A DNA stretch of 64,000 nucleotides. Origin: Malacoraja senta (lineage: Eukaryota). The notes under the pieces were generated by a model. That model was given only the letters and a program-made list of their open reading frames with translations. It was not told the DNA's origin and did not search any database. The position numbers and the translations under genes were made by a program. The stretch is taken from NCBI GenBank assembly GCA_038087875.1, contig CM075991.1:7318001-7382000 (forward strand), written 5' to 3'. Shown in pieces: positions 1-64,000 of the stretch (position 1 is its first letter; every line of letters begins with the position of its first letter).

Positions 1-261
1 AAGGCAGAGGAATTGTACACCAGAGGAATTGGAGGATATGGGAATTACATGGTTAAGAAGTTGTGGTTTGGCCAAGAACTTGAATTACAGATCAGGCTCA
101 AAGGACTGTGTGGATGGCTTTTTAATGATTAAGATAATGCAGTGCTACTAACAAACCGCTTTCATTAAAAAGGGGAATTATCACCTATTGGAGCCCTCTT
201 AGTCTTGGCCATTAGTATGACTTTGAATAGTATCAAGGTAAAGAGAACACAGATAGGGTAG

Positions 262-416
262 GAAGGAACTGCAGATCCTGGTTTAAACCGGATAGAGTTT
301 GGAGTAACTCAGCAGGACAGGCAGCATCTCTGATAGAACGAATGGGTGACGTTTTGGGACGAGACCCTTCTTCAGACTGATGTTTCGGGTTGAGACCCTT
401 CTTCAGACAGGCTTCT
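262..416 (-). mobile_element. Penelope-like (PLE) terminal-repeat fragment with two tandem hammerhead motifs, inserted in a CR1 3' fragment
   Basis: GGAAGGAACTGCAGAT..GGAGTAACTCAGC..GACCCTTCTTCAGAC repeat seen many times in the window; flanked by 13-bp direct repeat ACAGATAGGGTAG (249-261 / 417-429). Confidence 0.7.
347..408 (-). ncRNA. Two tandem 31-nt minimal hammerhead ribozyme-like motifs (one degenerate)
   Basis: Minus strand reads GTCTGAAGAAGGGTCTCAACCCGAAACATCA GTCTGAAGAAGGGTCTCGTCCCAAAACGTCA; first copy keeps CUGAAGA/GAAA, second has GAAA>AAAA. Confidence 0.55.
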
Positions 417-760
417 ACAGATAGGGTAGACGGTCAGAATTTTTTTACCCAGGATGGAAAAATCAAATACGAGAGGACACAGCTTGAAGGTGAGAGGGGC
501 AAAGTTTGAAGGAGATCTGTGGGGCAAGTTTTTTACACCGAGGATGGTGGCCTGAGACACACTGCCGGGGGTGATGTTGGAGGTCGATAGGATAGTGGCA
601 TCTAAGAAATGTTTGGATAGGCTTATGGATAGGCATAGAATTGGGGGATATGGATTATGTGCAGGCAGATTAGAGGTGGTTTTAGCATTATGTTTGGCAC
701 AGACATTGTGGGCCGAAGGTTCTGCTCTTGTGCTGTACTATTGTAACCAAGTTCCATTCT
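417..760 (+). mobile_element. CR1/HER1-like LINE 3' fragment
   Basis: Degraded ORF2 C-terminus (TRGHSLK..FFT.R) followed by GGGCCGAAGG..TGTGCTGTAC tail. Confidence 0.7.
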
Positions 761-1734
761 AAAGTGCCACGGAACATCTCCCCTTGCATTGGTTCGTCCT
801 GCATCCAGTTGTGGAGGTGTGCTGCCAAACCTGTAATGGCAAAACAGACCCCGTAAATAGGCAGAATGAGTTGGAAAGAAAACTGTACATCTTCAAACCT
901 TTGTGGGCATTGAATAAATTGAATCGCTTTGTGTAAAATATAGCCGAAACAGTGAATGAAGCTGAGAAAATCTCCTTACTTGCTCCGATGTAACTTGATT
1001 AGTATCCGGCGTGAGGTGCATTGTACCACACACAGACAACGGTGGTTGAAATATGTTGAAATATGTGCTCCTGGATAACTTACCCCTGAAAGGATGACAA
1101 TGATAATTTATGAGCAGCAGGCCTTGGGAGTTAACTTCATGCCATTCATTGCTGCTGGCTGCTGCTGCTGCACCATCTGAATATGAGCAGCAAATCTTGT
1201 CAACTTCCAGAACTGCTCAGCAAATGTCAAATTGTCATTCCATTAATCAGTCAAGCAGGTTGCCTCATGATTTGATGTGCATTTTATTCGCCTTCAATCT
1301 CTGTTGCCGTTTTTCTTTGTGGACTGATTTGTGCTTTTTTTGCACAACTGACTTCCTTATCACTGTTTTGTGTTCTTGTGAATGTCCAGCTTTGTGACAC
1401 TGGAGTGTTAATCATCTTGTCAGGCCTTTGGACTCTGTCTGAGGAAGAATCGCACCGTGGGGAAATTATGGGGCTCGGTTTTGTCTTGGTTGCCTGGAAA
1501 CAGCATCCATACAGGTGAGAGGGGAAGCTTCCTTGAGCTAGTCCTTTCAATTCATGCACTTCTAATTCTCTGTCTGTGATAGTATGGGAAGCTGAATAAA
1601 TACTCCAGGGTATTGCTGAAACAATAAGCACCCATTAACAATGCAAAAAAGATTAGAGATTGGTGCTTAAGGGTACAAGATGACACCAGAATTGCAGCAA
1701 ATCTTGTGTACTGCCTCAGTGTAATCTACTTGGT

Positions 1735-1990
1735 TAGTTAGTTAGTTACTTTAATTTATTGTCATGTGTATCGAGGTACGGTGAAAAGCTTTTGTTGCAT
1801 GCTAACTAGCCAGCGGAAAGACAATACATGATTACAATCGAGCCATTCACAGTGTATAGATACACGATAAGGGAATAACACTTAGTGCAAGGTGAAGCCA
1901 GTAAAGTCCGATCAAGGATAGTCCGATGAGATGGATAGTAGTTCATGACTGCTCTCTGGTTGCAGTAGGATGGTTCAGTTGCCTGATCAC
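1735..1990 (-). mobile_element. Rex1/Babar-like LINE 3' UTR fragment
   Basis: Reverse complement of the 62400-62660 tail (AAAAGCTTTTCACTGTACCTC..ACATGTGACAATAAA..(CTAA)n). Confidence 0.55.
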
Positions 1991-2726
1991 ATTCTTGTAC
2001 TAGAGTATGATTGTGCCGATGTAGAGTTCACTGATCTGCATGCAAATAAGAATTTCACTGTAGCCATGTACATGTGACAATTACCATCAAATACCATTGA
2101 ACTCTTGAAGGCAGCCTTGACTGTATTTACATTTAACAGTTGATGCTTTGCGGTTTCTTCAATTCACTAAACTGGGATTAATCAAAAATGTGTGATGCAT
2201 CATAAAACGATTTCTTCAAGCTCCCATTCTAACATACGAGACAAAAAATGTAATTTTACTGAAGGTTCGTCTCATGGGATGAATGAACCCTTGAGAACGA
2301 ATCTAACTATCATAGTTTCAAATGCGCTTATATTTCTTTCTGACTTAGTTGCTTGCACTTTTGTCTCTGAAAAAGAAATTGTGGTTCAAGTATTTCTCCA
2401 GAAACATGTTTATAAATTGATCATCCCTCCAATGCTGATTAAAGGAATGCTGGACTGTGGTCCACATTTTCTTACCACATAGGAAGAAGCCATTTCACTA
2501 TACCTAATCTATGCCGACTCACAGAAATATTCCGATCCCATTTCTTGACTAATTTTACTTATAAACTATTCTCTCTCTACATTCCCCTCACCTCTCCCCA
2601 GATCCTACCCGCTCATCTACACACCACAAACAATTTGCAGCAGCTGATTAGCTCAGCAACGTGTGGGTCTTTGGGATATGGGCTTATTAGGCTTATATGG
2701 GTAGCCAGAGACAACCCATCAAAGGG

Positions 2727-3110
2727 AGATGGACACAAAATGCTGGATTAACTCAGCGGGACAGGCAGCATCTCTGGAGAGAAGGAATGGGTGACGTCTC
2801 TTTGGACTGATGTCAGGGGAGTGGGCGGTACAGAGTTAAAATATAGTCGGAGACAGTAAGACTGGTCGGACAACTGGGAAGGAGGAGGGGATGGAGAGAG
2901 AGGGAAAGCAAGGACTATTTGAAGTTAGAGAAGTCAATGTTCATACCGCTGGGGTGTAAGCTACCCAAGCAAAATATGAGGTGTTGTTCCTCCAATTTGC
3001 GCTGGGCCTCACTCTGACAATGGAGGAGGCCCAGGACAGAAAGGTCAATGTGAGAATGGGAGGGGGAGTTAAAGTGTTGAGCAGGTAGGTTTAGGCGGAC
3101 TGAGCGGGTC
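2727..3110 (-). mobile_element. Penelope-like element 3' fragment (ORF C-terminus plus terminal repeat)
   Basis: Encodes HFNSPSHSHIDLSVLGLLHCQSEAQRKLEEQHLIFCLGSLHPSGMNIDFSNFK*, resembling the C-terminal half of a PLE GIY-YIG domain; joined to the repeat that carries the hammerhead motif elsewhere. Confidence 0.75.
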
Positions 3111-3666
3111 ACAGTCACAGGGAGAATGTGCAAGCTCCGAACAGCAGCAGAGGTCAATAATGAACCCAGTTGCTGGAACGATGAGGCTAGTAGTGCTGTG
3201 TCATCCATCAAATTAAGGTCTGATCTGCTCTCTCTGGTAACCACAAAAGATTCTATGACTGGGGTAATCGCCAGAGTCCCAGACAATATTTATCTCTTAA
3301 TAATTCAAGTTAAAAGAAGTTGCAGATGCTGGAAATCTGAAATAAAATCTAAAAATGCTGGAAACACACGTGTGCAAGATAAACCCAGTTAATGTTTCAG
3401 ACAGAAGACCCAGTGAAAGATAATTACCCCTTGACCAAATTATCTGGTTGATATATCAACACGTTTTGGTCCCTTTTTTAAAAATTATTTTTCGCTTTTG
3501 TTTTCTTATTCTTTTTTAAGTTTTTACTTATTCACTCTTTGACTATACTATTCGGTAGTTTAGGGGTTTACACATTCACTATTTCTTTCACTTTCTCTCT
3601 TTCTTGCTCTTTCTCTCTTTTTCTATTTCTTCTTTGTCAAAATTAAAATGGAAGATTCTACTGCAG

Positions 3667-4272
3667 GAGCAGGGAGGTTCTACTGCAGTTGTACAGGGTC
3701 TTCGTGAGACCACACCTGGAGTATTGCGTACAGTTTTGGTCTCCAAATCTGAGGAAAGACATTCTTGCCATAGAGGGAGTACAGAGAAGGTTCACCAGAC
3801 TGATTCCTGGGATGTCAGGAATTTCATATGAGGAAAGACTGGATAGACTCGGCTTGTACTCGCTAGAATTTAGAAGATTGAGGGGGGATCTTATAGAAAC
3901 TTACAAAATTCTTAAGGGGTTGGACAGGCTAGATGCAGGAAGATTGTTCCCGATGTTGGGGGAGTCCAGAACAAGGGGTCACAGTTTAAGGATAAGGGGG
4001 AAATCTTTTAGTACCGAGATGAGAAAACCATTTTTTACACAGAGAGTGGTGAATCTGTGGAACTCTCTGCCACAGAAGGTAGTTGAGGCCAGTTCATTGG
4101 CTATATTTAAGAGGGAGTTAGATGTGGCCCTTGTGGCTAAAGGGATCAGGGGGTATGGAGAGAAGGCAGGTACAAGATACTGATTGGGGATGATCAGCCA
4201 TGATCATATTGAATGGCGGTGCAGGCTCGAAGGGCCGAATGGCCTACTCCTGCACCTATTGTCTATGTTTCT
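3667..4272 (+). mobile_element. Young CR1 LINE 3' fragment (same family as 21626-24707)
   Basis: ORF 3689-4183 (VRPHLEYCVQFWSP...) nearly identical to the end of the 23673-24611 ORF; same 3' UTR and CTATGTTT-type tail. Confidence 0.95.
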
Positions 4273-5384
4273 AAGGTACAATAAATGTATTATGTCATTT
4301 TAAAAAAAGAAAAAAACAAAAAGATATATTGTTTGCGGGAGCTTTTTGTGAGAAATTATCTGTCATGTTTGTTTTTAATTACATCTTAAAATACAGTTTA
4401 TTGCCTGCAAAATACAGAGGTATCGAGTCACACAACACAGGCCCACCATATCCAAGCCACAAGCACCTATCTATACTAAGGCCCATTTATCAGCTCTTGG
4501 GCAGCAGCCTACAATGCACTGTATTCAGATGCTTCTTAAAGGTTCTGAGAGTATTTACCCCTTCCACTTTCCCATGCAGTGTGTTCCAGACTTTCTCAGA
4601 TCCCGTCCTTTGCTCCTTACCTTAAACCTATGACTGCTAGATATCCAGCAATCAGAGAAAGCTTCATAAATATTTGTTTGTTCTAAATCTGGGCATTTCA
4701 TTTTTTGTGTGAAATGTGTCAGTGGGTCATATATTTAATATTTAGTACAAGGACTGAAAGGAAAATATCACCTCTCTGTTGGCTCGGCTCCTCCCACATC
4801 CCTGAGTTATAAAGAGTTTAGAGATAGAACAAGGGAACAGGACCTTCAGCCCACCAAGTCTACGCTGACCATCGATCACCTGTTCACACAAGTTCTATGT
4901 AATCCCGCTTGCTCATCCACTCCTTGCATTAGGGGCAATTTTACAGAGACAAATTCGCAAGTCTTTGGGATGTGGGAAGAAACTGGAGCCACCTGGAGCA
5001 AATCCATGAGAAGAAGTTACAGAGCAGAACTTGTTCCTACTGGAATGGAGCAGACTCCAGGACATATGAGAAATTGTTCAACCCATGTCACCTCCATTCC
5101 ATCTTGGTACACAGACAATGCTTGAATAAGTGCACAGTTGGAGGTTGACTCCCATGTTGTTGCAAGTTTCTGAAACAGATGAGAAAACAGACCTCGCACT
5201 CAACATCTGAAGATCAGTGGGTCAACACAGCCTATGGCAGTCTGAGGATCAACCAACACCCTAAATGTAGCACAAAGCTAACTGTTTATGGGCAGCAGTG
5301 GACCGTGCCCTCTTGTGCGAACTTGACATGTGGGGTACCTATAGCAGCCACCTCCAAACACATGTCTTTGCAAAGTGTGCACTT

Positions 5385-5635
5385 GGTGGCATGGAGGAAC
5401 AATGGTAGAGTTGTTGCCTTACATCGCCAGAGACCTAGGTTCAATCCTGACAATGGGTGCTGTGTGCAAGGAGTTTGTACATTCTCCCCGTGACTGCGCG
5501 GGTTCTCCCGGGTGTTCTGGTTTCCCCCCACATTGCAAAAATGTACAGGTTTGTAGGCTAATTGGCTTTGGTTGTAAATTGTCCCCAGTGTGTAGGGTAG
5601 TGCGTGTGTACGGGGATTGCTGGTGGGCGCAGACT
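5385..5635 (+). mobile_element. HE1-like V-SINE (partial)
   Basis: tRNA-like head (GGTAGAGTTG / GGTTCAATCC) plus V-domain GGAGTTTGTACATTCTCCCCGTGAC. Confidence 0.75.
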
Positions 5636-5905
5636 TAATTGCTGTTCAGACAAAAAAAATCAGACAAAAAAAAATTGAAGATAACATCAATTCTGTCTCT
5701 GCAATATCCACTGGTGGGATAAACAAAACAAGCTCAATGTCCTCTTCAGGACATGTCCCTGGCAGTGGAGTAAGAGGTACGCCCAGCCAGCTTTGATGTA
5801 CAGGCCTGATTGTCCACATGCCTGGCACTAGACTACTAAAATATTCTGAACCATGCCATGGGAAATGATGACCAGGCTGACAGACAAAAAGATGCAAGGA
5901 TGTTG

Positions 5906-6112
5906 GGGCGCAACTGGTAGAGCTGCTGCCTCACAATGCCAGGGACCCAGGTACGATCCTGTCTGTGTGGAGTTTGCAAAGACATGCAGATTTGTAGGTT
6001 GTTATTGTCCTCTGCAAATTTCCCCCAGTGTGTAGGGTGTGGTTGAGAAAGTGGGCTAACATAGAACTAGTGTGAATGGGTGATCGATAACCGGTGTGGT
6101 CTAAACTATACT
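5906..6112 (+). mobile_element. HE1-like V-SINE (internally deleted)
   Basis: tRNA-like head, partial V-domain, CTAAACTA tail. Confidence 0.65.
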
Positions 6113-7124
6113 GATGTTCTCAAAGCTTCCCTGAAAAGGTACGACATCCCCACTGGCTCCCGGCTGAGTGAAATGAAGAAGAAACACTTGGAATGGCATT
6201 GAGGACTTTGAATCCAACTCATGGTATGTGGCTGAAGGAATGGACTACCTGCTAAACCACCCAACTACTTGCACTGCCAAGCACCTCGGTGCATCTGAGT
6301 CACAATGTGTGTATCCCACATTGGTATAATCATCTGCCTCAGAACTCACAGCTAAAGTGGAAGCAGGTTATTATCCCAAGGGACTACCTAAGAACAGAAT
6401 CAGAGGGGACTGACACTGGCAGAAACGTCTTTTCTGACCTTTAGTTTCATATGCAATTTGGAATTCGTGTTTCTTGCACATAATCTCAAAGGTGCAGTAG
6501 CTTAATTTTCAGTTGCACGTGTTCTTTCCTCACTCCTCATTCTGCTAACAGAATGGTTTAATTGGGACAAGTTCAAGCCAGCAGTCAGCTTGCAACTCGG
6601 ATCAGTTTTTGCGAGGAGGTGAATATATATCTTCCAGCAACTTACTAGCATTTTCTTCAATTTGCAGCTTAAGCCAGGAGCTGGAAAGCTTTTTTTGTGA
6701 AGCTACCTCCTTTGATTACCTGTATACATTTCTCTGAAGTTACTTGGTTGGTAGTGAATCATAAATCCTACTTTTCATATCATATTTTCTCATATATCGG
6801 AAAATATTTCTGCACAGCATCTTTCTTTGGAAAGAAAACAGCAATTAATTGGTAACGATATTACCTGAGCAATTTTAATTTTGATTTGCCTGTGTTTATG
6901 ATTTTATAATCTGAAGGTTAATTATAAGAATGTAATGAAGAGGAGCTGGAGAAGGCTTCAAGCCTACTTCACTATTCATAGACAATTTTCCATCTCAAAA
7001 CACTTTCCAATCATGCTCACATGGTCTGTGATCCCCATTGTCACTGGAACTCGGAAAACAAATTAAGCTGCAGATGCTGGAATCAGACACAAAAACAGAA
7101 ATGCTGGAAGAGCTCAGCCAATCT

Positions 7125-7375
7125 GGCAGTGAAGCAGTAGAGTTGCTGCCTTACAGCGCCAGAGACCTGGGTTCAATCCTGACTATGGGTGCTGACTGCA
7201 CCATGGATTCCAGCATCTGCAGTTTTGTACATTCTCCCTGTGAGCGCATGAGTTTCCTCCGGGTGCTCTGGTTTCTTCCCACTCTCCAAAGACGTGCAGA
7301 TGTGACGGTTAATTGGCTTCTGAAATTTGTACATTGTCCCTAGTGTGTGGGATAGTGCCAGTGTGTGGGGTGATT
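7125..7375 (+). mobile_element. HE1-like V-SINE (partial)
   Basis: GTAGAGTTGCTGCCTTACAGCGCCAGAGACCTGGGTTCAATCC head and V-domain. Confidence 0.75.
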
Positions 7376-8029
7376 TCACATCAAATGACCTTTCAACAGA
7401 AATGGTTAACATCGTTGCTTGGATTTGAGAAGCAGCACAGTTGAGGGACTTGCTGCAAGTCAAGCAAACGGTCCTAGGTCTCGTCCGAGAACACAAGTGG
7501 ACACTTTCCAGCAGCTGGGTGGAGGTCCACGAAAGAATTAAGCGGAAAGGAGGTTGTAGAGGCCGGGTTGAAATGTGGCTTGAATGGAGTTTGGGAACGG
7601 GGTACACCTCAAGGACCCAAACAAATAACATGAATGAAAAATAATTTGGGTTGCAGAATTGGCGGATCCTGTCACCCACACCGTAACGCAGTTTTCTATG
7701 TTTCGGCAAACTTACGAGGCAAGTTTTAAATTGGAATTGGGCTCCTGGGAGAGCCACAGAAATGAAAATTCACCAGGCAATTATGCATGGGGTATTGCAA
7801 GAAAGTGACGCTTAGGCAAAGTATCAGTTGCGATCTCTTTTAGTGGCGGAAGAGGCAAACTTGGACAAAAGGCCTTGTCTTGCATCTTATGTTCTTTTGT
7901 AGAAACAAGGAACTTCCCATACTTGAACTTCCGATACAAAGAAAGACATAACATGCTGGAGTAACTGAGAGGGTCTGGCAGCATAATTGCTAATCAGCCG
8001 GAGTCCAGCAGGACTTGGGAGACTTTGGC

Positions 8030-8110
8030 AGACCTAGTCTCTGCTTGGTCTCACCGATGTAAAGGAGGCCACATGGGGAACACAGAATGTAGAAGATGAG
8101 GGGAGAGGAG
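8030..8110 (-). mobile_element. Penelope GIY-YIG endonuclease fragment
   Basis: Minus-strand peptide LIFYILCSPCGLLYIGETKQRLG matches the IY..C..C..YIGET motif of PLE endonucleases. Confidence 0.7.
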
Positions 8111-8169
8111 GAGTTCAGTGAAGCAGTCACTATGCTTGGTCTTGCCATTTGTACAGGTTGGTTCAAGAA

Positions 8170-8327
8170 CCAAAGATAGACAAAATAGCTGGAGTAACTC
8201 AGCGGGTCAGACAGCATCTCTGGAGAAAAGGAATAGGTGACGTTTCGGGTTGAGACCCTTTTCAGATTCAGGAGCGTTTTGTGTCTATCTTTGGTTTAAA
8301 CCTGCATCTGCAGGTCCTTCCTACACA
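8170..8327. mobile_element. Palindromic mini-PLE insertion
   Basis: Inverted terminal-repeat halves; 11-bp direct repeat TGGTTCAAGAA (8159-8169 / 8328-8338). Confidence 0.7.
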
Positions 8328-8339
8328 TGGTTCAAGAAG

Positions 8340-8790
8340 CTGGAGGATGATAATGTTCCTGAACCTGGTGGTCTGGGACTTTAGACATCCTTCCCTCCTG
8401 CCTGAAGATGGCAGTGAGAAGAGACCATTGGGAGGATGGTGGAGATCCATAATGATAGATGTTGACTTCTTGGTGCAACACCTAGTGTAGATGCTGTCAA
8501 AGAAGGGGAGAGCTTTCCCTGTGATGGACCAGGCTAGGTCCCTCACTGTCTGTAGTCTCTGGCATACCTGTGTGTTGGAATTGCCCTACCTGGCCATGAA
8601 GCAACCAGTCAGGATACTTTCTACCATCCAGATTTTGTTAAGGTATTCAAAGACATGCAAGCTCTCTAATCTTATAGGAAAGTAGAGGCACTGGCACACC
8701 TTCTTCATCACTGTTTCCATGTGCCCAGGACAGGTCATCCGAGATATTAACATCCAGGAATTTGAACTTGTTGACTATCTCCATCACCAA
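8340..8790 (-). mobile_element. Rex1/Babar-like LINE fragment (degraded)
   Basis: Minus peptide AWSITG..IYTRCC.KK..SII.D.HHP.N.LFSLPSGRR...TTRFRN parallels the 9027-9578 ORF. Confidence 0.75.
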
Positions 8791-8942
8791 CCCACTGATT
8801 TAAAAACTGCTGCTTTAACCTACACAGGGGTATCTTACACTAGCCTATCACCTACACCTTTGAATTAAAATAAATGCTGCTGATGCGAGAAACCTAAAAT
8901 AGAAACAAAACATGCTGAAAAACCTAGCATCTGTGGGAAGAG

Positions 8943-9759
8943 TATAGAAGAGAGATCGAGCAACTGTCCATATGGTGCCAGCACAATAACCTGGCCCTCA
9001 ACACCAGCAAAACCAAGGAACTGATTGTGGACTTTGGAAGGAGTAGGATGGGGACCCACAGTCCCGTTTATATCAACGGGTCGATGGTTGAAAGGGTCAA
9101 GAGCTTCAAATTCCTGGGCGTGCACATCTCTGAAGATCTTTCCTGGTCCGAGAACAATGATGCCATTATTAAGAAAGCACATCAGCGCCTCTACTTCCTG
9201 AGAAGATTACGGAGAGTCGGTTTGTCAAGGACGACTCTCTCTAACTTCTACAGGTGCACAGTAGAGAGCATGCTGACCGGTTGCATCGTGGCTTGGTTCG
9301 GCAACTTGAGCGCCCTGGAGAGGAAAAGACTACAAAAAGTAGTAAACACTGCCCAGTCCATCATCGGCTCTGACCTCCCTTCCATCGAGGGGATCTATCA
9401 CAGTTGCTGCCTCAAAAAGGCTGGCAGTATCATCAAGGACCCACACCATCCTGGCCACACACTCATCTCCCTACTACCTTCAGGTAGAAGGTACAGGAGC
9501 CTGAAGACTGCAACGACCAGGTTCAGGAACACCTACTTCCCCACAGCCATCAGGCTATTAAACCTGGCTCGGACATAACACTGAACTTTATTAGCCAATA
9601 CTGTTATTTGCACTTTATCAGTATATTGATTCATGTGTGTATATATTTATAGAATGCCTTGTAGTCAATGCCTACTATGTTCTGTTGTGCTGAAGCAAAG
9701 CAAGAATTTCATTGTCCTATCAGGGACACATGACAATAAACTCACTTGACTTGACTTGA
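8943..9759 (+). mobile_element. Rex1/Babar-clade LINE 3' part (RT C-terminus, 3' UTR, (TTGAC)n tail)
   Basis: Open frame EYRREIEQLSIWCQHNNLALNTSKTKELIVDF...FKFLGVHI...QRLYFLRRL...LLPSGRRYRS; GAAGAG flanks both ends. Confidence 0.85.
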
Positions 9760-9899
9760 AGAGAAGTGGAATTAACTTGTTCAGTTCCGGCAAAGAGTCT
9801 TCAACCATAACTATTACCTCTTCCCACAGATGCAGCTTGATCGGGCCAATTATTTCCCGCAGTTTTTGTTTTAATTCAGCATCAACATTTTTGAGATGT

Positions 9900-10213
9900 T
9901 TAGTTTTGTTTCGTTTAGAGGTACAGCACGGATACAGGCCCTTCGGCCCACCGAGTCCGCACCGACCAGCCATCCCCACACACTAACACTATCCCACACA
10001 CACTAGGGACAATTTACATTTGTACCAAACCAATTAACTTACAAACCCGCACGTCTTTGGAGCGAGGGAGGAAACCGAAGATCTCGGAGAAAACCCACGT
10101 GGTCACGGGGAGAACGTACAAACTCCGTACAGACAGCACCCGTAGTCGGGATCGAACCCAGGTGTCCGACACTGCAAGCGCTGTAAGATAGCAACTCTAC
10201 CGCTGCGCCACCC
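9900..10213 (-). mobile_element. HE1-like V-SINE, near full length
   Basis: Head, V-domain and GGGCCGAAGGGCCTGT..GCTGTAC tail on minus strand. Confidence 0.85.
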
Positions 10214-10537
10214 AAGGAGATACACTGTCCCCAAGGCAAGGATCGAATTCCGGTCTCTGTCGCTCTGAGAAAGAAGCACAAACAGCTGTGCCACCATTTC
10301 AGCCTTCCCTTTCCTCCCCTCCCTCCTATCTCTTCCCTTCCAAGTACTTAACTCCCGTGGCTTTCACACATCAATATCTTTATTTATTTAGTATCCATAA
10401 TATCCCAAAAGGCCGAACAAGAGGATTATTTAAAAAAAAAAAAAGAAAAACAAAGTAAGATATTTGTAGGTTGTATAAAGCAGTAAGAATGAGAATAAAT
10501 GTTAGAGCAACACAGACTGCAAGGAGCAAAAGAAGTT

Positions 10538-10732
10538 CTCGGACATAACTCTGAACTTTACTAGCCAATACTGTTATTTGCACTTTATCAGTATATTGAC
10601 CATTGTGTATATATTTATAGAATGCCTTGTAGTAAATGCCTACTATGTTCTGTTGTGCTCAAGCAAAGCAAGAATTTCATTGTCCTACCAGGGACACATG
10701 ACAATAAACTCACTTGACTTGACTTGACTTGA
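10538..10732 (+). mobile_element. Second Rex1/Babar 3' UTR copy
   Basis: Near-identical to 9568-9759; flanked by GAAGTTC (10532-10538 / 10731-10737). Confidence 0.8.
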
Positions 10733-11962
10733 AGTTCAAGTGAATGAATTCAGCCAATGGCATAGTTGGACTAAATCACTATTATTGGGACAGAAATTTA
10801 TGCTGTTAGCCCCCAATACTCAATTTGATACCTTAGCTGCATAGTCATCACTAACTCAAACCACAAATTGTTTGTGCAGTTCAGAAATCGGAGTATTACA
10901 TTGTTATATTTCTATCTTTGGGGTATTTGAAGTGTATACTTCTGTTTTATTGCTCAAGTCATATTTCTCTTCAAGAGGCAAGCTGTGAAAGTTGTCTCCC
11001 TCAGACAATGCTGCAGCACTATTTTTCAATTCTTGGGATGTGGTTATTTTTAACAAGCAAAGATTTATTGCCCACTCTTCATTAACCCTTGAGAAGATGG
11101 TTACGACCCTTTTCTTGAACTCCTGCCATCCCGTGTGATGGAGTGCTCTTGGTCTGAACCCAGTGACATTAATTTTGACAGTGCTTTGATACAACTGGAT
11201 GGCTTGTGAGGCCATTTCATGGGACAATTAAGAGCCCATCACATCTCACTGGGTCTGACAATACCACGTTCTCCCTGTTACTTATGATCAGAAACCAGAT
11301 TTGTTACTTTTCTTTAAAGTAAAGAGACAATCTGTGACCATTTGAACGATCGCTAGTGCTCTTGGTCAAGATGAAAAAAGAAATCCCTGATACATCAACT
11401 CTCGTTGTAATAACAGCAATTTAGAAATGGTCATATTCTAAATATAGTCAGTTCCAAGCTTCAATCACAATTATCCTCTCACCATTTTGATTTGACCTTT
11501 CTCAGAGCCGATGCTGATGATGGTTAAAGAATGAATTATTTCCTGAGAATGTGGGGTCCATTTATAACCCCGAAATGTTTAGTGTGTTGCTTGCTGCTGC
11601 ATCTACCAGGTAGACAGAACAAACCATACTAGGGACACATCTTGTGGGGCATTCACAATCACAGTATTTTAGTTGTTGCCTGGCAACTCTTGAGGTTAAC
11701 TCTTCAGTGAACAATTGCTGCCAATGGACTGTTCAGATGAGACGGTACACCCTGACTGTCTGCCACATAAAGACAAAAGTGCTGGGGTAACTCAACATGT
11801 CAGGCAGCACACCTGGAGAAGATGGATATGCGACATTTTGGGTTGGGACCCTTCTTCATTCTGAAGAAAAGTCCCACCCAGAACTGCATATCCGTGTTCT
11901 CCAAGGATGCTGTGTTGCTCCAGCACTTTTGTCGTTTGTCGTAAACCAGCATCTTGCTTTTA

Positions 11963-12578
11963 AGGGCCTGTCCCACTTGGATGACCTAATCCACAAGTTT
12001 AGAAGACCCTACACGAGTTGAAAAAAATGTCAAGGTCGTGTTGACTCGCCAAAGTAAAAGACCTCCTACGACCACCTATAACTATGTCTACGACCTCCTA
12101 CGACTATTTCTACGACCTCCTACGACTATGTCTATGACCTCCTACGACCCCCCTCGACCTCAGTCTTCCACACCTAAGATCAACCACGACTGGCTACGAG
12201 TGGAAAATTATCACATGATAAAATGATGTCATGTTTGTATTGTTTTCTCGGGCCAGTTACCGACCTACGACTACCCACGACTATCTACGACTTCTTGCGA
12301 CTACCTACGACTACCTACGGCCTACATACGACCTACCTACGAGTAAAAAGTATCAATTTTTTCAATGCCAACCTTTTTTTAACTTGTGGACATTTTTTTA
12401 TCAGGCTGGAAAAAACGCCGCGACCTACTTGAGGCCACGAGTACGCGGAGACCACTCACGAGCATGAGGAAGAGTTACGAAGACCTCTTACGACCTCGTG
12501 GCGACCATGCTGCGAGTATGAGTCAAGGGCAAACTCGGCAGAGGTCGCCAATTAGGTCGTGAAAGTGGGACAGGGGCT
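11963..12578. mobile_element. PIF/Harbinger-type MITE (#1)
   Basis: TIRs AGGGCCTGTCCCACTT / AAGTGGGACAGGGGCT, TTA on both sides, internal CTACGAC arrays. Confidence 0.85.
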
Positions 12579-12581
12579 TTA

Positions 12582-12865
12582 GTTTAGTTTGGTTTAGTTT
12601 AGAAATACAGTGTGGAAACAGACCCGTTGATCCACTGTCCACGACCACCAGCAATCACATGTACACTAGTTCAATCCTACACACTGGGGCCGATTAACTT
12701 ACAAACCTGCCCGTCTTTGGAATGTGGGAGGAAACCAGAGCGCCTAGAGAAAACCCACGCGGTCACGCGTACAAACTCCGGACTGACAGCACCCGTAGTC
12801 AGGGTCGAACCCGGGCCTCTGGTGCTGTAAGGCAACAACCCTACCGCTGCGCCACTGTGCCGCCC
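12582..12865 (-). mobile_element. HE1-like V-SINE
   Basis: (TTTAG)n tail, V-domain and tRNA-like head on minus strand. Confidence 0.85.
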
Positions 12866-13089
12866 TCTTCAACAAATCTGATACTTTGGATTTATTTAGC
12901 TGATCGTCTCCCACTAGGAAGTTACCCGTAATTTGTTTAATTCTGACTGGCTCTTCCTTATGACAGAAGCTGCAAGTCCAGGGAGAACATACAAACTACG
13001 TACAGACAGCATCTGTAGTTAGGATCGTACACGGGTGTCAGGCATTGTAATGTGGAAACTCTACCGCTGTGCCACTCTATCTACCAGAC

Positions 13090-13430
13090 TCTTGTTGCTG
13101 TTGTGATATTTCTTCCTATCCCCTCCACTCTCATGTCTTCCTTTCCCCTCCAGCTCTCCAGCTCTCCTGCCCTAAAAATCCTCTAACCCTGGCATCTTGT
13201 TCAGCAGCTCTCTCTCAATCATCTCAACATTGTGGTGCCAGTGCCTTTAGTTGACCAAGCCTAGGGTTTTAAAATTCTCTCCCAGCGCATTTCTCCCTAT
13301 CCTACTCTTTTAAAACTTACATCTGTAAGAAAACCTTTGGCCACCTTTCTTCAACGTCTACTCACATGTTTGTTAACAACTTTGTGAGTAGCCTTCAGGC
13401 ATTTTACTGCAATGATTGTTACATGAAACA
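13090..13430 (+). mobile_element. Old L2 LINE 3' end
   Basis: Degenerate GTGCCTTTAG..AATTCTCTCCC..TTAAAACTTAC..TTTGG..GTGAGTAGCCTTCAGGCATTTTACT pattern resembling L2 termini. Confidence 0.45.
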
Positions 13431-14152
13431 GGGACATTCCCCTGAATTTTTGGGCACATTTTTGGGCACATTTTTAATCCTCAGCTGGCATAGCCAGAAA
13501 TTACATATTATATGGGCTAATGCCTTTTTTTTTTTTTTAATGTTTCTGAGACTTTTTCAATGAATAAAATCAAACATTTGGCTGAAATCACAGAAATTCG
13601 GAAGCAAAACCCATGCCTTTTTTACACTGGACTTGATCTGTTCTTGACTTTGGTCTCTCACAAGGCGTTTGCGCTTGTGCTCACCCTTTGCTTTTGTTGT
13701 CCTGTGGCCATTCAATGAGCGAAAGATGTCTGCAACAGGCAACAGGGCTGTAGATGGTACAAGCTAAGACCCTGCCCACAAATTACCCCATGAAACAACT
13801 GGCGAGAGGCACAGTCAATGAACACAAAAGTAATAAAAAATATTAAAACCAGCTTCAACATAGAAATTAATTTAAAACTTTTATATATTACAAAAAGTAA
13901 AACATAAAGTCTTGGCATCATCTACCTTTTCAGTGAAAATCAACAACACCGTTTAAATGAATGGTGTTTTTAAAAAAAGCTGAGAGGCCAGATGTAAAGA
14001 AAGCCCATAGACTCGCTGATGAGTGTAAGAGCAGAATAAAAGGTCAGATGTGCCAAATCAGACCCCTGGTGCATTCTGTGCTTTCACAGTGCATTGCATA
14101 GAGTTGGGAGGTGTGGAAGACACTGTAGCTAGCCAGCAATCCTCTCTCTGTG

Positions 14153-14469
14153 GATAGACACAAAATGCTGGAGTAACTCAGCGGGACAGGCAGCATCTCT
14201 GGAGAGAATGAATGGGTGACGTTTCGGGTCAAGACCCTTCTTCAGACTCCAGATCCACGCCCTCAACAAACGCACTTGCTCTGACTCTCCTGCAGCTCCG
14301 GGCCTCATTCATCCAGACATGCAATGGACCCCAACTGTACTTCATTCGACACCAGATCGACGCCCTCAACAAACGCACTTCTCTCCAGAGATGCTGCCTG
14401 TCCCGCTGAGTTACTCCAGCTTTAGTGTCTGTCTTCGGTTTAAACTAGCATCTGCAGTTCCTTCTCACA
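14153..14469. mobile_element. Palindromic mini-PLE insertion with internal coding-like filler
   Basis: Inverted arms; perfect 16-bp direct repeat CAATCCTCTCTCTGTG (14137-14152 / 14470-14485). Confidence 0.8.
14216..14247 (-). ncRNA. Minimal hammerhead ribozyme motif
   Basis: GU CUGAAGA A GGGU CUUG ACCC GAAAC GUC AC. Confidence 0.65.
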
Positions 14470-15149
14470 CAATCCTCTCTCTGTGATCTGTATGGAGCCA
14501 GTTAGAAAGAATTTTCTACACAAGACCTCGTCTTTGTTCCTTTAACGAAATGAAGGAAGTTATATTAAAAAAAATACAATTAAAGTCAAAGGAGCAAAGG
14601 AGAAAATCTGTGACCCCAGAACATGGTATTAATTTGAACCTTTCATCTAACATTACTGGATTCAATATTTTAGTGTAGGTGATGCACCAGAACTGAGGGA
14701 AATGCTGACAGTAAATCAATACTAACACACACAGCTACTCTTTGCAAGTTTTAGCTTATATTTATTTCTACGGTCATCAATCTCTGGTAACAACAATTTA
14801 ATTTATTGGTTTATTAGTAGACAGGCAATTACAAAAAAAACTCCTCTTGAAGTTTCGATGCAAGCATGGTGGTTGTGTTTGTTCTGTCATGCTTCTATTG
14901 CTATTAGTTTGTATTGTCATGTATACAGTGATACACTGAAGTTCTGCATGCTACCCAACCATATCATACTATACATGATGGAACCTGGTTAAGAAACGGA
15001 GTGCAGAATATTCTGCAACAGCTGCAGTGAAAGTGCAGATTAATAAAGTGCAAGTCATAGTAAGATAGATTGGAGGATTAGGAAGTCATTCTTAGGGAAT
15101 GAGAAATCCATTCAAAAGTCTGATAACAAAGTCGATGGAAGAAGATGTA

Positions 15150-15380
15150 TAGAATCATAGAGTGATACAGTGTGGAAACAGGCCTTTCGGCCCAACTTAC
15201 CCACATCGGCCAACATGTCCCAGCTACACTAGTCTCACCTGCCTGCACTTGGTCCATATCCCTCCAAACCTGTCCTATCCATGTGCCTGTCTAACTGTTT
15301 CTTAAATGTTGGGATAGTCCCAGCCTCAACTACCTCCTCTGGCAGCTCGTTCCATACACCCACCACCCTTTGTGTGGAAA
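15150..15380 (-). mobile_element. CR1/HER1-like 3' fragment
   Basis: Reverse complement of the 54240-54625 type tail. Confidence 0.8.
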
Positions 15381-16216
15381 CCCTTTGTGTCAAGAACCCT
15401 TTGTGTTCTTGAATTTGGTGATACGTTCTTTCAAGCTATATCTCCTGCCCCACAGGAGGGGGTGGAGAGAACGATGAGGGTAAGAGTGGTCCTCGATTTT
15501 GTGGGTTGCTTCCCTGCGGGAGCATGGAGTCACTGGGGAGAGGCTGGCTCATTCACAGCTGTGCAATTTTATGCTGTCTTGGGCAGAGCAGTTACCATGC
15601 CAAGCCATGAATGCTCGGGTTAGGATGCCTTGTATGTTGTATGTGTAGACACTGGTACGAGTCATGGGAGACAAGTTGAATTTCCTTCTCCTTCTGGGGA
15701 AGTAGAGGTGTTGGTGTGGTTTTTGACCTCAAATTAACCAAGACATTAGTGGGACTTGCAGAATCAAACGAAAAATGATGCAACGCCATCTTGATTTCAT
15801 TGCTGCTTTGGTAAAAGTAAAGTATACCCAGAAGGGTTTACGCATAATTAGTTCTCGTAGTGCAGCAGTCAGAAGCCCTTGTGGTTTAATGTAGCCTTTA
15901 GCTATGTAGCACAGAGCACTTGATGCAAGGCAGTTTGGACAGGTAGAACAGATCAATGAGCAGCTCCCAGCTGGTTAGAATGAACATGGAATATTTTCAT
16001 ACAGTATTACAGACACACCAGACTAACAATAAGGGAGAGGAACTACACGGTTGACTCCAGCATTTCAGATTAGTTTGTAGACATCTGAAGAAGTGAAGCT
16101 TTTGAGTACATAGGGATGCTATTGAAGAACAATAATGAAAAGGGACAGTGTGCCAGAGGTTCCTGGTCTTTGAGACAATACCAATGCAATTTAGTTCAGG
16201 AGATCCATTCAACATT

Positions 16217-16515
16217 GGGTCGGCATGGTGGCGCAGCGGTGGAGTAGCTGCCTTACAGCGCCGGACACCTGGGGTTGATCCTGACTACGGGTGCTGTCTG
16301 TACAAAGTTTGTACGTTCTCCCCGTGACCGCATGAGTTTTCTCCGTGATCTTCGGTTTCTTCAAAGACGTACAGGTTTGTAGGTTAATTGGCTTGGTGTA
16401 AGTGTAAAATTGTCCCTAGTGTGTGTAGGGTAGCATTAATGTGCGGGGATCGCCGGTCGGTGCGTACTCGGTGGGCCGAAGGGCCTGTTTCCGCTCTGTA
16501 TCTCTCAACTAAACT
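16217..16515 (+). mobile_element. HE1-like V-SINE, full length
   Basis: GGTGGCGCAGCGGT A-box-like head, V-domain, GGGCCGAAGGGCCTGTTTCC tail. Confidence 0.85.
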
Positions 16516-17309
16516 GCATGACCGATTGAATCGCCCATTGTTAAGGTTGAAAGGAAAAGCGCATTAAACAGAATAAATTCATAATGTTAAAAGTTATGCC
16601 ATCCAAATGCAAGGTGCCATTTGAGGAAACTGAATGCAAAATATTTCCTATTCATCGTGGTCCACCCCCCAAGTTGATGTTCTTCCCACCTATCGCGAGT
16701 GTGTTGACTGTAATTAACACTGACAACCCTCCAGAAAGGACTGAGACATCAAGCCTACTCCCGCCACAATGTAGCGTTCAAGCGAAAGAGAATCAGATTG
16801 GCAACGGTAGACTTGGATCTGCAATTAGAAATTAACTCATGCACAAATGATATAAGATTACTGGGAAGATCTTGATGGGAAAGAGTTGCCTTAAGCATAT
16901 GGTATTCTGATCATCTATTAAAAATGAATTACAATTTCTTTCACTGATCCTCATTAGCTATGGTTCCACAGATTTGTGGCATACACACCTCTCCATGATC
17001 TGTCCTTTTTCAATCAAGTACATTTACTTATTTTATTTAATCTGATGAATTTTTTAGTGTACCAAGATGGCTTAGTTGTTCTTAAATTCTCATATTTCTT
17101 CTTGACGTAGTAAGAGGCCAAATGGCCCATCAAGTCTATGCCAGTTCATGGAGCAATCCTATCAATACTATCCCCTCATTTATTTATTTGTGGCCCACCT
17201 TCTCACATATGCCCATTGACACCCCTCTGATTCTTTTGCCACCCACCAACATCATGGGGTAATTTACAGTTGGCAATTAACCTACCACCCTTCATGTTTT
17301 GGGGATAAG

Positions 17310-17710
17310 TTCATAGATTCTAGGAGCAGAATTAGGCCATTCGGCCCATCAAGTCAACTCCGCCATTCAATCATTGCTGATCTATCTCTCCCCCGTAACC
17401 CCATTCTCCTGCCTTCTCCCCATATCCCCTGACACCCGTACTAATCAAACGATTTATGTCTGCCTTAAAAATATCCATTGACTTGGCCTCCACGGCCTTC
17501 TATGGCCTTCTAAGTTTACCGAAGAAATTCCACCTCATCTCCTTCCTAAAGGAAAGTCCTTATTCTGAGGATGTGACCTTTAGTCCTACACTCTCCCACT
17601 AGTGGAAACATCCTCTCCATATTCTCCCTATCCAAGCCTTTCACTATTCGGTACGTTTCAATGAAGTCCAGCAAATACAGGCCCAGTGTCGTCAAACGCT
17701 CATCATATGC
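17310..17710 (-). mobile_element. CR1 3' fragment
   Basis: Reverse complement of the CR1 subfamily seen at 48575-49025. Confidence 0.75.
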
Positions 17711-17828
17711 GGCAAAACTGCTCTCATCGAGGTTGATCTTTGCACGACTTAAGCTGAACTTCTTCTTTGTTTATCATATTGTTTACAGAGCACTTTGTGT
17801 ATAGATTCTGCGGCACTGCTGCAAGTAA

Positions 17829-18157
17829 AGGCCCTGTCCCACTTTCCCGAGTTACTCACGAACTCTCCCCAGTTTTTCCCTTGATTCGAACTCGGGGAAT
17901 GTCGGGGAATGTCGGTAGCGAGCTCGTAGGAGCCCGTAGGTGTCCGTAGATGTTTCGTAGTGGCTCGTAATGCCAGCCGTAGGAACTCGGGGCATCAGGT
18001 AAGTCGGGACGTTTTTTCAACATGTTGAAAAATGTCCACGAGTTAAAAAAATAGCCCCGAGTACCTATGAATGGCTATTACTGTAATTCTCTGAGTTCGA
18101 ACCAAGGGGAAAACTCGGGACAGTTCGTGAGTAACTCAGGAAAGTGGGACAGGGCCT
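17829..18157. mobile_element. PIF/Harbinger-type MITE (#2)
   Basis: TIRs AGGCCCTGTCCCACTTTCC..; TAA duplicated; removal restores GCTGCAAG-TAA-GAATTTCATTG of a Rex1-type tail. Confidence 0.9.
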
Positions 18158-18209
18158 TAAGAATTTCATTGCTCTGTTTGGAACATATGACAATGACTCT
18201 TGACTCTTG

Positions 18210-18450
18210 ACACAAGGTCCTCTCTCAGGCAGATGTGAGAGATGTCATTCAAACTATTTTCAAGAGCAGGAGATCAAATTTTCAGGTGTTCTCTCCAATT
18301 CAAAGAGAGTTTTCTTTGTAGAAATTAGTTGCCAAGTTTACACCATTACAGTGGTGACTATACATCAAGAAGTTTTTCATTAACTGCTAAGTGCTTTGAG
18401 ACAACCTCGAGACACTGAAAGGCACTGTGGAAATACAAGTCTTTCTTTAA
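18210..18450 (+). mobile_element. Deu-SINE (SacSINE1-like) remnant
   Basis: CTCTCAGGCAGATGT..ACTATTTTCAAGAGCAGG..CATTACA..GTGACTATACATCAAGAAG..GTGCTTTGAGAC..TGAAAGGCACT..AAATACAAGTCTTTC. Confidence 0.6.
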
Positions 18451-19090
18451 CGCTATAGAAATAGGGCAAAGAAAAATAATGGGTTTTTGCTGAGGTATTG
18501 AATAAAAAATAGAAACAAAAACAATATCACATTAATCAACATGATGCTAGTGGGCAGCTATTTTTCCCTAATGTCAATGCTTGGAAAGGAAACGTAGTTT
18601 GCTAATCGGTACAGAGTGTTCTGCAGGACTTACCAGCTTGGAATAAGGTAAGGGATTCTGGCTGACCTTATTCCAGCCCTCTCCAGCCATCTGAGTCCAA
18701 CGGAGCATGGTGTAAACCAGCATCTGAGTTACTCCAGCATTATGTGCGTATCTTCGGAGCAAGGGGAAGGTTTACCCTTTGACCATGCAAAGTGTAACGG
18801 AGACACGAGGAGTTCTCTAATGTTTAATGCAATAAGCTGGAGTTCGATGAAGATTATAGTGTACGAGTCAGAAGAAGTTTGGATGTACCTTATTGTTTTT
18901 CATCAACAATAAAGGATTTATTAATCAAAGGACTGTGTTTTAAAGATTTATCGGTGAAGATGCTCTGAAGGTCCCTGACGGAGAGCTTGCATGCGTACAA
19001 AGACATTTCCCTTAACCATGTAGTCCATTTAGTGGCTAGAGGGGGTAATCTCTTGAACGAAATAAAAAATCTGCCACTACAACATTATCG

Positions 19091-19488
19091 GTGTTTAAGA
19101 AAGAACTGCAGATGCTGGAAAAATCGAAGGTAGACAAAAATGCTGGAGAAACTCAGCGGGCGAGGCAACATCTATGGAGCGAAGGAATAGGTGACGTTTC
19201 GGGTCGAGACCCTTCTTCAGTGAATCAGTGAATATTCATATATTCATATCCTCACCTGGCCAGCACTGGCTACTCATTTCCTGGTTGAAAGATATGGCAT
19301 TGAAACAGCCCCTTTGGCCCACAGCTCTCCCTCAGCCCTCTGGCTCCTCCTTTTCCTTTCTTCTTCCCACACCCCCCCCCCCACCCTACATCAGTCTGAA
19401 GAAGGGTTTCGGCCCAATACGTTGCCTATTTCCTTCACTCCATAGATGCTGCCGCACCCGCTGAGTTTCTCCAGCACTTTTGTCTACC
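19091..19488. mobile_element. Inverted PLE terminal-repeat pair with intervening filler
   Basis: Minus copy 19091-19220 ends in an intact hammerhead motif; plus copy 19325-19488 has GAAA>AATA. Confidence 0.7.
19191..19220 (-). ncRNA. Minimal hammerhead ribozyme motif
   Basis: CUGAAGA A GGGU CUCG ACCC GAAAC GUC AC. Confidence 0.65.
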
Positions 19489-19664
19489 TACAATAATGAG
19501 CCCATTGGGTTTTTACAACAATATCAGTGTTTTCCCGATCACCATTATTTACATTGAATTTTGATTCAGGTGATGCAATATGGACTCTAGACTGTGGATT
19601 AGTGGTGCAGGCCTCGAAATGTTAATCCGGTGATGTGCAACATACTAGCTGCTCTATTTTTTAC

Positions 19665-20085
19665 AAAAGACACAACTCAGCATCTCTGGATAAGTGATGT
19701 TTTGGGTTGAGACCCTTCTTCAGATTGATTGTAGAGGGGGTTGGGGTAGGGGGGTGGGAGGGAAGAAAGCCTGAAAGAAGTGGCAGGACAAAGCCTGGCA
19801 GGTAATACGTAGATACAGTAAGGGGGGGGGGGGGGGGGCTATGGATAGGCAGGTGTTTGGACAAATGCCAGAGATGAGGACAGAAGGTGTGAGACAAAAT
19901 GATTGAAGAGTTGTGAATTGTGAAGCTGGTGGAAGGAATGTTGGTGGAAGGGAAGGGGAGGAGATGGGTGCGAGTCTAGGTGGGGCACAGAGGTGGGAGA
20001 AGAAGGGAGAGGGAGAGAATTTTGTAGTTACCTAAGTTTGGAGAATTCTATGTTCATATTGTTGGGTTGTAATCCACCCAAAAAG
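19665..20085 (-). mobile_element. PLE 3' UTR/terminal-repeat fragment
   Basis: Same ORF-end (..MNIEFSKL) and purine-rich UTR as 2727-3110 and 45570-46630. Confidence 0.6.
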
Positions 20086-20433
20086 AATGCTCATGTATTC
20101 TAGTTAACACTGTGTACCATTATGTTTTGAATGTTACCTACAGTCTCAGCAGAGGTGACAAAGATTTCACTTTGTACAATGCACTTGCCTCCGCTGGGAC
20201 GAGGTGGCATTAGCAGGACATTCTGATGGAGATCCAGTCACTGGCAGTGGACCAGCATAGGATAGTTGTGGCTCTGTTGCACTTCCAATGTGTTCAAGAA
20301 CAACTTTGGAATGAGATGCATTTCTGCAGACAGGAAGGGAAAAAAACACATCCAGATGAGAACTAAGGGAAAACCGAAGATAGACACAAAATGCTGGAGT
20401 AACTCAGGCAGCATCTGTGGATAGAAGGAATGG

Positions 20434-20465
20434 GTGACGTTTCGGGTCGAGACCCTTCTTCAGAC
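20434..20465 (-). ncRNA. Minimal hammerhead ribozyme motif (consensus copy) in PLE repeat 20372-20465
   Basis: GU CUGAAGA A GGGU CUCG ACCC GAAAC GUC AC, with all catalytic-core nucleotides present. Confidence 0.7.
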
Positions 20466-20827
20466 CAAGCAGCTTGAAGTTACTAAAAGTTAAAAAATAG
20501 AATGAATTATGTAACCTCCAATCAAACATTTACCTCTTCTTGGTTTGTTATTCTTATGGTATTGACTTTCTGATGCTGACTGAGCGAGAGAATTGTGCTT
20601 TCACTTGTCAGCTGATAACACTCCAGGAACGTTTAAGTTTAATCATGATTCAGGTCAATAACATTGTTAAATCCCTGTTGCATTTGGATCGACTATAAAG
20701 AATAAGCAGAGTGAGTGGATTTACAGTACAAAGCTGTGGTAGCTTCTGCGATACTTGTGACTTGAGGGGAAATTTGGTTTGGTTGTTTGTCTGCATGATA
20801 TTGCAATGTGAACAGAGAGCTCCAAGT

Positions 20828-21616
20828 GGGACAGCACGGTGGCGCAGCGGTAGAGTTGCTGCCTCACAGCGACAGAGACCCGGGTTCAATCCTGACCACG
20901 GGTGCTGTCTGCACAGAGTTTGTACGTTCTCCCTGTGACCTGCGTGGTTTTTCTCCGGGATCTCCGGTTTCCTCCCACACTCCCAAAGACGTACAGGTTT
21001 CTATGTTAATTGGCTTGGAATAATTGAAAATTGTCCCTAGTGTGTGTAGGATAATGTTATGGGCCTGTCCCACTTAGGCTATTTTTAGGCGACTGCCAGC
21101 GACTGTCATAGTCGTAGCAGGTCGCCGAAAAACCAGCGACTGAACCCCCCTTCGACATAAAATTTGTAATAGAATCATACTTAAACAACAACAAAAAAAT
21201 GAAGTCAGCACCGGCGACAACCTACGTCATCCTGGTGACAACCTACGTCATCCTGGTCACAAGCTACGACAGCATCTACGTCAGGAGAAGTCAAGCTACG
21301 CTCATTGGCGTCAAGCCAACTGTCGCCGACTGTCGCCGAAAAGTTTGAACATTTCAAAATCCAGCAGCGACTAGAAAAACGCTCCGATTCTTTGGGCGAC
21401 TGAGGTCACTACTCACGACCATACAGGCGACCATACTGGCGACCACACAGGCGACCCCAGCGACCATGTGGCGACAGCCTAGTCGCCTGTAGTCACCTAA
21501 AAATTTGCCTGTGGGACAGGGGCATTAATGTTTGGGGATCACTGGTCAGCGTGGACTTGGTGGGCTGAAGGGTCTGTTTCCATGCTGTATCTCTACACTA
21601 AGCTAATCTAACCTAA
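20828..21616 (+). mobile_element. HE1-like V-SINE interrupted by MITE #3
   Basis: SINE sequence resumes after the duplicated TTA. Confidence 0.85.
21060..21524. mobile_element. PIF/Harbinger-type MITE (#3)
   Basis: TGGGCCTGTCCCAC.. / ..GTGGGACAGGGGCA TIRs; TTA at 21057-21059 and 21525-21527. Confidence 0.9.
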
Positions 21617-21625
21617 AATGTGCTG

Positions 21626-24600
21626 AGGTGGTGGGGTTCTTAAATGGGTGAGCAGAGAAACAGAGGGGTGTAAAATGCGGGCGGAAGCAATAGGTAGCAA
21701 GGTGAAAAGTAAAAGTGGCAGGCAGACAAATCCAGGGCAAAAATCAAAAAGGGCCACTTTTCAACATAATTGTATAAGGGGTAAGAGCGTTGTAAAAACA
21801 AGCCTGAAGGCTTTGTGTCTCAATGCAAGGAGCATTCGTTATAAGGTGGATGAGTTGAACGTGAAGATAGCTATTAATGATTATGATATAGTTGGGATCA
21901 CGGAGACATGGCTCCAGGGTGACCAAGGCTGGGAGCTGAACATCCAGGGATATTCAATATTCAGGAGGGATAGAGAGAAAGGAAAAGGAGGTGTGGTAGC
22001 ATTGCTGGTTAGAGAGGAGATTAACGCAGTGGAAAGGAAGGACATTAGCTTAGAGGATGTGGAATCGGTATGGGTAGAGCTGCGAAACACTAAGGGGCAG
22101 AAAACGCTGGTGGGTGTTGTGTACAGGCCACCTAGCAGTAGTAGTGAAGTTGGGGATGGCATCAAACAGGAAATTAGAAATGCGTGCAACAAAGGCAAAA
22201 CAATTATAATGGGTGACTTCAATCTACATATAGATTGGGTGAATCAAATTGGCAGGGGTGCTGAGGAAGAGGATTTCTTGGAATGTATGCGGGATAGTTA
22301 TCTAAACCAACATGTAGAGGAACCAACGAGAAAGCAGGCTATTCTAGACTGGGTATTGAGTAATGAGGAAGGGTTAGTTAGCAGTCTTGTTGTGCGTGCC
22401 CCCTTGGGCAAGAGTGACCATAATATGGTTGAGTTCTTCATTAGGATGGAGAGTGACATTGTTAATTCAGAAACAACGGTTCTGAACTTAAAGAAAGGTA
22501 ACTTTGAGGGTATGAGACGTGAATTTGCCAAGATTGACTGGCAATTAGTTCTAAAGGGGTTGACGGTGGATATGCAATGGAAGGCATTTAAAGACTGCAT
22601 GGATGAACTACAAAAATTGTTCATCCCAGTTTGGCAAAAGAATAAATCAGGGAAGGTAGTGCATCCGTGGAAAACAAGGGAAATCAGGGATAGTATCAAA
22701 GCAAAAGATGATGCGTACAAATTAGCCAGAAAAAGCAGCATACCAGAGGACTGGGAGAAATTCAGAGACCAGCAGAGGAGGACAAAGGGCTTAATTAGGA
22801 AAGGGAAAATAGATTATGAAAGAAAACTGGCAGGGAACATAAAAACTGACTGCAAAAGTTTTTATAGATATGTGAAGAGAAAGAGATTAGTTAAAACAAA
22901 TGTAGGTCCCTTGCAGTCAGAAACAGGTGAATTGATCATGGGGAACAAGGATATGGCGGACCAATTGAATAACTACTTTGGTTCCGTCTTCACTAAGGAA
23001 GACATAAATAATCTGCCAGAAATAGCAGGGGACCGCGGGTCAAAGGAGATGGAGGAACTGAGTGAAATCCAGGTTAGTCGGGAAGTGGTGTTGGGTAAAT
23101 TGAATGGATTAAAGGCCGATAAATCACCAGGGCCAGATAGGCTGCATCCTAGAGTACTGAAGGAAGTAGCTCCAGAAATAGTGGATGCATTAGTGATAAT
23201 TTTTCAAAACTCTTTAGATTCTGGAGTAGTTACTGAGGATTGGAGGGTAGCAAACGTAACCCCACTTTTTAAGAAGGGAGGGAGAGAGAAAACGGGGAAT
23301 TACAGACCAGTTAGTCTAACTTCGGTAGATGAGAAACTGCTAGAGTCAGTTATTAAAGATGGGATAGCAGCACATTTGGAAAGTGGTGAAATCATTGAAC
23401 AAAGTCAGCATGGATTTACGAAAGGTAAATCATGTCTGACGAATCTTATAGAAATTTTCGAGGATGTAACTAGTAGAGTGGATAGGGGAGAACCAGTGGA
23501 TGTGTTGTATCTGGACTTTCAGAAGGCTTTCGACAAGGTCCCACATAAGAGATTAGTATACAAACTTAAAGCACATGGTATTGGGGGTTCAGTATTGATG
23601 TGGATAGAGAACTGGCTGGCAAACAGGAAGCAAAGAGTAGGAGTAAACGGGTCCTTTTCACAATGACAGGCAGTGACTAGTGGGGTACCGCAAGGCTCAG
23701 TGCTGGGACCCCAGCTATTTACAATTTATATTAATGAACTGGATGAGGGAATTGAAGGCAACATCTCCAAGTTTGCGGATGACACTAACCTGGGGGGCAG
23801 TGTTAGCTGTGAGGAGGATGCTAGGAGACTGCAAGGTGACTTGGATAGGCTGGGTGAGTGGGCAAATGTTTGGCAGATGCAGTATAATGTGGATAAATGT
23901 GAGGTTATCCACTTTGCTGGCAAAAACAGGAAAGCAGACTATTATCTAAATGGTGGCCGATTAGGAAAAGGGGAGATGCAGCGAGACCTGGGTGTCATGG
24001 TACACCAGTCATTGAAAGTAGGCATGCAGGTGCAGCAGGCAGTGAAGAAAGCGAATGGTATGTTAGCTTTCATAGCAAAAGGATTTGAGTATATGAGCAG
24101 GGAGGTTCTACTGCAATTGTGCAGGGTCTTGGTGAGACCACACCTGGAGTATTGCGTACAGTTTTGGTCTCCAAATCTGAGGAAGGACATTATAGCCATA
24201 GAGGGAGTGCAGAGAAGGTTCACCAGACTGATTCCTGGGATGTCAGGACTTTCATATGAAGAAAGACTGGAGAGACTTGGCTTATACTCGCTAGAATTTA
24301 GGAGATTGAGAGGGGATCTTATAGAAACGTACAAAATTCTTATGGGGTTGGACAGGCTAGATGCAGGAAGATTGTTCCCGATGTTGGGGAAGTCCAAGAC
24401 AAGGGGTCACAGCTTAAGGATAAGGGGGAAATCCTTTAAGACTGAGATGAGAAAAAACATTTTCACACAGAGAGTGGTGAATCTCTGGAACTCTCTGCCA
24501 CAGAAGGTAGTTGAGGCCAGTTCATTGGCTATATTTAAGAGGGAGTTAGATGTGGCCCTTGTGGCTAAAGGGATCAGGGGGTATGGAGAGAAGGCAGGTA

Positions 24601-24707
24601 CGGGATACTGAGTTGGATGATCAGACATGATCATATTGAATGGCGGTTCAGGCTCGAAGGGCCGAATGGCCTACTCCTGCACCTATTTTCTATTTATCTA
24701 TTTATCT
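21626..24707 (+). mobile_element. CR1-clade LINE, 5'-truncated, whole ORF2 retained
   Basis: APE endonuclease plus RT ORF, 3' UTR with microsatellite tail; candidate 8-bp TSD ATGTGCTG (21618-21625 / 24708-24715). Confidence 0.95.
21648..24611 (+). pseudogene. CR1 ORF2 (apurinic endonuclease + reverse transcriptase) with one in-frame stop at 23664-23666
   Basis: Motifs NARSI, GITETWL, VYRPP, MGDFN, LDWV, SDH, KSPGPD, NYRPVSLTS, LDFQKAFDKV, SGVPQGSVLGP, FADD; ORFs 21648-23666 and 23673-24611 are in the same frame; true start uncertain. Confidence 0.93.
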
Positions 24708-25411
24708 ATGTGCTGTTGGCGTCGCTATAGGGCCCCAACTGCTCTATGCCAGTCCAATGTCAGTCGCTGGCTCTCAAGCAGGATCTCCTGCCAACCCCTT
24801 CTCAACCAGCGCAGGTGTGACATCTTGAGATTTTTTGGCTCTTCCTCGTGCAACCATCGCCGCCTCTGCTGAAGCTGCAGGTAACTCTCACAACGCCACG
24901 ATTGCCATCTGTGTGAACAAAGGAGTAGCAGATGCACTTTGTCTACAAAGTGTTTTTTTTCTGGTCAATTATTTCAAAGGAAGCTGTGCAAATAGAAGTC
25001 TGACTGCTAAAGATGATGATGCACAGATGTTACATCGGATGGCACAACGTCTGATGCATATTTGATTATTTCCTGCTGAATAAAGTTTGCGAAGATTTAA
25101 TAAATTTTAATTGTAACTGCATTTTCCACTCGCCCTGTCTTACATCACTCCATTTCCCCATGTTCTACTCCTTCATTACTCATACTTTACCTCTTTCTAT
25201 TTTCCCTTTGCTACCTCTCCCATTCCCAGGTTCTGCCTCACTCCATTCACGCAATCTATCTCCTCCATTTATTCCCTTGCCCACACAATACCCTTCATGG
25301 TTTTCCGCACTATTGGCTTCCCCATTTACCACACCATGCCTCTCTCTACATTTCCCAAGACAATACCCTTTTCCAGTTGCCCTGGAGAACACATACTGCA
25401 TTTTTATTTTA

Positions 25412-26056
25412 TTTTAGTTTAGCTTCGAGATACAGCGCGGAAAGAGGCCCTTCATCGTACCGAGCCGGCGATCCCCACACATTAACACTACCCTACACAT
25501 ACTCGGGACAATTTACACTTATACTGAGCCAATTAACCAACTAAAAGCCCTGTCCCACGGTACGAGTTCATTCCAAGAGCTCTCCCGAATTTTAAAAAAA
25601 TCGAACTCGTGGTAAGCACAGATAATGAACGTAGCAGGTACGTCGGAGCTCGGGGACGTCTCTTAGCGACTCATAACGCTAACGGCAGGTACTCGGGAAT
25701 ACTCGCTAACGTTAGCGAGTCTTCCTGAGTACCTGCCGTTAGCGTGTTGAAAAATGTTGAAAAATGTCCACGAGAGCCCCGAGTACCGACGAGCGGCCAT
25801 TACTGTAAATCTCCGATTTCGAATCAGGGCAAACACGGGAGAGCTCTTGGAATGAACTCGTACCGTGGGACAGGGCTATAAATTGTACGTCTTTGGAGTG
25901 TGGAAGGAAACCGAAGATCTTTGAGAAAACCCACGTGGTACGGGGAGAGCACACAAACTCCATTCAGACAGCACCCACAGTCGGGATCGAACCTGGGTCT
26001 CTGGCACTGGAAGAGTGTAAGGTAGCAACTCTACCGCTGCGCCACCGTGCTGCCCC
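25412..26056 (-). mobile_element. HE1-like V-SINE interrupted by MITE #4
   Basis: Head at 26056, tail at 25412, SINE continuity across the MITE. Confidence 0.85.
25545..25878. mobile_element. PIF/Harbinger-type MITE (#4)
   Basis: Long TIRs AGCCCTGTCCCACGGTACGAGTTCATTCCAAGAGCTCTCCCG; TAA on both sides. Confidence 0.9.
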
Positions 26057-26069
26057 AACTACTTTGCTT

Positions 26070-27370
26070 TAGCAAAGCAGATAACCTCACACTTCTCCAT
26101 GTTATACTGCATCTTCCACCTATATTCCCTTTCACTCGACGTGTCTCAATTACCTTGAAGCTTCTTTGTATTCTCCTCACAACTCACAGTTTTACCCAGC
26201 CTCATGGCATCAGCAAAACAGAGAAATATTTTGTTTGGTTCGCTAATCCGATTCATTAATACCTGTTGCGAATAGCTGGAGCCCAAGCATTGCTCGCTGC
26301 AGTACCTCACTATTCACTGACCACCATTGCACATTAAGACCCATTTATTCCTCCTGTGTTTTCTATCTGACATTAAATTTTCAATAGATGTCAGTACATT
26401 ACACCCAATGCCGTTTTCTTTAATATTTCATACTAACTTTTGATGTGGGGCTATATCAAAGGCCTTTTGAAAATCTAAATACACCACACCCACTGTTTCT
26501 CCCTGATCTATTCTACCAGTTGCATCTTCAAAAACTCCAAAGTTTCATCAAACATGTTCTCACTTCTGTAAATTCATATTGACATTTTCTATTCCTCTTG
26601 ATAATTTTGAAGTATCCTGTTATCTGAGATTCTAACACTTCCCTGCTAGTTCAGCTAACTCGTTTTTCATTTCCTCTCTCTCCTTTTTTTAAATAGCAGG
26701 GTCGCTCGCATTGGCCATCCTCCAATCTGCAGGAGATATTCAATTAGCTGTAAAAAAAATTTGGAACATGACAACCAATTATTCCATTATTTCCAAAAGG
26801 GTCTATTAATAAATTGGGTTGTAGATTATCAGGCTGCAGAGATTGTTTGGCTTTCCATCCCATTAATTTCTCCAACACTCTTTTAAACTGGGATTAATTC
26901 CTCCTTTTCATTAAACTACTGGTTGTCTACCATGGGAAGTTAAACGTGTCCTCTTCTGTGAAGATGAAACCAAAGTGTTTAGTTTATTTGCTCTGCCACT
27001 TTGTTCCCCATTATAAATTTTCCAGTTTCTGTCTCTGAGGGCCTACATTTTGCCTTCACTATTCTTCCCTTTGACATATTTGTGGTAGCTATGACAGTAT
27101 AATTTTTGTCCCTTGAAAATTTACACACATACTTGAATAGTGTAATCTCCTTACCCTATTTTTATTCTTTTTATCCATCTTCTTGGCTCTTTATTACTGA
27201 ATTCTAAGGCAAATTATTTATTTTTTGCTGACAATTTTATCTGACTCCCTTTGGACCTTATGTTATCTTTAACTTTATTAACCATGTTTGGCAGAATTTT
27301 CCTTTCGTGTTCTGTGCTGGAAAGGAATGTATTGTTCACATTTCCTGCATTCATCACTTAAATGTTATCC
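26070..27370 (-). mobile_element. Old degraded CR1 ORF2 fragment
   Basis: Colinear with the reverse complement of the young CR1 RT region (GATAACCTCACAC..TTATACTGCATC; ATCAAAGGCCTTTTGAAAATCTAAATACAC). Confidence 0.65.
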
Positions 27371-27776
27371 ATTGCCTAACCAATTCATTCTTTATCTCTT
27401 GGGACAATTTACAGAGGCCAATTAATCTACAAAGCCACATGTTTTTGGAATGTACGAGTAAACTGGAGCATCCGGGGAAAACCCACGCGGTCACAGGGAG
27501 AGAGTGCAAACTCCGTGCAGGCGGTACCCATGCTTGTTCTTCTCAAGCATTGAATGTCATTGGGTTTTCAGTTCCCAGCCTTGGTCACCCAGCACTCGTG
27601 TTCCTGAAATAACACTGCGTCAAGACGCTGATGCCTCTAGTTTCAACTATCTTCACAAAGAGGGTGATACGTATATGGAACAAGCTGCCTGAGAAAGTGG
27701 TTGGTACGGCCACTATAACATTTAAAATACATTCAGACAAATAGGTGATGTGGACATTTTTTGAGGAATATGAACC

Positions 27777-28088
27777 TTTAGTTTAGTTTAGAGATACAGC
27801 GCAGAAACAGGCCCATCGGCCCACCGAGTCCACGCCGACCAGCGATTCCCCCCTGTACACTAACGCTATCCTACACATTAGAGACAATTTGCAATTATAC
27901 CAAGCCAATTAGCCTACAAACCTGTATGTCTTTAAGGTGTGGGTGGAAACCGGATATCCCTGAGAAGCCACGCAGGTCATGGGGAGAACGTACAAACTCC
28001 ATCCAGACAAGCACCCATAAACAGGATCGAACCCAGGTCTCTGATGCTGTTAGGCAGCAACTCTACCACTGTGCCACTGTGCCACCCC
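27777..28088 (-). mobile_element. HE1-like V-SINE, full length
   Basis: Tail, V-domain and head on minus strand. Confidence 0.85.
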
Positions 28089-28345
28089 TCAAGTCAAGTC
28101 AAGTCATGTCAATTTTATTTCTATAGCACATTTAAAAACAACTCTCGTTGACCAAAGTGCTTTACATCAGTGCAGGTACTAACATGCTACATACACGGGT
28201 ACATAGATCTAACAATACATACATAAATACATACATACAGCGCTCCCTCAGAGGACCTCAAGAAATGCTTGTGAGTAGAAATAGGTTTTAAGTCTAGACT
28301 TAAAGGAGTCGATGGAGGGGGCAGTTCTGATGAGAAGAGGGATGC
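28089..28345 (-). mobile_element. L2 LINE 3' end with (TTGAC)n tail
   Basis: Minus peptide ..SFKSRLKTYFYSQAF..; TGTAAAGCACTTTGGTCAAC..TGCTATAGAAATAAA terminus. Confidence 0.7.
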
Positions 28346-28680
28346 CTGATGTGGGAAAGTGGGAGTATCTTAGACTGACATCATGATCAGCATGCATGTA
28401 TTGGGCCAAACGGCCTGCTTCATGTTCTGTTACACTTATGATACTGTAGTTTATGCCATGTAATCACAGATCCATATCCTAGATGTTTCAACTGATTTTC
28501 CTCTTGGATTAATTAGAGACTATCTTATATTTGTTGCCCCCTGGAATTGGTCTTAAGTGAAGTATGCAGCAGGTGATCCATGCAATGCATGAGCGCAGCA
28601 ACAGCAGATGAACAGAAGCACAAATTCAACTAATAAGAAATCACTGAATTGAGTAGGCTTATTCCTTTTTAGACTCGAGA

Positions 28681-28977
28681 CTTTAGAGATACAGCGTGGA
28701 GACCGTCCCTTCGGCCCACCGTGTCCACACCGACCAGTGATCACCCCATACACTAGCACTATCCGACAAACTAGGAACAATTGAATAATTTGCAGAAGCC
28801 AATTAATCTACAAATCTGCACTTCTTTGGAGTGTGGGAGGAAACCGAAGCACCGGGATACAATGCATGCAGTCACAGGAAAAATGTACAAACTTCACACA
28901 GTCAGCATCCTAAGCATCGAACCCGGGTCTCTGGCGCTGTAAGGCAGCAACTCTACCGTTGCGCCACCTTGCCACCC
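28681..28977 (-). mobile_element. HE1-like V-SINE
   Basis: Family consensus features on minus strand. Confidence 0.85.
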
Positions 28978-29150
28978 ATGTTTTGGTTACATTGACTTGA
29001 TATTTTCTTAACATTCCACAGTAACATAATTCAAAGTGAAATAAACTATATCTTGCGCTTTGCATAGTTATGCACAGCGGGCACTGTCTGGTTAAGAGTT
29101 GAAACGTGTCCTCAAAGGAACCAGGCATGGAAAAACATGACTGCTGCTGT

Positions 29151-29182
29151 GTCTGAAGAAAGGTCTCGACTTGAAACATCAC
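29151..29182 (+). ncRNA. Minimal hammerhead motif variant in PLE repeat 29151-29248
   Basis: GU CUGAAGA A AGGU CUCG ACUU GAAAC AUC AC; stem II still pairs (A-U, G-U, G-C, U-A). Confidence 0.55.
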
Positions 29183-30262
29183 CCATTTCTACTCTCCAGA
29201 GATGCTGCCTGTCCTGCTGAGTTACTCCAGCTTTTTGTGCCTATCTTCTGCTGCTGTGTTTATTTCTATGTGCTGTTTGCTGGTCAGATAACTCTCCTTG
29301 TGTGTTGGATACAAAAGCATGGCAATTAATGTATAAACCAAAGAGGAACAGCGAACCTTGAGTGCTAAGTACACATTTGGCACCTGTTGTTCTGAGTCGA
29401 TAATTGGAGTCACACTGCAATATTTGCAAGAAGAGTTGGAAATAGTTTTTAAATTGCTCAGGCTCAATTTTTGGACGTGATCTGCGCTGCAAAATTAAGG
29501 GGGCTAAAAGAAGTTAGCACAAAACACAGGGTGCAGTGCCAAGCTTGTTTCCAGTAACAAGTCTCCCATTATCCCATGTAACTCTAGAGATAAGTTCATC
29601 CAGAGCTTTTGTGAACATTCAGGTATTAACGGTGCTAAGTCCCAATCTGGTCTTAAATGATGCGGCTTTATACGGCAGCAGGGCCTTGCAGAGCATAATG
29701 CTTTAATCCAGGCAGGCAAAGAAACGGCTGTATTTCTTTTGTTGACATCCATCTAAACCGTAGTCCCAGCTTAACCAACTGTTGAACATATAAAACACCT
29801 CAAATGTTTCCCAATATTTCTTGCATTCACAAACATCGAAGGACATTTAGCTGGCACACTCCCAGTGTGATTCCCCGGAGAGATGCAGTATTTCAATGGT
29901 CTGCCATTGTATGTGGTCCGCGTTGGTTATTTGTTAGCACAACCTCAGTCAAGAAAGGCCTTCATTCAGGATAAGCACATGTTGTATTTAGTTCAAGAGT
30001 ACTCTAGACTGAAAGGTTAACGCTAATCTGTGCTTGGTAAACGTGCTGTGATCATTCTGATAAAGAATACCTGTGAATATTTGTGTAAAAATGCAAGAAA
30101 TAGGACTCCTGTTGAGAATTCATCTTATTTCTGAACTTGCTAATGTAAATGGTCACTGTGTTTTAATCCAAACTTCACTCAAAAGCTACTGAGAATCTGC
30201 GACTAAAACCAGCAAACGTAAACTAAATTGAGTATTAATCAAGATGGAACGTCCAAACAATT

Positions 30263-30571
30263 GTGCGGCATGTTGGTGCAGCGGTAGAGTTGCTGCCTCA
30301 CAGCACCAGAGAATCAGGTTCGATCCCGACCACGGGTGCTGCATGTATGGAGGTTGTACATTTCCCCTTGACTGCGTGGGTTTCCTCCGGGGGCTCTGTC
30401 TTTCTCCCACACTTCAAAGACATGCACGATTAAAGGTTAATTGGCTTCGGTAAAGATTGTAAATTGTCCTTAGTGTGTAGGATACTGTAGTTGTCGGGGA
30501 TCACTGGTCAGCATGGACTCGGTGGACCGAAGGGCCTGTTTCCGTGTTGTAACTCTAAAACTTAAACTAAA
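30263..30571 (+). mobile_element. HE1-like V-SINE
   Basis: Family consensus features. Confidence 0.85.
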
Positions 30572-30722
30572 TGGATGCTTCTCCCCAAAGTGTTGTTCTC
30601 TGAACAGTCCCTCTTCTTATTGAATTGATTCATACCCACTTTACTTGAAGGTAGACAAAAATGCTGGAGAAACTCAGCGGGTGCGGCAGCATCTATGGAG
30701 CGAAGGAAATAGGCAACGTTTC

Positions 30723-31041
30723 AATACAATACAATAATACAATATTTATTCATTGTCATTTGAACCTCAATGAGGCTCAAACGAAATTCTGTTTCTACAG
30801 CCATACAAACAAAACAATTTCTACAAGACACACAAACAATTCAATTCACACAAACATCCATCACAGTGAATCTCCTCCTCACTGTGATGGAAGGCAAAGT
30901 CTTTTCTCTCCCCTGTGTACCATTTTTCTTCCGATGCTGAAGTCCCAGGTGGGCGATGGCAAGCCCCACGGCCGTTAAGGCTGCGCCGGGCGATGTACGG
31001 CCCCTCTTCAGGTCTTAATGTCTCAAAGTTGGAGCCCAAAG
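30723..31041 (-). mobile_element. Short retroposon with (TATTG)n tail inserted into a PLE hammerhead motif
   Basis: Splits GGCAACGTTTC | GGGCCAAAACCC of the PLE repeat starting at 30647; tail resembles Rex1-type TGACAATGAATAAA. Confidence 0.5.
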
Positions 31042-31555
31042 TTCGGGCCAAAACCCTACTTTACTTGAGCTGCCTGCTTCCTAAAATGGCGGAGTAGTTG
31101 TAGCAAATGCAATGGATTATTTTTTCAGTGCTGGACATTTCAAAATCTAATTCCTTTAGCCTTGCATCATTACCAAAACCAAAGTCATGAAAGACTTCCG
31201 ATATGATTGTGACAATGGTAATTACTTTCTCGTTCTGCATAATTCTTCTTTAGCTTTTCCCGTGATTTATTCACATTATTCTGCACGAACACCTCCTCAT
31301 TGTTGCTTAGCTGTGAGTGGCAGTACTAATTTCTGTCCACTCATTGCAGTCTGTAACCAGAGAATCATCGTTCAAGGCTACCCTGAGAGACTGTCAAAAG
31401 GTTTTATCAATAGCACAATACATAATCATCCATAAGAATGATGATAAAATTAATAATTGAAATTAGTTAATAATCACGCTGAAGAGAGGGACAGGCTTGA
31501 GGGGTACGATGGCCCAGTCCTGCTCCTCTTTTCTTAAGTTGCAGGAAAGAACTGC

Positions 31556-31587
31556 GTCTGAAGAAGGGTCTTGACCCGAAACATCAC
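31556..31587 (+). ncRNA. Minimal hammerhead motif in PLE repeat 31556-31652
   Basis: GU CUGAAGA A GGGU CUUG ACCC GAAAC AUC AC. Confidence 0.6.
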
Positions 31588-31921
31588 CGATTCCTTCTAT
31601 CCGGAGATGCTGCCTGTCCCGCTGATTTACTCCAGCATTTTGTGTCTTTCTTAATTTATTTTAGAGTTATAGAGTCATGCAGCATGCTAGCATGCTCTTT
31701 GGCCCAATTTCCCTAGGCCGCATCTACACTAGTTCCACCTACCTGCATTTGGCTCATATCCTAAATCTTTCCTATCGATGTACCTGTCCAAATGTCTTTT
31801 AAATGTTGTTAAAGTACCTGCCTCAACTACCTCCTCTGGCAGCTCATTCCATGTACCCATCACTTTCTGGGTAAAATGTTTATTATTATTTATTTTCCTG
31901 CTTTTTGTATTTCATGGGAGG

Positions 31922-32390
31922 CAATAGACAATAGACAATAGGTGCAGGAGTAGGCTATTCGGCTCTTCGAGCCAGCACTGCCATTCAATGTGATCATGGC
32001 TGATCATCCCCAATCAGTACCCCCGTTCCTGCCTTCTCCCCATATCCCCTGACTCCACAATTTTAAGTGCCCTATCTAGCTCTCTCTTGAGAGCATCCAG
32101 AGAACCTGCCTCCACCGCCCTCTGGGGCAGAGAATTCCACAGACTCACCACTCTCTGTGAGAAAAAGTATTTCCTCGTCTCCGTTCTAAATGGCTTACTC
32201 CTTATTCTTAAACTGTGGCCCCTGGTTCTGGACTCCCCCAACATCGGGAACATGTTTCCTGCCTCTAAGCCCTTAACAATCTTATATGTTTCAATGAGAT
32301 GCCCTCTCATCCTTCTAAACTCCAGAGTGTACAAGCCCAGCTGCTCCATTCTCTCAGCATATGACAGTCCCGCCATCCCGGGAATTAACC
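31922..32390 (-). mobile_element. CR1 3' fragment with (CTATTGT)n tail
   Basis: ORF 32014-32376 MAGLSYAERMEQLGLYTLEFRR..TRGHSL..FFSQRVVSLWNSLP. Confidence 0.9.
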
Positions 32391-32539
32391 AATATGAGGG
32401 AGTAGTGCAACTATCTTGTCAAGAAACTCCAGGCATCTCAAATAAGGGACAGGTTTGATGGACCATCTGGTTTTTCCTAGTTAAGATTTAGACACCAATC
32501 TATCCCCAAAGCCTTTTTACTCATTATTCTCTCTGTTAC

Positions 32540-32850
32540 AACTAGAAACTGTCAGTTTCCACATGTACTCTAGTGACATTCAGCTCTCCCTCACCAATCA
32601 CTAGATCCTCTCAAAGTGTCAGATGGTTCATCTGGTGGATGAACTGTTGGATGAGCAGAAATTCCTTCCATCTAACTGGGAAGACTGAAGTCTTGTTTCC
32701 AGAACCCTTCACAAACAACCTTCCATTGCCACTAGACCCATTCCTTCCCCTGACAACTGTTGTAATAATGGAAGTCAGATTTGACATGGATATGAGTTCC
32801 TGACCTAATTTCAGTGCCATCAGAAGGACAATGCCACCTCTACAGCTCTC
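32540..32850 (+). mobile_element. Ancient L2 RT fragment
   Basis: FHMYSSDIQLSL..WMSRNSFHL.GKTEVL resembles L2 FHxYADDTQLYL..WMxxNxLxLNxxKTE. Confidence 0.55.
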
Positions 32851-33229
32851 TTCCTTCATTCAAGGCCATGTTAACATGGTTTGTAAGAAGTGAACACAGA
32901 AGTGGGATTACTTTCCCATCCACTGGGATGATCTTAGATGGGACGTTGTGGTCAGCATGGGTGAGTTGGACTGAAAGGCCATGCTCCACGACATTATGAT
33001 TCTAACTGGTGTGAACAGTTGATATTGATGGTCAGGATGGTGGGCAGAGCAACCTGTATCCATGCATGGATGCTCCCAAAAAGATATGATACCAGAGAAT
33101 GGAAAGAAACACGTGTTAGAGAAACGGGGAAGATTAGACACTGTTTTAGGATTATAATGGCAAATATTGGAACAAGTCTTAGATTTATTTCATAACAGAG
33201 CAATTTTTATATATCTGAAATAGACCTAA

Positions 33230-33535
33230 GGGTGGCACAGTGACACAGCGGTAGTGTTGCTGAATTACAGCGCCATAGAGACCCAGGTTTGATCCTGACT
33301 AAGGTTTACTGCCTGTACGTAGTTTGTATGTTCTCCCCATGACCGCGTGGGTTTTCCACTTTCTTCCCACACTCCAAAGATGTACAGGTTTGTAGGTTAA
33401 TTGGCATTGGTAAGAAAATAGTAATTTGTCCCTAGTGAGCAAGATTAATGCTAGTGTATGGTGGTTACTGGTTGGCGCGGACTTGGTGGACCGAAGGGCC
33501 TGTTTCCGCACTGTATCTCTAAACTAAACTAAACT
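33230..33535 (+). mobile_element. HE1-like V-SINE, full length
   Basis: Family consensus with (CTAAA)n tail. Confidence 0.85.
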
Positions 33536-34069
33536 GGATGCTGAATGGGGTTGTTGCAGCACTGATACAGAATCATAGAATGTAGAACAGATAGCCCATT
33601 TAGTTGAGGGCTGCCATCCTCTATTGATTTGAAAGCTAAAAATTACCAAATTAATATCATTCCCCTGCTTTGACCCTTGATATTCCTTTGTAATAAATGC
33701 TGAGATCAGATGGATAAAAGGCGTACTTCAGACAAGCCTAGCCGGAAAATGGAAGGACAAATTGTCAACATTCTGCATTTCATGTTGTAGTGCCTCTCTA
33801 GTGAGTCGATTTTTATTTTTATGCAAGATATAAATGATTTGTTGGTGTCACAAATGATGATTACTGTATCCATCTCTTGTGATTCAGAGACCTTTATCAT
33901 TCACCCAGGATATCTATAATGTCAAGAGGGGTAATATGCTCCTCTTCATAATTTCAATAAAAGCATATGCAGCACATAATAAAACATTGTGCCTGCTTTG
34001 TAAAATGTATTGACAAGCAAGTTTGCTCTTTGCTCCCTTGAGTCGAGGTAGCAGCAAAGTTTAATTATT

Positions 34070-34450
34070 GAGCCTTTACTCGCTGGAGTTTAGAAGGATG
34101 CGGGAGATCTCATTGAAACTTACTGAATAGTGAAAGGCCTGGATAGAGTGGATGTGGAGAGGATGTTTCAATAGTGGGAGCGTCTAGGACCAGAATAAAA
34201 GGACGTACTTAGGAAGGAGGAGGAGGAATTTCGATGGTGAATCTGTGGAATTCATTGCCACTGAAGGCTGTGGAGGCCGTCAATGGATATTTTTTAAGGC
34301 AGAGCTAGATAGATTCTTCATTAGTACGGGTATCATGGGTTATGGGGAGAAGGCAGGAGAATGAGGTTGAGAGGGAAAGAGATGAGCCATGATTTAATGG
34401 GGGAGTAGACTTGATGGGCCCAATGGCCTAATTCTGCTCCTATCACTAAT
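34070..34450 (+). mobile_element. CR1 3' fragment
   Basis: LYSLEFRRMR.DLIETY motif and CR1 3' UTR. Confidence 0.75.
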
Positions 34451-35877
34451 GAACACGAGAAACACCCACTCAAAGTGTAGTTACTTGATCCTGTTGTCTT
34501 TGAGAACATTTTCATCTGACAAATAGTCACTCTTTAAAAGGGAAGTTCCTCATTTAGCCAAACCTTTATGTGGAGAACAGATCCCGTAGCTAACATTTGT
34601 GTGATCACTATATCATTAGAAGACTAAAGGAGTGGATGCTTGTGAGCAGCAGTTAGAGTCATGGTCATACAGCATGGAAACAGGCCCTTCAGCCCAACTT
34701 GTCCATGCTGACCAACATGCCCCATCTACTCCAGCCCTACCTACCCAGGTTTGGCCCATATCCATCCAAGCCCATGCACGTCTCCAAAACCTTCTTAAAC
34801 ATTGCAATGGTACCTACTTGCACTATCACCTCTGGTAGCTTGTTCCAGGCACTCACCAGCCTTTATGCAAAAAAAAGTTACCCCCCAGGTTCCTATTCAA
34901 TCTTTCCCTTACCATATACCTTATGTCCTCTGATCCTTGATAATTCAGTTATTCTGCTTTAGGTTATTCCACAACCAGCTACGAAAGGTACTGATAGAAG
35001 ATCATTAAACAGGTACGTTTCTATCTTCACAGGCAAATGCCCAGTTATTTTACTTTAGTATCACAGTGCTAGCAGAGGCTAAAGCATCCAGGGTATTTGA
35101 CATGTTAAATTATATATTTTGTTCTCTGCTGAACACTGGCAAATGTTTGTGTCATTTCTGGATCTGGTCATGCTGTTGACAAAGAGAGAGTTGATCTTCC
35201 TTTCCTAATGCTTCATTTCCCTCCCAATCTATTTGGGAACTGTTTGAGGGGCCAATAAATGAATTACCATTTCTGTTGATGTGCCAACTTGCATTGTCCG
35301 CGGGATTTAATTTCTTCTAGTTAGTGCTCCAAAATCCACACGAAATGCGTCGCATTAGCACAACCATTAGCCTTCGCAAGTAAACGGGTTAACGGCATGG
35401 TTTAAAAGAAAAAGAAAAAACGTTGTTAAAATAAATGAATCAACAGCTCATTAAAATAAACGAATTAAAACAGCGCAGAAAATAATTCTTTCATAGATGC
35501 ATTACCTGGTGTGCAAGAGAAAATTAAAGCTCAAAATGTCATTTAAACCGCATTAAAATTGATTAATAACTGGTATTAAATAGTGCAGTTATCCGTCAGC
35601 AAACGCCACACGTGAACGAGAAAACACTGTGCAATGTGCTCAAGGCAGAGTGCCTGGAGACCTAATCTATAGCTCCCTTTTACCCACTCATGGCCAGTAA
35701 ACTCTAATGTCTGCAGGACTGCTGAGAGCACACACCAGATTGTTGGTTAAAGTGTGACACATATTGTGTGATTTATTGTTGTTTTCTGCTTTCTGCTGGA
35801 GGGTATCCCAGAAGACAGCGATAGATGCCAATCTCCTGCCACTCGGTTGTGTTTTGAGAATTAGAGACGTGAGGGAT

Positions 35878-36120
35878 GGGGCGGCACGGTGGCTCAGCGG
35901 TAGAGTTGCTGTCTCACAGCGCCTGAGACCTGGGTTCGATCCTGACTACGGGTACTGACTGTACTGAGTTTGTACGTTCTCCCCGTGACCACGTGGGTTT
36001 TCTCCGGGTGCTCCAGTTTCCGCACTCACTCCAAAGACGTGCAGGTTTGAAGGCTAAATGGCTTGGTAAAAATGTAAATTGTACCTAGTGTGTGTAGGAT
36101 AGTGTTAATGTGCGGTGATC
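35878..36120 (+). mobile_element. HE1-like V-SINE (3' truncated)
   Basis: GGGCGGCACGGTGGCTCAGCGGTAGAG..GGTTCGATCC head and V-domain. Confidence 0.85.
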
Positions 36121-36549
36121 AAACAACACAGAAAAGGAATCAAACAGCACAGATGTGTGTGAGGTTGATTATTTGACTGCTTTACGGGGGGTCCCAGCCT
36201 GGTACGTTGTCTATCCATCTCCCTCCACAGATGCTGCCTGACCTGCTGAGTACCTCCAGCACTTTGTGCTTTGCTCAAGATTTCAGCATCTGTAGTTCCT
36301 TCTGCCTGCTTTAAACAGTTTTTGCCAATGGGTTTGGTTCACACAAATCTATTCCCATATCATCTCTATATCTGGTTACCTTCCTTCATGAATCTTTGTC
36401 TAGCTTCCTTGTACATACGCCCATGGTGTCTACCTCTTTGCATTCTGCCATTCAGGGCATTCATGTACGGAAATGAGGGCACTGGGACATAGGCACCACC
36501 TTCCTGAGCCACAACAGTTGTTGAGAATATTAAGGGCATGGCATGCTTG

Positions 36550-36842
36550 GTTTGGTTTCGTTTCGTTTAGATATACAGCACGGAAACAGGCCCTTCAGCC
36601 CACTGAGTCTGCGGTGACCCTGCCCATACACTAGGTCTATCTTACACACTGGGGCAATTTACAGAAGCCATTTAACCTACAAATCTGCACATCGTTGGAA
36701 TTTGGGAGGAAACTGGAGCACCCAGAGAAAACCCACACAGTCACAGGGAGAACTCCGTAGAGACAACATCTATAGCCAGGATTGAACCCGGATCTCAGGT
36801 GCTATAAGGCAGCAACTCTTCCACTGCGCCATTGTGTCATCC
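36550..36842 (-). mobile_element. HE1-like V-SINE
   Basis: Family consensus on minus strand. Confidence 0.8.
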
Positions 36843-37283
36843 TTTTTTATTTAAAAAAAATTATGGTAAACCAATCCACTCAATCTTTTACTGTCACTGG
36901 AATAAAATAATTCTGCTATCGAAAAATTAATAATGTGCATAATATGGCTTAAAATACCTCCTCCAAAAATGTTGGCATTGAATTTCCTGTACGTGCCTGC
37001 ACAAAAAATATTCTCTGGGTAAAGAATGTTTTGATGAGTTCCCTATTGGATTTATTACTGACAATCCTATATTTGTATTCACTGTCATTAGACTCCCTCA
37101 CAGGTGGAAACATCTTTTATGCCATTAAATCCTGGCAAAACCCTGAAGATTTCTGTCAAATCCCTTCTTCAACCTTCTGTTTCCTGCTCTTTCTGCTCCA
37201 GTGCTTTGCAGTGAGCAGAATTAGGAGATGTTTGGACAAATAGGTACATTTTTAAGTAGGTTACAATTTCAGAGACGTTTTTA

Positions 37284-37580
37284 GGCGGCACAGTGGCATA
37301 GCGCCAGAGACCCGGGTTAGATCCTGACTACGGGTGCGGTCTGTATGGAGTTTGTTCATTCCCCCCGTGACCTGCGTGTGTTTTCTCCGAGATCTTCGGT
37401 TTCCTCCCACACTCAAAATACAAATAGATATGTAGGTTAATTGGCTTGGTGTAAATGTAAAAATTCTCCCTAGTGTGTGTAGGATAGTGTTAATGTGCGG
37501 AGATCGCTGGTTGGTGTGGTTTCAGTGGGCCAAAGGGCCTGTTTCCGCCCTGTATCTCTAAACTAAACTAAACTAAACTA
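37284..37580 (+). mobile_element. HE1-like V-SINE, apparently inserted in an old minus-strand L2 remnant (approx. 37230-38035)
   Basis: Family consensus with (CTAAA)n tail; purine-rich flank resembles the reverse complement of an L2 3' region. Confidence 0.8.
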
Positions 37581-38515
37581 GCACTCTCAACAGGAAAGTG
37601 TGGTGGAGAAGCAGAATTTTAAGGAGAGAATTTCAAAGTTTAGGGTTTTGACAGCAGACAATGTGGCCATAGATAGCGAAGTGATTAAAGTTGAGATGAT
37701 CAGGCAGCTGGAATTGGAGCAACACAGATGAGTTGGAAGGTTATAAGGCTGTTGAAGACTGGAAAGTTACGAAGGAGTTTGGAAAGCAAAAGACGAGAAC
37801 TTGAAAATTGAGGTTTTACTTGAATGGTCGGTCTGGAAGAAGAGGAGCAATGGATGATTGGAACTTGCTGTAGTTTTGGTGATGGACGACATTGTTTCTA
37901 GTTGGTGCCAGTTTGCAAGGCTAGACTAATGGAGTGAGGTGGGGGGGGGGGGAGGAGGAAGGATTGAATTAACAGCATTAAAGCTAGACGTTACAGAAGT
38001 AGGGAAGATGTTTTTAGGAGCAGGTGAACTGAGGTAGTATTAACTTTAAGAAAAGCATTAACCTTTACAGGGGTGGCACAATGGCACAGTGGTAGAATTG
38101 CTGCCTTATAGTGCCAGGCACTCGGGTTCGATCCCAGCCACGGGTGCAGTCTGTATGGAGGTTAATTGGCTTTTGTAAATCATCCCTAGTGTGTGTGATA
38201 GAATGGGTGATCATTGGTCAGTACAGACTCGATGGGCCAAAAGGCCTGTTCCCACACCGTATCTTTAAACTAAGCTACAGTTTAAGAGAAATGGAATCAG
38301 GGTGTAGACAGAAATCAAATAATTAACAATGTAATGTGCTATTCCACTCAATAAGTCCTTCTTCTTCTCAAAACATCATGAAGTTAATGTTTTTCTGCAA
38401 CAAGTTATAGGCAGCTGTATTGGAGGAATTAGAAGCTGGTTGAGCTGCTGCCTCATAGCACCAGAGACCCGGGTTCGATCATGACCTCTGTGTGGAGTTT
38501 GCACATTTTCCCTGT

Positions 38516-38547
38516 GTCTGAAGAAGGGTTTCGGCCCGAAACGTTGC
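38516..38547 (+). ncRNA. Minimal hammerhead motif, UUCG-loop subfamily, at the start of a 94-bp PLE insertion (38517-38610) inside a V-SINE
   Basis: GU CUGAAGA A GGGU UUCG GCCC GAAAC GUU GC; insertion flanked by TTCCCTGTG (38508-38516 / 38611-38619). Confidence 0.7.
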
Positions 38548-39217
38548 CTATTTCCTTCGCTCCATAGATGCTGCCTCACCCGCTGAGTTTCTCCAGCACT
38601 TTTGTCTACCTTCCCTGTGACCCTGTTCTGTGTCTAGGATGTGAAAGTCGGCTGATATAGAACTCGTGTGAATTGGAGATTGATGGTCTGCATGGACTCA
38701 TTGGGCCGAAGGGACGGTTTCCATGTTGTGTCTTTCAATCAAGTTACCTCAATATACCAATAAACAATGTCGTTTGAAGTAGGCTCAACAACATTGTACA
38801 AAATTGATACCAGAACCGAGTTTATAACTGTTAGAAAAGATTTAACAGGATACAGCTCTTTTCCAGAAGGCTAACATTTGTAAAGGTCATATCAAAAAGA
38901 AAGCCAATCACAAGGGCTCACTTCTAGAGGAATAGAAATTAAAATTAGGAAGCCTATATCGACTCTTGGTTTGGTTACATCATGTTTAGTGTACAGTATA
39001 AAGAAAGGAATGCAAATCTGGTTGCTACATTATAAATGAACATAAACCTACAGGAGAGTGAGACAAGAATGAGACTGGAAGAGCCAGACTGGGTCTCTGT
39101 TCTCTGGAGAAAAACGGGCAGAGGGATGGTCCAACGCAGACCATGACTGAGTTGAAATGTTTTGATATTGTGGAAACAGAAAGAGTGATTTGATTTGAGG
39201 AGCAGAGTTTAACAAGA

Positions 39218-39449
39218 AGATGGACACGAAAAGCTGGAGTAACTCAGCGGGTCAGGTAGCATTTCTGGAGGAAAGGAATGAGTGACATTTTGGGTCAAGA
39301 CCCTTCTTCAGAAGAAGAGTCTGAAGAAAGGTCTCGACCCGAAATGTCACAAATTCCTTTTCTCAAGATATACTGCCTGACCCGCTGAGTTACTCCAGCT
39401 TTTCGTGTCTATCTTCGGTGTAAACCAGCATCTGCAGTTCCTTCCTGCA
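39218..39449. mobile_element. Palindromic mini-PLE insertion with head-to-head hammerhead motifs
   Basis: About 95-bp inverted arms centred near 39315; flanked by CAGAGTTTAACAAGA / CAGAGTATAACAAGA (39203-39217 / 39450-39464) inside an old CR1 fragment. Confidence 0.8.
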
Positions 39450-40061
39450 CAGAGTATAACAAGAGTCCATCAGTAAAGTATCGAAAAGGCACGAAGAAAC
39501 CAATTTAGCAGCTCAGGAGAAACTCCTGTACTTTTAGAGTGCTATGAACATAGAACTTAATCCCACAGGGAATTTGAATTGAAAGTGTAGATGTACTTCC
39601 ACGGAGGTTGCTCAGGCAAATGGGAGAAGGCTATGATGATAGATTTAGAATAGCAAGGATGGGAATAACTTTGAATTAGAGTATGTTCGCCAGCAAAGGT
39701 AAATGACCTGTTTATGTCACATGTAGGGCAGTTCGGTGGTGCAGCTGGTAGTACTGCTGCCTCACAGCTTTGGTTAACCTGGATTGAATGCTGACGTCCA
39801 GGGCTACAGACATGGAGTTTGCACATTCTCCCTGAGACCTGTGCCTTGGATTTCTCCCACGTCCCAAAGATATATAATTGTCGACTGTAAATTGATGCTA
39901 GTGTGATACTGGATAATGGGGAGTTGCCTGTGTTGAAAGAAGAGGTCACAGGGAAATGTGAAGGAATGGGACTGAAGGGATTGATCTGAGAGCCAGCGTA
40001 AACGCGATGGGCCAAATGGCCTTCAAGCAATTCACACCCATCTTGTGAGGAAATAAGACAA

Positions 40062-40365
40062 GGGGCAGTGCGGTGGCGCAGCGGTAGAGTTGCTGCCTCA
40101 CAGCTCCAGAGTCCCGTTTTCGATCCTGAGTATGGGTGCTGTCTGTACGGAGTTTGTACGTTCTCTTCGTGACCTGTGTGGGTTTTTCCCATGTGTTGCG
40201 GTTTCCTCCCAACACTATAAAGATGTACGAATTTCTAGGATAATTGGCTTGGTAAAATTATAAATTGTTCCAAGTGTGTAGGATAGTGTTAGTGTGTGGG
40301 GATCGTTGGTTGGCGTGGACCCAATGGGCCGAAGGGCCTGGTTCCACGCTCTATCTCTAAAACTA
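40062..40365 (+). mobile_element. HE1-like V-SINE, full length
   Basis: Family consensus features. Confidence 0.85.
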
Positions 40366-40710
40366 TAATAATCCTTTATACTACGATAGTATAATAATAG
40401 TATTATAATAAAACTAAAATAATAACTTTGTAATCCTTAAAGTAATGACCGAAAATGATCTGTTTCAAAAGCTAGACGAAAAGATGTTTCCTTTCTGATG
40501 CTGGAAATCTGAAATCAAAGTAGAAAGTTTGGCAGATACTCAGCATGGCTGTCAATGTATCAAGTTGATGACCTTTCATTAGAAAGCCTTCTACTTCCGT
40601 GGGAGATCAAAGCTAGATGTTATGCATAAGGTAAGCACTAAATAATTCTGTCCAGGAATTCTGTCTAAAACTCAGGAGAAAATTGCTTACCAAAGACATT
40701 AGTCGACAAT

Positions 40711-40984
40711 AGGGCAGGACAGTGGTGCAGCGGTAGAGCTGCTGCCTTACAGTGCCAGACACCTGGATTAGATCCTGACTACGGGTGCTGTCTGTACAGA
40801 GTTTGTACGTTCCCCTTGCGACCGTGTGGGTTTTCTTCGGTTTCCTCCCACATTCCAATGACATGCAGGTTTGCAGGTTAATTGGGTTTTTGTAAATTGT
40901 TCCCGAGCGTGTACGATAGAACCAGTGTACGGGTGATTGCCAGTGGGCCGAAGGGCCTGTTTTAATGCTGTCTCTTAACTAAAC
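40711..40984 (+). mobile_element. HE1-like V-SINE
   Basis: Family consensus features. Confidence 0.85.
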
Positions 40985-41919
40985 GTGGCTGTTTAAGAGT
41001 AAACTGAATAACTGCTTGAGTGAGAAAGGAGCAGAAAGTTACAATTAACATAGTTTAAATGGATCAGACCCACTGCCACAAACCAGTTGGGTTTAATGGC
41101 CTCTTTTCATCCTGTGAACTCAATGTCACTCTCTGGAAGCCAAACTTTAAGAACTTGCGCATTCCCTTTGATCGGAAGTACTATTCTGTGAAGGTGACAT
41201 CGCAACGCAAGTACAACTACTGCAACTTACATTCACAGCCAAGTGCAACTTTGAACTACTCCATCCACTGAAAACACTGACTGCTTTTGACAAAGCAGCC
41301 GGTAATTGATTTTCAGGACCAACAGTGAGCCAGCATCATTTCCAATTAACAGTGCTGTCTAAAGCAGAGAACAAAGACTGAATAAAGGTGAACGCTGATG
41401 GTTACATGGAAGATTGTGTTAGCCCGTAGGAACTACTCGGCAATACTGGCAGTAAATTAAAGAAGGCTTTGTCAGATAGTGAAGAATAGATCCTATTTCC
41501 CTGTTAACTGTAATTTGTTCAGAATGATCAGTCCCTTGGGAAATGCGAGAACACATTTTCCTGATACTTTATATCATCGCTGAATCTCGAGAGGATAAAA
41601 CACTGCAACTAGATGAAAGCAAAGTCTTCAATAAAAAAAAAAAATCAGTTTCTGGGTATCAATCATCTTGGATGACCAGAGAACTTGACACTTATTTATT
41701 GATGATATGAAAATGCATCAAAGTCAGTGTATTGTATTTTTATGGAGTGCATTCCATAGCAGAAATGACTGGGTTGACTCAGGACACATCATAAAACCGG
41801 GATAGAGAAGCTCAAGGGTTTTTATTAACATCACTGCAACTTCGAGATTGAGCCGTGTAACTGCCTTGGTACATATTCCACACCGTGTGTAAAGAAAAGC
41901 AGACTTATATTGATATAGA

Positions 41920-42230
41920 TCTCCCAGAAGCATCTTAGGGCTTCACATGCAGTGAATTACTTTGACGTGCTGTCATGTGGCAGTTTCTTTCTGCACGGCA
42001 ACCCAGATGAATGGCCACAATTACAGCAGATGCTGATGACTGAAGGAAGAACGATTCCTTGGCCAGCAAGAAAACTTCCTGCTCTTCTCAAATTTAGTAC
42101 CGCAGGATCTTTGAACATCCACCAGACTGACATCTCATCTGCAACACTACCCCTTCAGTAATGCTACACAACCTAAGAGCTGCTCTAGAGAGTCATCCTG
42201 GATTATGAGCTCCTATTATGGGCCTTGAAC
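41920..42230 (-). mobile_element. Deu-SINE (SacSINE1-like) remnant
   Basis: CCTGCTCTTC..TAGTACC..GGATCTTT.ACATCCACC..CATCTCATC..TCAGTA resembles the reverse complement of the Deu domain. Confidence 0.55.
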
Positions 42231-42343
42231 AAAAAAACCCACTTATTCCGATTAAAGTATTCACTTGTATGAAGTTACTACAATATACTTGATAGTAGAC
42301 ACCGAACTTCAGATTAGGTAGAGTAACGGAGAGACCAAGGTAA

Positions 42344-42541
42344 TGGGCCTGTCCCACTTAGGCGATTTTTTGGGGCGACTACAGGCAACTGCCGCAAAAT
42401 TTTCAACATGTTTGCGACATTTTTTGCTGTCGTAGGTTGACGTAGGTGCTGTCGTAGGTTGTCGCCAGGTGTCGTAGGTGAATTCCATTAAAACTAGTCC
42501 CTGGCAGTGACCTTAAGAGTCACCTAAGTGGGACAGGCCCT
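42344..42541. mobile_element. PIF/Harbinger-type MITE (#5, 198 bp)
   Basis: GGGCCTGTCCCACTTAGG.GA TIRs; TAA at 42341-42343 and 42542-42544. Confidence 0.9.
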
Positions 42542-42907
42542 TAACGGATCAAAGATGTGATAATGCTCGAGGGCTTTAGAAAGTGAAGTTCTGCACACAG
42601 GGTTGTTGGGAAGAACTTGCCAGAGAGTTTTTGAAAGTGAAGGCCTGCACACAGGGTGGATGGTGGAGAATTACTGAGGACAGGTCCACAGTGGCTAAAG
42701 CAGAATCCTGCACTGTTAAAAACATTGCAGTGAGATTCTATAGGATCAACAGGTCAGTACTCACTAATTTGCAATGGTATTAATATCTGAACAAAACTCC
42801 TCCAAATTGAATCACTATTTACAAAATACATGCACAAGGAATTGACTGAAACACGATGGGGTGAATAATTCTGCATTGTATATTCTATGCAGTTCTATAA
42901 TTCAATT

Positions 42908-43215
42908 GTGTCGGAAGGAACTGCAGATGCTGGTTTCCACCGAAGATAGACACAAAATGCAGGAGTAACTGAGAGCACCTGTCCACTGTCAGAGTGAGGC
43001 CCAATGCAAATTGGAGGAACAGCCCCTCATATTTTGCTTGGGCAGCTTACAACCCAGCGATATAAATATTAATTTTTCTAACTTCAAGTAACCCTTGCTT
43101 TCCCTCTCTCTCCCTCCCTCCCCACCCCACCCTAGTTCTCCAACTAGTTTCACTATCCTTCTGATTAATTTTACTGATTGTATGCCTCCTTGTCACCTTC
43201 CCCTCAGCTAACAAA
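42908..43215. mobile_element. PLE fragment: inverted terminal repeat joined to ORF C-terminus/3' UTR
   Basis: Plus peptide HCQSEAQCKLEEQPLIFCLGSLQPSDININFSNFK* preceded by the inverted repeat end. Confidence 0.75.
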
Positions 43216-43229
43216 CAAGCTGTGTTCAG

Positions 43230-43566
43230 TCAGAGGAGATAAGATTAACTTGGCATCATGTCCGGCATGGACATTTTGGGCCGAAGGGCCTGTTCCTGTA
43301 TTGTACTGTACTATGTTCTGTCAGTAGAGATTATATTAAATTGACACCATATCCAACATGTGCATTGTGGGCCGAAGGGCCTGTTCCTGTATTGTACTGT
43401 ACTATGTTCTGTCAGTGGAGATTATATTAAATTGACACCATGTCCAACATGTGCATTGTGGGCTGAATGGTCTGTTCCCGTGCTATCAGAGGAGATTACA
43501 TTAACTTTAGCACTGACTTTGTGGGACGAAGGGCCTGTTCCTCTGCTGTACAGTTTGATGTTCTAT
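43230..43566 (+). repeat. Tandem array (about 4 units, 91-bp period) of a CR1/HER1 3' tail
   Basis: CCGAAGGGCC-type motif at 43281, 43372, 43463 and 43526. Confidence 0.8.
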
Positions 43567-44139
43567 CCCAGAGATGTGCTGGTCAGTAATTACCTTCCGT
43601 AAACTACCCCAAGTGTAGAAGGCAGAATCAGGGGCGGATCAATGGGTGCGTGAAAGGAAAACAGGTTATAAGATGAAAAGAGGGGGAGTAGCATTGCCTC
43701 AAGAAACAGCATAGACTCAATGTGCTGAATGGCCTCCCTCTATGTTTGTAAGGAGATAGAAAATAAATTTCATGAGCTGGTGTTCCTTGGCTACTTGGCA
43801 GACGTGAATGCAATGTTAACTGGAGATGGAAGCTGTGGTACAACAGATTGACTTACAATGATGTGGATACATGCCACTGAGAATCATGGCTGGCCAAATC
43901 GTTATTTGTCCAACATGCCAGAAGATATCCTCAAATAAATTTTGATTGGGATGAAATCTGCTATTGTGTCAAATGACTAACACTTCCCTGTTTAGGGATT
44001 CAAAAGAAAACCATTCAATTTACTTGGATGAGTTATTAAGTATTGAGACGTAACATGTATTTAATTTAAGCCAATATTATTATTTCACAGTTGGAGCCAG
44101 CTTGTTCTCCCAAGCTAATTTGTTAGAATTTAAATAACA

Positions 44140-44310
44140 CGGGCGGCACAGAGGCCCTGGGGTAGAGTTGCTGCCTGACAGCACTTACAGCGCCAGAGAT
44201 CCGGGTTAGATCCCAACTACGGGTGCTGACTGTGCGGAGTTGGTACATTCTCCCCGTGACCACGTGGGTTTTCTCCGAGATCTTTGGTTTCCTCCCACAC
44301 TCTAAAGATC
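44140..44310 (+). mobile_element. HE1-like V-SINE (3' truncated)
   Basis: Head and V-domain. Confidence 0.75.
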
Positions 44311-44414
44311 TGTGCTAATAATTTGTGTTGTTCTATGTTTGATGTTCTATGTTCTGTTGAAGAAGCCTCAACAGGTATTGCAGTGTATCATGAAGTTAGT
44401 ACATACTGGTAACT

Positions 44415-44806
44415 TGAAACATATAAGATTGTTAAGGGCTTGGACACACTAGAGGCAGGAAACATGTTCCCGATGTTGGGGGAGTCCAGAACCAGGGGCC
44501 ACAGTTTAAGAATAAGGAGTAAGCCATTGAGAACGAAGACGAGGAAACACTTTTTCTCACAGAGAGTGGTGAGTGTGGAATTCTCTGCCTCAGAGGGCAG
44601 TGGAGGCAGGTTCTCTGGATGCTTTCAAGAGAGAGCTAGATAGGGCTCTTAAAAATAGCGGAGTCAGGGGATATGGGGAGAAGGCAGGAACGGGGTACTG
44701 ATTGGGGATGATCAGCCAAGATCACATTGAATGGTGGTGCTGGCTCGAAGGGCCGAATGGCCTACTCCTGCACCTATTGCCTATTGTCTACTGTCTATTG
44801 TCTATT
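44415..44806 (+). mobile_element. CR1 3' fragment
   Basis: Same subfamily as 31922-32390, (CTATTGT)n tail. Confidence 0.9.
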
Positions 44807-44892
44807 GGTACCACAGTGCGCTGCTGATGGAGAGCATATTTATGTTGATGAATATGTTGTTTATCATGAATGTTGCTTTGCTCTTTCTTACA

Positions 44893-45255
44893 TTGGTTCC
44901 ATGACGGCATGCAAACCATGATACCAACCAATAAGTCAAAACCAGAACCCCTTTGAGTGAAAACCAATGTCAGAAAGCCCATGTCATCTTTTCTCCAATC
45001 TTCTCACTCTTTCTTCCTGTCATGCTGTACTTAGTTTCCAACAGACTTTCTGTGAGACTGGAGGCAATCTTCAGAACTAATGGAAGATTGTTCGTATTAT
45101 GATGAACACACAAAAAGACCAAGGTCACCAAAACCTCAGTTGTCAAGTGGAAGTTTGTGGACAACAGATGCATTTGAGCATGGTTGAAAGTTGAGGTCCA
45201 AGCCATTTGGACATCCACCAAAGCATGTGAGAGGACACTGATCTTCAACCTGCCC
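44893..45255 (+). mobile_element. Ancient RTE RT fragment
   Basis: FHDGMQ..EP..VKT.V....FSLFL..AIFRTNGRLF..KTKVT resembles RTE HDGM..EPF.V.TGV..RTDGKLFN..KTKV. Confidence 0.55.
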
Positions 45256-45569
45256 CATCATAACACACTTCAAGGTTTCAATGTCAGTTTATTGTCACAT
45301 GTACCAATTACGGTACAGTGAAATTTGAATCACCATACAGCCATACTAAAAAAAAAAATGTAATCCACATTTTCAAAATACTGTACATGTGATTGCAAGA
45401 AAATAATAAATGTGAATAAAATATTATTCCTCGGGTCCATCTACATCACATTATAAAGTCACACAGTCATACAATGGTTTTTACAATGTTTTTTTTCTGA
45501 ATTTTATCTCACACTGCTCAATCCGAAAAGATTCACAATCAATCTGCATGATGTGTATATAATACCCTT

Positions 45570-46630
45570 CATTGCCAGAGTGAGGCCACAACCTGATGGA
45601 TAAGCATCTCATATTCCACTTGGGTAGCTTACAACACAACGGTATAAACATTGAATTCCCCAATATTAAGTAACATAACCCCCCCCTCCTCACCTTCACC
45701 ACCTCCCCTTTTCCACCCCCGCCCCACCCTGTGCCCCCATCAGGACTCGCACCTATTTGTCCCCCCCTCCCTCTTTGCTTCCACCTACATTAATTCGTCT
45801 AGCTTCACAGTTCACGACTCTTCAATCTCTTCTGTCTCACACTTTCTTTCTTTTCATCTCTGGAATTTGTTCAGCCATCTGCCTATCACAGTGGCACAGC
45901 GGTAGAGTTGCTGCCTTACAATGCCAGTGACCTGCGTTAGATCCTGACTACAGGTACTGTCTGTAAAGAGTTTGTATATCCTCCCCGTGACCTGTGTGGG
46001 TTTTCCTCCTACAGTCCAAAAACATACAGGATTGTAGGTTAATTGGCTTGGTAAAATTGTTCCTAGTGTGGGTAGGATTTAGTTATGCTGCTTCCTTCGC
46101 ATGGAACCAGCTGCAGAATGAACTGAAACTTAAGGAGCTGGTTTCTATAAACAGATTTAAATCCCTTCTTAATGATGTTGAAGCGGGCTCTTCTGTCTGT
46201 ACATGCTTTGTTTGATGATATTCTGACTGTGACTCTATTTATATGTTCTCTGTTGTTTTTAAATTATTGTCTGTAACTGTGGAACTGTGCTGCTGCCTGT
46301 CTTGGCCAGGACTCTCTTGTAAAAGAGATTTTTAATCTTAATGAGACTTCTGCTGGTTAAACAAAGGTTAAAAAAATAAAGAAAAAAAAAGAAGAAAAAA
46401 AAAGGATAGTGTTAGTGTGCAGGGATGGCTGATCAACGCGGACTCCGTGGGCCGAAGGGCCTGTTTCCGCGCTGTGTCTCGAAACTAAACTAAACCCCTC
46501 CTCACCTGTATCCACCTATTACCTGCCAGGCTTTTTCTGGCCCATCTTCTCTTTCAGCATTCTTTCCCCTCACCTACAATCAGTCTAAAGAATGGCCCTG
46601 ACTCGAAACATTACCTATCCACGTTCTCCA
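45570..46630 (+). mobile_element. PLE 3' fragment interrupted by a V-SINE (45889-46494) that is itself interrupted by an L2 fragment
   Basis: CQSE..HLIFHLGSLQHNGINIEF ORF end, UTR, degenerate hammerhead motif at about 46582-46615. Confidence 0.65.
46079..46402 (+). mobile_element. L2 3' end of the teleost RSg-1-like type with A-rich tail
   Basis: FSYAASFAWNQLQNELKL..FKSLL..CTCFV* then CTTGGCCAGG..TGTAAAAGAGATTTT..CTGGTTAAACAAAGGTTAAAAAA; AGGAT duplicated (46074-46078 / 46403-46407). Confidence 0.7.
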
Positions 46631-46669
46631 GTAACAAATATATTATTGCGCCAACATCAGAAAACATCA

Positions 46670-46864
46670 GCGAGTGAGGCAGCATCTATGGTGCAAAGGA
46701 AATAGGCAACGTATCGGGCCGAAACCCTTCTTTAGACTGAACCTTCCTTCGCTCCATAGATGCTGCTGCACCCGCTAATCTCCCTGGTAGGTTCCAATAC
46801 AAGCTGTTCAACAGCACTTTTGTCTACCTTCGATTTTCCAGCATCTGCAGTTCCTTCTTAAACA
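46670..46864. mobile_element. Palindromic mini-PLE insertion (UUCG subfamily)
   Basis: Inverted arms; ATCAGAAAACATCA / ATCAAAAAACATCA flanks (46656-46669 / 46865-46878). Confidence 0.65.
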
Positions 46865-47254
46865 ATCAAAAAACATCAAAACCATCTCTTCAGATATAAA
46901 GATAGTTCCTGAACAGACAACGAACTGCTGGAGGAACACAGTAGCTGCCTGACCCACTGATTTACTCCAGCAACGTGTCTTTTTTAAAATATAATGAATG
47001 TTGTTAGATCATAATTGGTTGATACCAATAATAATTACAAAGAAATGAAATATATCACATGGGAGAAAATGCCTTTTCATTGTTCTTTCATAAGGATTAA
47101 AGATTCCGTGAGTATGAGGAAGCGCATATTATATTACTGATGGGAACTGCGATCGTTTGATGTGAACGTCAAATGTTTCTTGGTTCTCTTCCTGAAACTA
47201 ATTCTAAATTAATTTGGCGACCTGTTGTTCACTGATGTGCAATGAAGTGTCATA

Positions 47255-47690
47255 GTGCGCAGGAGGCTGAGGGCTGATCTTGTAGAGGTATATGAAATCG
47301 CCTAAATAACAGGGAAAGTTTATAAAACTAAGTTTATAAATAAAGCATAGAAGGTGGAATGGATAGGGTGAACGCACAGAGCCTTTTCCCCATGGCGGGG
47401 ATTTCAAGAACAAGAGGGCATTGGTTTAAGGTGAGTGAGGTAAGATTAAAGAGGAACTTGACGGACAATTTTTTTACCCAGAGGGTGGTGGGTATTTGGA
47501 ATGAGCTGCCAGAAGAAGTAGCTATGGCAGGTACAATAAGAAGCTTTAGAAGGCATTTGGACAGGTACATGGATAGTATAAGCTTATATGATATGGTCCC
47601 ATTGCAGGTAAATGGGGCTAGCTTAGATAGAGCATCTTGGTTGACATGGATGACTTGGGCTGAAGGGCCTGTTTCCATGCTTTTTGATTA
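47255..47690 (+). mobile_element. CR1/HER1-like 3' fragment
   Basis: ORF 47359-47718 ..RTRGHWFKV..FFTQRVVGIWNELP.. Confidence 0.85.
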
Positions 47691-48236
47691 TGGTCACTGC
47701 CTCCTAATGGCTCATTAACCTCGAGGTCCTTTATCAAATCCGGTTCATTACATAACACTAAATCCAGAATTGCCTTCTCCCTGGTAGGCTCCAATACAAG
47801 CTGTTCAAAGAATCCATCACGAAGACACTCTACAAAGTCCCTTTCTTGGGGTCCAGTACCAACCTGATTTTCCCAGTCTACCTGCATGTTGAAATCTCCC
47901 ATAACTACCACAGCATTACTTTTATTACATGCCAATTTTAACTCCTGATTCAACTTGCGCCCTCTGTCTAGGCTACTGTTTGGGGGCCTGTAGATTAGTC
48001 CCATTAGGGTCTTTTTACCCTTACAATTCCTTAGTTCTATCCATACTGACTCCACATCTCCTGTTTCAATGTCACCCCTTGCAAGTGACTGAATTTCATT
48101 CCTCACCAACAGGGCAACCCCACCCCCTCTGCCCACCTGTCTGTCTTTTCGATAGGAGGTATACCCTTGAATATTCAGTTCCCAGCCCTGGCCCTCTTGC
48201 AGCCATGTCTCAGTAATTCCCACAACATCATACTTG
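47690..48236 (-). mobile_element. CR1 endonuclease-domain fragment
   Basis: KYDVVGITETWL..IYRPPN..MGDFN..AILDLVL..GSDHN. Confidence 0.9.
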
Positions 48237-48276
48237 CAGATGAAAGGACTGCCAAAACCATAACTGGTTATGTTAT

Positions 48277-48442
48277 CGAAGATAGACACAAAATGCTGGA
48301 GTAACTCTGTGGGACTCTTCTTCAGACTCGACCCGAAACGTCACCCATTCCTTCTCTACAGAGATGCTGCCTGTCCCACTGAGTTACTCCAGCATTCTGT
48401 GTTCATTTTCGATTTAACCCAGCATCTACAGTTCTTCCCTAC
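48277..48442. mobile_element. Palindromic mini-PLE insertion
   Basis: Inverted arms; ACTGGTTATGTTAT / ACTGGTTATTTTAT flanks (48263-48276 / 48443-48456). Confidence 0.7.
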
Positions 48443-48574
48443 ACTGGTTATTTTATACCAAGTAAGGCACTAGTGTACATGCTGCATCACATCGCATTGT
48501 TAAAGATGTTGATGGTAGTAGAAAAGGTTCAGGCGATCTGTGGTCTGGCCATAGTTTCTTCCATGCCCCGATGC

Positions 48575-49025
48575 CTATGATGAGCGTTTGTCGGCACTGG
48601 GCCTGTACTTGCTGGAGTTTAGAAGAATGAGGGGACACCTCATTGAAATGTACAGAATAGTGAAAGGCCTGGATAGAATGGATGTGGAGAGGATGTTTCC
48701 ACTAGTGGGAGAGTCTGGGATTAAAAATCATAGCCTTAGAATTAAAGGATGTTCTTTTAGGAAGGAGATGAGGAGACATTTATTTAGTGAGAGGGAGGTG
48801 AATCTGTGGAATTCTTTGCTACTGAAGGCTGTAGAGGCCATCAATGTGGATATTTTTAAGGCAGAGAAAGATAGATTTTTGATTAGTACAGGTGTCAGAG
48901 GTTATGGGGAGAAGGCAGGAGAATGGGGTTGGGAGGGAGAGATAGATCAGCCATGATTGAATGGCGGAACAGACTTGATGGGCCGAATGGCCTAATTCTA
49001 CTATTACTTATGACCTTATAACTTA
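48575..49025 (+). mobile_element. CR1 3' fragment
   Basis: ORF 48588-48956 LGLYLLEFRRMRGHLIE..NLWNSL.. Confidence 0.85.
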
Positions 49026-49314
49026 TGCCAATTGATAGTATGACTGACTGAATTGCCCTGGAGGAAGCCACCTCACTCCAAAAGTGGCTGTTTAGGTCCA
49101 TCCACCACTTTCCATTGATTACTTGGGATTGGCTTCAAATTCCACGCTCAACAATACACTATAACAGCAAGAGGTTAACGTCAGCAGCCAACATCAGCAT
49201 TTCGAGAGAGACAAGGAACTGCATATGCTGGTTTACAAAAAAAAAGACACAAAGCGCTGGAGTAACCCAGTGGGATGGGCAACATCTCTGGAGAACATGA
49301 ACAGGTGATGTTAA

Positions 49315-49831
49315 AGGGCCTGTCCCACTTGGGCGACCTAATCTACGAGTTCTGGCGAGTTTGCCCTCGACTCATATTCGCAGCATGGTCGACACGAGGT
49401 CGTAGGAGGTCTTCGTATCTCTCCTTCATGCTCGAGAGTGGTCTCCGCCTACTCGAGGCCTCAGCTAGGTCGCGGCGTTTCTTTCAATATGTTAAAAAAT
49501 GCCAGCGAGTAAAAAAAGGTCGCCATGGAAAAAATCGATACTTTTTTTACTCGTAGGTTTAGTCGTAGTAGGTCGTAGTAGGTCGGCATGTTATTCATAG
49601 GTAATCGAGGGTAGTCTAAGGTAGACGTAGATAGTCTTAATCATAGTCAAGGGAGATCGAAGGAGGTCATCTTCACTCTCCACTATTCGGTGTCCAATTT
49701 TCCCGGTCAGTCGTAGCTAGTCGTAGCTAGTCGAAGCTGGTCTTCAACATAGTCGAAGGAGGTCTTCAACATGTCATTTTTTCAAACTCTTCTAAACTCG
49801 CCATTTAGGTTGCCCAAGTGGGACAGCCCCT
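49315..49831. mobile_element. PIF/Harbinger-type MITE (#6), inverted relative of #7 and #1
   Basis: AGGGCCTGTCCCACTTGGGC TIRs; flanks TAA/TAG (imperfect); inserted into a PLE repeat. Confidence 0.85.
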
Positions 49832-50589
49832 TAGGGATCCTGACCTGAAACATCACTTATTCAAGTTCTCTGGAGATGTTGTCTGACCCGCTGAGTGACT
49901 CCAGCTCAATGTGTTTTTTTTAAATCAGTATATCTACATCAACTTCAGCTTGTTAAGTAGAGGTGGAGAGAAATTTGGATGCAGAATACATCATGGTACA
50001 AAAAAACGCCAACTTATTTAGTAACTTGTGTTTCAGTTGTTTTGAAGCTTATCCACAATTGCTTTAGCCAGAGAGCAAGGGGAAATAATTTGAGGACCAT
50101 TTTGAACCATAATGGACTTTACACAGACAGTGATAACCAGAGATTATATAGATTCATTGTAAGACTCAGATAGTTAGATTTTCTAACAGCTTATTACTTT
50201 TACAATTTGGACATATGGAGAAAATGCTGGACTGAGTATCCCAAGGCAGTCTTGATGCCTCCTACTGAATGCAGGTGGCTGCTGTTATCCATTTGGTGAG
50301 GTTGGTGAATTTGTTCAGCTGTAGTTATTGCAAAGTAGAAATGCGATTATTTTTTTTTGCCAAAACTTTTATATTCTTGTAAAATATTTCTGTTCAAATC
50401 AGAAATGCAGTTTATGGTTCGAATTCACAAGAGTAGTGGTGATTTAACTGTTTTGGTGTTTACGGGGCATTTAATATCCTATTTATTTTATGTTTTGTCC
50501 GCTGTGGCCCATTTTGTAGCATTTTTGCTTCGAGCTGCTGGTTTATGACCAGCTGCAGAGAATTGAACAAATAATCCAGTCTCGCTCTC

Positions 50590-50920
50590 CATTACCATGG
50601 TGAGGGAGTGCTGTACTGATGGAGGTGCCATTTTTCCATGAGTGAAGAAGTCAAGACCTCGCCTTCTCTCTTAAAGAGATGTAAAAGATCTTTTCTCATG
50701 ATTGTAAAACTGTCCAGTACCCATGCCATATTTTTCCCTTGATTAAAATTCTATAACAATTTGCAGATCATGTGAGCATTATTATTCTTCATGGGATTTT
50801 GCTCTGCTGGCTGCCATATTTACTATATTACAATGCTTATTCTTCAGAAATAGTTCATTGGTTGTGAAAATGGTGACACATTCAGTGTTAGTGTGAGGTG
50901 CAATGGAAGTTTTTTCTTTC
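50590..50920 (+). mobile_element. Deu-SINE (SacSINE1-like) remnant
   Basis: GAGGGAGTGCTGTACTGATGGAGGTGCCATTTTTCCATGAG..GATGTAAAAGATC.. is the Deu-domain signature. Confidence 0.65.
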
Positions 50921-50974
50921 CGATCCACTTTCCTCGCTCTACTTTTATCCTTTAATTCTGCGTGGTCTTTGCTC

Positions 50975-51200
50975 AGGTGGCATAGCGGTAGAGCTACTGC
51001 CTTACAGCGCCAGAGTCCCAGGTTCGATCCTGACTACGGGTGCTTGTCTGTACAGAGTTTGTACATTCTCCCTTTGACCAGCATGTGCTTTCTCCGAGAT
51101 CTTCAGTTTCCTCCCACGCTCCAAAGATGTACAAGTTTGTAGGTTAATTAGCTTGGTATAAATGTAAAATTGTCCCTAGTGTGTGAAGGGTAGTGTTGAA
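50975..51200 (+). mobile_element. HE1-like V-SINE (3' truncated)
   Basis: Head and V-domain. Confidence 0.8.
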
Positions 51201-51304
51201 TTATAGGATCATAATCTCTCTCTTCACACCCCCCCAAACCACAACCCCACAGTACCAGATTCTAATCCAGAATTATACCGGGAAGAGTTGCATTGTGAGA
51301 CAAG

Positions 51305-51488
51305 AAAAAACACATTAGGTTGGAACAACTCAATGGGTCAGGCAGCATCTGTGGGAGACATGAATAGGTGACTTTTCACGTCAAATATAATGTATGCGTG
51401 TCTTCCAGAGTTGCTGCCTGATTTACCGAGTTACTCCAATACTATGTGTTTTTTTTTGTAAACCAGCATCTGCAGTTCCTTGCACCTA
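51305..51488. mobile_element. Older palindromic mini-PLE insertion
   Basis: Inverted arms; perfect 14-bp direct repeat CATTGTGAGACAAG (51291-51304 / 51489-51502). Confidence 0.7.
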
Positions 51489-53624
51489 CATTGTGAGACA
51501 AGTTGTCTCTAAGTGTGATATTACACTTACAGCTTTTCTGCTTGTAGAAACAGGGACTGCAGATGCAGGTTTACACAAAAGGACACAAACTGCCGGAGTA
51601 ACTCAGCAAGTCAGACAGCATCTCTGAAGAATATGGATAAGTGATGTTTTGAGTCGAGACCCTTCCTTCAGCCTGTCTACTTATTCAGGTTGATGAAAAT
51701 ATTTAGCGGCAGTATTTAACGGAAAGCAAGAATATTCTCCCTGGTTAGGATTTATTCAAAATGATATCTGTTCATTTTCTTTGTGTGAATTTTGGCCTGA
51801 CTGTGCAATTATTAGCTACTTCACAGTGGAACATTTTGAAAGTTAATTCAGTGTTTTGGATTTATTTAAGGTGTTAAAAATATTATTTAAATGTAAGTTT
51901 ATTTCTTTCTTTTATTATAATGACCTCTCAAGCAATTAAATACAAGAGGGTATATTTTTGATTTAGGACTCTATATTAGTGAGGGATCCTTAAGTTCAGG
52001 TTGCATATGGCAATTCTGGATTCTATTTTTAATTTAGCCTCTCTGTTCTCAACTTCCAAGCACCAAGTAGCACCAAGTTCAACAAAGCAAAATTAAAATG
52101 TCAATTTCGGCACTTTATAGTCTAGAAACGACATTGTTCAACAACTTTAAATCTTCAGAGAGATCGAAATCTTCAGAGCAAAGTAACGGAAGAAGGGTTT
52201 CGACCCGAAACGTTGCCTATTTCCTTCGCTCCATAGATGCTGCCGCACCCGCTGAGTTTCTCCAGCCTTTTTGTCTACCTTAGATTTTCTAGCAGCTGCA
52301 GTTCCTTCATAAATGTTAATTACTCCTGCAATCCATTACATTTTCTACCAACGGATTTCTGCATTTTACTCCAAGGCTTGTTTATTTTTCAGAAGAATTA
52401 GTGACGACACAAATAGTGAACCTTAAATTTTTTGGTTGAAGAATGATAAAAGAGTAATTCTTCTTCGACAACTGAAGATTGATGTTTGCGAGCTGTGCTT
52501 TGCTTTCTATTTTCCAATAGCAAAAAACACACTGATAAGAGAAGCCAAGGAGAAAGTCTGCGGTGAGCAGTTGGATAAGTGTCCTGGGGAAAGATAATGA
52601 TCAAATGTACATCAACATGCTTGAACAACAGTGTAAATTGATCCAAATGTCAGTTTTACAAAGGACATCAATTGTACTAAATTAATTACATTTGTGCTAT
52701 AGTAATACATTAAAATAGTTGCCAGCAAACTGGGTGGATACAGGAACTAATCAATTCTATCTCGAAGGGATTGCCTTTTGCAGCATGAGTTTAAAACAAA
52801 TTCAAACATGCCTTCGACCAGAAGCTTTAATGTTTCACCTTGAATATTTCCTGGAAATATGCTGCATGTTTGTGAACAGAAAAGATGATTGATCTCATAA
52901 TAAATGAGGTAATGTTACGCCAAATGATTACTAAAGCCGTAGCCAGCTAATTGCAGACTTATCTGAAGCAGGGCAGCCCAAACATGCACATGAAACTCCC
53001 ATAAGGCAAAATAAAAGTCTTTTGTGTAATAATAATAAAAAATAATAAAGATAATATTGTCAATACTATTATTGATTGAACAGCAGGGAAAGGCTGACAT
53101 TATTTGTCTAATCTATTGGATGCTTCTGGTAGAATGGATGAAGATGTAATTCATTTGAATTTTCTGAAGGTTTTTGAGATAGTCACACACCGGAGGCTGC
53201 TGAACAAGGTTCCAAGCATATGAAATGGGAGGATGTAAAACAGTGCAGTAGAGGAACATACCCTTCACCCTCAAAGTCTGTGCCGAACATGATGCCAAGA
53301 TACACTATTCTCATATGCCTGCACATGATCCATGTCCCTCCATTCCATGCATATACATGAGCCAATCCAAAAGCCTCTTAAATGCCACTGTCATATTTGC
53401 CACGACCACCACTGCTAGCGACGCGTTCAACTCTTTGTAAGAAGCTTGCACCGCACCTCTTCTTTAAACTTTGCTTCTCTCTATTCAAATCTATGCCTTC
53501 ATGTCATTGTCATTTCTATCCTAGGAAATAGTTTCTGACTGTCAACCCTCTCTGTGCCTCCCATAATTTTATATACTTCTATCAGGTCTTCCCTCATCCT
53601 CCGACACTCCATAAAAAACCAAAC

Positions 53625-53871
53625 CAGAGAGTGGTGAGTCTGTGGGATTCTCTGCCACAGAGGGCGGTGGAGGCAGGTTCTCTGGATGCTTTCAAGAGAG
53701 AGCTGGATAGGGCTCTTAAAGATAGGAGAGTCAGGGGATTATGGGGAGAAGGCAGGAACGGGGTACTGATTGGGGATGATCAGCCATGATCACATTGAAT
53801 GGCGGTGCTGGCTCGAAGGGCCGAATTGCCTACTCCTGCACCTATTGTCTATTGTTTATTGTCTATTGTCT
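53625..53871 (+). mobile_element. CR1 3' fragment nested in an older minus-strand CR1 fragment (approx. 53190-53900)
   Basis: Same subfamily tail as 44415-44806. Confidence 0.85.
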
Positions 53872-53964
53872 AAACCAAGTTTGCCCAACCTCTCCTTATT
53901 GATAATGGAGTAAACTCAGCGGGTCAGGTAGCTTCTCTGGAGGACACGGGTAAGTGACTAAAGA

Positions 53965-54625
53965 AAGATATAGGAAAGATATTGTCAAACTTGAAAGGGT
54001 TCAGAAAAGATTTAGGAGGATGTTGCCTGGTCTAGAGGATGTGATCTATGGGGAGAGTTTGAGTAGGCTGGGTCTCTCTCTATTCCTTGGTGCGCAGGAG
54101 GATGAGGAGTGATCTTATAGGGTGTACAAAACCATTGGGTGAATGCAGTCTCTTGCCCAGAGTTGGGGAATCGAGGACCAGAGGACATAGGTTCAAGGTG
54201 AAGGGGAAAAGATTTAATAGGAATCCGAGGGGTAACTTTTTCACACAAAGGGTGGTGGGTGTATGGAACAAGCTGCCAGAGGAGGTAGTTGAGACTGGGA
54301 CTATCCCATCATTTAAGAAACAGTTAGACAGGTACATGGATAGGACAGGTTTGCAGGGATATGGACCAAGCGCAGGCAGGTGGGACTAGTATAGCTGGGA
54401 CATTGTTGGCCGGCGTGGGCAAGTTGGGTCGAAGGGCCTCTCTCCACACTGTATCATTCTTCTACTTCTTGCGTATGGCGTGCACAACCTAAAGTTGTCG
54501 GACAACTTGTTCTATTTGATCTTATTTGTTTGTGCACGTCGGGTTGATTGCATTAGTCGAAACAGGGTGGACCATGTGAAGGATGCAATCTCCCACCCTA
54601 CTGTATCACTCTATGAATCTATGAC
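53965..54625 (+). mobile_element. CR1/HER1-like 3' fragment with a 143-bp insert in its tail
   Basis: ORF 54087-54389 ..ESRTRGHRFKV..FFTQRVVGVWNKLP.. Confidence 0.85.
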
Positions 54626-54846
54626 TAAGGGTCCCGATCCGAAATGTCACCTAGTTTAGGCAATGGCATAAATCTAATCATCTTGTGTTGTTCCATCAAT
54701 TGTCTTCCTTCCATGGTAAGAATAAAGGTGGATGTTCTCTAATGATAGTGCAATGTTCAATTCCATTCTTCATAAAGGACAAAGGAATCCTACCTATAGC
54801 AAATCAGGATTGAGATGTGGCAAGTAACGTCTTTGGAGGGTGGAAG

Positions 54847-55186
54847 CAGAGACGGAAACCGCTGTCAAAACATGGAGGGGACCGGGGGACAGGGGCGACA
54901 CAATTTCTTGGCGGCCGCGCGCGCATGCGCACACTCACACACACAAGCGAGGCAGCGGAAGCTTCAGCCATGGGCCCTGTGAACGGTAATTAGCTCGGGA
55001 TTCTTCCAGTTTCCAGTCCCGCGATGTGGATGCTTTTACTACGGGGCCATTACCGTTAGAATGAGTCAATTACTGCAGATCTGTACCACAGATTTAAAGC
55101 TTGTAACGTGAGGGGGACCGTCCCCCATCTCTGAAAACATGGGGGGGACACGGCCCCCCTGGACCCCCCAGGGTTTTCTACCAATG
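54847..55186. mobile_element. Non-autonomous hAT-like DNA element inside a minus-strand V-SINE (54826-55337)
   Basis: 8-bp duplication GGTGGAAG (54839-54846 / 55187-55194); CA...TG ends with imperfect TIRs CAGAGACGGAAACC / CATTGGTAGAAAACC. Confidence 0.7.
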
Positions 55187-56584
55187 GGTGGAAGGAAACT
55201 GGAGCACCCAGCATAAACCCATGCGGTCACGGGGAGTACGTACAAACTCCATACACACTGCACCCGTAGTCAGGATCAATCACGGGTCTCTGGCGCAGTA
55301 AGGCGGCAACTCTACCACTGCGCCAGCGTGCCGCCCCTTGCGTAGCTTACACATGCGCATTACACATTACAGATGCAGCAATTGCTATATTTTGGTGCCA
55401 TTTACACGAAGAAAATTTCCAAAGTCCGGTCAACATCCTGGATGTACTGGAGCGGGTCAATTAAATTTCTGTGGCAGTACCCTCACCGTGGGATGCAGCC
55501 CCACCATCACCTTCAGCAGGGAAAGTCAAACAGGCAACCAATGCGAGTCATACAGTTGATCCCCACCAGCTGTATCACTGGGGTTAGCAAGTGACATTGA
55601 ATGCCTTTGATGCTCCAGTACCATTGTAAAGAATGTAAAGATGCCACATTGACAAAGACAAATCAGTAAGTCCTTCCACAAGGTAGTCATCCCAAACTCC
55701 AAAGACGTACAGATTTGCAGGTTAATTGGCTTTGGTAAATAATGTAAATTGGCTCTAGAGTGTAAATTGTCTCTAGTGTGTAGGATAGTGCCAGCGCATG
55801 GGGATCGCTGGTCGGCACGGACTCGGGCCAAAGGGCCCGTTTCCGCGCTGTATCTTTATCTCTATTTCTATCTCAAAAAGTATTTCACTGTGCAGTGCAT
55901 ACGTGACAAAAAGAACCATTGAAGCATGTTTGAAACAAACCTTTTTTTTGTAAGTGATGTCCTGATGAGAATGGCAGGCACCGCTCACTTATTGTTGCAG
56001 AGAGCAACTCTTCTCAGAGGTGGTGCAGAACTAAATTAGCTTGCCCCTGTCAATAGCTATGCAGCTCTCAGTATTGGCAGCACAAGGCAAGCAAATAATC
56101 ATATGACTCACGCGTCAAATGTTCTGTCAGACCCTGAGTTGTTTGGAAGTGAGGATGGAGAGTGAAATTGAAAACATGCAAGTACTGCAGTTGGTTGAAT
56201 AAAGCCACTTTCTTGTTTCCAGTTATTGCACATATTAATTTATAAGTATCAGTATCATTTGCAAGGCTGGCATGTATCCCCCCATTCTGAATTACCCGTG
56301 AGAAGGATGTAGTAAGCCACTTTCTTTGCATGGCAATCATGACCTCCAGTGTTGTCTGTGTGGAGTTTGCATGTTCACTCTATGACTGCCCGATTTTCTC
56401 TTGGTGATCCTGTTTCATCCCATGTCCAAGGTACGTGGATTGTATGGTTAGTGTAAACTGCACCCAAAAATGTGGGTGACTGGCAGACTCAGGAGGGGGT
56501 GACAGGGATGTGGGGATAATAGATGGCGGGGAAAATGGCAGAGATATAGAATTTATAAATACATTCTGGAAATTACAATAAAGT

Positions 56585-56662
56585 ATCATTCATCGTTCGC
56601 TCGTTCATTCATTCATTCATTCATTCATTCATTCATTCATTCATTCATTCATTTATTCATTC
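56585..56662 (+). repeat. (TTCA)n microsatellite
   Basis: Direct inspection. Confidence 0.95.
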
Positions 56663-56775
56663 CACTTGCTCTATGAAGGACCCAATTCAAGGGCAAGTAG
56701 GGATGGGTCAAATGTGGTTCTTCAATCTTGTAGCAAAATTCTGAACTGTTGGAGTGTTTGAGTCTTACTTACTTA

Positions 56776-57346
56776 AGGGGCTGTCCCACTTGGGTGACCT
56801 AATTGGCGAGTTTAGAAGCGTTTAGGAGAGTTTAAAATAATGTCATGTTGAAGACCTCCTTCGACTATGTAGAAGACCTCCGTCGACCTCCTTCGACTAT
56901 GTTGAAGACCAGCTTCGACTAGCTACGACTAGCTACGACTAACTTCGGGAAAATTGGACACTGAATAGTGGAGAGTGAAGACGACCTCCTTCGATTTCCT
57001 TCGACCTCCTTCGACTATGATGAAGACTATCTACGACTACCTTCGACTACCCTCGATTACCTACGACTAACATGCCGACCTACTACGACCTACTACAACT
57101 AAATCTACGAGTGAAAAAAGTATAGATTTTTTCCATGGCGACCTTTTTTTACTCGCGGGCATTCCTCCACATGTTGAAAAAAACACCGCGACCTAGCTGA
57201 GGCCTCGAGTACGCGGAGACCACTCTCGAACATGAAGGAGAGTTACAAAGACCTCCTACGACCTTGTGTCGACCATGCTGCGAGTATGAGTCGAGGGCAA
57301 ACTCGCCAGAACTCGCGGATTAGGTCGCCCAAGTGGGGCAGCCCCT
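56776..57346. mobile_element. PIF/Harbinger-type MITE (#7)
   Basis: AGGGGCTGTCCCACTTGGG TIRs; TTA at 56773-56775 and 57347-57349; CTACGAC/CTTCGAC arrays. Confidence 0.9.
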
Positions 57347-57460
57347 TTAATGCTATTCTGTAAAAAATTCCAGATTTTTTTTTCAGTAACATTGATAATA
57401 AAGCATGTGTAGGTCGAGACCCTTCTTCAGTCTCTGATAGATACTTCAGATTTTGATAGA

Positions 57461-57492
57461 GACTGAAGATGGGTCTCGACCCGAAACGTCAC
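57461..57492 (+). ncRNA. Minimal hammerhead motif in inverted PLE repeat 57412-57590
   Basis: CUGAAGA U GGGU CUCG ACCC GAAAC GUC AC. Confidence 0.6.
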
Positions 57493-59473
57493 CCATTCCT
57501 TCTCTCCAGAAATGCTGCCTGTCCCACTGAGTTACTCCAGCTTTTTATGTCTCTTCGGTTTCAACCAGCATCTGCAGTTCCTTCCTACGCAATATTTCTA
57601 GATTGTGTCAGGAGGGAACTTGTTGATTTGACATGCTCTTTCTCTCAGCCTCTTATCTTTGAAGCAGATGACATGATCTTTAATAAATTAGCATGATTTG
57701 ATTATCTAACCCACTAATTCCATTTCCTCCTCCATCCATAGTTCACAACTCCCTCACGCAGTTCCCCTGGCTATGTCATCACATCAAATAAAATTGTTAA
57801 AAAAGCAGCAAGAATGACAGGGGGAAGAAAATATCAAAGGGATGTCAAAACTGGTTCTTTGTACATTTTCTATTGACTGATTTAAAAAAAAGTGTATGAT
57901 TCTTCAATCAAGGTATATGGAAGTTGGCTGGTAAAATAGACTCAAATCAAAGGGTTAGCTATGATCTTACAGAGTGCAGATCAGGTTTGAGGTGGCATTT
58001 GGCTTTTTGGTTTTATTTCTACTGTTCACAATTGACGATGGTGCAGCCAAGCAGTAGCTGTTATTTAAGATGAAGTTTCCTTAATTACTAGAATATCTTT
58101 CTTTCATTGTCTCTTCACTCCCTCGTCACTAAACTGTCTAGCTGAACGGCAAGACAGAATCAATGGTCAATGCTGCTTATATTATTGATTTGGGTTTTGT
58201 TTATTGTCACGTATACCGAGGTACAGTGAAAAGCCTTTGTGTGCATGCATGTTGCATGTGTGAAGTGCTAACACAATGAGATTATTTTACATACAAACAG
58301 TCCTGTAGAGTATTTGCATTCCCCTGATCCCCGATTAGCAAGTGTACAGAAACAGTCCACTGAGTCCGTATGCAAGAGGCTCCAGGTTTTGGTGCCATTT
58401 TCAAAGTCCACTCTCTAGTTCTTGTGAGCGGTGCCTGTTCCAGGCGACTCCCAGGCTGTTGCGGGGCCTCCAGCCATCTCCTTCGTTGGACGCCACGTCC
58501 TTCTCCTCGCCCGTCCACCTTTGTGCCCCTTTGGGTCCTCCCACAGCTGACCACGGGGTTCCCTCTCCTCTCCTACTGCTCCTCGCCCGTCTTCGCTAGC
58601 TCCATCCTCCCGGTCTCTGGTCTTCGGTGGACAGGCAGGGGGAGGCAAGGAAGACCTCCCCCTTCGAGGCTGGCGGCCAATCTGGTCCAACGTGTTTAGA
58701 TAGACTGGGTTTTGCTGAGTGCATCTCACTATTCACACTCACCACAGTAGTATACATTTCTTGGAATACTTACCCGACTTGAATTTGATGGTATTCTGAA
58801 CAGTGTGTCCGTCCGTAATTGTAAGAGCTTGCATAGATGACTGTTATGCAGAAAGGCCAGAATAAACCCTTCCTAATGTCTGTGGTAGCTTGTTGAAGCT
58901 GTTGTGTTCATGATGCTTAACATTGTTAAAAGTAAAAAGTGTCAAATTCGACGCCAGGGTCGGGTGAGCGGGCGTATGGAAGGGCAGTGGGATATATCTC
59001 CGCTTCTTTCACTCTTTCGTTAGTTCTGGTTTTTTTCTTCTTTTTTTTCCGTGTTTTTCCTGAAACTCTTTCTTTTCTTTTCTTTTCTTCTTTCTTTCCC
59101 TTTTTTCCTTTTTAAATTAAAAAATTAAAAAATGTTAAAAGTGTAGCGGACCCCCCCCCCCCCCCCAAGAGCCGAAGGTTATGTACAGTGCATGGCCCAT
59201 CACCCAATGCCGCAACAAAAGAATATTTAAACATTTTAATCAGTCAGAAATTGCAATCACTTAAAACCATTTAAAATAATTAAAAACATTTGTAATGAAC
59301 ATACATAATTATAGAAACATAGAAACATAGAAAATAGGTGCAGGAGTAGGCCATTCGGCCCTTCGAGCCTGCACAGCCATTCGATATGATCATGGCTGAT
59401 CATCCAACTCAGTATCCCATCCCTGCCTTCTCTCCATACCCCCTGATCCCTTTAGCCACAAGGGCCACATCTA

Positions 59474-61103
59474 CAGTGGCTTGCAAAAGTATTCACACCC
59501 CTTGAACTTTTCCACATTTTGTCACGTTACAACCACAAACGTAAATGTGTTTTTTTGGGATTTTATGTGATAGACCAACACATACTGGCGCATAATTGTG
59601 AAGTGTAAGGAAAATGATACATGGTTTTCAAATCTTTTTACAAATAAAAAACTGAAAAGTGTCGCGTGCAAAAGTATTCAGCCCCCCTGACTCAGTACTT
59701 TGTAGAACCACCTTTCGCTGCAATTACAGCTGCAAGTCTTTTGGGGTATGTCTCTACCAGCTTTGCACATCTAGAGACTGAAATGTTTGCCCATTCTTCT
59801 TTGCAAAACAGCTCAAGCTCAGTCAGATTGGATGGAGAGCATATGTGAACAGCAATTTTCAAGTCTTGCCAGAGATTCTCAATTGGATTTAGGTCTGGAC
59901 TTTGACTGGGCCATTCTAACACATGAATATGCTTTGATCTAAACCATTCCATTGTAGCTCTGGCTGTATGTTTAGGGTCGTTGTCCTGCTGGAAGGTGAA
60001 CCACCGCCCCAGTCTCAAGTCTTTTGCAGACTCTAACAGGTTTTCCTCCAAGATTGCCCTGTATTTGGCTCCATCCATCTTCCCATCAACTCTGACCAGC
60101 TTCCCTGTCCCTGCTAAAGAAAAGCATGTCCACAGCATGATGCTGCCACCACCATGTTTCACAGTGGGGATGGTGTGTTCAGGGTGATGTGCAGTGTTAG
60201 GTTTCCGCCACACATAGCGTTTTGCATTTAGGCCAAAAACTTCAATTTTGGTCTCATCTGACCAGAGCACCTTCCTCCACATGTTTGCTGTGTCCCCCAC
60301 ATGGCTTGTGGCAAACTGCAAACGGGACTTCTTATGGCTTTTTTTCAACAATGGCTTTCTTCTTGCCACTCTTCCATAAAGGCCCGATTTGTGGAGTGCA
60401 TGACTAATAGTTGTCCTGTGGACAGATTCTCCCACCTGAGCTGTGGATCTCTGCAGCTCCTCCAGAGTTACCATGGGCCTCTTGGCTGCTTCTCTGATCA
60501 ATGCTCTCCTTGCCCGGCCTGTCAGTTTAGGTGGATGGCCATGTCTTGGTAGGTTTGCAGTTGTGCCATACTCTTTCCATTTTCGGATGATGGATTGAAC
60601 AGTGCTCCGTGAGATGTTCAAAGCTTGGGATCTTTTTTTATAACCCAACCCTGGTTTAAACTTCTCCACAACTTTATCCCTGACCTTTATCCCTGACCTG
60701 TCTGGTGTGTTCCTTGGGCTTCATGATGCTGTTTGTTCACTAATGTTCTCTAACAAACCTCTGAGGCCTTCACAGAACAGCTGTATTTATACTGAGATTA
60801 GATTACTCACAAGTGGACTCTATTTATTAATTAGGTGACTTCTGAAGGCAATTGGTTGCACTGGATTTTATTTAGGGGTATCAGAGTAAAGGGGGCTGAA
60901 TACTTTTGCACGCGACACTTTTCAGTTTTTTATTTGTAAAAATATTTGAAAACCATGTATCATTTTCCTTCCACATCACAATTATGCGCCACTTTGTGTT
61001 GGTCTATCACATAAAATCCCAATAAAATACATTTAAGTTTGTGGTTGTAATGTGACAAAATGTGGAAAAGTTCAAGGGGTATGAATACTTTTGCAAGCCA
61101 CTG
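59474..61103 (-). mobile_element. Complete Tc1/mariner transposon, IR/DR type, 1630 bp
   Basis: About 220-bp TIRs starting CAGTGGCTTGCAAAAGTATTCA with the TGCAAAAGTATTCA motif repeated at their inner ends; TA duplicated at 59472-59473 and 61104-61105. Confidence 0.97.
59692..60724 (-). pseudogene. Tc1 DD34E transposase, frameshifted by a 13-bp tandem duplication
   Basis: WSDETK, FQQDNDPKH and SPDLNPIE with 34 residues between D2 and E; ATG at 60724 (MKPKEHTRQVRDK); CTTTATCCCTGAC repeated at 60672-60684 and 60685-60697. Confidence 0.93.
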
Positions 61104-62259
61104 TAACTCCCTCTTAAATATAGCCAATGAACTGGCCTCAACTACCTTCTGTGGCAGAGAATTCCACAGATTCACGACTCTCTGTGTAAAAAATGATTTT
61201 CTCATCTCGGTCCTAAAAGACTTCCCTCTTATCCTTAAACTGTGACCCCTAGTTCTGGACTTCCCCAACATCGGGAATAATCTTCCTGCATCTAGCCTGT
61301 CCAACCCCTTAAGAATTTTGTAAGTTTCTATAATCTTCTCAATCTTCTAAATTCTAGCGAGTACAAGCCGAGTCTATCCAGTCTTTCTTCATATGAAAGT
61401 CCTGCCATCCCAGGAATCAGTCTGGTGAACCTTCTATGGCAAGAATGTCTTTCCTCAGATTAGGAGACCAAAACTGTACGCAATACTCCAGGTGTGGTCT
61501 CACCAAGACCCTGTACAACTGCAGTAGAACCTCCCTGCTCTTATACTCAAATCCTTTTGCTATGAATGCTAACATACCATATGCTTTCTTCACTGCCTGC
61601 TGCCTGCTGCACCTGCATGCCTACTTTCAATGATTGGTGTACCATGACACCCAGGTCTCGTTGCATCTTCCCTTTTCCTAATCGGCCACCGTTCAGATAA
61701 TAGTCTACTTTCCTGTTTTTGCCACCAAAGTGGATAACCTCACATTTATCCACATTATACTGCATCTGCCATGCATTTGCCCACTCACCCAACCTATCCA
61801 AGTCACCTTGCAGCCTCCTAGCATCCTCCTCACAGCTAACACTGCCCCCCAGCTTTGTGTCATCCGCAAACTTGGAGATGTTGCATTCAATTCCCTCATC
61901 CAGATCATTAATATATATTGTAAATAGCTGGGGTCCCAGCACTGATCCTTGCGGTACCCCACTAGTCACTGCCTGCCATTCTGAAAAGAACCCGTTTACT
62001 CCTAGTCTTTGCTTATAAAGAAATACAATTCCTTTAGATCTACCTCTATTAGAGCCAGATTATTAAATATATTCAGGAGATTGGGCTACGCTTCTTCGCA
62101 GTTCTTAGAAAGGCATCAAGGGATATGAGGAAAAAGCAAGAACAGGGTACGAAATATGGATGATCAGCCATGATCATAGTGAATGGTAGAGTAGACTTGA
62201 AGAACTCAATGGCCTACTCTTGCTCCAGCAATGATTCACGGGCACATAATCTACATTCA

Positions 62260-62660
62260 AATCTACATCCATTAACACTCACGCTGCCTCGGCAAGGCTA
62301 CCAACATAATCAAGGACAAGTCTCGCCCCAGACATTTCCTCTTCTCCCCTCTCCCATCAAGATGTGTGAAAATGCATATCTCCAGATTCAGGGACAGTTT
62401 CTTCCCAGCTGTCATTAGGAAACTGAACCACCCTATCACCAACTTGAGAGCGGTCTTGACCTACCATCTACCTCATTGGAAACTCTCGGACTATCTTTAA
62501 TCTGGCTTTATCTTGCACTATACGTTATTCCCTTTCTCTGAACACTGTGGACGGCTTCATTATAATCATATGTAGCTATTTCCGCTGACTGGATCACACA
62601 CAACCAGAAAGCTTTTCACTGTACCTCAGTACATGTGGCAATAAGCTAAACTAAACTAAT
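62260..62660 (+). mobile_element. Rex1/Babar-like 3' fragment
   Basis: ..IIKD..H....FFSPLPS..RFRDSFFPAVIR.LN peptide and (CTAAA)n tail. Confidence 0.7.
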
Positions 62661-62975
62661 TCAAATGTAAGGTCACTGATTCTATGTCAAAGCAAAGGAG
62701 CTGGGAAGTTCCAGTATGTCTGTGTTCTGAGGTCTGGCCGCATATGAGAATACAAATTCATTGGCAAGTACTGTGAAGAAGTTTAAGGCACCAAATTTTG
62801 GCCCTGCTTTGGATCAGTCCAAAACATGCCAGCAAGTCGTGCCATGTCATGTCAGCCATGCCATACCAAATTTTTTAGTCATAGGGTCACAGTGTGGAAG
62901 CAGGCCCTTTGGCCCAACTTGCCCACACCGGCCAACATGTCGCAACTACACTAGTCCCACCTGCCTGCGTTTGGA

Positions 62976-63149
62976 CATGTCGCGGGGGTGACGCCTGTAT
63001 GGTCGTGAGTAGTCGCGCAAAAAGTCATACCTATTTCTGGTCGCCTTTGGATTTTCAACATGTTGAATGTTGAACATTTCGGCAACCTGCTGCGACTATG
63101 ACGTGTGCCGGCAAATCGCTAAAAAAATTGGGTAAGTGGGACAGGCCCT
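62976..63149. mobile_element. One-ended PIF/Harbinger-type MITE (#8) in a CR1 3' fragment
   Basis: Right TIR AAGTGGGACAGGCCCT followed by TAA; body is an inverted relative of #3; left TIR missing. Confidence 0.75.
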
Positions 63150-63419
63150 TAACTATTTCTTAAACGTTGGGATAGTCCCAGCCTCAACTACCTCCACACA
63201 CCCACCACCCTTTGTGTGAAAATGTTACCCCTCAGATTCCTATTAAATTCAGATTCAGATTCATGTCATGGAATCTCATTACACGTGACAATAATAATAA
63301 GTAAACAAAACTAAATTAAACTAATTCTGTGGATTTGGAGTTGTTAATTTACACTGAACAGCATTGCAGGTGCACTGTCAGTAGTACTATTCTCCACTTG
63401 AGACATTAAACAATGATAG

Positions 63420-63663
63420 TTTCAGAAAGAACTGCAGATGCTGGAAAAATCGAAGGTAGACAAAAATGCTGGAGAAACTCAGTGGGTGAGGCAGCATCGA
63501 TGGAGCGAAGGAATAGGTGACATTGTGGGTCGAGACCCTTCTTCAGACCCTTCTTCAGACCCTTCTTCAGACCCTTCGCCGAGACCCTTCTTCTTATTCA
63601 CCTTTTCCTTCGCTCCATAGATGCTGCCTCAGCCGCTGAGTTTCTCCAGCATTTTCGTCTCAC
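63420..63663. mobile_element. Palindromic mini-PLE insertion with amplified hammerhead half-core
   Basis: Inverted arms; perfect 14-bp direct repeat TTAAACAATGATAG (63406-63419 / 63664-63677). Confidence 0.8.
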
Positions 63664-63677
63664 TTAAACAATGATAG

Positions 63678-64000
63678 GATCAACAAACTTATCAGGAAGG
63701 CTGGCTCCTTCCTGGAGTTGGATTCATAGGAGGTGGGTCTTGGAGGGGAGGATGCTCCTCAAACTGCGGAGCATCCTGGACAATACAGCTCACCCCCTCC
63801 ATGACACACTGGTCAACCTGAGGAGTATCTTCAGCAGCAGAATGGTTCCACCATGATGCAGCACAGAACGCCACAGGAGATCCTTCTTCCCTGTGGCTAT
63901 CAAACTGTACAACTCCTCCGCCTTCTGTCGTGGGTAGACTGAGACTGACTCCCCACCCCCCCAATCTTTGCACACTCACCAAGCCTTTCCACTCGTCACT
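63678..64000 (+). mobile_element. Rex1-like LINE 3' fragment (different subfamily)
   Basis: RINKLIRKAGS..RMLLKLRSILDNTAHPLH..CSTERHRRSFFPVAIKLYN. Confidence 0.75.

Follow-up and report, generated by a model that had tools for sequence, protein, structure and literature searches.

The hammerhead-like motif at 20436-20463 on the minus strand of the window (the whole 64,000-nucleotide stretch of Malacoraja senta DNA analyzed here) is in all probability a minimal hammerhead ribozyme (min-HHR) motif in the terminal repeat of a Penelope-like element (PLE), and the copies in the window are short or truncated insertions, for which uncleaved RNA is the likely template and which probably cannot cut host transcripts. 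Of its identity we have little doubt: the repeat is the pseudo-LTR (pLTR) of a Neptune-type PLE that encodes a reverse transcriptase (RT) and a GIY-YIG domain, and its motif, a minimal type I hammerhead, likely functions in the RNA of the element itself. Such motifs were described in 2014 in the pLTRs of metazoan PLEs, including Xena, Poseidon, and Neptune of fish (Cervera and De la Pena, PMC4209133). The presence of min-HHRs in PLE pLTRs is therefore established and high copy number has precedent, so that the present family is a further case.

The focal motif, a member of subfamily A, reads GU-CUGAAGA-A-GGGU(CUCG)ACCC-GAAA-CG-UC-AC. It comprises the core, an extra A, stem II (GGGU/ACCC), the ACGU palindrome, and a GUC triplet, with cleavage predicted between 20436 and 20435. 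The solo pLTR holding it (20371-20465, minus) starts 2 nt before C3, carries an 8-nt internal deletion, and has no target site duplication (TSD) that we could find. An nhmmer profile search recovered 46 pieces of this pLTR repeat in the window, and all 15 positions at which the first-pass annotation had placed the motif turned out to be copies of one repeat. The PLE min-HHR core, CUGANGA ... GAAA ... UH, is present in eight window copies with its columns invariant in the alignment, and the motifs also have the G10.1-C11.1 stem II and the unpaired nucleotide after A9. The same eight copies had been described as intact in their core; all of them do keep the core, a 4-bp stem II, and the UH, but only five keep ACGU, and only three (14216, 20434, and 38516) keep the 2-bp stem I besides. 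Apart from the focal copy, these three are a minus-strand pLTR at 14145-14248 (intact motif at 14218-14245, with ACGU and 2-bp stem I) and a plus-strand subfamily B pLTR at 38516-38618 (GGGU-UUCG-GCCC, GUU), which has its intact motif at 38518-38545 and a 9-bp TSD. ACGU is also kept at 19121-19220 (minus), where the motif at 19193-19220 lacks the 5' arm of stem I, and at 57411-57588 (plus), a pLTR with tail whose motif at 57463-57490 has no stem I and which includes a short inverted hammerhead piece at 57411-57436. Copies 378, 29151, and 31556 carry ACAU instead, the product of CpG decay. They correspond to a pLTR at 300-409 (minus), in which a 31-nt direct duplication of the hammerhead has left two damaged copies (one with ACAU, the other without G12), and to two plus-strand solos, one at 29151-29251 with a decayed motif and a 12-bp TSD and one at 31556-31657 with an intact core and the decayed palindrome.

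Two further insertions are head-to-head twins. The first (39213-39450) joins a minus-strand pLTR (39213-39312) to a plus-strand pLTR with tail (39315-39450), has an imperfect outer TSD of about 14 bp, and holds two decayed motifs; the second (63419-63667) is flanked by an outer TSD of 14 bp and contains a 12-nt tandem of the 5' half of the motif. At three places (2727-3110, 42908-43215, and 45570-46630) the first-pass annotation had seen the repeat joined to the C-terminal coding sequence of GIY-YIG. These junctions do belong to the same element as the motif, but none of the three holds an intact hammerhead. At 2721-3110 (minus), a 5'-truncated PLE retains a GIY-YIG C-terminal coding remnant (stop at 2915), the 3' UTR, and a pLTR (2721-2800) without the motif's 5' half. 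At 42908-43215 (plus), the remnant (about 42984-43091, plus) follows an inverted pLTR 3' end with tail (42908-42973, minus) and has no hammerhead. At 45570-46631 (plus), an old remnant with its 3' UTR is broken up by other repeats and ends in a decayed motif at 46582-46631.

The rest of the window is rich in other mobile elements. A Tc1/mariner transposase frame at 59692-60720 (minus), open over 342 aa with PF01498, PF25787, and PF13358 above cut-off, is apparently intact and hence probably young. A near-full APE-RT LINE ORF2, which we take to be CR1-like, lies at 21627-24611 (plus) in adjoining frames of 679 and 314 aa (PF14529, PF03372, and PF00078); 3' remnants occur at 3647-4183 and at other sites. 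A tRNA-like SINE family, presumably HE1-like, is the second dominant short repeat, with one copy at 20828-20977 and at least 13 more, and at 8928-9578 (plus) a 216-aa C-terminal remnant with a PF09004 match represents another retroelement family. No host gene is evident among the 58 ORFs of at least 100 aa, inspected by eye and in three cases by domain scan.

The motif is real and very abundant. In the 1.94-Gb assembly, a single exact 30-mer was counted 14,022 times and its reversed control not once; descriptor matches, at 27 in 400 kb of sampled DNA, are far above chance (2 Mb of Markov-3 sequence gave 3 and reversed sequence none). A sample of 1 Mb (100 stretches of 10 kb at round-number positions on large contigs) contained 480 pLTR fragments and 73 motifs with core, stem II, and UH, of which 52 also had ACGU and 42 the 2-bp stem I as well. 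Extrapolated to the genome, this gives about 0.93 million pLTR fragments and approximately 142,000, 101,000, and 82,000 motifs at rising stringency, with Poisson intervals that ignore clustering and small contigs. The very high copy number that had been suspected is thus borne out, at an extrapolated 0.9 million fragments and 100,000 intact minimal motifs. The density of one motif per few kilobases is not: intact motifs number 52 to 73 per Mb, i.e., one per 14 to 19 kb, and a spacing of 2 kb applies to pLTR fragments in any state. These estimates exceed the 4,000 motifs of coelacanth and the 9,000 of Xenopus given in PMC4209133, whose accessible text names no cartilaginous fish among the hosts.

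Clustering of the 309 near-full copies among the 480 fragments yielded four groups. Subfamily A (CUCG loop, GUC) is about 10% diverged; subfamily B (UUCG loop, U-G pair, GUU) is about 8% diverged and takes in the young long copies; and subfamilies C and D, both with a CCCG loop, are older (18 to 20% diverged). We consider subfamily B recently active because it includes many near-identical long copies (L078, L079, L082, L086, and others) with frames of up to 1,026 aa. The core is identical across all four groups. Stem II had been said to vary while keeping its pairing; inside this genome, however, the variation amounts to wobble (U-A to U-G) and decay, and true covariation appears only among distant relatives (see below). 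The supposed variant AGGU-CUCG-ACUU belongs to a single decayed copy (29151) and does not represent a family. The fastest decay of genomic copies affects CpGs, two of which are essential (C11.1-G12 and C15.2-G16.2). At non-CpG sites the core is substituted at about half the rate of the flanks (p of about 0.02 in each of three groups), a result to which we give little weight, since local alignment favors matches at the 5' edge and differences among unresolved subfamilies are counted in the flanks. Contig runs from four other organisms (4 of the 19 listed, the contigs being uninformative on start, end, strand, and level) vary at the same positions as here, with none in the core among the rows listed. 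In a separate context, a pLTR fragment without hammerhead is embedded in another repeat with shared flanks (L160, L162, L182, and L185, at about 1490-1560). Because of these flanks, and because such fragments account for about 40 of the first 100 listed matches to a pattern enriched for broken copies (by eye), we conclude that a different element has captured and amplified the piece.

The parent element can be followed directly in the assembly. A query with the GIY-YIG tail from the window returned 81,722 first-look candidates, a figure that is not a copy number, and a search with an RT piece found open frames of up to 1,026 aa. From 150 scored RT matches, we assembled a set of 20 long-ORF loci, picked mostly for their long frames. 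A pLTR follows the ORF on the same strand in all 20, which, together with the recurrence of the motif in relatives, upholds the proposal of a minimal type I hammerhead in a PLE pLTR; in 5 of the 20, two direct pLTRs lie 3.8 to 4.1 kb apart as partial tandems, in which two motifs are separated by 3.9 to 4.1 kb. Loci L078 and L079 match PF00078 (RT, E value of 6.5e-6) and PF01541 (GIY-YIG, E value of 0.0012) in one frame, both below the gathering cut-offs; homologs have the same RT and GIY-YIG families, the best named ones being shark and ray proteins with 58 to 68% identity, which points to an elasmobranch host. In long copies the motif sits 112 to 117 nt past the stop of the ORF for RT plus GIY-YIG and 163 nt ahead of the next unit's ATG, and the pLTR may be followed by a tail of about 35 nt. 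The hallmarks of EN+ PLEs are thus present: partial tandems, pLTRs, inverted copies, and a 30- to 40-bp tail.

Placement in the Neptune clade is provisional and based on the linker. The element has a CX4CxxC linker upstream of GIY-YIG; a CX2-5CxxC linker in this position marks Neptune and Nematis (PMC8557442), and the PLE clades reported for vertebrates are Neptune and Poseidon (bioRxiv 10.64898/2026.07.22.740005). Like the Neptune-clade EN+ PLEs of Craig et al. 2021 (PMC8557442), our element has a single ORF with RT followed by a C-terminal GIY-YIG, the CX2-5CxxC linker, and a CCHH motif, and it shares with them the partial tandems that form pLTRs, the inverted 5'-truncated copies, and the optional 30- to 40-bp tail. 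It differs from the elements described there in its long N-terminal region with a proline-rich stretch, the frame reaching about 1,230 codons in L082.

We next considered whether the likeness to a hammerhead might be a matter of chance inside an ordinary repeat. An Rfam scan of the window returned no hammerhead family among its 8 matches at E values of up to 5, and stem II shows no double compensatory change within this genome, both of which would fit such an explanation. Relatives of the element argue strongly against it. Among 80 related loci from metagenome contigs, 49 matches reached the C terminus, and 41 of these had at least 250 nt downstream; the motif was found on the sense strand in 17 of the 41 and on the antisense strand, used as a control, in none. 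These 17 belong to elements only 41 to 51% identical in protein, yet the motif lies at the same place, 93 to 138 nt after the ORF in 15 of them. Although the descriptor did not require any of these, the extra A, G10.1-C11.1, and a 2-nt stem III are present in every one of the 17. The remaining 24 loci had no descriptor match, although a relaxed look found a variant in two. Covariation was examined on an alignment of 15 distinct relatives and three copies from this genome: pairing holds in 93% of cells, both partners change in 8 of 10 pairs, and G-C occupies 10.1-11.1 in 18 of 18 sequences. The covariation score was 0.654, compared with 0.205 for shuffled alignments, and none of 500 shuffles reached it, although the score is inflated by a descriptor that demanded pairing. 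A chance resemblance, to which we would assign virtually no probability, is refuted by the motif and its compensatory changes in these relatives.

The same relatives clarify the finer structure. The stem III proposed by the first-pass annotation is indeed palindromic, with ACGU found in subfamilies A, B, and C and a CG/UA covariation among the relatives, in which ACGU alternates with AUAU. The extra nucleotide after A9 had been counted as a caveat and is no such thing, since PMC4209133 names the nucleotide between 9 and 10.1 as conserved in PLE min-HHRs and all 17 relatives have it. Our motif agrees with the min-HHR of that paper in its core, the unpaired nucleotide 9/10.1, G10.1-C11.1, and the palindromic 15.2-16.2 without loop 3, as well as in its pLTR location and in the prevalence of single dispersed copies, with pairs either about one element length apart or inverted. 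It differs in its helices: stem I has 2 bp and a mismatch, compared with 4 to 5 bp in Schistosoma, and stem II has 4 bp, compared with 7 to 8 bp (PMC4209133). The 2 bp of stem I are followed by a 2x2 mismatch (A-C, C-Y) and, in long copies, by a possible 2 to 3 bp, whereas 16 of the 17 relatives have 3 to 6 bp. Judged from this short stem I, the present lineage may cleave poorly or not at all. Metazoan min-HHR monomers have been found inactive and dimers weakly active (PMC4209133), and dimer cleavage is attributed to Luense et al. 2017 in a review (PMC6765202). RNAfold predicts that naked pLTR RNA does not form stem II, whose pairs reach a probability no higher than 0.04 in the pLTR context. 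In all subfamilies stem II (e.g., 20444-20455, minus, in the window) is part of a near-palindrome of greater length, through which pairing of two motifs is predicted at -24 kcal/mol, compared with -13 kcal/mol through ACGU alone; a dimer with an intermolecular stem II is therefore possible in these models.

To learn how the short copies arose, we turned to their ends. Of 306 core-bearing copies, 232 have no upstream UTR: 74 have one, 58 are inverted, and 174 look like solos, of which 99 remain as true solos once inverted remnants are removed. Solo pLTRs as such are known (PMC3846280). Positions were counted from C3 in 222 well-preserved copies of 463 aligned. The 5' ends of 105 of these copies fall between -7 and +4, at the hammerhead's 5' edge, and those of another 45 between +5 and +21, in the palindromic stem II. 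A pile-up at the cleavage site, as a fossil of cleavage, was not found (5 of 222 at +27 to +30, compared with 21 of 222 at +31 to +45). Copies broken at +21 to +33 showed mixed junctions by eye, uncounted, among the first 100 listed of 4,330 and of 1,700 enriched-pattern matches. The 3' ends peak at about +95 and +131, and loose ends at -6 to -2 were seen in all four of the contig runs from other organisms. TSDs of 9 to 18 bp were detectable in only 22 of the 222 copies, the focal copy not among them, while the 215 controls yielded one; 19 of these 22 copies have their start at -6 to +4. Since the 5' ends lie at the hammerhead's edge, away from the cleavage site, the short copies were probably made mostly from uncleaved RNA.

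The closest precedent is PAc, a Poseidon element of Anolis carolinensis, in which internal initiation of reverse transcription defines the tail, both strands are extended, the HHR is assisted by protein, and the substrate is predominantly RNA that has not been processed (Frangieh et al. 2024, PMC11167929). The two elements share a pair of 3'-end positions about 35 nt apart, an HHR in the pLTR, and the lack of any sign that cleaved RNA is the main template. PAc belongs to another clade, and its ORF starts inside the HHR with RT starting inside the ORF; here, the ATG lies 163 nt after C3 and both 3' ends are in the 5' UTR. By analogy with PAc (PMC11167929), we infer an origin of the short copies from uncleaved RNA, whose 5' end would lie near the TCAGT at the motif's 5' edge. 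An internal promoter in the pLTR is known from Drosophila Penelope (PMC2377424). That the transcript starts at the edge of the hammerhead's own stem I is, on the sequence evidence, about an even bet. Against this start site, the 5' ends scatter over about 10 nt and no extra cap-derived G was seen among the true solos; a sharp start might give one.

The pile-up could instead stem from joining at the DNA level, from the near-palindrome TCAG-T-CTGA priming itself, or from copying of an antisense template, all of which would leave the identity of the motif unchanged. We regard this as rather unlikely, though a serious contender. The near-palindrome lies exactly at the pile-up, several twins pivot there, the second group of ends (45 of 222) falls in another palindrome, that of stem II, and palindromes at inverted PLE junctions have been read as self-priming on an antisense template (PMC3846280). 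True solos with TSDs and unrelated DNA upstream nevertheless have the same boundary, as seen in the 99 true solos and in 19 of the 22 copies with TSDs, and they have no second arm to anneal.

Still less probable is that the boundary is a splice acceptor, with the pyrimidine-rich 3' UTR and the CAG before UCUGAAGA ending an intron and the short copies deriving from spliced RNA. A polypyrimidine tract followed by CAG does stand immediately 5' of the motif, and the intron of Drosophila virilis Penelope ends at the 5' end of helix I (PMC4209133). The 99 solos, however, share no upstream exon: the five matching pairs are three local duplicates or inversions and two weak matches to one duplicated site. 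In addition, the ends spread over about 10 nt rather than falling on a single base.

Orientation speaks to a third alternative, in which the short repeat would be an independent non-LTR retrozyme that spreads as tandem units via circular RNA. Non-LTR retrozymes derive from PLE pLTRs and have been found in one chondrichthyan genome (bioRxiv 10.64898/2026.07.22.740005), and they reach up to 120,000 copies in axolotl (PMC7229834). Like the present repeat, they are short, non-coding, related to PLE pLTRs, and equipped with a type I hammerhead (PMC7229834; bioRxiv 10.64898/2026.07.22.740005). Retrozymes form head-to-tail tandems and typically have canonical HHRs and circular RNA, whereas the present copies stand alone or as head-to-head twins, with ends that take no account of the cleavage site. 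Neighboring fragments form 81 head-to-head, 17 direct, and 6 tail-to-tail pairs, and only four direct pairs with two hammerhead regions occur among the 480 fragments. Short tandem arrays of pLTR pieces do exist (L028:2753-2930 and L032:131-712), with a 66- to 67-nt unit that starts at GAAAC, but these are without the motif's 5' half and look like microhomology duplications instead of retrozymes. As subfamily B, moreover, matches autonomous elements, we give an independent retrozyme hardly any credence.

Our preferred account thus remains that of a PLE whose short insertions come from uncleaved RNA. In the parent element, a partial-tandem transcript would carry two motifs, which would pair through the ACGU palindrome, probably helped by the element's protein; cleavage after GUC or GUU would then free RNA of unit length, and is probably slow and dispensable for insertion. 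To make a short copy, the endonuclease would make a staggered cut, leaving the TSDs of 9 to 18 bp, and reverse transcription would have an internal start, either where the pLTR ends (about +95 from C3) or where the tail does (about +131), and would stop at the RNA's 5' end, most likely a few bases before the core at TCAGT, which we take to be initiator-like from the consensus. Priming from one DNA end would yield a solo of 100 to 135 nt and priming from both ends a head-to-head twin. The resulting copies would have lost distal stem I, would have no partner in cis, and would decay at the two essential CpGs.

The first-pass annotation had also raised the possibility that intronic copies cleave host pre-mRNA. 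The genome would offer ample opportunity for this, with an estimated 80,000 to 140,000 formally intact motifs, 31 of them in our intragenic sample (40 stretches of 10 kb, 400 kb in total, between exon matches of 24 myosin and kinesin genes). Head-to-head twins occur often, as do copies near one another, and retrozymes of Xenopus, though defined from tandem families, are reported to be depleted from introns (bioRxiv 10.64898/2026.07.22.740005). Inside these 24 genes, however, neither strand bias nor depletion was found. The pLTR fragments are split into 97 sense and 99 antisense, and intact motifs at rising stringency into 16:15, 11:13, and 9:9; the 95% confidence interval of the sense fraction is 0.26 to 0.67, so small numbers could hide a modest effect. 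Fragment density is 490 per Mb inside genes, compared with a sampled average of 480 per Mb. Structural considerations point the same way, as direct pairs in cis are rare, one motif of each head-to-head twin is antisense, and stem II is predicted to misfold. Furthermore, monomers of published metazoan min-HHRs were inactive (PMC4209133), and one min-HHR needs its element's protein (PMC11167929). It is therefore very improbable that the dispersed copies act as ribozymes on host pre-mRNA and cleave it when intronic and in sense orientation; they likely do not cut host gene transcripts.

In the main texts of the papers that our search covered, largely open-access ones, we found no report that deals with hammerheads in PLEs of elasmobranchs or with 5' ends piling up at the motif, and no biochemical study of a Neptune-clade element. 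A hammerhead motif is to be expected in PLEs, and the value of this family lies in the material that it offers on what PLE hammerheads do: the genome combines young, near-intact elements with short insertions numerous enough for mapping the points at which copying begins and ends. The ends of these insertions suggest that cleavage is not a step on the main route to insertion. The absence of strand bias in introns is informative as a negative result: about 100,000 formally intact motifs appear to be tolerated by a vertebrate genome, in keeping with monomers being inactive in cells. It seems to us evenly balanced whether the PLE reaction has left its genomic record in the roughly one million stubs, with a start at stem I, internal reverse transcription from 95 or 131 nt downstream, both target ends primable, and the ribozyme uncut on the template. 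If it has, a map of their ends would give the transcript start, the start sites of reverse transcription, the stagger of the cut, and an upper bound on germ line cleavage for a Neptune element.
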